Shown piece after piece: positions 1 through 64,000 of a DNA stretch of 64,000 nt. The stretch is taken from the NCBI GenBank assembly GCA_035457485.1, contig DATIBO010000006.1, positions 818,659-882,658 on the forward strand. The letters run 5' to 3'. The position numbers and the translations under genes were made by a program. The notes beneath the pieces were generated by a model, which made no database searches, was not told the origin of the DNA, and worked only from the letters and a program-made list of their open reading frames with translations. The first letter of the stretch is position 1, and each line of letters opens with the position of its first letter. Origin of the DNA: Candidatus Saccharimonadales bacterium (GTDB lineage Bacteria > Patescibacteriota > Saccharimonadia > Saccharimonadales > EFPC-124).

Positions 1-997
1 AAGATAATGTCATTTCGCTGTATTCACCAGCCCAACCATAGTTATATTGACTAACGTAAATACTGGCGCCTCCATCAAGAACGGCTTCAACATACATTGC
101 GTGGCCGTAAGGACCGCTCATACTTATTGCCACGGCTCCGGCCTTTGGCGTGCTACCAGTTGCAATTCCGTCGGCTGCTGCACTAGATGGCCATTGGTTA
201 GCGTTACCACGACCACCCCAATAAGGCATGTAGCGCCCTGATTGATAGACTTTCCAGGCGGTATAGCTTACGCACTCGCGGTTATACATCCCCCAGCTAT
301 CCACTAAGCTGTCGATCGGAGCATTATGCCAAACCGATGGATATCCACCACGGCCAGGATCCCCGGCAACAATGTTACCACCCACATTTTTACGGTTGGC
401 GGCCGCCTGTTGAGCACGAAGCTCGGCGATCCTAGAGTTACGTTCCTTACTAAGCTCCTGGTATGCTGCCTCTTGGCCTTGAGTTTGGGCCAAAAGCTGT
501 GCTTGTTGCTGTTCCTTCGCGACAAGTGTCTCTTTTTGCTTTTTTTGGTCTTCTAGTTTCTGCTCAACCGCAACTTTTTGGCCGTCTAACTGAGTACGTA
601 GATCCCTAATACTAGAGATATTTTTTTGAACCTGTGCCCTAATTTGTTCGCGATATTCTTGTTTATCAATAAAATCAGAAATACTTTTTGAGGATGCGAC
701 TATTTCGAGTGGCGAAATTGAGCTCTCAAGGTACATCGATCGCAAATTGCCAGCTAAAAGCTTCATCTGATTCTGCAAACGCTGCTCAGTTAAAACTATT
801 TCGTTTTGTAAACGGGCAAGCTCTGCTTCGTTGAGTTCAATCTGTTTTTGAATCGTGTTTCGCTCGGCTTGCAATGCACCGATTTCGTTTTGCAGTGTGT
901 CCGACGTCTCACGCAAACGGCCAGCTTCCGCCTGGTAACCGGAAATTTCATTTTCTAACGCCTTAATCTGCTCATCAAAGCTGTCAGCTGCCACCAT
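1..997 (-). CDS. Secreted coiled-coil + C-terminal CHAP-domain peptidoglycan hydrolase (PcsB-like), 3' end runs off the window
   Basis: My own translation of the minus strand is open from ATG 997 to nt 2; it is not in the ORF track because no stop lies in the window. The N-terminal ~200 aa are heptad-like and Q/E/L/K-rich. The C-terminus has CHAP-like Cys (NRECVSYTAWKV) and His (GHAMYVEAV) motifs. It lies directly downstream of ftsE-ftsX on the same strand. The true start is ambiguous (ATG 997, TTG 1048, or ATG 1059 plus a frameshift; see findings). Confidence 0.7.
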   Translation of the reverse strand, partial: MVAADSFDEQIKALENEISGYQAEAGRLRETSDTLQNEIGALQAERNTIQKQIELNEAELARLQNEIVLTEQRLQNQMKLLAGNLRSMYLESSISPLEIVASSKSISDFIDKQEYREQIRAQVQKNISSIRDLRTQLDGQKVAVEQKLEDQKKQKETLVAKEQQQAQLLAQTQGQEAAYQELSKERNSRIAELRAQQAAANRKNVGGNIVAGDPGRGGYPSVWHNAPIDSLVDSWGMYNRECVSYTAWKVYQSGRYMPYWGGRGNANQWPSSAAADGIATGSTPKAGAVAISMSGPYGHAMYVEAVLDGGASIYVSQYNYGWAGEYSEMTLS

Positions 998-1258
998 TTT
1001 TACTGGTACTACAGTACTTAAGACTAGGGCGAATAAAAACAATGCCCAAATTTTTTGCATAAAAAATCTTCTATTCACAGTTTAAGCATATCCTTTTTAT
1101 CTAAAGAACGTCAAGCCACCCGAACGACTTGAACTATTTAGTGCAATCTGTCGAACTAAAGAAATAAATCAAAACCAGTATTCTGCGGCTTTGAATCGAT
1201 CGCCATCATCGCCCTATCGCGATCGGACATCCCCGTTTCACCACGATATTCACTCATA

Positions 1259-2188
1259 CTAAAGCTTTAAGTACCGTCTTATCGCCAAGAAGGATGATAT
1301 AACGCCAATCATAATGCCCACACCTAACAAGGCCGAGAAAATCACAATTGGCCAGTTAGCAAAAACTGCCAAAGTATGAGATACCTCAATGTCGTAGTTT
1401 GTTAAGTTGGGTCCCACAGTTAGGAGCACACCGTACATTAAAACTATTGTAATTATTGCAGCAAACACGCCATATAGCGATGCCTCTACGATGAACGGAC
1501 CTCGAATAAAGTTTTTGCTCGCACCGATTAATTTCATAATTTCGATCTCGTCACGACGATTGAAGATCGCCATACGGATTGTGTTAAAAATTATCATAAT
1601 TGAAAGCGTAACAAACACAACCAAAGCCACTATTCCGGCAATCTCCGAAAACTTAGCCGCCCGTGCAATTGTATCTATAGCCGCCCGGCGCTCACCCGAA
1701 ATAGAAGCTGGCTCAGACTGAAGTGGTGTATAATCCACACTATTAACTAGTGTGCTAATTTCATCCAGTCGATCTGGATCATTTGTATAAATACGTAAAC
1801 TTGCAGGGAAAGGATTAGTTTCGCCCAGTTCGCCCAGAGCTTCAAGTTGCTCAAAGTAGGCCTTGTTTTGATCTTTAAAAACGTCGCGAGCTTGAGCTTT
1901 GCTTATATAGTCAACGTTTGTGACGATTTCCAGCCCTTTAATAGCAGCAACAAAATTATCACGCTGCTCGTCTGTTATTTCGTCAGACAAATAAACTGAA
2001 ACATCAATTTTTTCCCGAATTTTACTCAAAGTGTCGTTAAAGACCATACGCGCAGTAAAAGTTGTAAGTAAAATCATTAAAGTTACGACCATTACGATTG
2101 TCGCTGCCGTACTCAACCATGCGTTACGTGTAAAGCTACTAAAGCCATACCTGCAAATTCTTAAAAATGTGATCCAGCTTCTTTTCAT
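1259..2188 (-). CDS. ftsX: Cell-division ABC transporter permease-like protein FtsX
   Basis: 309 aa. It has an N-terminal TM, a large extracytoplasmic loop and 3 C-terminal TMs. Its start overlaps the ftsE stop (ATGA at 2188). Confidence 0.85.
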   Translation of the reverse strand: MKRSWITFLRICRYGFSSFTRNAWLSTAATIVMVVTLMILLTTFTARMVFNDTLSKIREKIDVSVYLSDEITDEQRDNFVAAIKGLEIVTNVDYISKAQARDVFKDQNKAYFEQLEALGELGETNPFPASLRIYTNDPDRLDEISTLVNSVDYTPLQSEPASISGERRAAIDTIARAAKFSEIAGIVALVVFVTLSIMIIFNTIRMAIFNRRDEIEIMKLIGASKNFIRGPFIVEASLYGVFAAIITIVLMYGVLLTVGPNLTNYDIEVSHTLAVFANWPIVIFSALLGVGIMIGVISSFLAIRRYLKL

Positions 2189-2880
2189 TATTTACCCTGT
2201 TGGTAAGCGCCTTGAGCGACATCAGCCACAACTTTGCCATAGTCCATTGTAATAACACGGCGCTTTAATTTATTTACTATTTCTTGATTGTGCGTAGTTA
2301 AAATTACAGTAGTCCCGTATCGATTAATTTTCTCTAGTAGTCGAACAATATCCCAGCTGTGCTTAGGGTCAAGATTGCCAGTCGGTTCGTCAGCAAGCAG
2401 GATTTTAGGTTGCCGCACAACCGCGCGTGCAATAGCAACGCGTTGTCGCTCACCACCCGAGAGTTCACCCGGAAATTTATCTTCTTTACCCTTTAGGCCT
2501 ACCAATTCGATCACCTTAGGCACTGTGTTTTTGATTTCACGATTACTCATACCGGCAATTTCTAGCGCAAAAGCAACATTTTCAAAGACAGTGCGTTGGC
2601 TCAGTAGCTTAAAATCCTGAAAAACCACCCCTATTTTGCGACGCAAAAGTGGCACATCGCGATCGCGCAAGGTATCGTAGTCTATTCCCCCAACCACAAT
2701 TTTACCGCTAGTTGGCTTTTCTTCGCGGGTCAAAAGTTTGAGCAAAGTAGACTTGCCGGCGCCACTAGTACCAACTATAATCACGAATTCTTTTGGCTCA
2801 ATATGCAAGCTCACCCTACTTATTGCCGGCTGCTTGCTATCTTTGCCGAATACCTTAGTTACCCTGTCTAACAAAATCAT
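2188..2880 (-). CDS. ftsE: Cell-division ABC transporter ATP-binding protein FtsE
   Basis: Walker A GTSGAGKST, ABC signature LSGGERQRVAIARA, Walker B ILLADEPTGNLD. Translationally coupled to ftsX. Confidence 0.9.
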   Translation of the reverse strand: MILLDRVTKVFGKDSKQPAISRVSLHIEPKEFVIIVGTSGAGKSTLLKLLTREEKPTSGKIVVGGIDYDTLRDRDVPLLRRKIGVVFQDFKLLSQRTVFENVAFALEIAGMSNREIKNTVPKVIELVGLKGKEDKFPGELSGGERQRVAIARAVVRQPKILLADEPTGNLDPKHSWDIVRLLEKINRYGTTVILTTHNQEIVNKLKRRVITMDYGKVVADVAQGAYQQGK

Positions 2881-2920
2881 TAGTAATTATTGTATCACCT
2901 GCTTAGCTTAAGCGTAAACT

Positions 2921-3883
2921 TTATAGCAGCCAAAGCGCCAGTAGCAAATAGACAGTAACGCTAATCGCATCTTGAAAGGCCGTCGCCAAAGGGCCGCTCC
3001 CAAGGGCCGGATCTTTACCGAGCCTCTTAAATATAATAGGAATAATTGTTGCCAAAACTGCAGCAATTGAGCTTGCCAAAAACAAGGCCGTTGCAACAAC
3101 AATACCAACCTGCAATGAGTGCGCGATTAAACTAGCGCCCACTCCGCCCAAGACTCCAACCATCGCACCAAGAACAATTCCTACTGAAAGTTCGCGTAAC
3201 AAGTACATTCTAAAGTCAATTTTTAAAGTGGCTATCGCTCTGATTGCAATGGTTTCAGACTGCGTTCCTACCGAATCAGCGATATATGCTATTACCGGCA
3301 CGAAGAACGCAATAGCAACATTGGTTTTAAGCGACTCTTCGAACAAACTGGTTATAAAACCCAACCCCAAGCCCACCGATAAGCCAAAAAGTAGCCAAGG
3401 AGCTCGCGACTTAACCACTCTGAAAGTTCGCTCTGTCGCGAGCTTGATAATGCCAGAACCTTTACTGCGAATACCTGCCGTGATTAAGGTATCCTCGACA
3501 TGCTCGTCATGCATGACATCGATTATGCTGTGAGCCGTCACGACGCCCATAAGTTGGCCTTGATTATCGACTACTGGGATCGAAATTACATCCTCTTTTA
3601 TCGCGTGGTAGACGGCTTTTTCCTGATCATCTTTAGGGTTTAGAGTATAGCTTGCCGGCAACATGATTTCGCTAGCTTTTGTTGCTGGTCCAGCCCTAAA
3701 AAGCGCCCACATGTGCACAACACCGCGCAATTTATTCTTAGAATCTACAACATAAACGTTGTGAGTACTGTCCCACTTTTTGCCCGAAAGCATTTTTATA
3801 ATATCTGTTCTTGAGTCACCCAAACCACATGTAGGCAATTTTGTGGCCATGATGCTTCCTACTGATTCTGGAGCGTAAGTCAT
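2921..3883 (-). CDS. mgtE: MgtE-family divalent-cation (Mg2+) transporter, short form (CBS pair + TM domain, no N-domain)
   Basis: CBS-like N-terminal half followed by 5 TMs. MgtE-like motifs include IADSVGTQSETIAIRA and GPLATAFQDAISV. Confidence 0.7.
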   Translation of the reverse strand: MTYAPESVGSIMATKLPTCGLGDSRTDIIKMLSGKKWDSTHNVYVVDSKNKLRGVVHMWALFRAGPATKASEIMLPASYTLNPKDDQEKAVYHAIKEDVISIPVVDNQGQLMGVVTAHSIIDVMHDEHVEDTLITAGIRSKGSGIIKLATERTFRVVKSRAPWLLFGLSVGLGLGFITSLFEESLKTNVAIAFFVPVIAYIADSVGTQSETIAIRAIATLKIDFRMYLLRELSVGIVLGAMVGVLGGVGASLIAHSLQVGIVVATALFLASSIAAVLATIIPIIFKRLGKDPALGSGPLATAFQDAISVTVYLLLALWLL

Positions 3884-3948
3884 AAGATATAATTAGTATA
3901 CATTAAAAAACACTAATGTATTACGATTTTAAATTCTCGCCTGACTTA

Positions 3949-5025
3949 CTAACCCAGATTTAAATATGCCTCAATAAACCCGTCGATCTCGCCATCCAAG
4001 ACTTTTTGAGCATCCCGTTCTTCGTGGCCGTTACGAGTGTCTTTCACCAACGTGTACGGATGTAGGACATAATTACGAATCTGCGCCCCCCATTCGGCAG
4101 ATTTTGTCGGACCTTTAAGCTCATTGAGCTTTTTATTATGCTGTTCGATCTGTAGTTGAGCAAGCTTGGAGCGCAGAATTTTAAGTGCAGTGTCTTTGTT
4201 TTGCAACTGGCTGCGCTCGTTTTGGATTGCGACAACAATTCCAGTTGGGATGTGTGTAACTCTCACTGCGCTATCAGTTGTATTAACACTTTGACCACCT
4301 TTGCCGCCAGATCTATAAACATCTATCCTAAGATCGGAATCGTCGATATGGACTTCTTCGGGGGTGTCGATCTGGGGCAAGACCTCAACTAACGCAAAAC
4401 TTGTCTGGCGTAAATTATCAGAGTTAAATGGGCTCAAACGCACTAATCTATGAACGCCGTGTTCGCCTTTTAGTTTTCCGTAAGCATAAGGCCCACTAAC
4501 ACTTATAGTTGCGCTTTTTAAACCAGCCTCTTCGCCGGGCGATTCTTCGATTAGTTCAGTCTTCATACCTGAATGCTCACCCCAACGCAAATACATGCGT
4601 TCGAGCATTTGCGTCCAGTCTTGGGCATCTGTTCCGCCAGCACCGGCACTCAAACGCAAAATTGCATCACGATCATCATATTTGCCTGAAAACTGCAAAG
4701 TGAACTGTAATTTTTTATAGTCTGTTTGTGCAGACACAAGTTGCTGTTTAAGTTCTTGTTTTATCGTTTGGTCATCTTCTTTTGCAAGCTCCACGATTTC
4801 TTGCACGTCGTTTTTAAGCTTGACCCATGGTTCAATTTGATCCTTAATTTTTGCCAATCGCTTAGTAACTTCTTGCGCTTTTAAGTTATCTTGCCAAAAA
4901 TCTGGCTCAGCAATTAGTTCGCGCAGCTCCTCTAACTCGATCTGACGTTCATTTAAATCAAGCTTTTTAAAAGCAATGTCAATATTTTTTAAAAGCTCGG
5001 CGGCCTGTTTTTCGATCTCGTCCAT
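3949..5025 (-). CDS. prfB: Peptide chain release factor 2
   Basis: SPF tripeptide (RLSPFNS) and GGQ motif ([18 protein letters not shown]). It is a single uninterrupted 358-aa ORF with no +1 frameshift site. Confidence 0.9.
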   Translation of the reverse strand: MDEIEKQAAELLKNIDIAFKKLDLNERQIELEELRELIAEPDFWQDNLKAQEVTKRLAKIKDQIEPWVKLKNDVQEIVELAKEDDQTIKQELKQQLVSAQTDYKKLQFTLQFSGKYDDRDAILRLSAGAGGTDAQDWTQMLERMYLRWGEHSGMKTELIEESPGEEAGLKSATISVSGPYAYGKLKGEHGVHRLVRLSPFNSDNLRQTSFALVEVLPQIDTPEEVHIDDSDLRIDVYRSGGKGGQSVNTTDSAVRVTHIPTGIVVAIQNERSQLQNKDTALKILRSKLAQLQIEQHNKKLNELKGPTKSAEWGAQIRNYVLHPYTLVKDTRNGHEERDAQKVLDGEIDGFIEAYLNLG

Positions 5026-5039
5026 AAAATAATTATACG

Positions 5040-6392
5040 CTAATCTATAAAATCAGCGGCAGCGTCAAATTCGGTAGGTACTAGGTGGTTTTTGCTCTTA
5101 GAAAACACATACTCCTGCTGAGACTTTGTCGGTAGAGCTGATTCCGGTATTTCGGCCAACATATTAACTACAACTGGTGTATTCTGCCAATCGGACTTTT
5201 TGGCAGCCAATAGTAACGCCGTGCGTGATTCTTCTATCTCGCCCACACACTCCAGTGGCTTATGGCCTTTTATCCCTAATAATTCCCTAAAACCATCAAG
5301 CTGAGTTTCGTCGTCAAATAAATTCTTTTTAAAAATGCTTTCTAACTGACGATCCGACATATACGGCGCCAGCATTAAAAACACGAATCGGCATTTATCG
5401 CACTCACCACACCAAGTTCGACGTCGCGCAGGATCTAGAAAAAACGCACGATTACAACTTGTAAAAACACTATGGTATTTTAAAAGTTCAGAAAACTTTC
5501 TAACCACGCGTAGTTCCGAAAACGGCCTAAGTAGCGAAAAATATTTAATATTAGGCGAAACAACCTGCCTGATAGTTTCGCTAATTAGCTTTTCGGCTGT
5601 TAAACTTTTTGACCATTGATGGTTAACGTCTATGCCTTCCCAAATAACGTTTCCGACCGACGCCGAACGCTCGTTAGAAAAAACCACACTCGCAGAACCG
5701 TTCAAAATTGCCGATATCAGCGCTGCACAAGAATTTATAGCCGTAACCGGTACGTGGCCGTTAAGACCACCGTCCCTGTTAATCTTGACTAATTCTGAGC
5801 TGATCTTGCGCGTCACAAGCACGTAAGGCAATTGAGCGGTCTCTACCGTTTTAGTTATCGGTTCAAAAGAATTTACTGAAAATAAAGTAGGCTTAAAGCC
5901 TGCCGATTTTAAAGCTTCAAGAGTGACTATAGAATCTTTGCCACCACCCACAGGCACGATTGGTCCATTTTTAAAATCGGATAGCGCTACCGAGTCAAGT
6001 TCGACAATTTTTTTGGCAACAATCTTTGGTTCTAACGAACTTAAAAGTTTATTGACATATGCAAACTCAGTCAAACCATTTTTGATAAGTTTCTTTAAAA
6101 ATATAATCTCTTGCTCGGCTACTGGTGTTAGCACGGTTAAAACTGGCGGAGCTGCTGCTTTATAGTAGCTTAGGCCGGCCGCCAAAAATAATAAACCGGC
6201 AGCTTTTTCTACTGCACGGCGCACTTTAGAGTCTTTTGCATTTTCGATATTCGGAAAGATAAATACTTCGGTAAAATCCCATTTTGCCTGATCAGCGACT
6301 AAACTGTAGTTTAAGTTTAGTTGGCCAGTAACAAAATCAAAATCGTAAGAAGAATAAACACATTCAGTTATATTTTTTGGATCAAAATTCAT
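5040..6392 (-). CDS. PP-loop-like ATP-utilising enzyme, candidate UDP-MurNAc-L-Ala-L-Glu epimerase (MurL-like)
   Basis: 450 aa. It has a PP-loop-like motif PVGGGKDS and the C-terminal motif CGECDKCRF. Its start overlaps the murD stop by 4 nt (6389-6392). The MurL assignment comes from my memory of the MurD2/MurL family and from gene context, not from a search. Confidence 0.5.
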   Translation of the reverse strand: MNFDPKNITECVYSSYDFDFVTGQLNLNYSLVADQAKWDFTEVFIFPNIENAKDSKVRRAVEKAAGLLFLAAGLSYYKAAAPPVLTVLTPVAEQEIIFLKKLIKNGLTEFAYVNKLLSSLEPKIVAKKIVELDSVALSDFKNGPIVPVGGGKDSIVTLEALKSAGFKPTLFSVNSFEPITKTVETAQLPYVLVTRKISSELVKINRDGGLNGHVPVTAINSCAALISAILNGSASVVFSNERSASVGNVIWEGIDVNHQWSKSLTAEKLISETIRQVVSPNIKYFSLLRPFSELRVVRKFSELLKYHSVFTSCNRAFFLDPARRRTWCGECDKCRFVFLMLAPYMSDRQLESIFKKNLFDDETQLDGFRELLGIKGHKPLECVGEIEESRTALLLAAKKSDWQNTPVVVNMLAEIPESALPTKSQQEYVFSKSKNHLVPTEFDAAADFID

Positions 6393-7678
6393 AACAATTC
6401 TACCTCACGCTTAAATTGTTCGCCCCTGTCTGTAAAATCTTTGAACATATCAAAACTCGGCGCGCCGGGCGACAAAATAACCACATCGCCAGGTTGAGCG
6501 CTTTCGCTACATTTTTTTACAATTTGCGCCATTGTAACTTTGTCGCCCAAAACTTCAATTTTGTTGGTCGCGCCTTGGTCGGCAAAAATTTTTTGCAATT
6601 TAGCCGAAGTATGGCCGATCAACAAAGCCTTTTTCAAACCAGATTTTAAAACTCGTTGGGCCATTCCATCTAAGCTAAGGTTTCTGTCGAAACCTCCCAA
6701 CACCATAACTTTTGGCTCGCTAAAAGCTTGAGCAGCTACAACTGCCGCGCCCGGAGCCGACGAAAAACTATCGTCGTAGTATTTAACCCCACCCACTTCG
6801 CGGACCAGCTCTATCCTATGCGGCAGCCCTGTAAAATCTTGAATCGCCTGTTTAAGCGCAGTAGCATTTTGAACAATTTGCCAACTAGCCGTCAGGGCAG
6901 CGCAAATATTTTCTATGTTGTGCTTGCCGGGAACTTTTACGTCGCCCAGCTTGCAAATAAAAGTTTGGCCAACAAAAATATCATCACCCTTCACATGCGC
7001 TGCCTGCATCGATCCGTAAGCAATCTTTTTGCCCGCCGACATATTTGCAATTCGCTCTGAAACATCGTTTTTAGGATTGTAAATAACAACATCATCAGGT
7101 TTTTGCCATTTTGCAATATTGGCTTTGGCGGTCATGTATTCTTCAAAATCTTTGTGAACATCAAGATGCTCAGGCTCTATCATCAAAACAACAGCAATGT
7201 GCGGACTAATATTTAAGTCCCAAAGTTGAAAACTGCTCAGTTCTAAAACTACAACATGATCGCTTTTTATGTCAGGCAACAAATCTAACATTGGCATACC
7301 AATATTGCCCGCCAGGTGAGTTTTTATTCCAGCCTTTTGCAGTAAATCATAAATTAAGGTAGATGTCGTGCCCTTGCCTTTAGTGCCCGTGACGCCAATT
7401 ATTGGCGCCGGGCAAACTTTAAAAAATTCACGAGTTGCCGAAGTTATTTGACCATCGGTTTTTATCTTACTGGGCCGCAAAGCTGGCACTCGCATAATAA
7501 TATCGTAGCCATGAAGTTGGCTTAGTGCACCTTTACCGGCTATCAAAGTTACTCCATCGGGCACAGAAAGCTTTGGGTTGTCGCTTTCGTCGAAAATCGT
7601 AATATCTGCGCCTTTGGCATCCCAATATTTATAAGCGCTCTCGCCTTCTACTCCGTAACCGACGATCGCTACTTTCAT
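6389..7678 (-). CDS. murD: UDP-N-acetylmuramoyl-L-alanine--glutamate ligase (MurD; possibly the L-Glu-adding MurD2 type)
   Basis: Mur-ligase P-loop GVTGTKGKGTT, an N-terminal Rossmann-like MKVAIVGYGVEG, and 429 aa length. Confidence 0.8.
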   Translation of the reverse strand: MKVAIVGYGVEGESAYKYWDAKGADITIFDESDNPKLSVPDGVTLIAGKGALSQLHGYDIIMRVPALRPSKIKTDGQITSATREFFKVCPAPIIGVTGTKGKGTTSTLIYDLLQKAGIKTHLAGNIGMPMLDLLPDIKSDHVVVLELSSFQLWDLNISPHIAVVLMIEPEHLDVHKDFEEYMTAKANIAKWQKPDDVVIYNPKNDVSERIANMSAGKKIAYGSMQAAHVKGDDIFVGQTFICKLGDVKVPGKHNIENICAALTASWQIVQNATALKQAIQDFTGLPHRIELVREVGGVKYYDDSFSSAPGAAVVAAQAFSEPKVMVLGGFDRNLSLDGMAQRVLKSGLKKALLIGHTSAKLQKIFADQGATNKIEVLGDKVTMAQIVKKCSESAQPGDVVILSPGAPSFDMFKDFTDRGEQFKREVELL

Positions 7679-8961
7679 TCAAATAACCCTCCGAGCTGGT
7701 TATGCAAATCTTTAAGTTGGCTTTCAGAAACACTTCCAAGACCGCCAAACGCCCAACGCTTACCACCAATCATATCTTCGGTAGCTTTTATAATTGTCGG
7801 CTTGTCGACTGCGGCAATCGCTTGCGGACGATTACTATAGTCATCAATATAACCATCAAAATAATAGCGACGCGCATACCAACTTGCGATCGAGCTAACT
7901 GTTTGACAACCCATCTGATGTTTGCCTAGCGCAAACTTTTTAGCGGCTTCGATATCCGCCTGAGGAAGGCTTCCGTCTAAAACTTTATTAATTTCTTCTT
8001 TTACAATGTCAAAAAGCTTGGGCGCATTTTTTATGCTGACCTGACCACCAAAGTCCCATTCGCTAGCTGAGTCGCTAACTACAAAATCTGACCACATTGA
8101 ATAAACCAAACCTTTTTCGCGTGCGCGTCCCAAGATCGCTGAGTGCAAAGTCCCAGTTTGCATATGATTTAACGCACTCATGGCATCGAGTTCGTTGTCG
8201 GGCAAGCGCCAGTTCGCCTGAATACTTAGCCCAAACATAATATTTTCTACATCTTTGCGCACAATATGAATTGGTTGCACAGCACCCACAAGCTCTTCAC
8301 GCTTTAATCCGTAACGCTCGCCACGTGGTAAATCCCATTTTTCGAGCAACTTTAAAATCTGTTGTTTGCGGTCTTCTTTTAAGTTTCCCACAATTATAAA
8401 ACGTAAGTTATCGGTTGTGTGAGTTCGTTTGTAATGCTCTTTTATGTCTTTTAATTTAACTTTGGGCATTAGTTTTACGCGTTCTTCATCAGTAAAAAAG
8501 CGTTCGCCACTTTCTTGACCAATCCGCTGCCATAGCACGCGCGAATAGTTATTCAGGTAGCCTGTTAGCTCTTCTTTAACGTTGCCGTACTCGGCGTCGA
8601 ATTCACTTGGCAAAAAAAGTGGCTTTGTAATTGCGAGACGCAGTAAGTTTAAAACGCGGTCCCATTCAAAATCGGCGCAGTCGGCATTATATCGTAGGCT
8701 GGCTGGGCTAGTACTAGCGTTACTGTAGGCGCCGTTTTTTTCGAGTTCGGCGTTAAACTGACGTGAGTTCGGAAAATCCTCGTTTGCGCCTAGAACCATG
8801 TGCTCCATAATGTGCGGAGTTTCGTAGATTTGTTCACTTGTACAATAATCGTAGCCTGCTCTAAATTCAAAATCGAAACTCATTACGGTGGCGTTAGGAA
8901 CGTGAATCAAAAGCCCACGACTACCATTGTTTAAAACTACTTCTTCGGGTGTGTGTTTCAT
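7675..8961 (-). CDS. M16-family (pitrilysin/insulinase-like) zinc peptidase
   Basis: Inverted zinc motif HxxEH (HIMEH). The stop overlaps the murD start (7675-7678). I place the start at ATG 8961 (MKHTPEEVVLNNG...). The track ORF extends to 9099, but only by reading through the GC-rich hairpin of the neighbouring foreign cassette. Confidence 0.75.
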   Translation of the reverse strand: MKHTPEEVVLNNGSRGLLIHVPNATVMSFDFEFRAGYDYCTSEQIYETPHIMEHMVLGANEDFPNSRQFNAELEKNGAYSNASTSPASLRYNADCADFEWDRVLNLLRLAITKPLFLPSEFDAEYGNVKEELTGYLNNYSRVLWQRIGQESGERFFTDEERVKLMPKVKLKDIKEHYKRTHTTDNLRFIIVGNLKEDRKQQILKLLEKWDLPRGERYGLKREELVGAVQPIHIVRKDVENIMFGLSIQANWRLPDNELDAMSALNHMQTGTLHSAILGRAREKGLVYSMWSDFVVSDSASEWDFGGQVSIKNAPKLFDIVKEEINKVLDGSLPQADIEAAKKFALGKHQMGCQTVSSIASWYARRYYFDGYIDDYSNRPQAIAAVDKPTIIKATEDMIGGKRWAFGGLGSVSESQLKDLHNQLGGLFE

Positions 8962-9075
8962 CGGGCGAGTCCAGTTAAATGCTTTTACTATCGTAACATT
9001 TTTATAGCACTTCGCCCATTGATAAGTTCTCTTACATCCATCCTGGAGCGAGATGTCGCCCGGGAACTTTGGGAT

Positions 9076-9110
9076 GCGCCCGGACAGCAAAGTGAACACT
9101 GCCCGGGCGC
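9076..9110 (-). terminator. GC-rich hairpin 28 nt downstream of the island-1 CDS
   Basis: On the minus-strand RNA, GCGCCCGGGCAG (9110..9099) pairs with CUGUCCGGGCGC (9087..9076). That gives 12 bp including one G-U, with an 11-nt loop and no U-tract. Confidence 0.55.
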
Positions 9111-9137
9111 TGTCAGTTTTGACCGACTGACGACGGT

Positions 9138-9962
9138 TTAATCATCGACGAAGGCGCCGCTTTCCTGATCGGGATAGCGAACATCCAGGCCTGAGACGCG
9201 GAAGTCAGAGAAGGCCTCGGACATCCAGACCCGATTCTTGCTCGAGGCGCCTACGACCTCCTCTTGCCAGGCGAGCTCGCCGAAGCGAGCCAGGAACGCC
9301 GTCTTGACGAACTCGTCCTCATCCAACGAACCCGTGCCGAATTCACGGCCGATCGTCCAGATTTTGAGGGCGTCCATCAGGTGTGGAATCGACAGCTGCA
9401 CGCCGAAGTCTGGATGAGCCACCAGAGCCCGAAGCGTGTCGTTGTCTGGGTTGCACGCGGCGATGATGCGGAACAGTGCTTCAGCGATGTCGCTGTGATC
9501 GGGATCGGAGTCTCCCCGGTCGCCGAAGAAAACCGCATCGCCGCGACCAGCCATGAGCACAACCGCCACATGAAGCGAGTTGTTCGTATCGAACCCATCG
9601 CCGCGCGGCACAAGGTGAATGCCGCCAGCGGTCAGGGTTGCGATCCCGAACGGATCACTCTCGTCTGGACCCTCGTACAGGTCCAGTACGACCATGCCGC
9701 GGTAGCCGAACTGAGGGCGGCCGAGCGAAACGGCCTTCCCCACCACATCAGCATAGTCCTCGGCTCTGTACTTGCCGGCGTGAATGAGATCCGCGAGGTC
9801 GCGGTCCATCACGTAAGCGTCCACGGCAGACTCGAAGTCGGTCTTCAAGTCCAATCGCGCCGCCACTGCTGGAATCTCAGGCTCCGGCAATGCCAAAGCC
9901 CCGGTTAGCCGACAAATCACCTCAAATCGGAGGAAATTGTCAGATCTTGCACCCCAGATCAT
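9138..9962 (-). CDS. Hypothetical protein, 274 aa, compositionally foreign (high-GC island 1)
   Basis: ATG 9962 is preceded by GAAGGGAGAGCA. Codons are strongly G/C-ending in this frame. A 214-aa antisense shadow ORF is typical of high-GC coding DNA. The product is acidic and cytoplasmic-looking, with no motif I recognise. Confidence 0.75.
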   Translation of the reverse strand: MIWGARSDNFLRFEVICRLTGALALPEPEIPAVAARLDLKTDFESAVDAYVMDRDLADLIHAGKYRAEDYADVVGKAVSLGRPQFGYRGMVVLDLYEGPDESDPFGIATLTAGGIHLVPRGDGFDTNNSLHVAVVLMAGRGDAVFFGDRGDSDPDHSDIAEALFRIIAACNPDNDTLRALVAHPDFGVQLSIPHLMDALKIWTIGREFGTGSLDEDEFVKTAFLARFGELAWQEEVVGASSKNRVWMSEAFSDFRVSGLDVRYPDQESGAFVDD

Positions 9963-10016
9963 TGCTCTCCCTTCGAGCCGCCGCAGAACTTCTGCAGCAA
10001 GCGGATGATCTGATGA

Positions 10017-10045
10017 ATTATAAAATAATAAGCTATGCTTTACAA
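10017..10045 (-). promoter_or_regulatory. Sigma70-like promoter candidate upstream of the island-1 CDS
   Basis: The minus strand reads TTGTAA (10045..10040), a 17-nt spacer, then TATAAT (10022..10017). It lies in the AT-rich stretch between the secA stop and island 1. Confidence 0.4.
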
Positions 10046-10083
10046 TATAAATTCGTTAGCGCCGCAATGTGCGACGCTATAAA

Positions 10084-12690
10084 CTAATGTTTTTTGTGAC
10101 GATTTTTGCGTTCTTTTTTGCGTTTTTTACGAAGGTCACTCTTTTTCTTTTTAGAATCATCAACCATCTGCTTTGACTCGCTTGCAGTTTCGAACTTAAC
10201 CTCTTTTTGTGGTTTACCAAGTTCATTTACACCCTGCTCGACCGAGTTTTCGGCCGCACGCGTAAGCTCAGTATCAAAACTGTCGTCCTGAACACTCGCG
10301 GTATCACGTTTAGTTAAATGCAGTAGCGCTCGCACCACTTCCTGGCGTTTTGTTCCTTGTAATTCCTCAAACAATCGTTGAGATTCCTGACGATATTCTA
10401 CCAACGGATCGCGCTGGCCGATTCCACGCAAGTGAATTCCTTCGCGTAAATGTTGCATGTTCTCTAGGTGACGCATCCACAAAGTATCCAAAACTTGCAG
10501 GTAAACCTCACGCTCAACTTTACGCATTAATTCTTCGCCCACTTCGGCTTCTTTGTTTTGATAAAGATTTAAGGCCTCCTCTTCGGCTACATCTGTGCGC
10601 TCTTTGTCTTTTTTGGCAGCTTCCATTTTTTTGAGAATTTCATTCGCGACCGGAATTACAGCCTCAAACTCTCCCGCAAAACTTGGGTTTTCTTTTGGTC
10701 CAAACGCCGCCAAAAAGTTAGCTTCATCCCTAACCATCTGCTTAACTTCTTCAGATATATCGCCGCCCAGCAAAATATTGCGCCTGATTGTGTAAACCGC
10801 GCGCCTATGACGATTCATAACATTGTCATATTGCACTACGTTTTTGCGAGCATCAAAGTTAAAGCCTTCAACCTTTTTTTGCGCATTCTCTAAAGTTTTG
10901 CTCACGGCTTTGTTTTGAATTGGCGTTTCCTCATCTACACCTAATCTATCCATCAGTGTGCGGATTCGCTCACCCTGGAAAATTCGCATCAAATCGTCTT
11001 CTGTCGAAACGTAGAATTGAGTCAAACCGGGGTCACCCTGACGACCACAACGTCCACGCAACTGATTGTCAATTCGGCGCGATTCGTGACGCTCTGACCC
11101 GATGACGACCAAACCACCTAGTTCTTTAACTTCCGGCGCAAGCACGATATCCGTTCCGCGGCCGGCAATGTTAGTCGCCAAAGTCACGGCACCTCTTTGA
11201 CCAGCTTTAGCAATGATCGAGGCTTCGCTCTCGTTGTTTTTGGCGTTCAATGTTTGATGTACGACCCCAGCTTTTGTGAGCGCCTTGCTAAGAGCTTCGT
11301 TCTTTTCGATCGAAACAGATCCAATTAACACCGGTCGCCCCAGTTTATTGTACTCTTTTACAGTCTCAACAATCGCCTTAAACTTACCAACTTCGGTTTT
11401 AAAAATCATGTCGGTTTTATCTTCGCGGATCACGGGTTTGTTGGCCGGAATCTGAATCACATCAAGACCATAAATCTGCTGAAATTCTTCAGCCTCGGTG
11501 TAAGCCGTTCCTGTCATTCCCGAAAGTTTGTTGTAAAGTCTAAAGTAGTTCTGGAAGCTGATCGTCGCCAAAGTCATGCTTTCCTGCAAAACTGGCACAC
11601 CTTCTTTAGCCTCGATAGCCTGGTGCAACCCTTCGTTGTACCTACGGCCATGCATTAAACGACCGGTAAATTCATCTACAATTACGACCTCTTTTTCTAC
11701 TGTTACAACGTAGTTTTTGTCGCGCTTAAATAAAGTTTGCGCTCGCAGCGCCTGGTTCATGTGATAAACCGCGCGAACGTTCTCGGGCGCGTAAAAGTTA
11801 GCTATTCCAAGCAATTTCTCTACCTTTTCTACGCCTTCGTCGGTCAGGTTTACTGCGTGGCGCTTTTCGTCCAAAACGTAGTCAGCCGGTACAAGTTTTT
11901 TCGCAATCGCCGCAAAGCTTGCGTAGTTATTGCCACTGTCGCTGGATGGCGCGCTGATAATTAGCGGCGTCCGAGCTTCATCGATTAAAATGCTGTCAAC
12001 CTCATCCACGATCGCAAAGTTTAGTTCGCGCTGACGCAGCTCATCAACTTCGTTAACCATGTTGTCGCGCAGATAATCAAAACCAAACTCGTTATTTGTG
12101 CCGTAGGTAATATCTGCGGCGTAGGCTTCTTTACGAGTGCAAGGGCGAAGTTTTTTCATCCTTGGGTCGTCGTGGGCTTCGTTTTCAAACGTAGGATCGT
12201 AAATAAATGACTGATCTGGTATAACCACCGCTACGCTCATACCCAAAAAATCGTAAACCGGACCCATCCAGCCAGCGTCACGTTGCGCCAAGTAATCGTT
12301 TACGGTTACAACGTGGACACCTTTACCGGTTAGTGCGTTTAAGTAGGTTGGCAAAGTGGCAACTAAAGTCTTACCTTCACCAGTTTTCATTTCTGCGACG
12401 TTGCCCTCGTGCAAGGCCATTCCACCTATTAATTGCACGTCAAAATGGCGCATTTTAAGCGTGCGACTAGAGGCCTCGCGCACTGTAGCGAAGGCGTCTG
12501 GCAAAATGTCTTCTAGGGTTTTATTTTTGGCAAGCTGCTCTTTTAAAACCTTAGTTTGCTTTTTAAGATCGCTGTCGTTAAGCTTTTCGTATTTACTACT
12601 TAACGAATTAATCGTCGCAACCTTCTTACGCAAACGGCGCAAAATTTTAGCTTGTGGGTCTCCAAAAATTTTTGTCAAAAACTGTCGCAT
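10084..12690 (-). CDS. secA: Preprotein translocase ATPase SecA
   Basis: Walker A MKTGEGKTLVATLP and DEAD-like DEVDSILIDEARTPLIIS. Start chosen at ATG 12690 (MRQFLTKIFGD...), which has GGAG 7 nt upstream. The basic K/R-rich C-terminal tail has no Cys zinc motif. Confidence 0.9.
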   Translation of the reverse strand: MRQFLTKIFGDPQAKILRRLRKKVATINSLSSKYEKLNDSDLKKQTKVLKEQLAKNKTLEDILPDAFATVREASSRTLKMRHFDVQLIGGMALHEGNVAEMKTGEGKTLVATLPTYLNALTGKGVHVVTVNDYLAQRDAGWMGPVYDFLGMSVAVVIPDQSFIYDPTFENEAHDDPRMKKLRPCTRKEAYAADITYGTNNEFGFDYLRDNMVNEVDELRQRELNFAIVDEVDSILIDEARTPLIISAPSSDSGNNYASFAAIAKKLVPADYVLDEKRHAVNLTDEGVEKVEKLLGIANFYAPENVRAVYHMNQALRAQTLFKRDKNYVVTVEKEVVIVDEFTGRLMHGRRYNEGLHQAIEAKEGVPVLQESMTLATISFQNYFRLYNKLSGMTGTAYTEAEEFQQIYGLDVIQIPANKPVIREDKTDMIFKTEVGKFKAIVETVKEYNKLGRPVLIGSVSIEKNEALSKALTKAGVVHQTLNAKNNESEASIIAKAGQRGAVTLATNIAGRGTDIVLAPEVKELGGLVVIGSERHESRRIDNQLRGRCGRQGDPGLTQFYVSTEDDLMRIFQGERIRTLMDRLGVDEETPIQNKAVSKTLENAQKKVEGFNFDARKNVVQYDNVMNRHRRAVYTIRRNILLGGDISEEVKQMVRDEANFLAAFGPKENPSFAGEFEAVIPVANEILKKMEAAKKDKERTDVAEEEALNLYQNKEAEVGEELMRKVEREVYLQVLDTLWMRHLENMQHLREGIHLRGIGQRDPLVEYRQESQRLFEELQGTKRQEVVRALLHLTKRDTASVQDDSFDTELTRAAENSVEQGVNELGKPQKEVKFETASESKQMVDDSKKKKSDLRKKRKKERKNRHKKH

Positions 12691-12816
12691 ATTTGTCTCC
12701 AAGTTAAAGGGAAGAATCCTTAATAGTATACCCACATTTAGCACTGAATGGAATGGTCTGCCAACAATAGCCGCCTAATAGATTACGGGGCATAATTGAG
12801 CATTTCTACGCCACAG

Positions 12817-13188
12817 CTACCCCAAAAATCTTGCTCGTAATCTTCGCAAAATATTAGGATGAGTAGTTTTTAAATGAGCCACATGCTCTTGTTTATACTT
12901 TACGAACTGATTTTTTATTTTCTGTTCAACTATATCTACAGCGGCAAACATATTCATTGTCGATTCTTTGGCGGCAATTTGCTTATCGGGAACGGTCACA
13001 ACAATTTCGCATTCGTATTTATTGCCCAAACGATTATTGGTTTGGCGCAATTTAACCTCTGCATGAGCGGTTTTGCGAGCATGTCGCGGCAAATACTTAT
13101 CGAGTGAGCCAATTTTTTTGCGAGCATATTTTTTAATATCCGCGCCCAAATCTAGGTTAACCCCAGTAATTTCGATTTGTGTTAGCAT
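12817..13188 (-). CDS. hpf: Ribosome hibernation factor, short HPF/RaiA (YfiA) family
   Basis: 123 aa, with an N-terminal MLTQIEITGVNLDLGADIKKYARKKIGSLDKYL pattern typical of the sigma-54-modulation/RaiA fold. Confidence 0.75.
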   Translation of the reverse strand: MLTQIEITGVNLDLGADIKKYARKKIGSLDKYLPRHARKTAHAEVKLRQTNNRLGNKYECEIVVTVPDKQIAAKESTMNMFAAVDIVEQKIKNQFVKYKQEHVAHLKTTHPNILRRLRARFLG

Positions 13189-13196
13189 ATTCCCCT

Positions 13197-14492
13197 TTAA
13201 ATTTTAGTTTTGCCGCCCATGTAAGGTCGTAAAACTTCCGGTACGGCTACGTTGCCATCTTTGTCTTGGTTGTTTTCGATTATCGCAATCAGTGGGCGCA
13301 TCGACAAAACTGTAGCATCGTTAGTATGAACAAGCTCGACGTCGCCATTTTTTAGGCGGACGCGAGTTTGCAAGCTTCGAGCCTGAAAATCTGTAATATA
13401 GTCGGCGGTGTGAGTTTCACGATATTTGTTCTGGCCGGGTAGCCAGCAGTCGATATCGACACCTGTCGCGTTCGGTCCACCAATATCGTAGGTGCATTTT
13501 TGCACCACGCGATAAGGCAGCTTCAGTTGCTGTATTAGATACTCCTGGATTGCAACCATGAGCTTATGCTCTTCAAGGCCGGTTTCGGCGGTCGTAAAAC
13601 TTTCGGCTTCTAGCTTATCAAACTGATGTAAGCGGAAGATTCCTTCCATATCTTTGCCATAAGTTCCAGCCTCACGCCTAAAAGAAGTTGAATATGCGAT
13701 ATAACGGATCGGTAACTCGGCCTCAGGCAAGATTTCGTCCATGTACATTGGGCACATGCTGTGCTCGGCGCTAGCGTTCAGCCAAATTTCATCATCGGCA
13801 AGTTTGTAAGTTGTTTCCTCGGCATTTAATCGACCAGTGGCTTCGTATACGTCAGTTTTGATCACCGCCGGTGGCATAACTGGCGTAAACGGTTTGGTCG
13901 AAACTCTTAGGCCATTCTGCTCAACAATTTTTTTAATAACCACCTCGTCAGTCATCACATCAATCGCCCAGTCAACAACTGCGCGCTGAAGCTTAACAAG
14001 GTCACCTTTTACATACGCAAAGCGGCTTCCTGCAACTTTTGCGGCACGTTCTTTGTCGATCCAACCTTTAGCCACGCCAATTTCGTTGTGGTTTTTAGGT
14101 TCAAAATCAAATTTAGTCGGTTCGCCTACGGTTTTTGTAATTACGTTTTCGTCTTCGCTCGCGCCGACCGGAACGTCCGCAAGCGGCATGTTTGGAACTT
14201 TTTTAAGCTCTACCAAAAACTCTTTATCTAAAACTGTAAATTCGTCCTCGAGTTTTGAAAGCTGATTCTTAAGCTCGCGGCCTTCGGTTAATTGCTCCTC
14301 TGTTGGCTTACCTTGTTTTAACGTAGCAGCATGTTCATTACGTTTTTTGCGTAGAGTTTCTATTTTTGCGCTCAATTCGCGACGCGAACTATCTAGCTTA
14401 AGTAAATGTTTAACGTCTACTTTATAGCCTTTTTGTTCAGACTTTTTTTGCACTTCTTCGGCGTGCTCGCGAATATAACGGATGTCTAGCAT
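13197..14492 (-). CDS. serS: Seryl-tRNA synthetase
   Basis: N-terminal coiled-coil arm (MLDIRYIREHAEEV...). Class II motif 2 FRREAGTYGKDMEGIFRLHQFDKLE. Confidence 0.9.
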   Translation of the reverse strand: MLDIRYIREHAEEVQKKSEQKGYKVDVKHLLKLDSSRRELSAKIETLRKKRNEHAATLKQGKPTEEQLTEGRELKNQLSKLEDEFTVLDKEFLVELKKVPNMPLADVPVGASEDENVITKTVGEPTKFDFEPKNHNEIGVAKGWIDKERAAKVAGSRFAYVKGDLVKLQRAVVDWAIDVMTDEVVIKKIVEQNGLRVSTKPFTPVMPPAVIKTDVYEATGRLNAEETTYKLADDEIWLNASAEHSMCPMYMDEILPEAELPIRYIAYSTSFRREAGTYGKDMEGIFRLHQFDKLEAESFTTAETGLEEHKLMVAIQEYLIQQLKLPYRVVQKCTYDIGGPNATGVDIDCWLPGQNKYRETHTADYITDFQARSLQTRVRLKNGDVELVHTNDATVLSMRPLIAIIENNQDKDGNVAVPEVLRPYMGGKTKI

Positions 14493-14532
14493 GGGGTTAA
14501 TTATACTATGATTTAAGGAGTTTAGGAATCAT

Positions 14533-15027
14533 TTACAACCTTGGCAGCTCCGAGTATGGCACGTGACAAGCGCCTAGCCCAGTTTTTTCGGTGTATTTTT
14601 GGTGATATTCTTCGGCTCGATAAAACTCACTAGCTTTTGTAATCTCGGTAGCCAGGGGCACTTTAAAATCTTTTTGAACCATTGCTTTTACTTGTTCTGC
14701 GACATTTTTCTGATCATCATTTATGTAAAATATTGCGCTACGATAATTATCGCCGATGTCTGGGCCCTGACCATCGACTTGCGTTGGATCGTGCATTCTA
14801 AAGAATTGCCGCAAAATATCTTTATAGCTAATCTTGTTAGCGTCAAAGTCAATTTTGACGGCTTCAGCATGTCCAGTATCGTGCTGACAAACTTGATCGT
14901 AGGTTGGATTTTTAGTATGACCGCCAGTGTACCCAACCTCGGTTTCCATTACCCCGGGAACTTGATCAAAATAAGCCTGGACTCCCCAAAAGCAGCCGGC
15001 TGCTAAAATTGCTGTTTGTTTATTCAT
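14533..15027 (-). CDS. msrA: Peptide methionine (S)-S-oxide reductase MsrA
   Basis: Active-site motif GCFWG near the N-terminus; 164 aa. Confidence 0.9.
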   Translation of the reverse strand: MNKQTAILAAGCFWGVQAYFDQVPGVMETEVGYTGGHTKNPTYDQVCQHDTGHAEAVKIDFDANKISYKDILRQFFRMHDPTQVDGQGPDIGDNYRSAIFYINDDQKNVAEQVKAMVQKDFKVPLATEITKASEFYRAEEYHQKYTEKTGLGACHVPYSELPRL

Positions 15028-15039
15028 ATATTAATTAAA

Positions 15040-15636
15040 TCACCGTAATGCTCTTGCTGCTAGTATAACAGCCAGTACGCCGATTATGTTAAGTAGAAAA
15101 CAGATGAACAAGATATAACGGCGCTTAAAACGCGAAATTCCCATCAGACTTAAGCCAACTTCGTCGGGGATTGGCGTAGCAATTATAAAGGCACCGATTA
15201 AAAATAAGATCCACGTAGTAAATCGGTGTCGCATGACTTTAACCAAGCTTGGAACTCGAAACTTTTTGAATAATGGTCGTAGCTCGGCAAAAACTTTTTC
15301 GTCATAAAATTTTAGCGCAATCCAGTCGCCTGCTGTTGACCCAGTGGCGATTACTAATGCCAAAAGGTACGGCTCGTATTTACTGGAAAGATCTATCATC
15401 AAAACTATGGCTGGAGCGGCGGTAAAAAACGACACCGAAAGTAGACCCGCAATAAAGCCTCCAAGATAACCAAAACTTTCTATATAGCTAAAAATACTGC
15501 TTAAGAATACGCTGTCTAGAAGCAGAATAAATAATATAATTACCAGCATGGCTAAAGTTGAATGCTTGTATTCATAGCCGAGCCACCACTTATTGAGCTT
15601 TTTTAGTAATGGTTTTTTGCGCGCTCGTTTGCTCAT
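15040..15636 (-). CDS. Integral membrane protein, possibly VTT/DedA-YqaA-like
   Basis: 198 aa with a basic N-terminus and about 5 TMs. The motif ATPIPDEVGL resembles the PxPxE of VTT-domain proteins. The family call is weak. Confidence 0.4.
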   Translation of the reverse strand: MSKRARKKPLLKKLNKWWLGYEYKHSTLAMLVIILFILLLDSVFLSSIFSYIESFGYLGGFIAGLLSVSFFTAAPAIVLMIDLSSKYEPYLLALVIATGSTAGDWIALKFYDEKVFAELRPLFKKFRVPSLVKVMRHRFTTWILFLIGAFIIATPIPDEVGLSLMGISRFKRRYILFICFLLNIIGVLAVILAARALR

Positions 15637-15732
15637 ACATCTTATTATAAGTAAAAATGCTTGTGTTATAAATGTTTGCTTTTTGCAAATAAAATTATAT
15701 AATTTTTTTTAGGTACTACATCGGGAGGATGA

Positions 15733-16116
15733 ATGACCGAAAAGGCCGAGGGCATCGAGGAGAACGTGAACGTCTTCCGCAAGTTCGTGGGAGATTCGTT
15801 CATGAACTACGTCGAGCTCCACTTTAACCGCGGAGGACTCGATGGACTGCAGCGTGCGCTTGAACCTCAGTCGCGCGAGAAGCTGGCAGCCTACCTGAGC
15901 GCCAACTACAACGCAGTTCGACAGCAAGGCTGGCCGCGGTTCGGCGAGGTCGTACACACGACCATCAACAACCTGACAGTCCACCTGCTGGAGCTGTTGG
16001 ACGACCCATCCAGTAATGCCTACCCCCTGTCCCTCAAAGAACTCGGAGTATCTCCGCTCGCGATCGTCACACACATCATGACGGCGATCCGAAACCCATT
16101 CCCCTTCTACCCGTAA
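15733..16116 (+). CDS. Hypothetical protein, 127 aa, compositionally foreign (high-GC island 2)
   Basis: GGGAGG (15723-15728) lies 4 nt before ATG 15733. Codons mostly end in G/C. A hairpin follows the stop. The overlapping 152-aa minus-strand ORF looks like a shadow ORF. No motif recognised. Confidence 0.7.
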   Translation: MTEKAEGIEENVNVFRKFVGDSFMNYVELHFNRGGLDGLQRALEPQSREKLAAYLSANYNAVRQQGWPRFGEVVHTTINNLTVHLLELLDDPSSNAYPLSLKELGVSPLAIVTHIMTAIRNPFPFYP

Positions 16117-16123
16117 AAACCCT

Positions 16124-16160
16124 GCGAGGGGCGGCCCGAAATCTCGTGGCCACCCCTCGC
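16124..16160 (+). terminator. GC-rich hairpin 8 nt after the island-2 stop
   Basis: GCGAGGGG-C-GGCC (16124-16136) pairs with GGCC-A-CCCCTCGC (16148-16160). That gives 12 bp with one C/A mismatch and an 11-nt loop. It ends 8 nt before the convergent gdh stop. Confidence 0.55.
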
Positions 16161-16167
16161 ACACCAA

Positions 16168-17367
16168 CTAGTCAAGCAATTTTTTTAACGCAATTTCAAA
16201 CGCCGCTTGCTTTAAACTGACATTATTTTTACTGGCGTATCTTATAGTCTTTTGAGTAGCTGCCGAAATGACTTCATCTAATTTTTGGTTAACTGATAGC
16301 TCCGTCCAAGTCTCGCCAGCCAGGTTTTGCTGCCATTCCAAGCAAGACACAGTAACGCCACCAGCATTTGCAATTACATCTGGCAAAATTACCTTTTTAC
16401 GCTCAATTAAGGTGTCCTCAGCCTGCTTGCTAATCGGGCCATTTGCAAGTTCAACGATAAAATCTGCCCTAACTTTATCGACATTCTCTTTTGTAACTGC
16501 ATCCTCAAGCGCGGCCAAAACCAAGATATCGGCTTGCACACCGATAATCTCGCTGCTTGGTAAAATCTTGGCATTTTTTAAATCATCTAAATCTTCTGGC
16601 TGCGGTATGCTTTTTTGACGACCCTCAACATTTATGCCATCGGAATTAACCCATGTGTTTTTACTGTTTGCTATAGCAATAAGTTTTAAATTTGGCGCGA
16701 CTTTCTTGATCGATTCCGCAAAAAAATAGCCCACATTCCCAAAGCCTTGCAAGGCGACCGTTAGCGGCGAGTTTAGCAAATTCTTGCTCTTTAAAAATTC
16801 ACGCAGGCTTATCGCACCACCCAAGCCAGTAGCGGCTTCGCGCCCTTCGCTGCCCCCGTACTTAGTTGATTTACCCGTAAAACTTGCCGCATCTTTTTTG
16901 CCGATGGTTTTCTCAAACTCATCTACCATCCAGTCTATGATTTGCGCATTAGTATTAACATCTGGCGCCGGAACATCTTTGTCCGATCCTATATGTGGCG
17001 CCAAGTGCCGGGCATAAGCTCGCGATAATTCTTCGATTTCATCTGCGCTCAGAGTCTTAGGGTCAACAACAACCCCGCCCTTGCCTCCGCCAAGCGGCAG
17101 TCCAACTGCGGCGGTTTTTAAACTCATTAAAGTTGCGAGTGCGCGAACTTCATCTAAGTTTACCTGTTTATGAAACCTGACTCCGCCCTTGAACGGCCCC
17201 AACTTATTACTATGCTGCACTCTATAGGCTGTAAATTTTTTGCCATTTTTAAGTTCAATTTCAAAAATATGCTCAGCTTCGGCCTCCAGCAACGCCTGAA
17301 TTTTTTGTTCGCTGTACCCCAAGCGAGTCGCGGCCTCACGAATATTTTGCTGAGCGGTTTCTAACAT
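16168..17367 (-). CDS. Glu/Leu/Phe/Val-family amino-acid dehydrogenase (glutamate dehydrogenase-like)
   Basis: FKGGVRFH and the catalytic-Lys region LPLGGGKGGV, followed by a C-terminal Rossmann segment GFGNVG. Substrate cannot be fixed from sequence alone. Confidence 0.8.
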   Translation of the reverse strand: MLETAQQNIREAATRLGYSEQKIQALLEAEAEHIFEIELKNGKKFTAYRVQHSNKLGPFKGGVRFHKQVNLDEVRALATLMSLKTAAVGLPLGGGKGGVVVDPKTLSADEIEELSRAYARHLAPHIGSDKDVPAPDVNTNAQIIDWMVDEFEKTIGKKDAASFTGKSTKYGGSEGREAATGLGGAISLREFLKSKNLLNSPLTVALQGFGNVGYFFAESIKKVAPNLKLIAIANSKNTWVNSDGINVEGRQKSIPQPEDLDDLKNAKILPSSEIIGVQADILVLAALEDAVTKENVDKVRADFIVELANGPISKQAEDTLIERKKVILPDVIANAGGVTVSCLEWQQNLAGETWTELSVNQKLDEVISAATQKTIRYASKNNVSLKQAAFEIALKKLLD

Positions 17368-17420
17368 AACTCTCCTTTTGCTGAACTAATAGTACTCCGA
17401 TTTTGCTGCGAAACAAACAA

Positions 17421-19169
17421 TTACCAGCCCCCTCCGCCGCCACCTCCACCACCGCCGCCCGAGAACCCACCCGAGCCGCCGCTGCCGCCAGAACTCGGAG
17501 GCGCGAAACTCGCAGCGCTCGCCGACTCGAAGCTCGAAAGTGTACTTGCAAAAACCACCGAGTTAAACGTCGTTGATCCACTATACCAGCTCGGCTCCTG
17601 TTCATATAAGTGCGCCAGTTGTTTTGCCCATTCCTTTTCAATCCCAAATAACATTGCGTATGGCAGTAGTCGTTCGTAAAGTTTTACTAATTGCTTTTTA
17701 TCGTCAACGTTTACTTTTTCGGTTAAAGTTCCTTGGGGACTTTGCAAAACTTTAATTCGCTCTGCTTCGGCCAGTTGCATGTACATTTTTAAGCCGAGCA
17801 AATGATCACGTTTTTCAACACCCAACGCAGTGCGTGCCGGCATCGTACCACTAGCAATCATTACAATAAGTCCCGCCAAAATTAATCCGATAGTCCATGG
17901 AACAAACACAAAACCCACGACCATCAGCATAGCTCCGACCACAATATACGGTGTTTTTGCCTTTTCAGGCGCGACCCTAAAGTAGCCTTTTGTCGCCAAG
18001 TTAGAATTTATATCTTTGCCAAGCTTTTGAACTTTAGTCGCCAAAGTTTTACTAATACTACCAAGCTTTACTTTGTCGCCTTTGCGCGGATTCTGACTAC
18101 CAAAAATCAAACTTAAAACCTCGCGCTCCTCTTTTGCGAGCTCACCATCTCTGTTGTATTCAATCTCGTAGTCTGTCTTGTGCCCAATCAGCTTATTCTC
18201 TTTGATTTCGTAGATTTTTATAAAATGGCGAACTGCAAGATCAATAATTTGCGCTGAGATAGCCTTTGATTCAAATCTTTCAGTTAAAAGTGCGTTGGAC
18301 TCCAAAACCGTAATATTCTTTGGCGGCAAATACTCCGGCACAATAATGCCTCTTCCCTTGGGGTCTCGACCGTAACGACGCCAATTGCGTACTACTATAA
18401 TTAGTGCTATAACCGGCGGAAGAACAACCACTGCCGCGATTGCAACCCACCTTAGAACAACTTTGGCACTTGGCTTATAAGCTACAAACGCATCAGAATT
18501 GAACAGCAGCGCAAAGGTTAGAGTTTGGCCAGCATCAAGAGCTGTATCACTCTTTACTGTAATGGTTTTACCACTTAAAGAGTCGTTCGTTGTTATATCG
18601 CAAAACTGATTGGTTTCTCCAAAACTACCAGTAAAACAAAATTTTTGGTCTTGCAGCTTAGCGGCAAGCTCAGGCGTTAAATGAACCCGAGCCTCAACAT
18701 TAGTCATTTGCTGCTGCCATTGATCGCCGTTGACATCCCAATATAACTCATCATGGTCATCTAAGTTTAGGGTAACTCCACGCATTAGATAACTAATTTT
18801 GTAGATCTGCTCTCCATGCACATATGTATCTGCCTCACCGATTTGCAAAACCAAATTACCATTTTCACTGTATGTCTCGTAGGGTACGTTCTGATCTTGC
18901 GCATTTTTAACGCTAATAATGCTAAGCTCTAGCCCATGGCCATCGTACGATTCAGGTATAGCTCGCAAAATTCCGTGATTTTGGTTAAAGTTTGGAAAAA
19001 TCGCCGTGATCCGCTCTTCTACCCTGAGTTCCGACACAGCTTCTTTGTCAGAGCTTAAATAATAGTCGGCCTCGAACCTCGGTATTTTAAAATCTTGAAC
19101 GTTTGCCGCAAAAACCCCTTGTGGCAAAGTTAATAAAATCACAAAGACTAGAGTAACGAGCTTTCTCAT
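17421..19169 (-). CDS. DUF2207-like membrane protein with Gly-rich C-terminal tail
   Basis: Signal/anchor sequence, a large extracytoplasmic N-domain, 3 TMs and a cytoplasmic domain. It ends in SGGSGGSGGFSGGGGGGGGGGGW. The family call comes from remembered architecture. Confidence 0.6.
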   Translation of the reverse strand: MRKLVTLVFVILLTLPQGVFAANVQDFKIPRFEADYYLSSDKEAVSELRVEERITAIFPNFNQNHGILRAIPESYDGHGLELSIISVKNAQDQNVPYETYSENGNLVLQIGEADTYVHGEQIYKISYLMRGVTLNLDDHDELYWDVNGDQWQQQMTNVEARVHLTPELAAKLQDQKFCFTGSFGETNQFCDITTNDSLSGKTITVKSDTALDAGQTLTFALLFNSDAFVAYKPSAKVVLRWVAIAAVVVLPPVIALIIVVRNWRRYGRDPKGRGIIVPEYLPPKNITVLESNALLTERFESKAISAQIIDLAVRHFIKIYEIKENKLIGHKTDYEIEYNRDGELAKEEREVLSLIFGSQNPRKGDKVKLGSISKTLATKVQKLGKDINSNLATKGYFRVAPEKAKTPYIVVGAMLMVVGFVFVPWTIGLILAGLIVMIASGTMPARTALGVEKRDHLLGLKMYMQLAEAERIKVLQSPQGTLTEKVNVDDKKQLVKLYERLLPYAMLFGIEKEWAKQLAHLYEQEPSWYSGSTTFNSVVFASTLSSFESASAASFAPPSSGGSGGSGGFSGGGGGGGGGGGW

Positions 19170-19179
19170 TGATCTAACT

Positions 19180-19314
19180 TTAACTAATTACAATTTTATA
19201 AACCAAGCCGCCTATAACCGCCAGACTTGACGACGCGAGTAAAAAGTAGATCCCCGTACGCCGCAACAAAGATATCCAACCTCGAGAACTATGTTCAGAA
19301 GAATGGTATCTCAT
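19180..19314 (-). CDS. Possible 44-aa small membrane protein
   Basis: My translation: MRYHSSEHSSRGWISLLRRTGIYFLLASSSLAVIGGLVYKIVIS. It has one hydrophobic helix and ends 10 nt before the DUF2207 start. It is below the ORF-track cutoff and has no clear SD. Confidence 0.25.
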   Translation of the reverse strand: MRYHSSEHSSRGWISLLRRTGIYFLLASSSLAVIGGLVYKIVIS

Positions 19315-19329
19315 TCTTCTTTAACTATA

Positions 19330-20610
19330 TCACATATTAACTATGCGATCCTGAATAATCCAAACTATAATTGCCACAGCGAGGCCTGCCATGGCCGGCA
19401 AAGATCCGATTTTTAAATACGTTTTTACATCGAGCTGTTTTAGACTACCCATTGCAACAACGCCAGCCGCGCTAGCAAAAATGAGCAGCGAGCCTCCCGT
19501 ACCAGTTGTAATTGCTATCAAACCCCAAAGTGACGGATCTGTAATCGGAAATACTTGTAAAGAAATTGCCATAAGTGCCGAGTTATCAACTATCCCCGAT
19601 GCCAGTCCAAGCACTGACCCTAAGAACACTATCCATTCGTGGCTTGGATTTGCGCCTACGGCAATACTCGACAAGTAAGATAGCACTCCTATAGACGTCA
19701 GTGCTCCAACGCTCAGCAAAATACCCATGATAAAAGTTAACGACGAAATATCAATCGATTGAATGATTTTTTCGATATTTGCAGACATGTGGCTTTCGCG
19801 TTTTGTAAACTTAGACTTCGCGAGCTCGATCAAGGCCCAAGTTATACCCAGGCCAAATAGTCGCCCAATAAACGCCTGTACCCCGATCGAGTTAAAAGCC
19901 AATGGCAAAATAAAGCTTATTAGCGCTGAGCCAATAATAACTTTCTCACTTAAACCAAGAGTAACTTTTTCATCTTTGTCGTGTTCAATAAAATCGGCAG
20001 GACTAAGCTGGCGATATAGTAAAAATCCGGCCGTTGCCACAAGTGCTGCAGTAGGAATAAATGCAGTAGATATCAGCTGCCATGCGGTAACTTTACCGCT
20101 AATCCACAAAAGTAACGACGTAACATCGCCAATTGGTGACCAGGCTCCACCACCGTTTGCCGCGATTACAACTGCTGCGGCTGCAATAAGTAAGTTTTTG
20201 CCCTGAAAGAACTTACGCGCCACCAGAATCATCGAGATAGTTAAACTAATGTTATCCAAAAAGCCGGACAGGAAAAAGGTCATTGCCATCATTAAAATGA
20301 ACTGACCCTTATCGTCAAGGTGAAGCTTCATTAGCTGCATTCTTATCCAGTCAAAGAATCTGTAGTGCGCTAGTATTTCGATCAACGCCATTGATGCAAG
20401 CGAGAACGCAACTACGCCTAAAACATCGACTGCGTTATGAGTTACAACCTCATCGAAGTGTTCGCCACCTTGAATTGCTGCAAGTAGCCATAAAATACCT
20501 GCCATTATCAGCGCTATGGCTGACTTATGAGTATTAAATCTCTGCTCAAGTGCAATCAAAAAATATCCAGAGCAAAAAACTAAAGCGGCTAGCGCGCCAA
20601 TTAAATCCAT
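19330..20610 (-). CDS. ArsB/NhaD-superfamily ion transporter (NhaD-type Na+/H+ antiporter-like)
   Basis: 426 aa and about 11-12 TMs, with overall similarity of pattern to NhaD/CitMHS-type permeases. The family call is moderate. Confidence 0.55.
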   Translation of the reverse strand: MDLIGALAALVFCSGYFLIALEQRFNTHKSAIALIMAGILWLLAAIQGGEHFDEVVTHNAVDVLGVVAFSLASMALIEILAHYRFFDWIRMQLMKLHLDDKGQFILMMAMTFFLSGFLDNISLTISMILVARKFFQGKNLLIAAAAVVIAANGGGAWSPIGDVTSLLLWISGKVTAWQLISTAFIPTAALVATAGFLLYRQLSPADFIEHDKDEKVTLGLSEKVIIGSALISFILPLAFNSIGVQAFIGRLFGLGITWALIELAKSKFTKRESHMSANIEKIIQSIDISSLTFIMGILLSVGALTSIGVLSYLSSIAVGANPSHEWIVFLGSVLGLASGIVDNSALMAISLQVFPITDPSLWGLIAITTGTGGSLLIFASAAGVVAMGSLKQLDVKTYLKIGSLPAMAGLAVAIIVWIIQDRIVNM

Positions 20611-20680
20611 GAGAGAATTCCTTTAAACTAAAAGTAACAATACTCCTAGTTGGGTACTCATGCAATACGTATTGTAATTA

Positions 20681-22228
20681 TTACCTCATACCGTCAGCAA
20701 CGTCTTTGGTAAAATCAATGTCGCTATAGATCGCTTTTGTAACTTCATCGGTTTCGCGGCGCAACTGAGGAAAAATCACACCTTCACGTGCCGTCACACC
20801 CTCTAACATCCAAAACAAACGTTCACTATTTCCGTACCCGCAGGCTGGCGGCATGGCATATTCAAGCGCCTCAACATAATCTATATCCATCATCATTGCT
20901 TCAGCGTCGCCGGCATCGCGCATCTGTTGTTGCTCTTTAAAGCGATCCAACTGATCGATTGGATCGTTAAGCTCGGTGTATGCCTTGCAAACTTCTGTGC
21001 CACCCAAAATTAAGTTAAACTGCTCAGTAAGCTCGGGGTGTTTAGGCTGGGTCTTAGCCAAAGGCTGCAAAAAGGTTGGGATATCCACCAAAAAAGCTGG
21101 ACCCGGCAAAGTTACGCGAACTTTCTTCCACAGCTTGTCAATTCCACGCGATCGATTTTCGGTCTTTTCAACTTCGATTTTATGTTTTTTAAGCTGTTCT
21201 TTAACTTCATCCAGAGTTGAACTAAATACATCTAGACCGTAATGATCCTTAATGATCTGTACAAAACTAATACGCGGCCAATCCTCGCCATCCAGACCCA
21301 AATCAACCTCCTGGCCGTTTGCAAGCTTAAACTGTCGCTTTCCCCAAGTTTCGTCAGCGACTTTTCGTACCATCGCCTCTGTTAGTTTCATGCCCATCTG
21401 CCAATCGGCGTAGGCCCAATACCACTCCATTGCAATGTGTTCTGGTAAATGTTCGTCGCTATAGTTTTCATTGCGAAAGCGCGGCCCGATATCAAAAACT
21501 TTTTCGTAACCGCCAACCAGTAAACGCTTAAGCGGTAGTTCGTGACTAATGCGTAGATAAAATTCTTGGTCGAGCGCTTGCATATGCGTTACAAACGGAT
21601 TAGCATCAGCACCACCGGTTGTGTTCTCGAGCACGGGAATATTAATTTCTACAAAACCTTCGCTCAACAAAAAGTTACGCGTGGACTGCCAAAAAGCACT
21701 ACGACGCAAAAATCGCTCGTACACATCCTGGTTAACATTAGTATCAACGTAGCGACGTCGCAAGCGTTCTTCTTTGTTAGTAAAACCCTCATTGGCGTTT
21801 GGTAACGGACGCAATGCTTTTGTAAGCAAGCGTAAAGATTCGACTTCTACCGAGATCTCGCCGGTTTTAGTTTTGCCGACATAGCCAGTGGCCTCGATAA
21901 AATCACCAGTGTCCAAAAGTGGCAACTGATCCATACCGAGCTGACTATTTTGGGCATCTAACGGTTTAATTTTAGTGGCACTTAAAAACAGCTGCAATGT
22001 TCCCGAAGCGTCTTTGGCAACTATAAACGCGATTTTGCCAAACTTACGTATATTCAAAATCCTACCCACAACAGTAACTTTTTTACCTTCAAGCTCGGTA
22101 AAATTATCTGTAATCAAGCCAAGCTCATGAGTACGACCGGCATGAGCAGGGTAAGGATTTACGCCGAGCTTTTTTAAGTCTTCAAGTTTGCGTATACGTT
22201 CGTCGCGAAAATCTTTTAGAGTTGCCAT
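20681..22228 (-). CDS. lysS: Lysyl-tRNA synthetase, class II
   Basis: N-terminal OB fold. Motif 2 is GPRFRNENYSDEHLPEHIAMEWY. Start chosen at ATG 22228 (MATLKDFRDE...), preceded by AAAGGTGAAG. Confidence 0.9.
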   Translation of the reverse strand: MATLKDFRDERIRKLEDLKKLGVNPYPAHAGRTHELGLITDNFTELEGKKVTVVGRILNIRKFGKIAFIVAKDASGTLQLFLSATKIKPLDAQNSQLGMDQLPLLDTGDFIEATGYVGKTKTGEISVEVESLRLLTKALRPLPNANEGFTNKEERLRRRYVDTNVNQDVYERFLRRSAFWQSTRNFLLSEGFVEINIPVLENTTGGADANPFVTHMQALDQEFYLRISHELPLKRLLVGGYEKVFDIGPRFRNENYSDEHLPEHIAMEWYWAYADWQMGMKLTEAMVRKVADETWGKRQFKLANGQEVDLGLDGEDWPRISFVQIIKDHYGLDVFSSTLDEVKEQLKKHKIEVEKTENRSRGIDKLWKKVRVTLPGPAFLVDIPTFLQPLAKTQPKHPELTEQFNLILGGTEVCKAYTELNDPIDQLDRFKEQQQMRDAGDAEAMMMDIDYVEALEYAMPPACGYGNSERLFWMLEGVTAREGVIFPQLRRETDEVTKAIYSDIDFTKDVADGMR

Positions 22229-22265
22229 ATTTACTTCACCTTTTTGATTATTATATCTGTTCCAA

Positions 22266-22305
22266 CAAAAAACCGCCACTTGGTTTTAAAGAGTGGCGGT
22301 TTTTT
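22266..22305 (-). terminator. Intrinsic terminator after greA (symmetrical A/T flanks)
   Basis: ACCGCCACT (22272-22280) pairs with AGTGGCGGT (22292-22300), flanked by an A-run on one side and a T-run on the other. Confidence 0.8.
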
Positions 22306-22317
22306 CGGTCGGATAGA

Positions 22318-22776
22318 TTATCCAATAGCTACGATACTATAACTTACCTCGCCACTCGGCGTTTTTATGCTGGCTTTGTCGCCCACTTTTTTACCCAATA
22401 ATGCCTGGCCAATTGGAGATTCGTCGCTAATTTTGCCTGCTAGCGGGTCAGCTTCAACAGATCCAACAACTGTATACTCAACTTTTTTACCGCTATCGTG
22501 TTTAAGCGTAACTTTGCTTCCAACGCCGACAGTGCTGCTTGTACGAGCTTTAATTATGCTTGCGTTTTGCAAAATATCTTCGATTTCAGCAATCCGGCCT
22601 TCTAGTTGACCTTGTTCGTTACGTGCTTCGGCATATTCAGCATTTTCACTCAAATCACCGTAGTCACGTGCATCGGCAATTTTTTGTGCAACTTCACCGC
22701 GACGAGCCTTAAGCTCTTCAAGCTCTTTTTCTAAATCTAACTTACCAGCAGCCGTTATCTGATAGGCTTTCTTCAT
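22318..22776 (-). CDS. greA: Transcription elongation factor GreA
   Basis: Signature GDLSENAEYAEARNEQ. Start chosen at ATG 22776 (MKKAYQITAAG...), preceded by GGAAAGAGAG. Confidence 0.9.
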   Translation of the reverse strand: MKKAYQITAAGKLDLEKELEELKARRGEVAQKIADARDYGDLSENAEYAEARNEQGQLEGRIAEIEDILQNASIIKARTSSTVGVGSKVTLKHDSGKKVEYTVVGSVEADPLAGKISDESPIGQALLGKKVGDKASIKTPSGEVSYSIVAIG

Positions 22777-22911
22777 ATTACTCTCTTTCCTAAATTGTCT
22801 CTTTAAAGATAATTGAAACCGGCTATCCTGGCCTGCGCCGCTTTTCAATCAACTTGACCAGTATAGCAACCTAGTTTTTTTGTTGCAAGTTCTTACCTAC
22901 AGGGTACACAT

Positions 22912-24333
22912 CTAGTAAGATTGCGCAAAAACCCATTTAGTTTTACTCGGTTCGCCTGTGTAAAAGTCGGTTCCCTCGCCTTCGCCGATCATACAGCGAC
23001 TCGACGCCTTGGTTTCTTCTTTGATTTTAGCTTCAATTTCTTTATTGTCGTTCCAATAGACTTCAATAAAGCCTTTGTCTTCTTGAGTCATAAGCTGTTT
23101 GAACTCTTCGTAATTTTTAGCAACTCTAGTTCGTTGCTCTACCAAAGTTTTTGCACCTTTAAGCATATTCTTTTGAATATCGTCTAAGCGGGATTCAACA
23201 GATTGAACGAATTCTTCAACTGTTATCGTCTCTTTTTTGCCGTCCCATCGACGAACAACGGTAACCTGATTGTTTTCAAGTTCGCGCTTGCCGACTTCTA
23301 TACGAATCGGTACACCTTTAACTTCCCATTTATTAATCTTAAACCCTAGGCGCTCGTCGTCGCGATCATCAACTTTTACCCTAAGACCTTTAGATTTAAG
23401 AGATTTCTCAAGGTTCCTGGAAAAATCAACCAGCTCATCATTTGCAATCACAGGCAAAATAACAATCTGGATCGGCGCAAGTTTAGGAGGTAGTCGTAAT
23501 CCGTTGTCGTCTCCATGAGCCAAAATCAAACCACCGATTGATCTAGTGGAAAGCCCCCAGCTAGTCTGCCAAACATATGCCTGTTCGCCGTCTTTGTTCT
23601 GAAAACTAATATCAAAGGCTTTGGCAAAGTTCTGGCCTAAATCATGCGACGTACAGCTTTGGAGTGCTTTACCGCTTGGCATAAGATGCTCAAGAGTTAA
23701 AGTGTCGTCAGCGCCCGCAAACCGCTCTGATGTAGATTTATGACCCTGATATCCGTAAAGTGCAAAATAATCTTCGTAAATTTGTTTATAAACGCCCAGC
23801 GCCCATTTTTGAGTTTCTATTGCCTCGCTGTGAGTCGCATGAGCTGTGTGGCCTTCTTGCCATAAAAACTCGCTAGTGCGCAAAAAGGGCATAGTACGTT
23901 TTTCCCAACGCACCACGTTACACCACTGGTTAAACAGAATCGGCAAATCACGCCAAGACTGCACCCACTTGCTAAATGAATCGTTGATAATTGTTTCGCT
24001 GGTTGGGCGAACCACTAAAGGCTCTTCGAGTTTTTCACCGCCGCCATGCGTTACGACCGCAAGCTCCGGCGAAAAACCTTCAACGTGATTCTTTTCTTTT
24101 TCCAAGAAAGACATTGGAATAAACAATGGAAAATATCCGTTTTCCACGCCGTGCTCCTTGAACTTTTCGTCTAAGGCTTTTTGGGCAAGCTCCCAAATCG
24201 CGTATCCGTAAGGCTTAATGATCATCGATCCCTTACTTGGACCGTAATCAGCTAAGTCGGCTAGTTGAATTAGCGTTGTATACCAGTCCGAAAGATCACC
24301 AGTTTTTTTAGGAAGTAATTTTTTTTCACTCAT
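22912..24333 (-). CDS. proS: Prolyl-tRNA synthetase, archaeal/eukaryote-like short type
   Basis: 473 aa with no bacterial INS editing insertion. It has RPTSET and ends in ...FAQSY (C-terminal Tyr). Confidence 0.85.
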   Translation of the reverse strand: MSEKKLLPKKTGDLSDWYTTLIQLADLADYGPSKGSMIIKPYGYAIWELAQKALDEKFKEHGVENGYFPLFIPMSFLEKEKNHVEGFSPELAVVTHGGGEKLEEPLVVRPTSETIINDSFSKWVQSWRDLPILFNQWCNVVRWEKRTMPFLRTSEFLWQEGHTAHATHSEAIETQKWALGVYKQIYEDYFALYGYQGHKSTSERFAGADDTLTLEHLMPSGKALQSCTSHDLGQNFAKAFDISFQNKDGEQAYVWQTSWGLSTRSIGGLILAHGDDNGLRLPPKLAPIQIVILPVIANDELVDFSRNLEKSLKSKGLRVKVDDRDDERLGFKINKWEVKGVPIRIEVGKRELENNQVTVVRRWDGKKETITVEEFVQSVESRLDDIQKNMLKGAKTLVEQRTRVAKNYEEFKQLMTQEDKGFIEVYWNDNKEIEAKIKEETKASSRCMIGEGEGTDFYTGEPSKTKWVFAQSY

Positions 24334-24446
24334 ATAAGTTCCAAGATTAAGTTGTAAAAGCTAGTTTAAAACAAATTTACCGGCAAGCCGGAATCTGGGG
24401 TTTGTAGCTTAAAACAAATTTCATATCTGTCAACATAATACCACAC

Positions 24447-25172
24447 CTAGCTAACCTTAAAAACAAACAACAGCAAAAAAGCTACTGAGTTTTTAAATAC
24501 ATGCAAAAATATAGATGGCCACAGACTGCCGCTTTTTTCGCGGATGAAACAACTGATCATACTCATTACGAAAACATCTATAGCCACATTTAGTTGCCAG
24601 TGTGCTGCTGCAAAAAAAACACTCACCAAGACGGCAGCAAACCAAAATGGCAGTTTGTTGCGAAAACCCGTAAAAATTAGGCCTCTAAATAAAAACTCTT
24701 CGGCGAATGGCGTTAAAATTACCAATACAAAAAATGTCAGTAGATATTCAGCACCGACCAAATTCGCAAATCCAACATCTTGGGATTCCTCCATGTTGAT
24801 CGGAAAAAGCAAGCTCATCACGCCCAAAAACAAAATCGAAAGCGGCATGTAGGCTAAAAATGCCAAGCCAGCGGTCTTTAGGTATTTGAGGTTAAAATCA
24901 CTAAAACCGATCGCTTTAAAATCTAATTTATAGAACTTTAGAACTGCTGCGACGCCAGCTATAAGCAAGAGTTCATAAATAAGCGCAGCAATGAAGTTTT
25001 TAAAGTTACCGCTAATGTCTAGCTGCGTGACTAAAGGGGCGATAAATGCCAGTACTACGGCTGGGGCCGTAAAAATCAACACTCCCCAAAAAAGTGCACC
25101 GGCAATTCCCAGCTTTCGCTGTTTTGGACTTGACGCAACGTCTTGTGATTTTTTAGAAGAATCGTCTAACAT
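24447..25172 (-). CDS. CPBP-family intramembrane glutamic endopeptidase (CAAX protease/Abi-like)
   Basis: Motif 1 is EEFLFRG, motif 2 is FAAAHW, and there is a later H (FLHVFKN). Multi-TM. Confidence 0.8.
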   Translation of the reverse strand: MLDDSSKKSQDVASSPKQRKLGIAGALFWGVLIFTAPAVVLAFIAPLVTQLDISGNFKNFIAALIYELLLIAGVAAVLKFYKLDFKAIGFSDFNLKYLKTAGLAFLAYMPLSILFLGVMSLLFPINMEESQDVGFANLVGAEYLLTFFVLVILTPFAEEFLFRGLIFTGFRNKLPFWFAAVLVSVFFAAAHWQLNVAIDVFVMSMISCFIREKSGSLWPSIFLHVFKNSVAFLLLFVFKVS

Positions 25173-26235
25173 CTACAACTGTCACAACCACAATTAAAAC
25201 CATCAGGAATATAAATCCGCCTGCCTGAAAAGCTTCTTCTCGCTCTTTGGTAAGTGGTTTATTTAACGCTTTAAAAACTAAAGTCACAAACAACCGACCA
25301 CCGTCTAGTGCAGGTATTGGCAGCGCGTTCATAACAGCAAGTGTTAGCGAAATTACTCCTATTAAGAATAGCACTGGAACTATACCTGACTCGCTACTAT
25401 CTTTTAGGATGCCGAAAATTCCAACCGGGCCCGCCACGCTTGCACCAGCTGTAGCAAAATCGGCTTTAAATAAGCTTTTTACTACATCAAACAAACCCTT
25501 TATTGTTTCGTAGGTAAACTGAACGGTTACCCCTACGCCGACAATTGGCGCCGACCAAGTAGATCGCTGCGCAGTTTGCGTAGTTGGGGCAACACCCAAA
25601 TAACCTTGATCTGTTTTTTCGGCATTAAGTGTGGCTTCCGTTTCATTTATTTGGCCTTTGCGCTCATAAACAATTGGAACGGTTTGGCCAGCGCTAGCCT
25701 TTGTTAAATCTGTAAGCTGAGCTTCGGACGTAACAGTTTGGCCGGCGACACTTTTAATAATGTCACCCGATTGCAGGCCCGCCTTTGCCGCCGGCGAATC
25801 GTCCAATACCGCTACTTTTACATCAGAACTAACTACTACGGTGTCTGACGGGATTGTAAACTGATTTGGAAAAACTTTAGGAAGACCAACCAACGCCAAA
25901 ATAGTGAAGATAAACACTGCAACAAGCCAGTTTATCGCAACTCCGGCAAGCAGAATTTTGGTTTTCGCCCATAGAGTTGCGCCGCCGTACGTGCCATCGC
26001 CACTAGCTGCGTCATGTTCACCTTTTAACTTTACAAAGCCGCCGATCGGCAGCCAGTTAATGCTAAAAAGAACGCCATTTTTAAGCTTTTTAGCGAATGC
26101 TCGGGGTGGAAAACCAATCCCGAATTCTTCTACCTCGACACCGTTACGTTTAGCGGCAATAGCATGGCCAAGCTCGTGTACGATAATAAGCCCCACGAAT
26201 AAAATCAAACCAAAAATAAGTAATGCAATTTCCAT
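25153..26235 (-). CDS. rseP: RIP site-2 metalloprotease RseP (M50)
   Basis: HELGHAIAA (HExxH), an internal PDZ-like segment, and NALPIPALDGG. Confidence 0.85.
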   Translation of the reverse strand: MEIALLIFGLILFVGLIIVHELGHAIAAKRNGVEVEEFGIGFPPRAFAKKLKNGVLFSINWLPIGGFVKLKGEHDAASGDGTYGGATLWAKTKILLAGVAINWLVAVFIFTILALVGLPKVFPNQFTIPSDTVVVSSDVKVAVLDDSPAAKAGLQSGDIIKSVAGQTVTSEAQLTDLTKASAGQTVPIVYERKGQINETEATLNAEKTDQGYLGVAPTTQTAQRSTWSAPIVGVGVTVQFTYETIKGLFDVVKSLFKADFATAGASVAGPVGIFGILKDSSESGIVPVLFLIGVISLTLAVMNALPIPALDGGRLFVTLVFKALNKPLTKEREEAFQAGGFIFLMVLIVVVTVVDVRRFF

Positions 26236-26311
26236 TACAGCAATTATAACTGCTGGGAGCCAAAAACAAAACAGTTAGCAAGGTTGTCCTGGCGGCCGGC
26301 TTTTAACCGTC

Positions 26312-26866
26312 CTAAATTGTCATAATTTCTTGCTCTTTGGCCTTCGCAAGAGTATCTAACTTAGTTTGCGCGCTAGCCATGGCTGCGTCGAGGGATTTTT
26401 CCGCTCGTTTGACATCATCTTCGGACATTGCTTTGGCGTCTTTTTGTGCTTTCGCGTCTTTTAGCGCATCATGACGAACGTTGCGCATAGCCACGCGGCA
26501 ATCTTCGACTTTTTCGCCAAGCTGTTTAACAATTTGCTGGCGACGCTCGGTGGTAAGCGGCGGCACGTTTACACGCACTACTCGCCCGTCATCCGACGGA
26601 TTAAAGCCAAGACTCTGGTCGTCGCGAATGGCTTTAACGACAGCTTGTAAATTCGCCATGTCAAATGGCGAGATCTGCAAAAGTTGTGGTTCTGGCACTG
26701 TTATGGTCGCCACCTGGATGAGCGGCATTTTTGCGCCGTAGGCTTCTACCATGATGCCATCAAGCATTCCAGGGTTAGCGCGGCCAGTGCGGATTTTTTT
26801 AATCTCGTCTTCAAAATGCAACAAAGCTAGTTGCAAGCGTTCTTCGTATTTTTTAGTATCAAACAT
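26312..26866 (-). CDS. frr: Ribosome recycling factor
   Basis: MFDTKKYEERLQLALLHFEDEIKKIRTGRANPGMLD... is typical of RRF. I start it at ATG 26866. The track ORF start at 26950 lies inside the GC-rich foreign segment. Confidence 0.9.
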   Translation of the reverse strand: MFDTKKYEERLQLALLHFEDEIKKIRTGRANPGMLDGIMVEAYGAKMPLIQVATITVPEPQLLQISPFDMANLQAVVKAIRDDQSLGFNPSDDGRVVRVNVPPLTTERRQQIVKQLGEKVEDCRVAMRNVRHDALKDAKAQKDAKAMSEDDVKRAEKSLDAAMASAQTKLDTLAKAKEQEIMTI

Positions 26867-26973
26867 AATTTTATAATAACAGAAGTAAAACTTTTTGGCA
26901 TGCGAAACCCCCTGAGGGGCTCCTGCATCTCGTGAATTCAGGCCCATCATGGGGGTTTGTGTTGGTACTTTGT

Positions 26974-27357
26974 TCAGATCTTCTTCGGGTTGGCGGTTGC
27001 GACCCAGGCGATCATCGCCAGCAGGCTGTGCACGATGGCGTAGCCGGTGGTGATGCTCACGACCTGCGCCACGTTGAGGTAGCCGTCGATCGTGAACGCG
27101 AAGGCCAGGATGTTGATACCGACCGTTGCGAAGAAAAGGTTGATCACGTTGATCAGGAAGTCGTCTCGGGTGAAGACCCGCTTGGACGTGCTTCCGATGA
27201 GCTCCTGGGGCAGAGCGCGCATAGTAGCGCGGTACGCAAAGAAGCCGGCGCTGAGAATCCCGAAGACGGCCAGCAGGAACGCCATGCCACTCATCTGAGG
27301 AGCATCGACGCCGAATGCCGGGTCGTTACCGAAGGGGTTCGTCGCGAGAACGTTCAT
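26974..27357 (-). CDS. Hypothetical 3-TM membrane protein, ~127 aa, compositionally foreign (high-GC island 3)
   Basis: GGAG (27366..27363) lies 5 nt before ATG 27357; the track start at 27363 is a GTG. Three hydrophobic helices: GMAFLLAVFGILSAGFFAY, FLINVINLFFATVGINILAFAFTI and VVSITTGYAIVHSLLAMIAWVA. A 165-aa antisense shadow ORF is present. Confidence 0.7.
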   Translation of the reverse strand: MNVLATNPFGNDPAFGVDAPQMSGMAFLLAVFGILSAGFFAYRATMRALPQELIGSTSKRVFTRDDFLINVINLFFATVGINILAFAFTIDGYLNVAQVVSITTGYAIVHSLLAMIAWVATANPKKI

Positions 27358-27417
27358 GATCACTCCAAAGTACGTGGTTCTGCCGATTGGCAGGCCGTCT
27401 TTTTGGACGGTAATGTA

Positions 27418-27446
27418 ATAATAACATAAGTAGTTTAAAAAGTCAA
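27418..27446 (-). promoter_or_regulatory. Sigma70-like promoter candidate just downstream of the tsf terminator
   Basis: The minus strand reads TTGACT (27446..27441), a 17-nt spacer, then TATTAT (27423..27418). It lies in AT-rich DNA immediately before the GC-rich island-3 segment. Confidence 0.45.
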
Positions 27447-27470
27447 TGTTAGAGCTTATGCTTAAATATA

Positions 27471-27499
27471 GAAATAACCCCTGTTAGGGGGGTTATTTC
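27471..27499 (-). terminator. Intrinsic terminator after tsf
   Basis: GAAATAACCCC (27471-27481) pairs with GGGGTTATTTC (27489-27499) around a 7-nt loop. It lies 20 nt past the tsf stop. Confidence 0.75.
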
Positions 27500-27518
27500 T
27501 TAGGTATTTTTAAGCGTC

Positions 27519-28118
27519 TTATTCGCTTACACCAAGTTCAAATCGCGCCATGCGGCGCACAACGATATTTTCACCTAATTTCGAGATATGACTTTTTACT
27601 AAGTCGCCAACTTTTTCGTCTGGGTTTTTGATGAATGGTTGTTCCATTAAGCAAAGTTCGCCAAAGTGTTTGGTGATCATGCCTTCAACAATTTTTGGAA
27701 CCATTGCCTCTGGCTTGCCTTCGTTTTTCACTTTTTCAGTAAATTCAGCAGCTTTTGCTTCGCGAACGTCGGCCGGAACGTCTTCGATGTTAACGTAAAG
27801 TGGCGCGCTTGCCGCAATATGCATTGCAAGGTCGTGCACCAAGTTTTTAAAGTCGTCAGTGCGAGCCACAAAGTCGGTTTCGCAGTTAACTTCTACTAAA
27901 ACGCCAATTCGGCCACTGTGAACATAGCTTTCTACCAAACCTTGGCTAGCTTCACGTTCGCCGCGCTTTTCGGCTTTGGTCAAGCCTTTTTTGCGCATTT
28001 CGCTCAATGCCTTGTCAAAGTCGCCATCAGCGTCGACCAAAGCTTGTTTTGCATCGGTTAAACCAACGCCGGTTAAATCTTTAAGTCGTTTTACTTCATC
28101 TAAAGATACGTTTGCCAT
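27519..28118 (-). CDS. tsf: Elongation factor Ts (short form)
   Basis: N-terminal UBA-like segment VKRLKDLTGVGLTDAKQALVDADGDFDKALSEMRKKG. Start chosen at ATG 28118, 1 nt after the rpsB stop. Confidence 0.9.
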   Translation of the reverse strand: MANVSLDEVKRLKDLTGVGLTDAKQALVDADGDFDKALSEMRKKGLTKAEKRGEREASQGLVESYVHSGRIGVLVEVNCETDFVARTDDFKNLVHDLAMHIAASAPLYVNIEDVPADVREAKAAEFTEKVKNEGKPEAMVPKIVEGMITKHFGELCLMEQPFIKNPDEKVGDLVKSHISKLGENIVVRRMARFELGVSE

Positions 28119-28119
28119 T

Positions 28120-28836
28120 TTATTCACCCTTCTTATCAGAGCTCTTGCGCCCGGCGATGCCTTCTTCAACAGCTTGTTTTACGTAGTCAACAATTAACTG
28201 AATACCTTTAATTGCATCGTCGTTTGCAGGAATAACGTAGTCAATCAAGTCTGGGTTTGCATTACTGTCAACAATAGCAACAACAGGGATATCTAGACGA
28301 CGAGCTTCTTTGATCGCGTTTTCTTCGACGACAACATCTACAACAAACATTGCACCTGGGCGACCATTAAGCTCTTTAATACCGCCGTACTTAAAGTTTA
28401 AACTGTCAATTTCCTCTTGGAAGCGCTGAACTTCTAGCTTGTTATAACGACCAGCAAGTTCGCCCGCCGCCATTTTGGTTTCAAGCTGCTTCAAATGCTT
28501 GATGCGTTCGTTAACAGTTTTAGTGTTAGTAAGCATTCCGCCCATCCAACGCTCGGTGATGTAAGGCATCTTGGTTTCAAGCGCAGCTTGTTTAACAATA
28601 TCGCGAGCTTGGCGCTTTGTGCTTACAAATAAAATTTGCTTGCCTTCGGCTGCTGTTTTGGTCAAAAACGGAAGAGCTTTTTCTAGACCTTCAACAGTTT
28701 TTGTTAAATCAATAATGTGGCTTCCAGCTCGTTTGCTGTGAATGTATTTGGCCATTTTTGGGTGCCAACGGCTTGTTTTGTGACCAAAATGCGCGCCAGA
28801 CGCGAGCAAGGCCTTAATATCTACTGATACTGCCAT
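28120..28836 (-). CDS. rpsB: 30S ribosomal protein S2
   Basis: GAHFGHKTSRWHPKM near the N-terminus; 238 aa; followed by tsf. Confidence 0.95.
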   Translation of the reverse strand: MAVSVDIKALLASGAHFGHKTSRWHPKMAKYIHSKRAGSHIIDLTKTVEGLEKALPFLTKTAAEGKQILFVSTKRQARDIVKQAALETKMPYITERWMGGMLTNTKTVNERIKHLKQLETKMAAGELAGRYNKLEVQRFQEEIDSLNFKYGGIKELNGRPGAMFVVDVVVEENAIKEARRLDIPVVAIVDSNANPDLIDYVIPANDDAIKGIQLIVDYVKQAVEEGIAGRKSSDKKGE

Positions 28837-28920
28837 GATTAATCCTTTATCTTTGTTTGTGCGCTGCCCTTATGGGAGGATTTTTACACAAACTGTTTCA
28901 TTAAAATTTGTTACAGATGT

Positions 28921-28949
28921 ATTCTATCAAACTTAATCTGTTGTGTCCA
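28921..28949 (-). promoter_or_regulatory. Promoter candidate for rpsB-tsf
   Basis: The minus strand reads TGGACA (28949..28944), a 17-nt spacer, then TAGAAT (28926..28921), about 85 nt upstream of the rpsB ATG. Confidence 0.45.
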
Positions 28950-28962
28950 GTATACGCATGTA

Positions 28963-28991
28963 TTGTGTAGTTAACCAAGTTGTGGTATAAA
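28963..28991 (+). promoter_or_regulatory. Promoter candidate, divergent from rpsB, now facing the island-4 CDS
   Basis: TTGTGT (28963-28968), a 17-nt spacer ending in TGG (extended -10 TGn), then TATAAA (28986-28991). Confidence 0.4.
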
Positions 28992-29020
28992 TTTGTAGCC
29001 TACAACGGAAGGAGAAGATC

Positions 29021-29551
29021 GTGACTGAGACCGACCCACAGTCCGACTCGGCGATCTACCGAAGGCAAGGAAGCCTCGTCGCCGGTCTGCTGATGGACAC
29101 CCTGAGGCGAGAACTCAGTGGACTGTCCAGAAGGAACGGCACTCACGAACTTCTGAGCTCAGTACTGGACCATCGTCGAATCGGCGACATGGTTCGCGAA
29201 CTGTCTCAGACCATCCCCCCGGATCTCGGTGCAATCGTTCGCGAAACCTCGCTGGGGCTCGACGAAGAGTCCCCGATTCCGAGGATCGTGGACGCCGATC
29301 AGGCACTCTCCAACATCAGCACCAAGCTCGAAGTCACGCAGCAACTCGTTCGGATCTTCCGAATCCTTCGGACGATCTACGCGGCAACACTCGTGCAGGA
29401 TCACTCGGTCGAGGGCTGTGCTGCTCTCGCCTGCGTGACCTATGGTCGCATCCTGGAGGTCGTCGACCTGAGGGAGGCAACCTTCGAGAGCGCACTCACG
29501 CTGCGCAAGGACGTGATCCGAGCACTTCAGGTCACAACGCTTGAGAGCTGA
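29021..29551 (+). CDS. Hypothetical protein, 176 aa, compositionally foreign (high-GC island 4)
   Basis: GTG start at 29021 with GGAAGGAG (29007-29014) 6 nt upstream. Composition looks helical with R/L/E/D-rich content. A strong terminator follows. No motif recognised. Confidence 0.7.
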   Translation: MTETDPQSDSAIYRRQGSLVAGLLMDTLRRELSGLSRRNGTHELLSSVLDHRRIGDMVRELSQTIPPDLGAIVRETSLGLDEESPIPRIVDADQALSNISTKLEVTQQLVRIFRILRTIYAATLVQDHSVEGCAALACVTYGRILEVVDLREATFESALTLRKDVIRALQVTTLES

Positions 29552-29560
29552 CAGCCCGCG

Positions 29561-29620
29561 AAAAAGCCCACGGAAGCCAAGATAACATCTGGCTCCGGCC
29601 GCGGCTTCCGCGGGCTTTTT
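29561..29620 (+). terminator. Intrinsic terminator after the island-4 CDS
   Basis: AAAAAGCCC-A-CGGAAGCC pairs with GGCTTCCG-C-GGGCTTTTT. That gives 12 GC-rich bp with one A/C mismatch plus an A5/T5 extension and a 24-nt loop. Confidence 0.8.
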
Positions 29621-29653
29621 CTATGGCCGCAAACTGGTATATAGTATTAGCCT

Positions 29654-30703
29654 ATGAACATAAAAGAACTCTTAAAAATCTACTGGTTTGCAATAACCGC
29701 AACTGCAGTAATCTGGATACTATCTTTCGCGTTTGGAGGCTGGCAAGCGCTTTTTACTGTAATAGTGCTAACTTTACTCGAAACCACATTTAGCGCCGAC
29801 AACGCCGTTGTTAACAGCAAAATTATCGTCACGCTATCGCCGTTTTGGCAAAAACTTTTTATGACGGTTGGTATTTTTATCGCCGTGTTTGTGGTGCGAT
29901 TCTTTGCGCCAATTTTAATAGTTATGGCAACTGCCGGCTTAGGTTTGACCGAAGTTATAAACTTAGCAATCAACGACACTCATGCCTATGAAATCGAGTT
30001 AGCAAAAGCCGAACCAATGATCAGCGCCTTCGGCGGTACGTTCTTAATTATGATCGCACTAAGCTACTTTATTGATTACGAAAAAAAGACCCACTGGTTA
30101 GGCTTTTTGGAAAAGCTCCTGGGTCGCCTGGGCCGCTTCGACAACATCACTACTTTTGTAATGCTACTTTCTGCTATAGCAATTTACTTTACAGTTGGTG
30201 CCGAACATCAGGCGGCGGTTTTAATCGCATCTGTAATGGCGATTGCCCTACATATTGGGCTGGAACTTTTGAGCGCTACGTTCGAAAACACTCGTAAAAA
30301 ATCACTCGACATCAAGCATAAAGTCGGTGCCGCAGCATTTGCAACTTTCTTGTATCTCGAAGTCTTAGACGCTTCGTTTTCATTAGATGGCGTAATCGGC
30401 GCATTTGCCCTAACAAGCAGTATTCTATTGATCATGCTAGGCCTGGGCGCTGGCGCAGTTTGGGTGCGCGCAATGACCATACATTTGGTAAAAGCGAAAA
30501 CCCTCAGCAAATACATATTTCTTGAGCACGGTGCACACTGGGCAATCGCTTTCTTGGGCCTAATTATGCTGCTAAAGCTCTATCATATTGAACTTTCGGA
30601 GTGGTTTGTTGGAAGCTTAGGCTTAGCGTTCATCGCTATAGCGATTTGGTGGAGCAAACGACACAGCAAACGTGTTGCGAGCAATTTAAAACCAAACCTT
30701 TGA
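29654..30703 (+). CDS. TerC/DUF475-like integral membrane protein
   Basis: 349 aa and about 9 TMs. [13 protein letters not shown] resembles the TerC-family SxDN motif. Confidence 0.55.
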
Positions 30704-30728
30704 CATTTACAGATCAAACAGATATAAT
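30700..30728 (+). promoter_or_regulatory. Perfect-consensus sigma70 promoter for rpmE-prfA-prmC
   Basis: TTGACA (30700-30705), exactly 17 nt, then TATAAT (30723-30728). The -35 box overlaps the stop of the upstream gene. The ATG of rpmE is only 10 nt past the -10 box. Confidence 0.7.
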
Positions 30729-30738
30729 ACTGGTAATT

Positions 30739-31071
30739 ATGAAAAAAGAACTACACCCTAACGACTACCGTCCTGTTGTTGTGCAGGACCCAAGCGCAAA
30801 TTTTGCGTTTTTAACTAAATCTACCGCTAAAACCGATAAAACCATCAAATGGGAAGACGGCAACGAATACCCATTGCTAGAAGTCTACATCAGTAGCGCT
30901 TCTCACCCGTTCTTTACCGGCAAAGAATCTTTGATCGACACCGAGGGTCGTGTTGACCGCTTTAAGGCTCGTGCCGAAGCTGCTGCTGCTCGCCGCGAGG
31001 CTCTTGCAAGCAAAGCTAAAAAAACTGTTGCACGCGCAGCTAAAAAAGCCGAAGAATCCGAAACTAAGTAA
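30739..31071 (+). CDS. rpmE: 50S ribosomal protein L31, type B (no CxxC), with Ala/Lys-rich C-terminal extension
   Basis: [29 protein letters not shown] matches the L31 N-terminus without zinc-binding Cys. The start is taken at the internal ATG 30739 of the track ORF. Confidence 0.85.
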
Positions 31072-31103
31072 CTTCAGGCTGACAACAATTTGGGGGTGAG
31101 TTA

Positions 31104-32177
31104 ATGGGAAAAATAAATCTTAATTTAGATCATTTACAAGCCGAAAAGACTCAACTTACGGATTTTTTGTCGCGTCCTGACGCATTTAGCGATCCCGAGT
31201 ACGCCAAAAAAACTCGTCGTTTAAACGAACTCGACGAAATCATTGAGCTTGGCTTGCGGCAAGAGCAAGTTAGCAAACAACTTGCCGAAGCAATTGAACT
31301 AGCGCGCGGCGATGACGAGTTAGCAGAGCTTGCAAAAGAAGAAGTTCCGGCACTAGAAAAAGAATACGAAGACCTAGACAATAAACTTTTTGAGCGCCTA
31401 ACTCCCAAAGATCCAAATGATGAAAAGAACGTAATTGTAGAAATTCGGGCTGGCGCAGGTGGCGACGAAGCCAGTTTATTTGCGGCCGAAGTTTTTAGAA
31501 TGTATCAACGCTTTGCAGAGCGACGAGGCCTTAAAACCGAACTCATAAACGAAAGTTCATCAGAAGCCGGTGGCTTTAAAGAGGTAACTTTTGCGGTTAA
31601 GGGCGCCGACGTTTACAGTACACTTAAATTCGAGTCTGGCGTTCACCGCGTGCAGCGCGTGCCGGCAACCGAAAGTCAAGGTCGGATCCACACTAGCACA
31701 ATCACTGTAGCTGTATTGCCCGAAGCCGAAGAAGCCGACGTACAGATCAATCCTAACGACTTGCGTATTGATGTATTCCGATCGGGCGGTAATGGTGGTC
31801 AAAGTGTTAACACAACTGATAGTGCCGTGCGCATCACACACTTGCCTACTGGTTTAGTTGTAATTTGCCAAGACGAAAAATCGCAGCTTAAAAACAAAGA
31901 TAAAGCGATGAACGTTTTGCGAAGTCGTTTGCTTGCCAAAAAAATCGAAGAAGAACAAGCCAAACTAACAGCAGAACGCCGCAGCTTAATCGGTTCTGGC
32001 GATCGATCAGAGAAAATCCGCACCTATAACTTCCCTCAAGATCGTATTACCGACCACCGAATTGGTTTTAGCCGCAGTAATATTCCCGGCGCCTTAAACG
32101 GCGATATCGACGATTTAATCGAGAATCTACAAGCTTATGAGCGAGAACTCAAAGCCCACGCTGCTGAACAAGCTTAA
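31104..32177 (+). CDS. prfA: Peptide chain release factor 1
   Basis: PxT tripeptide (RVPATESQ) and GGQ ([18 protein letters not shown]). Confidence 0.9.
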
Positions 32178-32976
32178 ACAAGCTCAGTCTAAGCTTGAAC
32201 AGGCGAACATTGCAACTGCTCGCCTAGATACTTTGGTTTTGGCAGAGTTTATTTTGAATAAAAATCGCGCCTGGATCTTAGCAAACCCTAATTTTGAGGT
32301 CAATGCGAAAATGTCGCAAAAATTCGATGAGCTCATAAAACTGCGCTCGCACAACATTCCGATTGCCTATTTAACAGGTAAAAAGGAGTTTTATGGCCGA
32401 GATTTTATTGTTACACCAGATGTGTTGATCCCTCGTCCCGAAACCGAAATGCTAATTGAAATCGCCAAAAAAACACTCAAAACTGGCATCCTTTTAGACG
32501 TAGGTACTGGCAGTGGCGCCATCGCTGTGACTTTGGCGTGCGAAACAGCCTTACGAATTGAAGCCTGCGACATTAGTGAGGCCGCCCTTGAGATTGCTCA
32601 GAAAAACAGCAAATTAATTAGTGAGCAGACTGATCAAGAAAATACTCACCAGCATGAGATCAAATTTTTCAAATCTGATCTACTTTCGAACACAAATCGA
32701 ACTTACGATATGATAATTGCCAATTTACCTTATGTCGACAAGTCTTGGCAGACTTCGCCCGAAACCGATTTTGAACCACAGTCAGCACTTTTTGCCGACG
32801 ATTTCGGCTTGAAATTGATAAAAAAACTACTAGATCAAGCACCGACGCGGCTTAGTAAAAGCGGCTACGTCTTGCTCGAAGCTGATCCGAGACAGCACAA
32901 ACTTATTAGCAAATATTCAGACAAATTTAGAACACTAGAGCAGAAAGATTTTGCGCTTCTTTTGCAAAAAATTTAA
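32137..32976 (+). CDS. prmC: Release-factor glutamine N5-methyltransferase PrmC/HemK
   Basis: SAM motif [11 protein letters not shown] and the NPPY-variant IANLPYV. It overlaps the prfA end by 41 nt. Confidence 0.85.
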
Positions 32977-33554
32977 ACTTTATTATCAACAAATTCTGGT
33001 AGTTCTAACAGGCCTTTAACCGAGCCAGCGCGCTCGAGCAATTGTTTAAAGTCGCTTCTTGCCTTAGGGTCTTCGCCTAATTTGAGGGCTTCGTCAAAAT
33101 CGCACTGTTTTATTACGATCTTTTCGCCGGCATGGACTTCTGGACTGCCTTGGGTCTCAACTTCCCAAGCCACGAATGTATAAACAAACCAATCTATTTT
33201 TGATTGCGGCTGCACAACATCTACAAGCTTCCAGTTTTTTAAAACCAAACCCGTCTCCTCACGAACTTCACGCTGAGCAGATTGTAACTCGGTTTCGGAA
33301 TCAACATCGTGCCTCCCGCCTGGTAAATCAAAAAACTCGTGGCCACCGGGCTGTTCTTCTTGCAAAACTATGACTTTTTCATTCTGCACAACAAAAACTT
33401 TGGTTGTATCGGGGCGCTTTAAGCGTTCGAAAACCTGAGTTGAACCATCGAACATCTCTTGATCCCACTGATACACATCAAAAATCTTACCTTTAAAAAC
33501 TAATTTGGCTTTATCAGGGATTATCTGCGCATTTTGCGGAATCACAGTTCTCAT
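32973..33554 (-). CDS. NUDIX hydrolase
   Basis: Nudix box GGRHDVDSETELQSAQREVREETGL. Confidence 0.8.
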   Translation of the reverse strand: MRTVIPQNAQIIPDKAKLVFKGKIFDVYQWDQEMFDGSTQVFERLKRPDTTKVFVVQNEKVIVLQEEQPGGHEFFDLPGGRHDVDSETELQSAQREVREETGLVLKNWKLVDVVQPQSKIDWFVYTFVAWEVETQGSPEVHAGEKIVIKQCDFDEALKLGEDPKARSDFKQLLERAGSVKGLLELPEFVDNKV

Positions 33555-34699
33555 CTTGGATACTCCTCTAAAACCACGGTCATTTTTTGCGCCACATTAT
33601 CTCGGATTACTGTTAACTCAACCGAGGCACCCGCGGAAAATTGCGAAAGCAAACTAGCCAGCCCACGATCTTCTCTCACCTGCTGTCCGCTCACGTCTGT
33701 AATAATATCGCCAGTTTTAAGCCCGGCTTTTTCTGCTGGACTCCCAACCACAACCGAGGGCTCACCGTTACCGCCATCTATCAAAATAGCACCTTTTGTA
33801 ATGTTTACACCAAATTCCCGGGCATTGTCGGAGTTCAAAGCGACATAACGAACCCCTAGGTACGGTTTAATAATTCGGCCCTGCTCAAGCATAGATTTTA
33901 TAATAGCCTTAGCATCGTTAATTGGAATTGCAAAACCCATACCTTCGGCACCTTCGGATATGGCCGTATTAACTCCAATAACTTCACCTTTTAAGTTAAC
34001 CAGCGGGCCACCGGAATTTCCAGGATTAATAGCTGCATCCGTCTGAATTAAATTTTCCAGTTTTTCCGCCGAACCAAGTTCACCTACAGCCTCGATCGGC
34101 CTACCGATACCCGAAATAATTCCGCTAGTGACAGTGTTGCGGAATTCACCCAATGCATTTCCAACCGCAATCGCCTTTTGGCCTGGTTGTACGTCGCCCG
34201 AATCTCCTAACTCAGCCGGCGATAAGTTATCTACGCCAGCAATCTTCAAAAATGCCAAATCATTCAATGGATCACGACCAACAACCTGAGCATCGTACTG
34301 AGTTCCGTCATCCATTACGATCTTAGCAGTATCGGTCCCCTCTGGAACAACGTGTTTATTAGTTAAAATATAACCGTCTTTACTAATTACAATTCCGCTG
34401 CCCGCACCCTCACTCACATAAGGTTCGTAAAAACCATCGGCGCTTACTTGCTGCGTTATTATAGCCACGGTACTTGGACTTACCTTTTTAAAAATCTCGG
34501 CAACAACTTCACCTTCTTGTAAAACAATAGTTTCGCGGTTGCTCTCTATTGAGCGCGAAGCATCAAAATTAACTAGACCCGTTGCGCTAAAAGCCCAAGC
34601 ACCCAAAAAGCTTGCCACGAAACAAAGTGTGACAATGCCGACAACATGCCAGCGCTTTTTATTTAGATCATTCTTAACAGGCTTTTGCTGTTCTGTCAT
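33551..34699 (-). CDS. htrA: HtrA/DegP-family serine protease with one PDZ domain
   Basis: N-terminal TM. Catalytic triad context is TNKHVV, DLAFLK and GNSGGPLV. C-terminal PDZ domain. Confidence 0.85.
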   Translation of the reverse strand: MTEQQKPVKNDLNKKRWHVVGIVTLCFVASFLGAWAFSATGLVNFDASRSIESNRETIVLQEGEVVAEIFKKVSPSTVAIITQQVSADGFYEPYVSEGAGSGIVISKDGYILTNKHVVPEGTDTAKIVMDDGTQYDAQVVGRDPLNDLAFLKIAGVDNLSPAELGDSGDVQPGQKAIAVGNALGEFRNTVTSGIISGIGRPIEAVGELGSAEKLENLIQTDAAINPGNSGGPLVNLKGEVIGVNTAISEGAEGMGFAIPINDAKAIIKSMLEQGRIIKPYLGVRYVALNSDNAREFGVNITKGAILIDGGNGEPSVVVGSPAEKAGLKTGDIITDVSGQQVREDRGLASLLSQFSAGASVELTVIRDNVAQKMTVVLEEYPR

Positions 34700-34700
34700 A

Positions 34701-35489
34701 CTACAGGCTTGCGTCCCAAGGTGTAAAAATTAAAATTATCGCTAAAAGTGCGGTGGTGAATAAAATGGTGCCGCGCAAAAGGCCTTTATTTAAGGTTTCG
34801 TGTTTATGCATATGATAAATACGCGCACCCGAAAAACCTAAAACGAGCATAATGATCGCGATTTGTGGAATCTGGATCGCCACGATTCCTATTCCATACG
34901 CAACGGTCCAGTAAAAAAGTAACCAACCGAGTTGAGCCGTAACCAATCCCCAAATTGAGGACCAAAGCTCTAGATAAGGCTCTTCGTAATTGCTTATTAC
35001 ATGGCGCGCTACAACGTAGCCGACGATCCAACAGCCTAGAATTATCACGATTTCTGGCATTACCGTAGAAAAGCTAAACAGCACAACCAAGCCAACAAAC
35101 TGAGCTATGCCCGCCTGCAACATGTTACCGTGCGTCGATGAAAGCGGCTTAACAATAAGCTGCCACAGCATATAAAGTGCAGTAATAAATAATTGCAGTG
35201 CTAAATTATCGCCGGCCAGGTAAATTAAACCAACCGCGCCCACGCCAACAATAATGTCTACCATGTTTGACTTTAAGTTAGCCCACCAAAAACGCGGGCG
35301 CAAAGCCAAAATTCGCCATTTGCTAAGCAGAACTACAACAAGAGCAAGATACGGTGGATCAAACGCCCGAACCAAAAGTAACACAACAACGGGCAACAGG
35401 GCGTTAAACGTTGCGTATACAATTTCGCTCAACTGGGTGCGCGAAGCTTTTGTGCGTAGAAAATCCATCACAATACCCCTATTATACAC
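34701..35489 (-). CDS. Polytopic membrane protein of unknown function
   Basis: About 8 hydrophobic helices and no recognisable motif. The start may be the internal MDFLRTK (35468). Confidence 0.5.
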   Translation of the reverse strand: MYNRGIVMDFLRTKASRTQLSEIVYATFNALLPVVVLLLVRAFDPPYLALVVVLLSKWRILALRPRFWWANLKSNMVDIIVGVGAVGLIYLAGDNLALQLFITALYMLWQLIVKPLSSTHGNMLQAGIAQFVGLVVLFSFSTVMPEIVIILGCWIVGYVVARHVISNYEEPYLELWSSIWGLVTAQLGWLLFYWTVAYGIGIVAIQIPQIAIIMLVLGFSGARIYHMHKHETLNKGLLRGTILFTTALLAIILIFTPWDASL

Positions 35490-35506
35490 ATTTTACACGC
35501 CGCATA

Positions 35507-37162
35507 CTATTGGGCTGGCTCAGGTTGAGTACCAACTACAACCACAAAGTCGGCGTATGATGTAACTCCAGCTGGAGCACCATCTTTGACGGTTACACCA
35601 AATATGGATTCAAGTTTTTTGCGAGTACCTGGCATTTTGCCGCCGCTTAAATCATAGACCTGAATAGACTCGGTATTTAGTGCCGCTGGAGCATTACCGA
35701 TAACATTAACAAGCAAATTGTTTGCCTTAATGTCGTTGGCCTTAACTTGAGCTACACCAGCTTGCTCAGATGCATTCAAAACATCAATTGCAGCTTTTTC
35801 TAAGCTAGCAAAGTCTCCAGTAGCATACGCCATTATCGCTGCATGGAATCCGCTGTAGTTATAGAGACCTGCAGCCGGCTGAACGATGCTTTGTCCATCT
35901 GCATTACCGGTTATAACGAGTGGGCCATCTGGGTTATTTAACACTAACGACAAGATATTAGACGGGTTAGTTTCTTGGCCAAGTTTTACCAAGGTCTTAA
36001 TCTCTTCAGCATCAAAGTTCGTGCGAACATTGTTACCCAGTGTTTCTAACAATTGACCAACTGCAACTGGGTTCGATAAAGTTCCTGCGCTCACTGCTTT
36101 CTCAAGTAGTGCAACTAGGATCTTGCGCTGATAACCTTCGCGATCAAAGTTGGCTTGCGGTAAACCATAAGTGTCGCCGCTTGCCCCACGTGCGCGCGCC
36201 AAATAAAGTGCTTGTTTACCGTTCAAGTTTGCCGGACCGTTAGGATATTTTACGTTATAGCATGTATATAATCCGTTTGGACAATCCCAGTCAAAGTTGC
36301 GATCCATAATTCCGCGTGAATCTTTGCTGTCGATTTGTACAGTAACTCCCCCAACCGCGTCGACAGCTTCACGCAAAACTGTGTAGTTAATGTGAGCAGC
36401 ATACTGAACGTCCAACCCAAATACTTCGCCAATTTTTGCGCGCACCGCTTCTTGCGCAACAGCTTCGTCACCGGTTTCACCGTAAACACAACTGTAGAGA
36501 GCGTTAATTTTGCCTCGGTAGCCTGCTGGACAAGCACGGCCATACTCTACATACAAGTCACGTGGAATACTAACCAAAAAAGCTTCTTTCTTTTTCTGGT
36601 CTGCGCTAATTAGCATCATCGAATCTGTTAAATCGGCACCGTCATGACCGGGATCGTCCTCTGACGTACCAAACACGATAACGTTTGTTCGGCCATTTTG
36701 GTCCATTTTAAGCTCTTTTGGTGGTGCAAAAACTGCATTGACCAAGTTACCTTGGAATACTTTACTGCCGGTAGCAAAAAATTTATAAGCAAAGTAACCG
36801 CCAATTAACAAAGCAATAATCAATAAGCCTAGCAAGGTCCACTTAATTGTTTTTTTAACTGGCCACTTACGCTTGCTCTTAACTTTTTTATCTTTGCCTT
36901 TTTTGGCATCTTTTGAATCTTCAATGTTAAGTTCGTTCAAATTCAAGTTACCTTTATGATCAACGTCGCCGGCAGAGATAATAGACCGACTTTCGTCGCC
37001 CACTGTATCAACTTTTTTGTTTACTCTTGAAGGATCAATTAAAAACTGATCAGGCAGTCGCTGACTATCAAGAGTAGGTCGCCCTGGTTGGCTGCCAGCA
37101 GCCCTAGGACGAATTACAAAACCATCTGTATTTGGAACTTTCGAATTATGTTTCATGGACAC
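35507..37162 (-). CDS. LytR-CpsA-Psr (LCP) family cell-wall glycopolymer ligase with C-terminal LytR_C-like domain
   Basis: Cytoplasmic N-terminus and one TM. The LCP core is VIVFGTSEDD...ADLTDSMMLISADQKKKEAFLVSIPRDLYV. Confidence 0.8.
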   Translation of the reverse strand: MSMKHNSKVPNTDGFVIRPRAAGSQPGRPTLDSQRLPDQFLIDPSRVNKKVDTVGDESRSIISAGDVDHKGNLNLNELNIEDSKDAKKGKDKKVKSKRKWPVKKTIKWTLLGLLIIALLIGGYFAYKFFATGSKVFQGNLVNAVFAPPKELKMDQNGRTNVIVFGTSEDDPGHDGADLTDSMMLISADQKKKEAFLVSIPRDLYVEYGRACPAGYRGKINALYSCVYGETGDEAVAQEAVRAKIGEVFGLDVQYAAHINYTVLREAVDAVGGVTVQIDSKDSRGIMDRNFDWDCPNGLYTCYNVKYPNGPANLNGKQALYLARARGASGDTYGLPQANFDREGYQRKILVALLEKAVSAGTLSNPVAVGQLLETLGNNVRTNFDAEEIKTLVKLGQETNPSNILSLVLNNPDGPLVITGNADGQSIVQPAAGLYNYSGFHAAIMAYATGDFASLEKAAIDVLNASEQAGVAQVKANDIKANNLLVNVIGNAPAALNTESIQVYDLSGGKMPGTRKKLESIFGVTVKDGAPAGVTSYADFVVVVGTQPEPAQ

Positions 37163-37292
37163 TCCGCAAGCAATCGCCCAAGCGCGATCTCACCCTTTCT
37201 AGACATGCTAGAATTTTGCTGCGTTAGTAAAAACTATAGCGTTTTTATCCACGCAAGTAAAGTGCGATAGACTTTTAATCCCCGCTTAAGTT

Positions 37293-37958
37293 ATGATTAG
37301 TTTCATGGATCCAAACAGACATAGCGAATATCACCACATGAATTCCAGTGATATTAAAAAAAATATTGCCAGCAAAAACAAAACCGAGCGCCTAAAAAGC
37401 ATTATTTCTTCTTTGCTTTTTATTTTTGGCGTAATCGCAACGGCTTTTATAATTAATCAAACAATTTTTCATTCTTACTACGTAGTTGGAACGAGCATGG
37501 TGCCGACTCTACAGAACAACGATTGGCTAATTATCGAAAAGGTTGATAGAAGTTTGAGCTTTTTACAAGGTAAGCCATATATTCCGGAGCGCGGTCAAAT
37601 CGTAGTGCTCGACAGTTCAATCGTAGGATCTAACGGCAAAGAAGAGCAGCTGATCAAGCGTGCAATTGGCTTACCAGGTGACACAGTTATAGTGGAAAAC
37701 GGCACCGTTACAATTAAGAACGCTCAAAATCCGCAAGGTTTTAATGTAGACGAAAAACTCGGTCTTAATCTAGATCCGACCTACAGCGAAGGTACAATTA
37801 TAGCCGAGGTTGGCGAAAACGAAGTTTTTGTACTTGGTGATAATAGAGGTAGAAACGGATCTTATGATTCTAGAGCCTTTGGGCCAATAAAATCTAACAA
37901 TCTGCAAGGCCGTCTATGGGCACGACTCTTGCCGATTAACAAATCTGGTATTTTTTAG
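37293..37958 (+). CDS. lepB: Signal peptidase I
   Basis: Catalytic Ser box GTSMVPTL, Lys box KRAIGLPGD, and GDNRGRNGSYDSR. Confidence 0.85.
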   Translation: MISFMDPNRHSEYHHMNSSDIKKNIASKNKTERLKSIISSLLFIFGVIATAFIINQTIFHSYYVVGTSMVPTLQNNDWLIIEKVDRSLSFLQGKPYIPERGQIVVLDSSIVGSNGKEEQLIKRAIGLPGDTVIVENGTVTIKNAQNPQGFNVDEKLGLNLDPTYSEGTIIAEVGENEVFVLGDNRGRNGSYDSRAFGPIKSNNLQGRLWARLLPINKSGIF

Positions 37959-38836
37959 TTAAGCAGTAAACCGGTAATCCGATTCAGGTCATCGTCGTTT
38001 TTAAACTGAATTATAAGACGGCCGCCTTTTGCCATATGTTTAACAGAAACGTCGGCGCTGATTCGCTGGCTCAAACGCTGAGTTTCAACCGTCTCTGTTT
38101 TAACTTTTTCGCGCGCGGTCTGACGATCTTTGGCGCCTTCTTTGTAGCCAATTACAAACTGCTCAGCCTTACGAACCGACCAACCATTGCGTAAAATTAG
38201 ATCAAGCAACTCTTTTTGAACCTCGGGCTCTTTTATGGCTAAAATCTGGCGGGCGTGCCCCTCACTAATTTCACCTTCAATCAGAGCCTTTTTAGCCTCT
38301 TTGGGTAACGCCAGCAAACGCATAATATTACTAATCGTACTAACAGCCTTACCACCTACGTGCTGGCCGATTTCCTCGTAGCTCATGTTAAACTGCTGGT
38401 GAAGTTTTAGATATGCTGTTGCAGTTTCAAGCGGATTAAGATCTTGGCGCTGCAAGTTTTCAATCAAAGCTAGCTCGAGCTTTTGCTGATCATTCATGTC
38501 GCGCACAATTGCAGGAATTTCTTCTAGTCCAGCCATTTGGCTAGCCCGCCACCTGCGCTCACCCGCCACCAACTCGTATCCGCCACCTTTTGGCGTAACT
38601 ACAATCGGCTGCATCACGCCGTGCTGCTGGATTGAATTCGATAATTCCTCGAGAGCGACTGGGTCAAAGTGCCTTCGCGGCTGCAGTTTATTAGGCTCGA
38701 TATCCAAAATTCTTAACGTTCTTAAATCGCTAATCTTTTCGTCTTGCTCTGACGTTGGGTCAAATTCATCATCTAAAAGTTGAGTTGGAATAAGTGAATC
38801 AAACCCTCTACCTAATCCTTTTTTACTTCGCGACAC
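37955..38836 (-). CDS. parB: Chromosome partitioning protein ParB/Spo0J
   Basis: KGLGRGFDSLIP, the ParB box GERRWRAS, and an HTH region. Confidence 0.9.
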   Translation of the reverse strand: MSRSKKGLGRGFDSLIPTQLLDDEFDPTSEQDEKISDLRTLRILDIEPNKLQPRRHFDPVALEELSNSIQQHGVMQPIVVTPKGGGYELVAGERRWRASQMAGLEEIPAIVRDMNDQQKLELALIENLQRQDLNPLETATAYLKLHQQFNMSYEEIGQHVGGKAVSTISNIMRLLALPKEAKKALIEGEISEGHARQILAIKEPEVQKELLDLILRNGWSVRKAEQFVIGYKEGAKDRQTAREKVKTETVETQRLSQRISADVSVKHMAKGGRLIIQFKNDDDLNRITGLLLN

Positions 38837-39587
38837 GACTTACAACCTCCTTTGCCAACGCCTTGTATGCACGCGCACCCTTGCTCCAGCGATCGTAAGC
38901 GCCAACTGGCAAGCCATGGCTCGGAGCTTCAGCTAAGCGCACATTGCGCGGAATAACTGTGTTAAATACTTTCCCTGGGAAATGCTTCATTACCTCAGCG
39001 TGAACCTGAGTGGAAAGTGTCGTTCGACTATTCATCATTGTTACGACAACACCTAAAAGCTCTAGGTCTTTGTTCATTCCTTTGCGTACGAGCTGCATAG
39101 TTTCAAGCAGCTGGCCTAAACCTTCGAGCGCATAAAATTCCGCCTGAACCGGTAACAGAATATAGTTTGCAGCAATTAACGCATTAACTGTCAGTAAGCT
39201 TAGGCTTGGTGGGCAATCAATAATTACAAAATCGTAAGAGTTATGTTCGAGTGCAGCCTTTAGACGACTAAATTTATGCTCACTTTTTGCAAGTTCGACC
39301 TCGGCATTAGCGAGTTGGGGCATGGTTGGTAGCAAGTGCAGTCGCTTGTGGCGCGTGGGCACAATACATTCGGTGATGTTACGATTATTTAAGATCGAAT
39401 CTATAACAGTGTACTTAAGTTCCCGCTTTTCAATCCCGAGCCCACTTGTGGCGTTACCCTGAGGATCAAAATCCACTAGCAAAACATTGTGCCCAGCCTT
39501 AGCCATATAATAAGCAACGTTAACAGCGGTAGTTGTTTTGCCAACCCCACCTTTTTGATTTGTAACGGCAATAATTTTACCTGGCAT
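38823..39587 (-). CDS. parA: Chromosome partitioning ATPase ParA/Soj
   Basis: Deviant Walker A KGGVGKTTTAVN. Overlaps parB by 14 nt. Confidence 0.9.
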   Translation of the reverse strand: MPGKIIAVTNQKGGVGKTTTAVNVAYYMAKAGHNVLLVDFDPQGNATSGLGIEKRELKYTVIDSILNNRNITECIVPTRHKRLHLLPTMPQLANAEVELAKSEHKFSRLKAALEHNSYDFVIIDCPPSLSLLTVNALIAANYILLPVQAEFYALEGLGQLLETMQLVRKGMNKDLELLGVVVTMMNSRTTLSTQVHAEVMKHFPGKVFNTVIPRNVRLAEAPSHGLPVGAYDRWSKGARAYKALAKEVVSRVAK

Positions 39588-39668
39588 TGTTTGCTATAAC
39601 CCTCTCTCGAACTAGAAACAATTGTACCAGTTTTTGGTCACTTTGTGAAAATAAAAAATTACCGCTCT

Positions 39669-39974
39669 TTAGGCGGTAATTTTTGTGATTTCGATTTTGG
39701 TGTGCTTTTGGCGGTGACCAGTGATAGTCTTAACGCGTTTTTTAGCTTTAAATTTCGCAACTTGTAGCTTTTCGCCTTTAACTTCTTGTTCGGCAACTTT
39801 AGCTTTTACGCTAGCGCCTGCAACTGTTGGTTTGCCAACTTTAGCTGTTTTTTCATCAAAAACCATCAAAGGTTCTAGACTCAAATCTTTTTCTGAATCT
39901 AGTTTGTCAACCAATAAGGTCTGACCTTCGGAAACAATATATTGTTTACCGCCAACTTTAATAACTGCTTTCAT
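39669..39974 (-). CDS. rplU: 50S ribosomal protein L21
   Basis: MKAVIKVGGKQYIVSEGQTLLVDKL; 101 aa. A hairpin ATTACCGC/GCGGTAAT plus a T-run overlaps its stop (about 39650-39682). Confidence 0.9.
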   Translation of the reverse strand: MKAVIKVGGKQYIVSEGQTLLVDKLDSEKDLSLEPLMVFDEKTAKVGKPTVAGASVKAKVAEQEVKGEKLQVAKFKAKKRVKTITGHRQKHTKIEITKITA

Positions 39975-40027
39975 GTTTCTCTACTCATTAGTTAGATTTG
40001 CTTTAAACAATTCTAACAGATGTACCT

Positions 40028-40243
40028 TTACTTGTAAAGATTCTCAGGCACTTCGGGTCCAATCTCTTGAAGTGCCTCGTTCAAAAAACGATTTAATTTA
40101 ACCGCGTCGACCTCTTCGTGGAGGTTCCAGTTATCATCGTGAGTTGTAGGATCGTCTGTTATGGAACGACTAAGTTCGTCACCGTCATCGTTAGGAATTG
40201 GTGCGAACTGCATTTGTTTTTGTGTTGGTAGTGCGAGTTTCAT
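40028..40243 (-). CDS. Hypothetical small acidic protein (71 aa)
   Basis: ORF only, with no motif. Divergent from the ECF sigma gene. Confidence 0.35.
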   Translation of the reverse strand: MKLALPTQKQMQFAPIPNDDGDELSRSITDDPTTHDDNWNLHEEVDAVKLNRFLNEALQEIGPEVPENLYK

Positions 40244-40363
40244 ATTTTATTTTTTGCGTTAATTAATTTTGTTTACATTTAAACATTAGCACTTTGGTGA
40301 TCATTTGTCAAGTTTGTGGTTTTATACTTGTGCAACCTTTGCTATAGTTTTGCGTTGTATAAC

Positions 40364-40942
40364 ATGAACAATATGCAAAAAGATAAAGAGCAAAAAATTG
40401 TTGAGCTTGCCAAAACTGATGCAACTGCATTTGGCGAGCTCTTTGACCACTATTATCCTAAAATCTTTAACTATGTCTTTAGGCGAACTGCTGATTTTGA
40501 ATCAGCGCAAGACATAACGGCAGAGACTTTTATAAAGTCGCTAGATAAAATTAAAACCTTTGAATGGCGAGGAATCCCCTTTTCGGCCTGGCTTTACCGA
40601 ATTGCCAGTAACGAAATTGCCAATCACTTTAGAGATAAACATTCAAAAAACTCTTCGCTCGAGGCCTTGTTGGAGGAGCAAGGTTTTGAGCCAATAGACG
40701 AAACCGACATTCAGGCCGAACTTGAGGCTGCCGAAGAAGAAGTTTCACGTCATGTAAAATTTTTACAAGTTCAAAAACAGATTTTAAAGCTGCCGATAAA
40801 ATATCAAGAAGTTTTGTCTCTTAGATATTTTGAAAATAAAACTATAGATGAAATTAGCCAAATAACCAACAAAAAACCTGGAACCGTTAAGTCACTTCTG
40901 TCGCGCGGCATCAAAAAACTACGCGAAAGTGCAACCAATTAA
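40364..40942 (+). CDS. ECF-type RNA polymerase sigma-70 family factor
   Basis: Region 2 is FSAWLYRIASNEIANHFR. Region 4 HTH is IDEISQITNKKPGTVKSLLSRGIKKLR. The start is taken at ATG 40364 or 40373. Confidence 0.8.
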   Translation: MNNMQKDKEQKIVELAKTDATAFGELFDHYYPKIFNYVFRRTADFESAQDITAETFIKSLDKIKTFEWRGIPFSAWLYRIASNEIANHFRDKHSKNSSLEALLEEQGFEPIDETDIQAELEAAEEEVSRHVKFLQVQKQILKLPIKYQEVLSLRYFENKTIDEISQITNKKPGTVKSLLSRGIKKLRESATN

Positions 40943-40975
40943 ATAAGGTGCCGTTATATTTACAGGCAAGAAACC

Positions 40976-41629
40976 ATGAAACAGATTTTAAACGATAACC
41001 AGCTACAAAATATGACAGTTCCAACTGTCGAGCTCAGCCATCACCAGGCTCAACTGCGTCATGTACTTGTTTCGCGTGCCGCGACAAAGGCGAACAAAAT
41101 AACAATTTTAGGAGTTATAAAGTATATGAATAAGCGATTTTTAATTGGCGCAAGTGCAGTTGGAGTTTTCGCGCTCGCAGTTGTAATGATGACGGCCGTA
41201 AATCAGTCGCCAGCTAGCGCAATGCAGCTAGCGCGCGACAGCTCCGCGGCCCTGCAGTCAATCGGTTTTAGCGACAAAGACGTAGAGGGTTTGAGCGAGC
41301 AAGAAATTACGTATAAAAAATATATTCCGCAGTTTTTGAGCTGGTTAGGATCGGCGCAAAAAGCAAGCGATCTTAAATTACTTAGCTATGATGAAGTTTT
41401 AAGTAAGTATCCCGACGTCTTGAACGCAGATTCTACTGAGTTGCTTAGGGTTATTGATAATCCGCAGGACGGTGAATCACCTAAATTAGAGCAACTTAGG
41501 TATCTAGAATTCACCCTGCACGAAGGCGAAGCCGAGTACAAGATCGTCGTAGGTGTGAACCAAAACGATGTACCAGAGGCAGCGATGATGAAAGTCGTCA
41601 CTCCTGGCAAATCAACCGTAAATGAATAA
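40976..41629 (+). CDS. Putative single-pass anti-sigma factor / membrane-anchored protein
   Basis: It lies immediately downstream of the ECF sigma gene. One TM (FLIGASAVGVFALAVVMMTAV) separates a short N-terminal segment from an extracytoplasmic C-domain. The function is inferred from context only. Confidence 0.45.
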   Translation: MKQILNDNQLQNMTVPTVELSHHQAQLRHVLVSRAATKANKITILGVIKYMNKRFLIGASAVGVFALAVVMMTAVNQSPASAMQLARDSSAALQSIGFSDKDVEGLSEQEITYKKYIPQFLSWLGSAQKASDLKLLSYDEVLSKYPDVLNADSTELLRVIDNPQDGESPKLEQLRYLEFTLHEGEAEYKIVVGVNQNDVPEAAMMKVVTPGKSTVNE

Positions 41630-41633
41630 ATCT

Positions 41634-41663
41634 AAAAGCGCGCCTGTATAAGGCGCGCTTTTT
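41634..41663. terminator. Bidirectional intrinsic terminator between convergent genes
   Basis: GCGCGCC (41638-41644) pairs with GGCGCGC (41652-41658), with an A4 run upstream and a T5 run downstream. Confidence 0.8.
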
Positions 41664-41669
41664 ATTTGG

Positions 41670-44528
41670 CTAGTTTTTTTCGAGCGAAATTTCTAGCTCT
41701 ACCCCATCAACCTTACATTTTGCCTCAAACTTGTACGTTTTATCCGATATTTCTTCGGCTAGGGTTTCGGCTGCTATTGTCGCGCTATGTTCTTCAATCG
41801 CTTTTTTAAGCTCCTCGTCATTCGTTACAAGACTTAACTTTATGCGATCATCAACTTGTAGATCGGCTTGTTTGCGCGCGTTTTGCACATTGCGAACAAC
41901 TTCGCGCATTTGTCCTTCGCGCTTTAACTCGGGAGTGATTTTAACGTCGAGTTCAACTTTTTTACCCCACTCAACTTGCTTAACATTTACTTCGTCGGCA
42001 ATCACCTCTTTGTAAATATCGTCGAGTTTCGGTACAGCAACTTTTTGCAAAGGCTGACGAACTTTGACTTTGGCGGCAGCGCGCTGGCTCAACCCTTCGT
42101 TAATGTATTCGCGCGTTTTTGCCATTTGGTCCAATAGACTCTGATCAACTTCACTCGCTTTTGGCCAATCACTCAAGTGAACAGACTCGCCCCCATTTAA
42201 GTCACGGTAAACTTTATCACTAATAAATGGAGCCCACGGCGCAAGCAACTGACAAGTCTTCACTAAAACGTAGTGCAAGGTTTCGTATGCGTGGTTTTTG
42301 TCGCTGTCGTCTTCACTCTTCCAAAAACGGCGACGGCTGCGCCGAATAAACCAATTAGACAGATCGTCGACCAGTTCAAAAACTGGATTAATCGCGTGCG
42401 CTAACTTGTAATCGTCGGCCTGCTTTGTAACTTCGACGATTGTTTGATTCAAGCGCGCTAAAATCCACTTATCTAGAACGTTTTCGCTATTTAACCGGCC
42501 AACTGGCTTAAAGTTGTCGATGTCGGCGTACATTTTGTAAAAACGATACGAGTTCATGAGCGTCCCTAAAACATTGCGATTTAGGTCTTTCATGCCGTCG
42601 CGGTTAAAGCGCATATAGTCGGCGCTCACAGCTTGGTTGTTGCTAAGCAAATATAAGCGCAAGCTGTCGGCGCCCTCGTTGTTAAATACGTCGTCTAGTG
42701 GCGGATAGTTTTTTAGGCGTTTGCTTAATTTTTGACCATCGGCGGCCATGATCATGCCGTTAACCAGCACGTTTTTGTAGGCCGGGCGATCAAACAGGAT
42801 TGTCGAAATTACATGCTGGACATAAAACCAAAGCCGCGTTTGGTCCAAACCTTCGCCTATGTAGTCAGCTGGGAAAGATTTTTTAAACTTCTCCACGTTT
42901 TCGAACGGATAGTGCTGCTGCGCAACGGGCATCGACCCACTCTCGAACCAGCAGTCGATGACCTCTTCTACACGCCTGTAGGTTTTGCCGTCTTTTGTGA
43001 AAGTAATTTTATCGATAAACGGACGGTGTAAGTCGTCTACATCGATGTCGTTTCCGGCGAGTTTTTTAAGCTCGGCAATGCTTTCTACTACAATGTAATC
43101 ATCTTGGTTGGCCTCGTTTACCCAAACTGGCATCGGCGCACCCCAATAACGATTGCGGCTAATCGCCCAGTCGCGCGCACCGGCAAGCCACTTTCCAAAA
43201 CGACCATCTTTGATGTGGTTCGGGCTCCAATTAATGCTTTCGGCAGTTTTTAGCATCTGGTCTTTGATTTCAGAAACTTTTATAAACCAGGTGTCGATTG
43301 CGTAATACAAAAGTGGACTATCACAGCGATAACAAAACGGGTACGTGTGTTCTTTTGTTTCGGCAGCGAATACCATTCCGCGATCTGTTAAATGCGCGAT
43401 GATAGCTTTATCGGCACCTTTAAAAAATTTGCCTTCAACTTCGTCAAAGCCAATGCCGCCGACAATTTTACCGGCGGTATCTACCGTATGCAAGACATCT
43501 AAGACCTTCTCTGTTCCTAAACTTAGGTCATCTTCGCCGAAAGCTGGCGCAACGTGCAAAACACCGGTACCATCTTCGACACTTACAAAACTAGCTGGCC
43601 AAACTTTGTACATAAAGTCTGGGATTCCGGCCGCATACTTGTCGAGTTTAAATAATGGTTCATAGTTTTTGCCGATTAGCTCGTCGGCCTCGACTTCTTT
43701 TAAGATTTCAAAATCGTGCTCATCTTTAAAAACCTCATTTAGGCGTTTTTTAGCGACAATTAAAATCTCGCTGCCAGATTCTGTTTTTAGATCTACATAA
43801 ACATAAGTTTCGTTGGGGTTTACAGCGATCGCAGCGTTACCTGGTAAGCTCCAAGGGGTCGTTGTCCAGCCGAGCAAAGAGGCATCCTCACCTACTAATT
43901 TGAATTTTACAAACAAACTTGGATCTGGCACGTTATCACGATAGCCTTCGTTTACCTCAAAGTTGCTTAGAGGAGTTTCACATCGTGGACAATACGGCAT
44001 GCTTTTGTAGCCTTTATATAGCAAACCTTTGTCGTGAATTTGCTTCATTACCCACCAAACGCTTTCGGTGTAGTCGCGATCTACTGTTGCGTAGGCATTT
44101 TTAACATCAGTCCAACGGCCTATGCGGCCAAAAAAGTCCTCCCATTCACCTTTGTACATAAAGATAGATTCGCGGCAAGCGGCGTTAAACTTCTCAAGCC
44201 CGAGCTCTAAAATTTGCTTTTTACCGCTAACACCGAATTGTTTTTCGATTGCAAATTCAACAGGCAGTCCATGGCAGTCCCATCCGTTGCGACGCTCAAC
44301 ATAATAACCTTGCATGGTCTTATAGCGACCCAAGCTGTCTTTAATTGCAGTTACTAGGCTGTGGCCAAAGTGCGGCAAGCCATTTGCGAATGGCGGGCCA
44401 TCGTAAAAGCTAAAAACTTCAGAACCTTTGCGCTGCTGTAACGACTTTTCGAATGTGTTTTCTTTCTGCCAAGTTGCGAGCATTTCTTCTTCGATGTTCG
44501 CGAGATTGGATTTTTTTGGCTCTTCCAT
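41670..44528 (-). CDS. ileS: Isoleucyl-tRNA synthetase, type 2 (eukaryote-like) architecture
   Basis: HIGH region is YDGPPFANGLPHFGH and the KMSKS variant is GQKLSKRL. 952 aa. AAGGAG lies 4 nt before the ATG. Confidence 0.9.
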   Translation of the reverse strand: MEEPKKSNLANIEEEMLATWQKENTFEKSLQQRKGSEVFSFYDGPPFANGLPHFGHSLVTAIKDSLGRYKTMQGYYVERRNGWDCHGLPVEFAIEKQFGVSGKKQILELGLEKFNAACRESIFMYKGEWEDFFGRIGRWTDVKNAYATVDRDYTESVWWVMKQIHDKGLLYKGYKSMPYCPRCETPLSNFEVNEGYRDNVPDPSLFVKFKLVGEDASLLGWTTTPWSLPGNAAIAVNPNETYVYVDLKTESGSEILIVAKKRLNEVFKDEHDFEILKEVEADELIGKNYEPLFKLDKYAAGIPDFMYKVWPASFVSVEDGTGVLHVAPAFGEDDLSLGTEKVLDVLHTVDTAGKIVGGIGFDEVEGKFFKGADKAIIAHLTDRGMVFAAETKEHTYPFCYRCDSPLLYYAIDTWFIKVSEIKDQMLKTAESINWSPNHIKDGRFGKWLAGARDWAISRNRYWGAPMPVWVNEANQDDYIVVESIAELKKLAGNDIDVDDLHRPFIDKITFTKDGKTYRRVEEVIDCWFESGSMPVAQQHYPFENVEKFKKSFPADYIGEGLDQTRLWFYVQHVISTILFDRPAYKNVLVNGMIMAADGQKLSKRLKNYPPLDDVFNNEGADSLRLYLLSNNQAVSADYMRFNRDGMKDLNRNVLGTLMNSYRFYKMYADIDNFKPVGRLNSENVLDKWILARLNQTIVEVTKQADDYKLAHAINPVFELVDDLSNWFIRRSRRRFWKSEDDSDKNHAYETLHYVLVKTCQLLAPWAPFISDKVYRDLNGGESVHLSDWPKASEVDQSLLDQMAKTREYINEGLSQRAAAKVKVRQPLQKVAVPKLDDIYKEVIADEVNVKQVEWGKKVELDVKITPELKREGQMREVVRNVQNARKQADLQVDDRIKLSLVTNDEELKKAIEEHSATIAAETLAEEISDKTYKFEAKCKVDGVELEISLEKN

Positions 44529-44731
44529 ATTTCTCCTTTATAAATAAAAATCACTTCTTTTAGAAGTGTTGGAATCCTGGTTCAGGACGGTACCATCCAA
44601 CTTCCAAAAGAAGTGATTCTTGTGGCGCTTGTTTACTGGACTTACGAGCCAGGCCGGCGAGTTCTACTAAATTCTTCTCGCTACTTTCGCGGGTGATAGC
44701 CGCTAATCTGCCTTTAGGGCAAAGTGTATTT
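44529..44731 (-). promoter_or_regulatory. T-box-like tRNA-sensing leader of ileS
   Basis: The minus-strand RNA contains UUGGAUGGUACCGUCC (44601..44585), compared with the canonical core GGGUGGUACCGCG. An antiterminator-like GUUGG...CCAAC stem has a UGGUACC bulge. A CACUUCU-AAA-AGAAGUG hairpin plus AUUUUUAUUU (44568..44541) lies just before the SD. The upstream element GAGAAGAAUUUAGUAGAA is K-turn/S-turn-like. There are two AUC-A (Ile codon) candidates at 44697..44694 and 44617..44614. Confidence 0.6.
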
Positions 44732-44737
44732 AACTTT

Positions 44738-44765
44738 ATTTTACGGTATTAGCAAAAAAATTCAA
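44738..44765 (-). promoter_or_regulatory. Promoter candidate for the ileS leader
   Basis: The minus strand reads TTGAAT (44765..44760), a 16-nt spacer, then TAAAAT (44743..44738). Confidence 0.4.
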
Positions 44766-44840
44766 GATGGACAACGCTAGAAACATTTTAGATTCAGCAA
44801 CCAGATTATGCGTATCGTTTCTAGTCAATGAGTATAACTC

Positions 44841-45032
44841 TCATGATGTGGCAGATTCTAACCTAGTAATTCTTAGTTCATGATCAACAACCTTCTCGAG
44901 GGTTGGCGACATTCCTTCGATAATCGCCTCAATTTTACCATCTGTTTCCTCATGCAAAACTTCTAAACGCCGAATATCTGACTGCATTTGATCTAATTTT
45001 TCTAAAACTTTTTCTTCAAATTCTTTTGCCAT
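44841..45032 (-). CDS. Hypothetical small coiled-coil protein (63 aa)
   Basis: ORF with heptad-like E/K/L-rich sequence and no motif. Confidence 0.35.
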   Translation of the reverse strand: MAKEFEEKVLEKLDQMQSDIRRLEVLHEETDGKIEAIIEGMSPTLEKVVDHELRITRLESATS

Positions 45033-45055
45033 AAGCGGAGTTTACAGCTAGTTGC

Positions 45056-45658
45056 CTAGCCCCACAAGCTTTTACCAAATTTCACAACAACCAGTACAAC
45101 CATTAATACCAGCCAGCTAGCAACAATCAGTTTATCGTAATCCTTTTTAAGAAGTTTTATGATTTTTGCGTGTGTATTTTTAGACAAATTAAATGTGTTC
45201 TCTAACAAGTTAAACCGCAAAAATGCGTCGAAGATTATTGTTGTTACTACAGTCACGAACAAGCACCACGGACACAAAACCTCAATAACATACACACTCT
45301 GAAAAAACAGCCAGTAGGCAAAAATCAGCCCGAGCAAAGCACCAATTTGGGCGCCAACCATAAACCAAGGTTTATAACGCGCGCCCGCCAAGTAACCGAT
45401 CGCCAAAGTTATAACTACTGGGTAGGCCATTAATCCAATAAACGGATTTGGAAATCCAAACAAGCTGGACTGCCAAGTTTTCATAACCGTTGCGCAGTTT
45501 AAAACTAAATTAACGGTGCAGCTTAAAATTGCGTCAGGCTGCATCAGTAAGTGGATCTTTTCTATCGATAAAACAAATGCCGCCGCCAATCCCACAAAAG
45601 CTGCTACGGCTATAGTTGTAAAAAGTGCATTATAATTGTTTGTTTGGTTCTGCGCCAT
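45056..45658 (-). CDS. Vitamin K epoxide reductase (VKOR) family membrane oxidoreductase
   Basis: Loop cysteine pair (SCTVNLVLNC) and CxxC in a TM helix (LCPWCLF). About 5 TMs. Start chosen at ATG 45658 (MAQNQTNNY...). Confidence 0.7.
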   Translation of the reverse strand: MAQNQTNNYNALFTTIAVAAFVGLAAAFVLSIEKIHLLMQPDAILSCTVNLVLNCATVMKTWQSSLFGFPNPFIGLMAYPVVITLAIGYLAGARYKPWFMVGAQIGALLGLIFAYWLFFQSVYVIEVLCPWCLFVTVVTTIIFDAFLRFNLLENTFNLSKNTHAKIIKLLKKDYDKLIVASWLVLMVVLVVVKFGKSLWG

Positions 45659-45932
45659 AAAGTTGCCTTTCATCTGTAACATAGTAACTAAGTTCGCTAA
45701 TTAACGGAAAATGTCCGCCGCGCCAACTGTTTTGCAGTCGGCCCTGATCGTCCATAACAATTATTGCCGGATATTCCATAATTTCGTAAAGCCGACACAA
45801 ATCAGCACCTTCGCGCGAATCTACATCTAAGATTGGCAGGTCATGCCCTGTTTGACTTTTAAAATCACGTAGAAAACTTTCTACCGCTGTGGCATGTTCG
45901 GAGTTAGGACGATACAAAACAAGCGTCTTCAT
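45630..45932 (-). CDS. Thioredoxin/glutaredoxin-fold-like small protein lacking the CxxC motif
   Basis: 100 aa. MKTLVLYRPNSEHA... has NSEH where a CxxC would sit after beta-1. It overlaps the VKOR start by 29 nt. The fold call comes from the sequence pattern only. Confidence 0.4.
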   Translation of the reverse strand: MKTLVLYRPNSEHATAVESFLRDFKSQTGHDLPILDVDSREGADLCRLYEIMEYPAIIVMDDQGRLQNSWRGGHFPLISELSYYVTDERQLYGAEPNKQL

Positions 45933-45966
45933 GCTTATACTTTATCTTTATTTGGGGTAAATAAAC

Positions 45967-45991
45967 AAGAGGCCGCACTTGGCGACCTCTT
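45967..45991 (-). terminator. Hairpin terminator after nrdJ
   Basis: On the minus strand, AAGAGGUCGC-CAAGU-GCGGCCUCUU is followed by GUUUAUUU. It lies 20 nt after the nrdJ stop. Confidence 0.6.
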
Positions 45992-46011
45992 TAGTTTACT
46001 TGTAGCCAATC

Positions 46012-48726
46012 TTAGCTACAACCGCTCGTACTACCGCAGACAGTGCATACGTAACAGCTGCCCGCACGCTGCGTGGTATTGCCGCAACTTGTGCATAAAG
46101 GTGATGTTTGTACACTTTTGCGATTTGCCGTAAGAGCTTCAGCCTTTACTTTTTTGGGCTCCTCGGGTAAAAAGCTAGTTTGCTCAGTCTCTACTTGTTT
46201 GTCCAACTCGTCAAAACTGGCAAGCCCAAGTTCTAGGCGATCGTCGAAGCTTAGGTAGTCTAGGGCTAAGCGCCTAAAGATATAGTCGATCAAACTTGTT
46301 GCAGTCTTAACTTCTGGGTCGTCGGTCATACCCGATGGCGCGAAGCTCATACTGCTCAGAGTTTTAACGTAGCTCTTTAGTGGTACGCCGTACTGCAAAC
46401 CATGGCTAACGCTAATTGCAAAGCTATCCATTAAACCACTTAGGGTTGAGCCTTGTTTGGAGACACGCACGAAAAGTTCTCCCGGAGTTCCGTCTTCATA
46501 TTCACCTACAGTTACAAAGCCCTTCATGTCAGAAACATGGAACTCATAAGTGCGGCTAGTGCGACGACTTGGAAGTTCGCGTTTTACGGCGCCAGCCTTT
46601 ACAACTAGCTGAGGTGAAGTTGGAGTTTCGACGGCTTTTTCTTCCTTCTTTTTGCCGCTTAATGGCTGAGCGACTTTGCAGTTATCTCGGTAAATTGCGA
46701 TCGCTTTGATGCCCAATTTCCAAGCGTCAGTGTGGAGTTGTTCAACTTCCTCGACCGTTACGCTTTCTGGCATGTTTACAGTTTTACTAATTGCACCACT
46801 AATAAACGGCTGAACGGCGCCCATCATTTTTACGTGACCTAAGTAGTGAATTGCATTGTCGCCAACTGCACAAGCAAAGGCGTCATAGTGTTCTTTTTTA
46901 AGATGTGGAGCGTCAAGAACGGATCCGTGTTCGTTGATATAGTCAACAATTTCGTCGCTTTGAGATTGGTTGTAGCCCAAAGTTTTTAGCGCGCGTGGAA
47001 TTGTTTGGTTAACAATTTTCATTGATCCGCCACCTACCAAAACTTTGTGCTTAACTAGGCTAAAATCTGGTTCAACGCCGGTGGTGTCGCAGTCCATCAT
47101 AAAACCAATAGTTCCCGTTGGAGCAAGCACGCTGGCCTGCGCGTTTCGTACGCCATATTCTTGGCCCAAGGCCACAGCTTCGTCCCAGGTGTCGGCGGCG
47201 GCGCTTAGTAGTTCTTCGCTAACCATGCCAGCATCAATTTTATTAACAGCGTCGCGGTGCTTGCGCAAAACGCGGTTCATACCAAGACTGTCCTTTGCAT
47301 ATCCGGCGAAAGGACCAACACGCTTAGCGATCTTTGCGCTAGTTGCGTAAGCATGTCCGGTCATTATGGCGGTAACGGCTGCGGCTTGAGCGCGGCCCTC
47401 GTCGCTGTCGTAGGCTAAACCTTGGGCCATTAACATTGCGCCCAAGTTCGCGTAGCCCATTCCAATTTGACGGAATGCGCGAGTGTTTTTATCGATACTC
47501 TCAGTTGGATATTCCGAGTAACCACACAAAATTTCTTGCGCCAAAAAGACCACTTCAACACTGTGCTTGTAAGCTGGAATGTCAAAAGTGCCGTCTTCTT
47601 TTAAGAATTTAAGCAAGTTTAGGCTGGCCAAGTTACACGCTGAGTTGTCTAGGTGCATGTATTCGGAACATGGGTTGCTACCGTTAATTCGGCCAGCTTT
47701 TGGTGTTGTGTGCCAGTCGTTAATCGTACCATCGTACTGCACACCAGGGTCGGCACACTCCCAAGAAGCTTGGGCGATCTGTCGCCACAAGTCGCGAGCT
47801 TTAAGAGTTTTGTAGACTTTTTTATCTTTTACACCAATTAAGTCCCAGTCTTGGTCGTTTTCTACAGCCTTCATAAACGCGTCTGTTACCCGAACTGAGT
47901 TGTTGGCATTTTGGTACTGGATCGAAACAGCATCTTCGCCGTTTAGGCTCATATCGAAACCGTTGTCTCGTAGTACTCGGATCTTACGTTCTTCGCGTGC
48001 TTTACACCAAATGAATTTTTCTACATCTGGATGGTCAATGTTTAAAATCACCATCTTTGCAGCACGGCGAGTTTTACCACCGCTTGCAATTGTGCCGGCG
48101 CTGGAGTCAGCGCCACGCATAAAGCTAACTGGACCGCTGGCCTTGCCATTACTGCCGCTTAGACGTTCGTAGCTCGAACGCAAGTTGCTTAGGTTTAAGC
48201 CGGCGCCAGAACCGCCTTTAAAAATCATACCTTCTTCACGGTACCAGTTTAAAATCGAAGGCAGAGTGTCTTCAACTTTTAAGATAAAACAAGCACTAGC
48301 CTGCTGCCTCCGACCAGTCGCACCAATGTTAAACCAAACCGGGCTGTTAAAAGCTGCTCGCTGAGTAGCTAAAATGTATTTTAGCTCATCGTTAAATGTG
48401 TCGGCCTCGGCCTCATCAATAAAATAGCCTTGCTCGTAGCCATATTTGGTAATCGTATCGGCAACACGATCAACTAATTGGCGCAAAGATTTTTCCCGTT
48501 CTTCAGTGCCGGGTGTGCCCCAAAAATATTTTTGAGCAACAATGTTAATTGCGTTTAAGGACCAACTCTCGGGGAATTCTACGCCTTTTTGTTCAAAGAC
48601 AACTTTTCCGGTCGCTGGGTTTATAATTTGCGCATCACGTTTTACCCAATTTAACGCGTCGTAAGGGCTCGTGCCCTCATCTGTAAAATAGCGACCTAGC
48701 GCCAATGTGGCAGTTACATCCGCCAT
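46012..48726 (-). CDS. nrdJ: Class II (adenosylcobalamin-dependent) ribonucleotide reductase
   Basis: 904 aa. The active-site region is SNPCSEYMHLDNSACNLASLNL. The Cys-rich C-terminal tail is CTSCGNTTQRAGSCYVCTVCGSTSGCS. AAGGAGGGG SD. Confidence 0.85.
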   Translation of the reverse strand: MADVTATLALGRYFTDEGTSPYDALNWVKRDAQIINPATGKVVFEQKGVEFPESWSLNAINIVAQKYFWGTPGTEEREKSLRQLVDRVADTITKYGYEQGYFIDEAEADTFNDELKYILATQRAAFNSPVWFNIGATGRRQQASACFILKVEDTLPSILNWYREEGMIFKGGSGAGLNLSNLRSSYERLSGSNGKASGPVSFMRGADSSAGTIASGGKTRRAAKMVILNIDHPDVEKFIWCKAREERKIRVLRDNGFDMSLNGEDAVSIQYQNANNSVRVTDAFMKAVENDQDWDLIGVKDKKVYKTLKARDLWRQIAQASWECADPGVQYDGTINDWHTTPKAGRINGSNPCSEYMHLDNSACNLASLNLLKFLKEDGTFDIPAYKHSVEVVFLAQEILCGYSEYPTESIDKNTRAFRQIGMGYANLGAMLMAQGLAYDSDEGRAQAAAVTAIMTGHAYATSAKIAKRVGPFAGYAKDSLGMNRVLRKHRDAVNKIDAGMVSEELLSAAADTWDEAVALGQEYGVRNAQASVLAPTGTIGFMMDCDTTGVEPDFSLVKHKVLVGGGSMKIVNQTIPRALKTLGYNQSQSDEIVDYINEHGSVLDAPHLKKEHYDAFACAVGDNAIHYLGHVKMMGAVQPFISGAISKTVNMPESVTVEEVEQLHTDAWKLGIKAIAIYRDNCKVAQPLSGKKKEEKAVETPTSPQLVVKAGAVKRELPSRRTSRTYEFHVSDMKGFVTVGEYEDGTPGELFVRVSKQGSTLSGLMDSFAISVSHGLQYGVPLKSYVKTLSSMSFAPSGMTDDPEVKTATSLIDYIFRRLALDYLSFDDRLELGLASFDELDKQVETEQTSFLPEEPKKVKAEALTANRKSVQTSPLCTSCGNTTQRAGSCYVCTVCGSTSGCS

Positions 48727-48839
48727 AGTTTTAATCCCCTCCTTAGTTTTTGAATGATTTTAGTTTTAAAGTCCCGAAAGCCTCCCAAAGCCACGGTGCT
48801 TATTTTTATTTTTGCACCACACGCCAGTTCGTGCAAGAC

Positions 48840-49301
48840 CTATTTTTGGCTAGCGGACTTTATGATTTTAAGCTCTCGCTCAAAACTGTCGACATCGGTA
48901 AAACAGCGGTACACACTTGCGAAACGGACATACGCCACCTGGCTAAATTTCGCCAGGATACTCATAGCGATTTCGCCGATTTTGTGTGTTGTAATTTCTG
49001 TGTCTGCCTTGTCGTAGATCGCTTTTTCGATTTGGCTAACTAGATCCTCGAATTGTTCACCATCGATCGTGGTTTTTTCGCACGCTCGTTGCAGTCCTGA
49101 AACTAGTTTCGCTCTATCGTAAAGCTGCCTGGTACCGTCTTTTTTGACAACCACCAAGCTTGGCCTTTCTAACCGTTCGTAAGTTGTGTAGCGATGCTTA
49201 CACGCTAAGCATTCACGACGTCTGCGAATACTTTCCCCAGATACAACATCTCGCGATTCTACAACTTTACTCTCGGCGTTCTGACAATTTGGACACTTCA
49301 T
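48840..49301 (-). CDS. nrdR: Transcriptional repressor NrdR
   Basis: Zinc ribbon MKCPNC...CLACKHRYTTYE followed by an ATP-cone domain. Start chosen at ATG 49301. Confidence 0.9.
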   Translation of the reverse strand: MKCPNCQNAESKVVESRDVVSGESIRRRRECLACKHRYTTYERLERPSLVVVKKDGTRQLYDRAKLVSGLQRACEKTTIDGEQFEDLVSQIEKAIYDKADTEITTHKIGEIAMSILAKFSQVAYVRFASVYRCFTDVDSFERELKIIKSASQK

Positions 49302-49441
49302 TTTTAACCCCCGTCCCAAAATTTGGGCTACCGACCTCTACGCTACAACCCTCCAGGCAGCGTAGCTAAGTACTAGAATAACCCTATATATGGCACGCGC
49401 GCAATGGTGATAAACACAACATGCAGCGTACTGTGCAAAAC

Positions 49442-50644
49442 TTAAGCTTCTTCTTCAGCCTGTTTCTTTTTTCGTCGCAAAAACGCAGGAGTATCACCAT
49501 CGTCGTATTGCCAGATGCTTTTTGGTTCTTCATCTTTAGTAAAGTCCGCGGCAACTTCCTGGCTTTTATCTAAATCCATATCCAGGCTGCCCATCTCTTC
49601 TTCGGCGACTTCCGGAGTTTCGTCTTTAACTTCTTCTTCGGCCTGCCTCTCGAAGCCCGGCAAGGCGTTCGCTTTCTGCCTAAAGTAGGCGGAATCAAAA
49701 CCTGTAGCTATCACTGTAATAATTAACTCGTCTTCAAGCTCCGGCTTTAATGTAGCACCGAAAATTATGTTGGCATCTGGAGCTACAGCGTTTGTAATAA
49801 CTTCGGCGGCTTCATTGATTTCATGCATCGACATGTCATAGCCACCAGCAATACTAAACAGAACACCTCGAGCACCATCAATTGATACCTCAAGTAGTGG
49901 CGACTCGATCGCTTGTTGAGCTGCCATGACCGCACGGTTCTCGCCGCTAGCACGACCAATACCCATAAGCGCTGAACCAGCGTTTTGCATGATGGTTTTT
50001 ACGTCTGCGAAGTCTAGGTTAATTAAACCGTGCTCGGTAATAAGCTCTGAAATCCCCTGGACACCTTGGCGCAAAACATCGTCAGCGATCTTGAAGGTTT
50101 CAAGTAAAGGGGTTCTCTTATCAATAGTTTGAAGCAGTCGATCGTTAGGAATAGTAATCAGAGTGTCAACGTGCTGACCAAGCTGACTAATTGCCCATTC
50201 AGCGTTTTGACGACGTTTTTCGCCTTCAAAACTAAAGGGCTTAGTTACTACGCCAACCGTTAAGATACCCATCTCGCGAGCAATTTGCGCAACAACATGA
50301 CCCGCGCCACTACCTGTTCCACCGCCAGCGCCTAGGGTGATAAACAGCAGATCTGTCCCCTGTAAAGATTTTTTAAGGTCTTCTAAGCTTTCTTCGGCCG
50401 CTCTTTGACCAACAGTCGGATCGGCGCCTGCCCCCAAACCCCTAGTAGTACCTTTGCCGATATGTATTTTTGTTGAGGCTTTTGAATTATGCAAAGCCTG
50501 TGCGTCAGTGTTTGCGGCAATAAATTGCACGCTCTGCATACCTGCGTCGGCCATGCGATTAACAGCTGAGCCGCCTGCCCCACCCACACCTATTACTTTG
50601 ATTGTTGCGAATGTTTGTATGTCTGCTGGTTTTACTTCTGGCAT
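49442..50644 (-). CDS. ftsZ: Cell division GTPase FtsZ
   Basis: Tubulin signature GGGTGSGAG. Acidic linker and a C-terminal [10 protein letters not shown] peptide. Confidence 0.95.
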
Positions 50645-50747
50645 CTAAAATGTCCCCTGTGTTCACATTTAGTATACACATGTTTGTCGGCCAAACCAAA
50701 TGTTTATTCGCAATTTTTTCCCAAAATTTTTGGCTTATTTTTGCAGA

Positions 50748-52013
50748 CTAGGGCTTGAACCGCCTCATAAAATCACCCGCGGAATTGAACAATTTTCCGA
50801 ACATTTTGCTACCAGCGTCAAAAGAATTTTTACCTTTTGGTGATTTGTGGCGAGGCTTCGAGCTTTCCAAGTCAATCAACATTAGCCCGAGCGCAGTTGC
50901 AAAATCGGGTTTTGCAACTTTGTCACTCATACCATTTATACTGCTGATGTGTGCGACCCGAGCCGGCAAGCGTAGGCGATCTTTTGCATAATCAGCTATA
51001 TGCGTTAAATTAGCACCCGCACCTGTAAGCACGACGCCGCCTGGTAGCTTACCGGACTTATCTATACTTCGCAGCTCTTTGTCGATCATCTCAAAAATCT
51101 CATCAAGGCGTGCCTCGACGATCATCTTAATATCTTTGGCACTAAATTCTACTTTTTTATCACCTTGAACATATTCAATGTTTTTGATCCTATCTTTACT
51201 TACTGTTAGGACTTTTGAAACGTGCTGCAGTTTTAGATCTTCCGCAATATCAAGGTCAGTTCTTAAACCTATCGCCAAGTCGTTGGTAATATTTACGCTA
51301 CCGACCGGTAAAATCGATAGATGCTGTAGGTCGCCTTCTTCGTAAACTACGATTTGAGTCGTCGTCCCACCAAAATCAACAATAGCAACACCGTTCTCCA
51401 TTTGCTGATTAGTCACCACCGCTTTTGCAGCCGCGAGTCCAGCGACCACCACATTATTTACGGCAGTTTGAGTCATCTCCAAACTCTTTAATAAGTTCTT
51501 AATATTAGGACCTAGTGCCGTTACAACATGCGCATCAACTTCTAAACGAACGCCGCTCATTCCAATTGGATCTTTTATATTAGTCTGATCATCCAGAGTA
51601 TAGCTACGCGGAGTAACTTGCAAAATTTCACGATTAGCTGGCAGCTGAACAACGGTGGCAGCTTCGCCTACTCGAGCGATATCTTCATCAGTAATCTCAT
51701 TATTTTGCGAATTAACAGCCACAACACCTTTTGAGCTCATAGCCATTATGTGAGAACCGTTCACACTCACCGAGGCTGATCCAACTTGATGTCCAGACAT
51801 TCGTTCGGCTTCTTCAAGCGCTTTGTCGATTGCGTGGGCAGTGTCAACTATGTTAACAACGGAGCCTTTACGCATTCCGTTATTTGGCGCTACGCCAACT
51901 CCAATAATTGTTGCCCCGGATTTAGAATCGTCTAAATGTCCGATGACACATCTTACGTGCGTGGTCCCTACATCTATACCCACGCCATAACGCGTTATTT
52001 CTTGCATGAGCAT
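50748..52013 (-). CDS. ftsA: Cell division protein FtsA
   Basis: Actin-fold phosphate motifs GIDVGTTHVRCV and DFGGTTTQ. It lies upstream of ftsZ. The start may be 52007. Confidence 0.85.
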   Translation of the reverse strand: MLMQEITRYGVGIDVGTTHVRCVIGHLDDSKSGATIIGVGVAPNNGMRKGSVVNIVDTAHAIDKALEEAERMSGHQVGSASVSVNGSHIMAMSSKGVVAVNSQNNEITDEDIARVGEAATVVQLPANREILQVTPRSYTLDDQTNIKDPIGMSGVRLEVDAHVVTALGPNIKNLLKSLEMTQTAVNNVVVAGLAAAKAVVTNQQMENGVAIVDFGGTTTQIVVYEEGDLQHLSILPVGSVNITNDLAIGLRTDLDIAEDLKLQHVSKVLTVSKDRIKNIEYVQGDKKVEFSAKDIKMIVEARLDEIFEMIDKELRSIDKSGKLPGGVVLTGAGANLTHIADYAKDRLRLPARVAHISSINGMSDKVAKPDFATALGLMLIDLESSKPRHKSPKGKNSFDAGSKMFGKLFNSAGDFMRRFKP

Positions 52014-52052
52014 TAGTATAACGTTTATGCTCTACTTCGCGCAATCTTTTTG

Positions 52053-52805
52053 TTAGCGTTCAGTTAAAATTTCAAATCCATCGTCGGTAATTAAAACCGT
52101 GTGTTCAAAGTGCGCAGCTAAGGTTTCGTCTAAGGTCCTTACCGTCCAGCCATCCTGGTCTATAACAACACGGCTTCCACCCAGCGTAGCCATTGGCTCA
52201 ATAGCAATTGTCATACCTGTTTTTAGCACTGGACCAACACCTGAAGATCCATAGTTCGGAATGTTTGGGTCCTCATGAACTTCATGACCAACTCCGTGAC
52301 CAACTAAATCTTTAACAATTCCGAGACTCGCTGCGTCCAGAACTTTTTGGATAGCCAAACCAATGTCACCAGTTCGAACGCCGTTTTTGACTTGTTCGAT
52401 TCCCGCATACATTGCGCGCTCAGTTTGTTTTAATAATTTTTCGGTTTGTGGAGTTGTTTTGCCGCCAATTGCTAGGCTTAACGCACTGTCGGTAATCATT
52501 CCTTTATATGTAACACCAAAATCAAAACCAACAATGTCCCCATCTTTAAATGTTTTATCGTCTGGAATTCCGTGAACTACCGCATCGTTCACCGATATAC
52601 AAATAACATCCGGGAAGCCCATATATCCATAAAAGCTAGCTGTGCCACCCATAGCCTTTAATTCACGCTTGGCAATCTGCGAGACTTCTTTACCTGTCAT
52701 GCCTGAACCCACCGATTGTTCGATGGTTTTTAGCACGTGAGCTAAGATTCTTCCGCTTTCGCGCATAGCCACGATTTCTGACTCTGTCTTTACACGAGTG
52801 AACAC
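52053..52805 (-). CDS. map: Methionine aminopeptidase, type I
   Basis: Metal ligand context is GDIVGFDFG...TDSA, HGVGHEVHE and IEP. Confidence 0.9.
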   Translation of the reverse strand: MFTRVKTESEIVAMRESGRILAHVLKTIEQSVGSGMTGKEVSQIAKRELKAMGGTASFYGYMGFPDVICISVNDAVVHGIPDDKTFKDGDIVGFDFGVTYKGMITDSALSLAIGGKTTPQTEKLLKQTERAMYAGIEQVKNGVRTGDIGLAIQKVLDAASLGIVKDLVGHGVGHEVHEDPNIPNYGSSGVGPVLKTGMTIAIEPMATLGGSRVVIDQDGWTVRTLDETLAAHFEHTVLITDDGFEILTER

Positions 52806-53335
52806 AATTTTAACTCCGATTCGATTCTATCATGCACTTGGCCAACGGTACCTGTACCATTTATGTGAACAATCGGTATATGTAGCTCATTAAAGTAAGC
52901 TAGTATTGGATAGATCTCTTTACGATAAATTTGCAATCGTTGATTTATAATTTCTGCCGTATCGTCGCTGCGCCCACGAATTTCCAAACGGTGCAAAAGC
53001 TCCTCACGTGGCACTTCAAGAACAACAACCAGCCCAATCGATCGTTGATGTTCCGGCTGCGTTTCAATCAACCATTTTGCCTGGCCAAGCTCGCGGGGGT
53101 AGCCGTCCAAAATAACATGCGGAATGTCTTTAGCTTTGATTAATGCTTCTCTAACAATTTCATTCACTTTATCAAATTTAACTAGCCCGCCCGTGCTCAT
53201 CTGTTGATGCACCTCTACATCATGCGAGTCACGCAAAAGCTGACCAGCCGAAAGCCATCGCCACCCAAATCTAGCCGCTAAAATCTGGCCCTGCACACTT
53301 TTACCTGCACCAGCCGGACCAAAAAATATTACCAC
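52790..53335 (-). CDS. adk: Adenylate kinase (short, lid-less form)
   Basis: P-loop GPAGAGKS. 181 aa with no Cys4 lid. Overlaps map by 16 nt. Confidence 0.8.
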   Translation of the reverse strand: MVIFFGPAGAGKSVQGQILAARFGWRWLSAGQLLRDSHDVEVHQQMSTGGLVKFDKVNEIVREALIKAKDIPHVILDGYPRELGQAKWLIETQPEHQRSIGLVVVLEVPREELLHRLEIRGRSDDTAEIINQRLQIYRKEIYPILAYFNELHIPIVHINGTGTVGQVHDRIESELKLCSLV

Positions 53336-53339
53336 CTAC

Positions 53340-53786
53340 CTACCCCAGTCTAGATTTTACAATTGCCGCAACACGACTACCGTCAGCGGATGTGCCAACT
53401 TTAGATTTAACCGCACCAATAACCTGACCCATTTGCGCATTATCACCAAAACCTGTTATAACTTCGTCAACCACGGCGCCGAGTTCTTCATCGCTAAGTT
53501 GCTTAGGTAGGTATTCTTCGATAATTTGTTTTTCTTTTAGTTCAGTCGCGGCGCGCTCTTCTTCGCCGGCCTTTTTGTAAAGCTCGGCACTCTCGCCCCG
53601 TTTTTTGGCTTCGCGAGCTAAAACAACCTCAATTTTGTCTTCAGACAAGCCTTCTTCGCGGACTTTTTGTGCAACTTCTTCGTATAAAATTGCACTTTTG
53701 ATACTTTTAAGAACTTCTGCTTTTGTTTTATCGCCAGCAAGAAGTGCGGTTTTAATGTCTGCGTTGAGCTTGTCCTTTAGTGACAT
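53340..53786 (-). CDS. GatB/YqeY domain protein
   Basis: MSLKDKLNADIKTALLAGDKTKAEVLKSIKSAI... is typical of YqeY. It lies downstream of rpsU. Confidence 0.8.
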   Translation of the reverse strand: MSLKDKLNADIKTALLAGDKTKAEVLKSIKSAILYEEVAQKVREEGLSEDKIEVVLAREAKKRGESAELYKKAGEEERAATELKEKQIIEEYLPKQLSDEELGAVVDEVITGFGDNAQMGQVIGAVKSKVGTSADGSRVAAIVKSRLG

Positions 53787-54001
53787 TAGCGGACGCCCAA
53801 ACGAATTCGTTTAAGCTTATCTGCTTTGCGGGCTTTACGAACGATCGCACGAGCGCGGCGTTCGCGTTTGCTGAGAGGCTTTTCGAAATATTGAAGCTCT
53901 TTAACTTGAGCTAAAATACCAGATTGCTGCACCTTACGAGTAAAGCGGCGAATTAGGTTCTCATTTGCTTCTTGTGTGTCTTTACGAGTTACTTGAATCA
54001 T
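53786..54001 (-). CDS. rpsU: 30S ribosomal protein S21
   Basis: 71 aa and basic, with ...LIRRFTRKVQQSGIL...KPLSKRERRARA. Confidence 0.85.
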   Translation of the reverse strand: MIQVTRKDTQEANENLIRRFTRKVQQSGILAQVKELQYFEKPLSKRERRARAIVRKARKADKLKRIRLGVR

Positions 54002-54044
54002 ACGTGATTACTTTATCAGATCAGGGGAGAACATGCAATAGATT

Positions 54045-57000
54045 TTACCTACTTGCGGCTAACAATCCAAGAACTTCAATGTAATCAACGTCGGCAAATC
54101 TTGCGGTCGTACCTGCTGATTTAAGTATCATACTCCCGTAGCCAGTTCCGCGACCCGCGCCAGTAGGAATATTTGTCGTAACTTGACAGCGGCTTGTTCC
54201 GTCCGTTTGGAAGTCGGCTGAGTCACCTGCCGCATTTACAGTTACATTTAGCCTATACCAAGTGTCAGCTCCAACAGTAATCGTTGTATCGCAAGTACTT
54301 TCCACTCCGTTAGACCGACAAACTCCCTGCCATCTTCCGCTTAGCGTGCCGTCGGTGTACCTGAAGAAACATCCGTCGGTTGATTCAGCGTTGTTATTAT
54401 CGATAAAGCCAGTACGATATGTGTAGGTTTCTGTTCCGGTCGATAAAGTTGGAATTTTTACTGACGCTTCGTAGCGCCATTCGTTGCTATTACCAAGCAA
54501 AATTCCTTCTTCGGCGTCGGCAGCAACAGATGCTCGACCACCAGCCGTTGTTCCTGTGCTGTGCCTCAGTACGCCTGGATGGTTCGCAATCGAGCCAACA
54601 GCGTCGTTGTCGTTGGATGTGCCGGCCAATGCATTAGTACCAAAAATAAAATAGCTGTCTGTTCCAATAGAAGTAAAATCGGAATAAACCTTCATCTGAG
54701 TTCGGCCGCTCTGGATGCAATCTCGCCAAAAACCATATTCGTAGCAGCGCATTTTATTAGTTACGCTGTTGTAGTACATACCTCCGGCGACCCCAGTCGG
54801 ATCACCCGAAGTATTTTTTGTATCTAAAACCAACAAAGCGCCCGTTGCGTCAGCCGATGTGTTGCCAATATACACTCGTGAACTGCTGCTGTCTACAACA
54901 AACTGAGGCACCGCACTAGCATTCAAAACTCGAAAAGCTGTTGCCGAACTAAAGTTATTTACAGTTACGTCGGCATGAAATTCGGATAATCCGGTAACAA
55001 ACAACTGGTCATTTACCGTTAAATCCTGGCCGACATCTGCATTTAAAGTTACTGACAAGTTTCCGTTAGTATACAGGGTGTTAGTCGAGTTATTCACTCC
55101 CAGAAGTGGGGTTGTTCCATCGGTATCGTAAACGACGAACGCAGAGGCTGACGACGTTTGCGGAGTAAACGAAATTGAGCTAGCATTTAGCGTTGCTAGC
55201 GTAGCTAAGCTGTTAAGCGAAGTTCCCGAAACGCCACCAACGCTCGCCTGCAAAAGGATACTTCCGCCGGCCGCACTACCAGTGCCCTGACCGCTGGCAA
55301 TTCTTATATTTGCTCCCGTGACATCAGTTCCAGAGCCACTAGTCCCCTGAAGCGTAAATGCTCCAGGGGTAGCGTTTGTAACTCCATTGCCTACGACTAC
55401 TTGGTTAATTGCAGATGAGCTACTGCCCACAACAAGTTGGTTAGAGGCCGTAGTTGTAGCACCAGTACCTAAGGCAATGCTGTCCGCCGCACCGGTTGTC
55501 GCACTTGTGCCCACCGCAATTGATGAGTTAGTATTAGCGACCGCAGAGTTTCCAAGGGATACGCTCTGGAATGCCGACTGAGCCGTGTAGCCAATGGCGG
55601 TACACGCATTGCCTGTACAATTCGAAGCGGTGCCAATCGCTATAGAGTTATCCAGAGCACTGGCGTTGTAACCGATAGCTACGGAATCACTATTACCCGT
55701 AATGTTTGCACCATTACCTACGACTACGTTGCGAACATCGTTTGTGCTCGCCCCATTCCCAAAAACCTCACTGTTTGCCGTACCTTGCGGATTACTAATA
55801 TACGCCGTCGCTCCCTGTAAAAGTAGATCAGTATTGCTAGATAAAGTTACATCAGCGCCGTCGGCGGCTATCGTCAGACGTGTTACTCCACCCGTTTCAA
55901 ACTGCAAGGCGTTGGCATCATTTGTGCCCAAGGTTGCTGTCGCTCCAAAGCTATTACCACCTTGGATAAATGCCGTCGCGCCACCACCCGGAACCAAGCA
56001 ATCAACCCATGTGCTATTTTCGAAGCAACGGAATTTACCAGTGTTGCTATTGTAGTACATGCCGCCGTCTACACCAGTTGGGTCGCCCGCGCTGGTTTTA
56101 GTATCAAGCACTAAAAGGGTCCCGGTGATATCTGCAGCCCCAATTGTTACGTTGGCAGTTGGTTGTAAGGCAATTCCAGCACCGCTCGTTACGGTCATAC
56201 CTGCCCCACCTTGCAACAAGGTTGCGGAACTACCGTTAGTCGAGCCGATTGTTGTTGTGTGTGCAGTGCTGGATGATCCAAAGCTACACGCGCCCGTTCC
56301 ACACTGAATTTGAGTTGCACTAGTTAAAGTCGAGCTTCCGATTGTTACGTTTTGAGCTGCAGATCCCGTCGCTATGTTTACGGTTCGAGCCTGAGCCCCT
56401 GCCCCAATATTTATGGCACCTGTACCCGAATCGATTGTAACTGGACTGTTAGTGGTTGCGTTACCAACTGTGATTGAAGTTGCAGTTGTTCCACCGATAG
56501 TCAAGCCTGCGGCAGTGGCTGTATCAAGCGAAGGTGTCAATAATGACGTATTGGCTCTACCTGTACCCGAGATCCTAAAGTCGGCAGACTGATCAGACCC
56601 TGACTGATTCTGAATATAATTTGCTGATCCGCTTGCCGCTGCAAAACCACAAGCTGTACTACCCTGCAAACAAACTGTACCGTCTGCGTCAGGTAAGGTA
56701 TAGGTTCGGCTCGCGGTGAGTGCACCCTGTAAAATCGAGCCCAGAAATCCAGAACCGATGTGAGCCAGGTTAATTGTTCCCGTCTGAGAGCTGGAAACCC
56801 CGACCGTTACATCACCGCCGTTCACCGCTAAATCGCCAGTTAAGGTTTGGTTAGTAAATGTGGGTGAAGCCGAAGTAGATATATTTTGTATTGTATTAAT
56901 AGTCCCAGACCCGTTATCTGTAAAGTTTGAACTATTAAATTGTGCAATACCTTTCTGGCTCGTACTTGCGTTGTCTATGGTTATCGTTGATCCGGCTCCA

Positions 57001-58247
57001 CTGGAATTAGCAACTGTTAACGCCCCATTAAGACCGTTAACAGATGTCACTCCTCCACTTCCTGGGCAAGCGGCGAACGCTGGGGCTCCAGCAGTAGAAA
57101 CTAAACAAAGACCAGGGCCGCCCGCTACAACCGCCGTCAACGGACTAGCTCCGTTGCCCAGAACTACGCCGTTAGACGAAAGAGAAGTTGCTCCGGTTCC
57201 CCCGTTGCCCACAGTAAGTGCGTTAGATAACGACACACTACCAGTTACTGATAAGTCTCCATTAACAGTGATAACCGTGCCGCTTTCAGACAGTAAAGAG
57301 TTCTCTATGTTTTGTACGCCGGTAAATTTCGCGATCCTACCAGCAGTTCCGCCTCCACTTGTTACCGTGCCAGCTCCACCAACATTACTGATCGTCAAAT
57401 TGCCCGCACCGTCGTTGGTAATGGTTAAATTTATTGTTCCGGCGGTGAGGCTGTTAACACCAGTGTTGCTAATTGTTCCATTTGCTACAGCCAAGCCATT
57501 CCCGACACTTAGCGCGCCACTTGCCCCACCTAACGAAATAACGCCCGTGTTAGTTAAAGTAGTGCCATCTATTGCAATCCCGCCGCCACTTGTTAGAGTC
57601 ACATTTCCGGTTTGGCCTTGAACCGCGAGTACTCCTGTGTTGCTCAATTGACCATTTGCGTTACTAATTCCAGAGCCTACAGGAATGTCGCCAGGAAGTT
57701 GAATAAAATCTGTGCCGTTATAATAGCCTAATTGATTAGAGGTCTGGTCGTAATAAATTTGACCAGCCGTAGCGTTACTTGGCTGTGCCGATGGGGAGAT
57801 TATAAATGAATCGTTAACCTGAAGCTTTCCATTAATAGTTAGACTTCGAGTTGCGACCAAGTTGAGTCCGTCGCCGGCAAGAAAATCATCCAAAGGAATC
57901 TCTACCGTATCAAACTGACTAGTTGAAATCTGTTCGCTCCGTGGGCTGAACAAATTAAATGCAACCCATCCAGATAGGCCTAACAGCCCAGCAACCGCTA
58001 CCGTAACGCCAACAATTATTAGCCGCTTTTTATTGGATTTGGTTTTAGGCACCTGCACCGGTGGCGGAGGCGGCGTAAAACTTTCTGAACTATTTTGAAC
58101 ACTACTAAAAGACGTGGGCTCACTAGGAACCTGTTGTCCTTGGACTGTATTTGAATAGGGTGTCTGCTGTAAAGACGGATTGTTTGATATGTTTTTGTCT
58201 TTTGAGGTACCCAATCCAAAATTTATATCTTGGATTTTGTTTTCCAC
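54045..58247 (-). CDS. Giant (1400 aa) N-terminally anchored surface protein with tail-fibre-like G/T/S/N/A repeats and a C-terminal ConA/LamG-like domain
   Basis: The N-terminus is Q/S/P-rich, followed by one TM (LIIVGVTVAVAGLLGLSGWVAFNLF) and more than 1000 aa of low-complexity beta-repeat sequence. A ~40-aa module recurs (LLVLDTK.S.GDPTGV.GGMYYNS.T.K.RC.E...W.DC twice, plus GQIYYDQTSNQLGYYNGTDF). The last ~230 aa have a jelly-roll-like pattern. Domain calls come from pattern recognition only. Confidence 0.75.
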   Translation of the reverse strand: MENKIQDINFGLGTSKDKNISNNPSLQQTPYSNTVQGQQVPSEPTSFSSVQNSSESFTPPPPPVQVPKTKSNKKRLIIVGVTVAVAGLLGLSGWVAFNLFSPRSEQISTSQFDTVEIPLDDFLAGDGLNLVATRSLTINGKLQVNDSFIISPSAQPSNATAGQIYYDQTSNQLGYYNGTDFIQLPGDIPVGSGISNANGQLSNTGVLAVQGQTGNVTLTSGGGIAIDGTTLTNTGVISLGGASGALSVGNGLAVANGTISNTGVNSLTAGTINLTITNDGAGNLTISNVGGAGTVTSGGGTAGRIAKFTGVQNIENSLLSESGTVITVNGDLSVTGSVSLSNALTVGNGGTGATSLSSNGVVLGNGASPLTAVVAGGPGLCLVSTAGAPAFAACPGSGGVTSVNGLNGALTVANSSGAGSTITIDNASTSQKGIAQFNSSNFTDNGSGTINTIQNISTSASPTFTNQTLTGDLAVNGGDVTVGVSSSQTGTINLAHIGSGFLGSILQGALTASRTYTLPDADGTVCLQGSTACGFAAASGSANYIQNQSGSDQSADFRISGTGRANTSLLTPSLDTATAAGLTIGGTTATSITVGNATTNSPVTIDSGTGAINIGAGAQARTVNIATGSAAQNVTIGSSTLTSATQIQCGTGACSFGSSSTAHTTTIGSTNGSSATLLQGGAGMTVTSGAGIALQPTANVTIGAADITGTLLVLDTKTSAGDPTGVDGGMYYNSNTGKFRCFENSTWVDCLVPGGGATAFIQGGNSFGATATLGTNDANALQFETGGVTRLTIAADGADVTLSSNTDLLLQGATAYISNPQGTANSEVFGNGASTNDVRNVVVGNGANITGNSDSVAIGYNASALDNSIAIGTASNCTGNACTAIGYTAQSAFQSVSLGNSAVANTNSSIAVGTSATTGAADSIALGTGATTTASNQLVVGSSSSAINQVVVGNGVTNATPGAFTLQGTSGSGTDVTGANIRIASGQGTGSAAGGSILLQASVGGVSGTSLNSLATLATLNASSISFTPQTSSASAFVVYDTDGTTPLLGVNNSTNTLYTNGNLSVTLNADVGQDLTVNDQLFVTGLSEFHADVTVNNFSSATAFRVLNASAVPQFVVDSSSSRVYIGNTSADATGALLVLDTKNTSGDPTGVAGGMYYNSVTNKMRCYEYGFWRDCIQSGRTQMKVYSDFTSIGTDSYFIFGTNALAGTSNDNDAVGSIANHPGVLRHSTGTTAGGRASVAADAEEGILLGNSNEWRYEASVKIPTLSTGTETYTYRTGFIDNNNAESTDGCFFRYTDGTLSGRWQGVCRSNGVESTCDTTITVGADTWYRLNVTVNAAGDSADFQTDGTSRCQVTTNIPTGAGRGTGYGSMILKSAGTTARFADVDYIEVLGLLAASR

Positions 58248-58315
58248 CTTTTTTGTCTCTTTTTTTAAAAGTCCAATTTAATTATACCACTTACGCTTAT
58301 GTCTACAATACTAAA

Positions 58316-59944
58316 TTACATCAATTTAATTAGCTGACCTTCAAGTTTAACAGTTCCGCGCCATTCGTTTTCAACGATTTTAAAAATTACATCTATAGTT
58401 TCACCGACATCATTGTCGTATTTACTAACCATCCCAAATCCAATTAAATCCCAAGTGTTGCCCTTTTTATCACAGACCGTAAGTTTAAGATGGTTTTGAT
58501 CTTTACCTAGGTGCCGTCGATTCTGAACTATTACGTCAGTAAGCTTGAATAACGGCTCAGGGTTGCCATGACCAAAGGGTTCTAGAGATTTAATAACATT
58601 GCTAAGCTCAAAGTCTAACTCAGTTACATTATCGATGATTGCGTCAATTTTTGGTTCTAAATGTCTAAGCTGATCTTGTATTCCCTTACTTCTGTAAAAT
58701 TCGTTTAGCGACTTGCGAAAATTATGAATTTTATCAGTCTTTAAGGTGATGCCGGCCGCCAACTTATGACCCCCACCCTTAATTAACCACTGGTCGGCGT
58801 TTCTGATTGCCTCAACGGCGCTAAAATCGCCAAAGCTACGTGCCGAGCCTTTGGATTCCTCGCCCATTTCTTCTAACACAAAAGTTGGTTTTTGATAATG
58901 TTCCAAAATTTTTGCGGCCACAATCCCAATAATTCCATGCGACCAGCCTGCACCGCTTAAAACAAGTACAGGATCGTTGGCAAATTGCTCTGCCTGAATT
59001 TTGGCTTCGGCGAAAATTCTATCTTGTTCAGCTCGCCTAGCGATGTTCATTTCTCGCAACTTGTACGCGATCTCTAAACCTTTCATTGCATCATCAGCGG
59101 TTATCAAATCTAAGCTATGCTGAGCAGTTTCGAGTCGACCAGCTGCATTTAAATGGGGGCCTATGACAAAACCGAGTGATCGCGAGTTTAGCTTAGACAT
59201 CTCGAGACCTGTGACTTGTGCAATCGACCTTAGTCCGGGCCGCCTAGTCTTTTGTAGAACTTTTAGTCCCCACAAAACGTTCGCACGATTTTCATCCACC
59301 AACTGAACAACATCACAAACAGTTCCAAGCGCCACTAAGTCAAGTAGCCATTTTTCCTGGCCCTCAGCCAGGCCTTCCATTTTTTGTTGCATTGCTTGCA
59401 CTAGCTTAAATGCAACCCCAACACCAGCTAGATCGATAAAAGGATAGTTGTGATCGTTTCGCTTAGGGTTGATGGTCGCGATGGCGTTCGGCATAACATC
59501 AGCCACGCTGTGGTGATCAGTTACTATCACATCCATTCCCAGTCCGTTGGCTAAATCTATCTCTTTATGACTCAAGCTACCGCAGTCCACCGTAACAATC
59601 AAGTTTGCGCCTTTTGCAGCAATCTCCTTGATAGCACCTTTGCTCAGCCCGTAGCCATCGACGAATCGGTTAGGAATAAAAGCCTCGCACCGCAACCCAA
59701 AACTTTTGAACGCATCCAGTAAAAGCGAGGTTGCAGTTAACCCATCAATATCGTAGTCGCCATAAATAAAAATAAGTTCGTTTTTTTGTTTTGCTTGCTG
59801 CAGGCGCTCTACCGCTTTTTGCATATCCGGCAACAAAAAGGGATCATGTTTAAAATCTTCAAAGTCTGGCGCCAAAAAAGCCTGGCGCTTATCTTTTTCG
59901 TAGATTCCCCGTGTTTTAAAAAGCTGTTCAATTACCCCAGACAT
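58316..59944 (-). CDS. recJ: Single-stranded-DNA-specific exonuclease RecJ
   Basis: DHH family motifs DYDIDG, VTVDCG, VTDHH, plus DHHA1 GGGHKLAAG. Confidence 0.85.
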   Translation of the reverse strand: MSGVIEQLFKTRGIYEKDKRQAFLAPDFEDFKHDPFLLPDMQKAVERLQQAKQKNELIFIYGDYDIDGLTATSLLLDAFKSFGLRCEAFIPNRFVDGYGLSKGAIKEIAAKGANLIVTVDCGSLSHKEIDLANGLGMDVIVTDHHSVADVMPNAIATINPKRNDHNYPFIDLAGVGVAFKLVQAMQQKMEGLAEGQEKWLLDLVALGTVCDVVQLVDENRANVLWGLKVLQKTRRPGLRSIAQVTGLEMSKLNSRSLGFVIGPHLNAAGRLETAQHSLDLITADDAMKGLEIAYKLREMNIARRAEQDRIFAEAKIQAEQFANDPVLVLSGAGWSHGIIGIVAAKILEHYQKPTFVLEEMGEESKGSARSFGDFSAVEAIRNADQWLIKGGGHKLAAGITLKTDKIHNFRKSLNEFYRSKGIQDQLRHLEPKIDAIIDNVTELDFELSNVIKSLEPFGHGNPEPLFKLTDVIVQNRRHLGKDQNHLKLTVCDKKGNTWDLIGFGMVSKYDNDVGETIDVIFKIVENEWRGTVKLEGQLIKLM

Positions 59945-59989
59945 AGGCTACATTGTAGCGTTAGCTTGGGATATATGCCAAATTTATTT

Positions 59990-60280
59990 TTAGGCTTCGC
60001 GCTTGGCTTTGTGAGTTTGACGCTGAGATTTTAAAACGATACTTTGCAACTCTTTAAAGATTACAAAATGCTTGTTGGTAAAATAAATCTTGGTGTTACT
60101 TTGCTTTTCAGATTGCAAAAAACCAACTTTTTCAAGACGTTTGAGTTCTCGTTGAATGTTTCCCGGATCTTCTTTTATTAACTTAGCAAGACCCCTCACA
60201 TGAGTGCGAAAATCTGGATATTTGGCGTAAACCACTATGATTTTCCGCCGCACCCTCGATGTTATGAACACATCCAGCAT
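59990..60280 (-). CDS. Small winged-helix transcriptional regulator
   Basis: 96 aa. HVRGLAKLIKEDPGNIQRELKRLEKVGFLQSEKQSNTKIY fits an HTH plus wing pattern. Confidence 0.55.
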   Translation of the reverse strand: MLDVFITSRVRRKIIVVYAKYPDFRTHVRGLAKLIKEDPGNIQRELKRLEKVGFLQSEKQSNTKIYFTNKHFVIFKELQSIVLKSQRQTHKAKREA

Positions 60281-60362
60281 TTTTATTCCCTAACAATTAT
60301 CTTACTTTAGCATCTGTTGTTGTTAGTAATTTTACACGCGTTTTAAGGAAAAAACAACCTAA

Positions 60363-61016
60363 CTAACACCAACTAAGCACTATATTTTTAACTTTTTCTA
60401 CAGCCTGTTCATGAGTAATCTTTTCGTTTACATCGTAATAATGGCTTGCGTTGAAGTAGTTTTCGGTTACAGCTAAGCAGTGGATCTCATCAGCGACGAT
60501 GTGCATTCTATCGACGGCAGTAACAGATGCAATTGGTGTGGCTATTATTAATCTCTTAACTTTTATTGGCTTTAGGAATTCGCTCACAGCATCCAATTTT
60601 TGACCATCTTTTAGTCCGTCGGCAACTACGATAACTACATGTTCACGCAAAACTGCCGGCTCGATCATTCCTCCGCTTGCTAAAAGTCGGTTGATTTTGG
60701 CATAGCTTTCGCGCTTCTGCTCTTCGATAAACCCATGGTATTCGCCGTAATAATCATCTCGCTCGCCCTCGGACATCGAGCGATTGTAGCTAAAACCACC
60801 AGTCTGATCAACAGTTCCGTAAGTTAAGCCTTCCCCTGGCACACCAATTTTCTCGGTTATAAAAAGACCAAGCAAAGCATGCAGCTGCGCAGCAATAGGC
60901 TCAGCCACCAAAACCGAACTGTACCCTAAAGCAATAACAGCACAGTTCTCGAACCTATACTGTTGGAGTTTGCTCGCTATCAACTGTCCTGCAGCGCTAC
61001 GTGACTGGAAATACAT
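60363..61016 (-). CDS. Putative phosphoribosyltransferase-fold protein
   Basis: The PRPP-loop-like VVIVVADGLKDGQK is preceded by a hydrophobic strand. 217 aa. The call is weak. Confidence 0.4.
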   Translation of the reverse strand: MYFQSRSAAGQLIASKLQQYRFENCAVIALGYSSVLVAEPIAAQLHALLGLFITEKIGVPGEGLTYGTVDQTGGFSYNRSMSEGERDDYYGEYHGFIEEQKRESYAKINRLLASGGMIEPAVLREHVVIVVADGLKDGQKLDAVSEFLKPIKVKRLIIATPIASVTAVDRMHIVADEIHCLAVTENYFNASHYYDVNEKITHEQAVEKVKNIVLSWC

Positions 61017-61058
61017 ATAGCTTAAGTTTATCAGAGCATCGTGTCGTATAGTAGTATC

Positions 61059-62987
61059 ATGACCTATTATTACCTAATTGCTCCAGCGGCCGTAGTTCGA
61101 GAAAACAGTCCGGCTTTTACCTATGAGAGTACTATCGAACTTGCCGAAGGCACAGTTTTGCAGGTACCGGTCGGCAAAAAAACTTTTACCGCAGTCGTTA
61201 TAGAACAGATTAAAAAACCACAATTTGCTACAAAACCAGTTGGTAAAATTTTAACGAATCAACCGGTGCCTGCGCCTTTAATAAGGCTCGCATTTTGGCT
61301 AAGCGAATACTATTGCACGCATTTGGGTATAGTTTTGCAAGCTATTCTTCCAACCGGGCTACAAAAGCAAAGAAAACTGCCTAAATCTACCACTCACCCC
61401 AGTAGAGACAGGATAAAAATTGTACTCAATCCAACCCAAAAAGCTGCACTTGAAGTCATAAAATCATCCAAAAACCAGACTATTCTATTGCATGGCGTTA
61501 CTGGGTCCGGCAAGACTCAAGTGTACATAGAGTCAGTTCGAGAACAGCTTACCAAGGGTAAGTCAGCAATTGTTTTAGTACCCGAAATTTCCCTAACGCC
61601 CCAGCTAGTGGCAGAATTCTCGAACCACTTTAAAAACCTAATAGTAACTCACTCAGCGATGACAGAAGCCGCAAGGCACTTAGCATGGGTCGAAGCCCTA
61701 CAGTCAATAGAACCAACCGTTGTAATTGGTCCGAGATCAGCTCTTTTTTTGCCTCTAAAAAACGTTGGCATAATTGTGATCGACGAATGCCACGAACCAA
61801 GCTACAAACAAGACATGTCGCCAAAATACTCCAGCTTACGTGCTGCAAGCGTTCTGGCTAAGGAGCATGGCGCAAACTTGGTTTTAGGCAGCGCCACCCC
61901 AAGCGTAGCCGACTTTTACCTTGCAGACGAACAAAACAAACCCATTGTCATACTCCCTAAGCCAATCTCAGGTGATTTTAAAGTTGAGGTTGTAAGCGTA
62001 GACCTAAAAAAGAAAGAAAACTTTAAAAAACATCGTTTCGTGTCTGATGAATTAGTTAACTCAATAAACGAGACTCTTCAGCAAAAAAAGCAAGTTTTAT
62101 TATTTCACAACCGGCGTGGCACCGCCCCCACCACAATTTGCAGCGAGTGTGGCTGGATAGCAAACTGCCCCGAATGTTTTTTACCGCTAACTCTACACGC
62201 TGACAAACATATTTTAATGTGCCACCTGTGCGGCCATTCTCAAAAAATATCAACCAACTGCCCAACCTGCTCCGAGCCAACCATTATCTTTAAGGGTATT
62301 GGCACGAAAATGATCGAAACTGAGGTGGCTAGATTATTTCCGAAGGCTAGGATCGCGCGTTTTGATGCGGATACAAAAAAAGAAGATGCACTGCACAACA
62401 GATATCAGCAGCTCTACGATGGCGAGGTAGACATAATTATTGGGACCCAAATACTTGCAAAGGGCTTGGACTTGCCTAAGCTCGATCTGGTTGGAGTAAT
62501 TCAGGCCGACAGTGGATTAATGCTCCCGGACTACACGGCGAATGAACGAGTTTTTCAGTTGCTCTACCAGGTAATGGGACGCGTGGGACGTGTCAGCCAA
62601 TCAGGAAAGGTGGTAGTTCAGAGCTTTCAGCCGGAGCATCCAATAATCGTCCAAGGAACAAAACGTGATTTCGCGGAGTTCTACAAACAAGAGCTAGCCC
62701 TTAGGCAAAAAAACGCACTCCCTCCTTACAGCTATTTGCTTAAACTAACTTGCAGTTACAAAACCGAAACATCAGCGATTACGGCAAGCCAAAAATTAGC
62801 AAATAGCTTGCGATCTATAAAATACGTTAAAGTTTTAGGCCCTACCCCCTCATTTTACGAACGACTTGGCGGCAATTACAGATGGCAAATCGTAGTTAAA
62901 TCTAGAAAACGTGATTTACTCACGAAAATCGTTAAAGATCTATCGCCAAAATGGCAATTCGACCTGGATCCAATTAGCTTGCTCTGA
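61059..62987 (+). CDS. priA: Primosomal replication-restart helicase PriA
   Basis: Walker A GVTGSGKTQVY and Walker B IDECHE. Cys-rich zinc insert CSECGWIANCPEC...CHLCGH...CPTC. I prefer ATG 61059 over the GTG at 61041 used in the track. Confidence 0.85.
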   Translation: MTYYYLIAPAAVVRENSPAFTYESTIELAEGTVLQVPVGKKTFTAVVIEQIKKPQFATKPVGKILTNQPVPAPLIRLAFWLSEYYCTHLGIVLQAILPTGLQKQRKLPKSTTHPSRDRIKIVLNPTQKAALEVIKSSKNQTILLHGVTGSGKTQVYIESVREQLTKGKSAIVLVPEISLTPQLVAEFSNHFKNLIVTHSAMTEAARHLAWVEALQSIEPTVVIGPRSALFLPLKNVGIIVIDECHEPSYKQDMSPKYSSLRAASVLAKEHGANLVLGSATPSVADFYLADEQNKPIVILPKPISGDFKVEVVSVDLKKKENFKKHRFVSDELVNSINETLQQKKQVLLFHNRRGTAPTTICSECGWIANCPECFLPLTLHADKHILMCHLCGHSQKISTNCPTCSEPTIIFKGIGTKMIETEVARLFPKARIARFDADTKKEDALHNRYQQLYDGEVDIIIGTQILAKGLDLPKLDLVGVIQADSGLMLPDYTANERVFQLLYQVMGRVGRVSQSGKVVVQSFQPEHPIIVQGTKRDFAEFYKQELALRQKNALPPYSYLLKLTCSYKTETSAITASQKLANSLRSIKYVKVLGPTPSFYERLGGNYRWQIVVKSRKRDLLTKIVKDLSPKWQFDLDPISLL

Positions 62988-63014
62988 TCTGTTAAATCGG
63001 TTATAGTTAGCTTA

Positions 63015-63584
63015 ATGACTACACGACACGACATAATCACCTTGCCTAATAAGCATTTGAGGCAAAAATCTAAACGCGTGCACGTAATTACCGACGAAAC
63101 ACGTGAATTAATTACCGACATGCAAACCTCAACCTTAGATTGGGAAGACCATCGCCCACATGAATTGGGTGTGGCTTTGGCTGCAGTTCAAATAGATCGA
63201 CTTGAGCGTGTAGTAATAGTTAGAAGCGACTTTGAAAACAAAGCCGATCGTAATTTTTTAACATTAATAAACCCAGAGGTCACAAAACTCGAAGGCGAAA
63301 TTGTATACGATCACGAAGGCTGCTTAAGTGTCCCCGATGTTTATGGTCTAGTTCCACGCCACACAAAAGTCCGCGTAAAAGCGCTCGACGAAAACGGCAA
63401 TGAAGTCCGCATTAAAGCCAGTGGTTTTTTAGCTCGAGTTTTGCAGCACGAAATCGACCACACCAATGGTATAGTTTTTGTTGACCATATTAAAAACGAT
63501 GATTCTTTCTTTAAATTAACAGATCAAGGTGAACTTAAAAAGGTTCCACACAATGAAGTCTTGCAAAATAGTATTCTTTGGTAA
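63015..63584 (+). CDS. def: Peptide deformylase
   Basis: Motifs GVALAAVQ, EGCLS and QHEIDH. Confidence 0.9.
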   Translation: MTTRHDIITLPNKHLRQKSKRVHVITDETRELITDMQTSTLDWEDHRPHELGVALAAVQIDRLERVVIVRSDFENKADRNFLTLINPEVTKLEGEIVYDHEGCLSVPDVYGLVPRHTKVRVKALDENGNEVRIKASGFLARVLQHEIDHTNGIVFVDHIKNDDSFFKLTDQGELKKVPHNEVLQNSILW

Positions 63585-64000
63585 CGAACGTCTTAGTACA
63601 GGCTACAAACCAAGCGGCGCTCCGACTTTGCAGCGCTTGATAGATGCTGGTTTTAGCGTGGCTGCAGTTGTCGCTAGCCATGAGATGGCTGTTTCGCGTA
63701 AAAAACGCGAGCTGGAGGTTGAGCACATCGCAAAGCAAAACAACATACCGGTTCTACTGCCCAATAAAGTTAAAGACATTGAGCAGCAGCTAAAAGATTT
63801 TGCTGCAGATATTGGTATTTTGGTGGCTTTTGGTCAGATGATTCCAGAATCTATAATTAATATTTTTCCGCACGGGATAATAAACATTCACCCGTCGCTC
63901 TTACCGAGATACCGCGGACCGATTCCAATCGAGCAAGCAATTCTGGATGGAGCAAACGAAACTGGAGTCTCCATAATGGGACTAGTTAAAAAAATGGACG
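63553..64000 (+). CDS. fmt: Methionyl-tRNA formyltransferase (5' part; runs off the window)
   Basis: My translation from ATG 63553 is MKSCKIVFFGNERLS...NIHPSLLPRYRGPIPIEQAIL. It overlaps the def end by 32 nt. It is not in the ORF track because no stop lies in the window. Confidence 0.85.
   Translation, partial: MKSCKIVFFGNERLSTGYKPSGAPTLQRLIDAGFSVAAVVASHEMAVSRKKRELEVEHIAKQNNIPVLLPNKVKDIEQQLKDFAADIGILVAFGQMIPESIINIFPHGIINIHPSLLPRYRGPIPIEQAILDGANETGVSIMGLVKKMD

Follow-up and report, generated by a model that had tools for sequence, protein, structure and literature searches.

Introduction

The locus examined here raises the question of whether the leader of ileS in a Saccharibacterium (class Saccharimonadia) is a T-box and, if so, how it would control the gene. 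Among the riboswitches in which RNA senses RNA, T-boxes are the best studied, and they are being explored as antibiotic targets. Their known range covers Firmicutes, Actinobacteria, Chloroflexi and Deinococcus-Thermus, plus sporadic transfers. Saccharibacteria are ultra-reduced epibionts with very few regulators and are unable to make amino acids. Our literature searches found no prior report of a T-box in Saccharibacteria or the CPR (candidate phyla radiation; Patescibacteria, TM7). The initial annotation of the locus had proposed a compact tRNA-Ile-sensing T-box before ileS in a CPR-like genome. The comparative analysis described below supports this proposal through covariation, through invariant AUC, UGGUACC, S-turn, F-box and RAG elements, and through matches of homologous leaders to RF00230 that are sub-threshold but significant, all of which point to such an element at the level of sequence.

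Results

Locus of the ileS leader

The window, by which we mean the whole 64-kb stretch of DNA that was analysed, carries ileS on the minus strand (41670..44528). The gene encodes an isoleucine--tRNA ligase of 952 aa (TIGR00392, 898 bits) and is the predicted target of the leader. The gap 5' of the gene was confirmed to be 312 nt long, with the preceding ORF ending at 44841 and the ATG at 44528, and within it the T-box leader spans about 188 nt (44728-44541). This leader and all features described below lie on the minus strand; every sequence feature that the initial annotation had listed is indeed present there, at the place assigned to it. The SD AAAGGAG (44539-44533) and the ileS start codon (44528-44526), which together occupy 44526..44539, are unpaired in all predicted folds. 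ileS is a monocistronic unit, closed 8 nt past its stop codon by a strong hairpin-plus-U terminator (41634..41662) with a 12-bp stem that includes 7 G-C pairs. Other gene ends within the window also bear strong terminators of this kind.

The promoter-like sequence TTGAAT-16-TAAAAT (44738..44765) noted previously is present and well placed. Its -10 box is 9 nt upstream of the leader's first paired base, and the predicted transcription start at about 44731 precedes that base by a few nt. Relatives show a TACAAT-like -10 box as well, located 7-10 nt ahead of their basal helix. As a pattern match the promoter is at chance level in the window, with 1 found and 1.4 expected, and the counts of promoter and terminator patterns showed no enrichment over shuffles. 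Both kinds of pattern served for position only. The leader's fold is much more stable than that of its shuffles (z = -4.9), and 0/200 shuffles were as good.

Rfam searches at the gathering score gave no match in the whole 64-kb window or in 20 relatives. When the leader of the window was searched at E <= 10, no T-box was returned, only noise from snoRNA and miRNA families. The absence of a significant RF00230 match had been named as evidence that would speak against a T-box; the window's leader gives no such match, yet relatives do match. In a permissive scan with RF00230, 5 of 12 relatives matched at 23.8-53.9 bits (E 0.33 down to 6e-9), where the gathering score is 93 bits and no leader scanned reaches it. 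The best of these, L066, scored 53.9 bits with E of about 1e-9 to 6e-9. In the alignments of RF00230 to relatives, Stem II, the F-box, AAGUG, Stem III and the T-box sequence fall on the same parts. RF00230 is blind to the leader in the window because about 76 model positions of Stem I and the upper Stem II have been lost.

Conservation and covariation among relatives

With the covariance model R1, homologous leaders were detected before ileS in 64 of 80 related Saccharimonadia loci, 16 of these leaders being outside the seed of the model. The T-box core is kept in front of ileS in 58 of the roughly 77 relatives that could be used, and about 12 related lineages are without the element, which they either lost or never had. 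A leave-one-out covariance model, from which the window was excluded, recovered the leader of the window at 93.6 bits (E about 3e-25) as the sole match in 64 kb. This score is inside the family range of 75-119 bits.

Seven helices covary strongly. In a sequence-only alignment, 93.4% of cells are paired, compared with 70.0% in shuffles (0/500) and 33-43% with slid partners; compensatory changes occur at 26/30 pairs and the covariation score is 0.66 vs 0.24. In a model-based alignment of all 64 leaders, 95.8% of cells are paired. RNAalifold independently finds Stem I, Stem II, A1 with its bulge, and A2. A lack of covariation in homologous leaders would also have counted against the proposed helices; covariation is present, and the statement that there is none is clearly false. 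The positions invariant in the family are AUC, GAA, UA.A, CG, AAG and UGG.ACC. The leader in the window keeps every one of them, as AUC-A, GAA, UA.A, CG, AAG and UGGUACC, plus the G-U at A2, and all of its helices are complementary.

The decoding half

The leader begins with a putative basal helix, P0, in which UAC (44726..44728) pairs with GUA (44684-44682) at the base of Stem I. The classes UCC/GGA, UGC/GCA, AGC/GCU and UAC/GUA recur in relatives, and a P0 partner was found in 52/60 leaders vs 41.5 +/- 2.9 with permuted partners (maximum 49). The support for P0, including the UAC/GUA helix of the window, is thus moderate, and we consider both P0 and the K-turn tentative because the generic P0 test is only moderately discriminating. 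At the foot of Stem I, the 5' strand carries an inserted hairpin, UUUGCC-CUAAA-GGCAGA (44707..44723), which replaces the K-turn bulge of insert-less relatives. Such an insert is found in many relatives with variable sequence and is absent from L001-type leaders. The insert-less relatives have the K-turn-like arrangement UCC-GUU-(U)GA-[Stem I]-GA-(A)GGA, whereas at this site the window has UA, not GA, on the 5' side and the hairpin in place of the bulge.

Stem I itself is ultrashort (44689..44703), as indicated by covariation and RNAalifold. It consists of a 4-bp GCGG/CCGC stem capped by CUAUCAC, the 7-nt specifier loop. There is no long Stem I bearing a distal platform of interdigitated T-loops that would stack on the tRNA elbow. 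The stem is 99.5-100% paired among the leaders with GC, UA, CG and AU swaps. In the alignment to relatives, the Rfam Stem I maps onto this short hairpin with 76 model positions deleted. The loop carries the specifier AUC (44697-44695) followed by the purine A (44694). AUC is invariant in 48/48 aligned leaders, and the next base is A, or G in a few. The specifier agrees with the downstream gene, ileS, and this agreement was counted toward the identity of the leader as a tRNA-Ile T-box. Two AUC candidates had been offered for the specifier. The one in the GCGG-CUAUCAC-CCGC loop (44703-44689) is correct; the other, AAGAAUCACUUC (44621-44610), was rejected, as it belongs to Stem III, whose loop and 3' side it supplies, and its AUC is not conserved. 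Stem I is followed by GA (44688-44687), two A residues (44686-44685) and the 3' strand of P0, GUA (44684-44682), which make up the stretch 44682..44688.

Stem II (44657..44681) is composed of a lower helix, GCGAG/CUCGC, and the S-turn strands AAGAA (44676-44672) and AGUAGAA (44668-44662). The lower helix shows compensatory changes at 5/5 pairs. In the S-turn, GAA and U-A-x-A are invariant, and the AGUAGAA strand is near-invariant or invariant. Its counterparts in Nocardia farcinica are G37-A38-A39 / G67..A69-G70-A71 (PMC7583486), and the Stem II GAA/AGUA of Rfam falls on the S-turn element in L066 and L015. The segment GAGAAGAAUUUAGUAGAA (44679-44662) had been read as the K-turn/S-turn of Stem I. 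It is present and does form an S-turn, but the alignment and the Rfam mapping place it in Stem II and rule out a Stem I element; GAGAAGAA...AGUAGAA is the S-turn of Stem II, not of Stem I. The Stem II of the window has no upper helix and is closed by a UUU cap only. The complete loss of the upper helix is found in the window alone among the 48 leaders of the seed alignment, and it could impair the S-turn in this genome.

A Stem IIA/B pseudoknot of 21 nt (44636..44656) comes next; most T-boxes apart from the glycine ones have an S-turn Stem II and such a pseudoknot with the F-box. Helix IIA is CGG/UCG (44656-44654 with 44647-44645), helix IIB is CUGG/CCAG (44652-44649 with 44639-44636), and the F-box-like UCGUAA (44647-44642) is contained within the pseudoknot. 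IIA is 98% paired in the model-based alignment. The register of IIB is constant and its sequences are very diverse, with at least 4 bp in 27/45 leaders. The length of the IIB helix barely exceeds that in shuffles (3.8 vs 3.1); the case for IIB therefore rests on its constant register and sequence diversity. In relatives, CG..CCGUUA of Rfam maps onto the IIA/B pseudoknot.

The discriminator half

The purine string AAGCG (44626..44630), of which AAG is invariant, precedes Stem III and corresponds to the RRRxG or 'RAG' motif. The arrangement RRRxG-Stem III-AA has been defined previously (PMC7583486, PMC11297988). Stem III, CCA-C-AAGAA [UCAC] UUCUU-U-UGG (44604..44625), is followed by the AA linker (44603-44602). 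Three of its three closing pairs covary and are 93-98% paired, and the stem alone has an energy of -5.8 kcal/mol. Stem III is missing altogether in about 12 relatives.

The T-box discriminator core (44568..44601) contains A1, a 7-nt bulge and the A2 hairpin. A1, GUUGGA/UCCAAC (44601-44596 with 44573-44568), is 99% paired with compensatory changes at 5/6 pairs, and it is the same helix as the GUUGG/CCAAC pairing that the initial annotation had described as antiterminator-like. The bulge UGGUACC (44595-44589) adjoins A1 and has UGGN at its 5' edge. It is always 7 nt and reads UGGUACC in 58/61 leaders and UGGCACC in 3/61, which bears out the earlier identification of UUGGAUGGUACCGUCC as a T-box core with an available UGGU. 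The T-box sequence UUGGAUGGUACCGUCC (44600-44585) agrees with the consensus AGGGUGGNACCGCG at 10/14 positions, all four mismatches being in covarying helices. The A2 hairpin, GUCCUG-AAC-CAGGAU (44588-44574), is closed by G44588-U44574 and is 98% paired, with compensatory changes at 4/4 pairs. A G-U wobble at the end of A2 is the steric sensor of T-boxes; across 61 leaders, the A2 closing pair is G-U in 20, G-C in 28 and another pair in 13. The UGGU of the bulge predicts A73 in the cognate tRNA, and bacterial tRNA-Ile(GAU) usually carries A73 as its discriminator. There are no tRNA genes in the window or in the 60 scanned loci (L001-L060), so the presumed match of anticodon and discriminator base relies on this general rule for bacteria.

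The predicted terminator and the proposed geometry of the switch

A U-run, UUUUUAUUUA (44541..44550), comes right after the hairpin region and ends 1-2 nt before the SD rather than about 10 nt before it, as had been annotated. Two OFF-state hairpins can be drawn upstream of it. One is the small local hairpin CACUUCU-AAA-AGAAGUG (44552..44568; -7.0 kcal/mol), which overlaps A1 by 1 nt and whose 3' end is 13 nt away from the SD and 23 nt away from the ATG. The other is a long hairpin (44546..44621) in which 44621-44600 is predicted to pair with 44567-44546. We compared the alternative folds, a check that the initial annotation had called for, and obtained -18.5 kcal/mol for the ON model and an MFE of -37.0 kcal/mol for the OFF hairpin. 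In the latter, Stem III and the AA linker are predicted to be displaced and the two bottom pairs of A1 re-registered, with the top of the hairpin retaining UGGA/UCCA, the bulge and A2. Made up to and including the second strand of A1, the transcript is predicted to form Stem III plus A1/bulge/A2 (-17.2 kcal/mol). Once the 3' arm is present, the fold flips to the long hairpin, at -29.6 and then -37.0 kcal/mol. The CACUUCU/AGAAGUG hairpin and U-run that had been proposed as the terminator do exist, but most likely the long helix 44621-44600/44567-44546 acts as the main terminator, and not the small hairpin only.

Pairing in the relatives is consistent with this geometry. In the window, the arm that precedes the U-run can pair with an uninterrupted 12-nt segment that stops 5 nt short of A1, and in about 30 leaders the partner of the arm is 1-6 nt upstream of A1. 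The pairing is leader-specific: among 41 relatives the arm forms 7.41 bp with its own partner vs 4.87 bp with a foreign one (permutation 0/1000). Stem III and the terminator helix are mutually exclusive, and both are conserved. A canonical terminator made from the 3' halves of A1/A2 was rejected, since in most leaders such a helix does not exceed the length reached in shuffles (mean 5.1 bp vs 5.5). The 5' strand of the predicted terminator is not made of the 3' strands of A1/A2, unlike in the standard T-box, and A1/A2 are expected to stay paired in the OFF fold. A U-run past the 3' arm is present in most relatives, with the SD outside the hairpin and U-run, and no anti-SD (CUCCUU-like) segment was found in the leader. 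There are variant layouts as well: one subgroup of relatives has a separate downstream hairpin, and L026 has a canonical terminator.

Discussion

We propose, with a probability of roughly 0.8, that the leader is a T-box for tRNA-Ile(GAU) which most likely attenuates the transcription of ileS by means of a terminator that displaces Stem III. The element appears to be genuine, if stripped-down, and it should sense uncharged tRNA-Ile. Its readout looks transcriptional, given the predicted hairpin, the U-run and the free SD. As sequence and comparison show, the predicted transcript starts a few nt 5' of the short basal helix, and Stem I presents the Ile codon AUC and its purine in the 7-nt hairpin loop. 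The S-turn Stem II, the IIA/B pseudoknot with the F-box, the AAG purines, Stem III and the discriminator core follow, and after the hairpin and U-run comes an SD that is free of pairing. By the established T-box mechanism, an aminoacyl group on the tRNA would block docking. In the OFF state, the 22 nt past A1 (44567-44546) would invade Stem III and the AA linker (44621-44600) and lengthen A1 downward, which would give a single long hairpin abutting the U-run and cause RNA polymerase to terminate. In the ON state, uncharged tRNA-Ile would stabilise Stem III and the purine string in the discriminator fold, so that the invasion would be delayed and the polymerase could read through into ileS. The point that seems specific to this clade is that the OFF helix would not come from the 3' strands of A1/A2; we infer this geometry from thermodynamic prediction together with covariation. 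One caveat is that A1, A2 and the bulge would survive in the OFF hairpin, and it is not obvious why the tRNA could not still bind. In addition, transcriptional T-boxes generally require a long Stem I with an elbow-binding platform (PMC7583486). Since this platform is absent here, a kinetic, transcriptional switch is less expected.

The role of the small hairpin leads to the principal alternative, a switch between antiterminator and terminator as in Firmicutes, in which the hairpin at 44568-44552 and the U-run would be the real terminator and its 5' arm would be held in the ON state by an A1 extension, GGAAGU (44605-44600) with ACUUCU (44567-44562). This hairpin is the pick of the consensus terminator scan, it overlaps the 3' strand of A1 by 1 nt, its ACUUCU is complementary to GGAAGU, and a local hairpin would be quicker to form than a long-range helix. 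Moreover, 16 relatives (L035, L039, L044-47, L050-52, L054, L056-58, L060-62) have a separate downstream hairpin, GACACCGC..GCGGUGU, which overlaps the last 3 nt of A1. However, the small hairpin is weak, at -7.0 vs -37.0 kcal/mol for the long helix, and L030 and L033, whose discriminators are the most similar, have only the enclosing helix and no small hairpin. In the 41 leaders of the same layout, it is the Stem III region, rather than the 3' halves of A1/A2, with which the arm covaries, and the extension of A1 that would serve as antiterminator also belongs to the long OFF hairpin. We regard this conventional arrangement as unlikely, although it is the most probable of the alternatives. Control at translation, with the SD masked or exposed as in actinobacterial ileS and the U-run incidental, is suggested by the decoding half, which has the architecture of the translational actinobacterial ileS T-boxes, and by a literature that ties the ultrashort Stem I to translational control. 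It is nevertheless highly improbable, as the SD is downstream of the U-run and free in every predicted fold, the leader offers no CUCCUU-like segment to mask it, and the hairpin with its immediate U-run is conserved in relatives while the SD stays outside.

Two further readings question whether tRNA is sensed at all. The leader could be an evolutionary relic, derived from a T-box and unresponsive to tRNA, whose only remaining role is constitutive attenuation or the stabilising effect of a structured 5' end. The window is the one leader among the 48 of the seed in which the upper Stem II helix is wholly lost, and this loss and the roughly dozen lineages without the element would fit such decay. 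Against this, all family-invariant positions are intact in the window, every helix is complementary, the leave-one-out score is an ordinary one for the family, and a constitutive terminator of -37 kcal/mol before an essential single-copy gene would be harmful; we consider a relic improbable. Alternatively, the likeness to a T-box could be due to chance in a structured leader, for instance one that binds a protein for autoregulation or one that terminates the upstream gene. What speaks for this is that RF00230 does not match the window itself. Yet many T-box hallmarks are found in the right order and spacing and are conserved and covarying in 64 genomes, RF00230 recognises homologous leaders with E down to about 1e-9, and the specifier fits the amino acid of the downstream synthetase. 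The covariation, the RF00230 matches in relatives and the leave-one-out score effectively refute a leader that is no tRNA sensor.

If the preferred reading, a tRNA-Ile T-box with a Stem III-displacing terminator, is right, its presence before ileS in most Saccharimonadia would suggest that these epibionts still monitor the charging of tRNA-Ile directly. The predicted dependence of ileS on tRNA-Ile bears on how Saccharibacteria sense the amino-acid supply from their hosts. A deep-branching phylum would also join the debate on the origin of T-boxes and on which class came first. The whole clade is far under the gathering score of RF00230, so the element is systematically unannotated in CPR genomes; the covariance model from the present analysis can be used to annotate such leaders. 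At about 165-190 nt, these leaders would rank among the smallest transcriptional T-boxes. If confirmed, they would put two current views to the test: that kinetic (transcriptional) control depends on the Stem I platform, and that the output step always consists of disrupting A1. It is conceivable, at somewhat less than even odds, that the T-boxes of Saccharibacteria form a distinct class, in which an ultrashort, elbow-less Stem I is combined with a terminator, an A1-extending helix displaces Stem III and the purines while A1, the bulge and A2 are kept in both states, and the range reaches the CPR. Such a class, if true, would contradict the rule that transcriptional T-boxes need a long Stem I platform, and the CPR range would fit an origin of T-boxes in a common ancestor of Terrabacteria-like lineages, not in Firmicutes or Actinobacteria alone.

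Comparison with known T-boxes

The closest counterparts are in the actinobacterial ileS class (Mycobacterium tuberculosis, M. smegmatis and Nocardia farcinica), which we compared by published description, from reviews only. The target gene is the same, and so is the specifier logic, in which AUC and a purine are displayed in the end loop of a tiny Stem I that has no elbow platform; the lack of this platform defines the 'ultrashort Stem I' class. Both have a Stem II with the S-turn GAA / GUAGA, a compact IIA/B pseudoknot of about 21 nt that carries the F-box, the RAG purines, Stem III, a 7-nt bulge with UGGN, and A1/A2. The F-box is CCGUCA in N. farcinica, UCGUAA in the window and CCGUAA/CCGUUA in relatives of the window. 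The phyla differ, Saccharibacteria/Patescibacteria here and Actinobacteria there, and the leader in the window has a deletion of the upper Stem II and an extra hairpin at the foot of Stem I. A possible trace of actinobacterial ancestry had been suggested in the initial annotation; the architecture recalls this class, but the readout differs. While the actinobacterial elements are translational, with an SD sequestrator and antisequestrator, the leader in the window has a hairpin and U-run before a free SD and is predicted to be transcriptional.

The leader also resembles the canonical transcriptional T-boxes of Firmicutes (B. subtilis tyrS and glyQS; RF00230). It shares with them the UGGN at the 5' edge of a 7-nt bulge beside A1, the G-U closing pair of A2, the RRRxG-Stem III-AA arrangement, an S-turn Stem II and the F-box, as well as an intrinsic terminator, placed before the SD and completed by a U-run, that is far more stable than the ON fold. 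In contrast to them, it has no long Stem I, distal T-loop platform or specifier internal loop, with about 76 Rfam positions gone, and its family scores 0-54 bits with RF00230 against a gathering score of 93. A canonical T-box builds the 5' strand of its terminator from the 3' strands of A1 and A2 (PMC7583486), whereas the predicted terminator of the window takes its 5' arm from Stem III and the linker and would leave A1/A2 in place.

The ileS leader has T-box anatomy

The gene downstream of the leader is ileS, as the initial annotation had named it: the 952-aa ORF at 41670-44528 on the minus strand matched TIGR00392 with 898 bits. After this generic model, the protein matched best the MupA/MupB models of mupirocin resistance, at 743-774 bits and far under their cutoffs, a ranking that fits an earlier remark that the enzyme is a type-2 (eukaryote-like) IleRS. 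The minus-strand gap upstream of ileS spans 312 nt and is bordered by a 63-aa ORF (44841-45032, minus strand) without a family match. Also upstream of the leader is a 208-aa ORF (45056-45682, minus strand) with a weak VKOR-family match of 34 bits, which is below the cutoff. All the motifs listed for the leader by the initial annotation were found in place on the minus strand. Consensus scans located a promoter-like TTGAAT-16-TAAAAT at 44765-44738, a small hairpin at 44568-44552 and, 3' of it, a U-run at 44550-44541. A Shine-Dalgarno (SD) sequence at 44539-44533 lies downstream of the U-run. The promoter and hairpin-plus-U patterns showed no enrichment over shuffled sequences and were used for position only.

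The leader's minimum free energy (MFE) is -62.3 kcal/mol (z = -4.9), and none of 200 shuffles was as stable. The MFE fold holds the helix GUUGGA/UCCAAC (A1, 44601-44596 with 44573-44568), which the small hairpin overlaps by 1 nt; A1 is broken by a 7-nt bulge UGGUACC and has a second helix as a cap. Since T-box antiterminators are built in this way, comparative data were examined.

The leader is conserved and covaries in Saccharimonadia

A query with the N-terminal 248 aa of the window IleRS against a genome collection returned 80 loci at 56-88% identity, nearly all labelled Candidatus Saccharibacteria, Saccharimonadia or Patescibacteria, which assigns the window to a Saccharibacterium. The strict core [AG]ANNN[AG]G[AG]UGG[UC]ACC lies 60-130 nt 5' of ileS in 58 of the approximately 77 loci that have upstream DNA, and homology is visible along the full length of the leaders. 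Forty-eight distinct leaders, the window's among them, were aligned by sequence only with MAFFT. The invariant columns are AUC in a hairpin loop, GAA, U-A-x-A, CG, AAG and UGG-ACC. Seven helices were annotated, namely Stem I, the lower and upper parts of Stem II, IIA, the closing pairs of Stem III, A1 and A2. The covariation test on homologous leaders that had been suggested at the outset came out in favor of the structure: standard pairs fill 93.4% of the cells compared to 70.0% in column shuffles (0/500), and 26 of the 30 pairs show compensatory changes. When partners were slid by 1-3 columns, pairing dropped to only 33-43% of cells. The covariation score was 0.66, versus 0.24 for shuffled and at most 0.14 for slid alignments. 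An unguided RNAalifold prediction of 22 pairs, of which 20 are compensatory, recovered Stem I, the lower as well as the upper Stem II, helix A2, and A1 including the 7-nt bulge.

A covariance model built from the 48-leader alignment matched 64 of the 80 loci with 75-119 bits, 16 of them outside the seed, and its only match in the 64-kb window was the ileS leader; pairs account for 95.8% of the cells in the resulting alignment of 64 sequences. Because the window belonged to the seed of this model, another was built with the window left out and with RNAalifold's own structure. Its sole match in the 64 kb was again the leader, at 93.6 bits (E about 3e-25).

The Rfam T-box model behaved differently on the window and on its relatives. 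No Rfam family matched the 64-kb window at gathering score and no T-box matched the leader at E ≤ 10, so the RF00230 check proposed in the initial annotation was negative for the window itself. When 12 diverse relatives were scanned permissively, RF00230 matched five, each exactly on the ileS leader and below the gathering score of 93: L066 (E about 6e-9) scored 53.9 bits; L059, L015, L029 and L020 scored 24-29 bits. In these alignments the model parts coincide with the elements already assigned: Stem II with GAA...AGUA, IIA and the F-box with CG...CCGUUA, the purine string with AAGuG, then Stem III followed by AA, and the T-box with its A1 and A2 helices with GGGUGGUACCGCG. The Rfam Stem I shrinks to a 4-bp hairpin through the deletion of 76 model positions, and this collapse explains why the window has no match. 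In addition, the upper Stem II helix is missing from the window leader and from no other of the 48 in the seed. Taken together, the conserved, covarying leaders and the RF00230 matches to relatives support the compact T-box originally proposed before ileS, and we put the probability that it is a genuine T-box at about 0.95.

The element is not universal in the class. In 12 lineages (L018, L031, L032, L041, L043, L064, L068, L070, L071, L072, L074 and L077) no T-box is present in the ~230 nt 5' of ileS, and a short unstructured spacer separates the upstream gene from ileS; part of the class has therefore either lost the element or never acquired it. In four relatives an unrelated ORF intervenes between T-box and ileS (L006:2156-2500, 114 aa; L012:1748-2344, 198 aa with a GDSNTWG motif; L028:2151-2504, 117 aa; L073:1920-2501, 193 aa), and these ORFs would share regulation by tRNA-Ile charging. 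One MAG, OFTM277, contains two ileS genes, each with its own T-box leader (L002 and L010; JAJDCK010000006.1 and JAJDCK010000015.1), reflecting either two copies in the genome or a mixed bin.

Sensor elements

The elements were compared with those described in a review (PMC7583486) and in a paper about Mtb's ileS T-box (PMC11297988). The 5' end carries a basal helix of 3 bp, which is UAC/GUA in the window and UCC/GGA, UGC/GCA or AGC/GCU elsewhere. With its flanking GA dinucleotides it may, with moderate confidence, resemble the Stem I K-turn; a hairpin occupies the expected K-turn bulge site in the window and many relatives. Most leaders have a -10-like box 7-10 nt upstream of the basal helix, indicating that the transcript starts at the T-box. 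The specifier AUC plus a purine (44697-44694, minus strand) sits in a 7-nt loop that caps a short hairpin, the same arrangement as reported for actinobacterial ileS T-boxes. UGGN is at the 5' edge of the 7-nt bulge, adjoining A1, in 61 of 61 leaders. The tRNA-Ile, presumably with anticodon GAU and discriminator A73, would match the specifier and UGGU; no tRNA genes were found in the window or in the 60 loci scanned (L001-L060). Three leaders (L038, L055 and L078) have UGGCACC instead of UGGUACC, which predicts a G73 tRNA-Ile discriminator or relaxed pairing.

The Stem II S-turn strands, GAA and GUAGA, are like those of N. farcinica (G37-A38-A39; G67, A69-G70-A71)(PMC7583486). The IIA/B pseudoknot is compact at 21 nt with an F-box-like UCGUAA. 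In its IIB part, which reads CUGG/CCAG in the window, the register of pairing stays the same in relatives despite very divergent sequences. The RRRxG/RAG motif reads AAGCG, then Stem III, then AA. The window agrees with the 14-nt T-box consensus AGGGUGGNACCGCG at 10 positions, all four mismatches being inside covarying helices; the A2 closing pair is G-U in the window and in no more than 20 of 61 leaders. According to PMC7583486, neither Stem III nor the purine string can be dispensed with for binding of the tRNA 3' end. Twelve leaders have no Stem III, only AAGUCCC-AAG-A1 (L001, L003, L004, L010, L012, L034, L038, L040, L055, L063, L065 and L078).

Expression platform and switch geometry

The SD is 3' of the U-run and unpaired in every fold, no anti-SD segment was found in the leader, and the hairpin with a U-run directly after it is conserved in relatives. 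The window has strong hairpin-plus-U terminators just past gene ends. Two strong hairpins flanked by both A- and U-tracts look like bidirectional intrinsic terminators: one, at 41634-41662, begins 8 nt beyond the stop codon of ileS, and the other, at 45967-45991, comes right after that of the B12-dependent ribonucleotide reductase gene (46012-48726) upstream of ileS, all on the minus strand. These observations make transcription attenuation the most likely output, a prediction we regard as probable.

For each leader, we searched for the pairing partner of the ~10 nt before the U-run. In about 30 leaders, the window's included, the best partner ends 1-6 nt 5' of the A1 helix and consists of the Stem III 3' half plus linker or, in leaders that lack Stem III, of the AAG-UCCC string, the arm then pairing with the AAG purine string itself. 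The A2/A1 3' halves are not the best partner in these leaders. The pairing is leader-specific: the arm forms 7.41 bp with its own partner, and when the partner comes from an unrelated leader it forms 4.87 bp (permutation 5.1 ± 0.2, 0/1000). For the window, a transcript that ends with the A1 3' strand is predicted to fold into Stem III plus A1/bulge/A2 (-17.2 kcal/mol). Seventeen nt later the predicted MFE flips to a long hairpin (44621-44600 with 44567-44546) at -29.6 and finally -37.0, compared to -18.5 for the model that retains Stem III. The long hairpin uses up Stem III and the AA purines; the bottom two A1 pairs change register. What stays is UGGA/UCCA together with the bulge and A2. Since covariation holds for Stem III as well as for the terminator helix, and only one of the two can form at a time, we propose a tRNA-dependent delay of invasion. 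Uncharged tRNA-Ile would lock Stem III together with the purine string in the discriminator fold, and this lock would slow invasion by the terminator arm. This displacement geometry is plausible, if unproven, and we give it roughly even odds.

Sixteen leaders (L035, L039, L044-L047, L050-L052, L054, L056-L058 and L060-L062) have another terminator, a distinct hairpin, GACACCGC...GCGGUGU, that shares with A1 no more than the final 3 nt of that helix; these leaders also carry long, variable Stem III inserts. The L026 platform looks canonical. The sensor is conserved and the expression platform is plastic across the clade.

Comparison with known T-boxes

Literature linking T-boxes with Saccharibacteria/Patescibacteria was not found in a search of incomplete coverage, and an earlier mention may exist elsewhere. 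TBDB used RF00230 and ran its ileS model on Actinobacteria only. The leader is a known kind of element, and what sets it apart is the phylum, the combination of an ultrashort Stem I and a predicted terminator, and the predicted topology of that terminator. Transcriptional T-boxes generally need a long Stem I platform and ultrashort Stem I is found in translational ones (PMC7583486); compared with these, an ultrashort Stem I paired with a predicted terminator is an unusual combination. In textbook T-boxes the A1/A2 3' strands become the terminator 5' strand (PMC7583486), whereas here the Stem III region would take that role instead.
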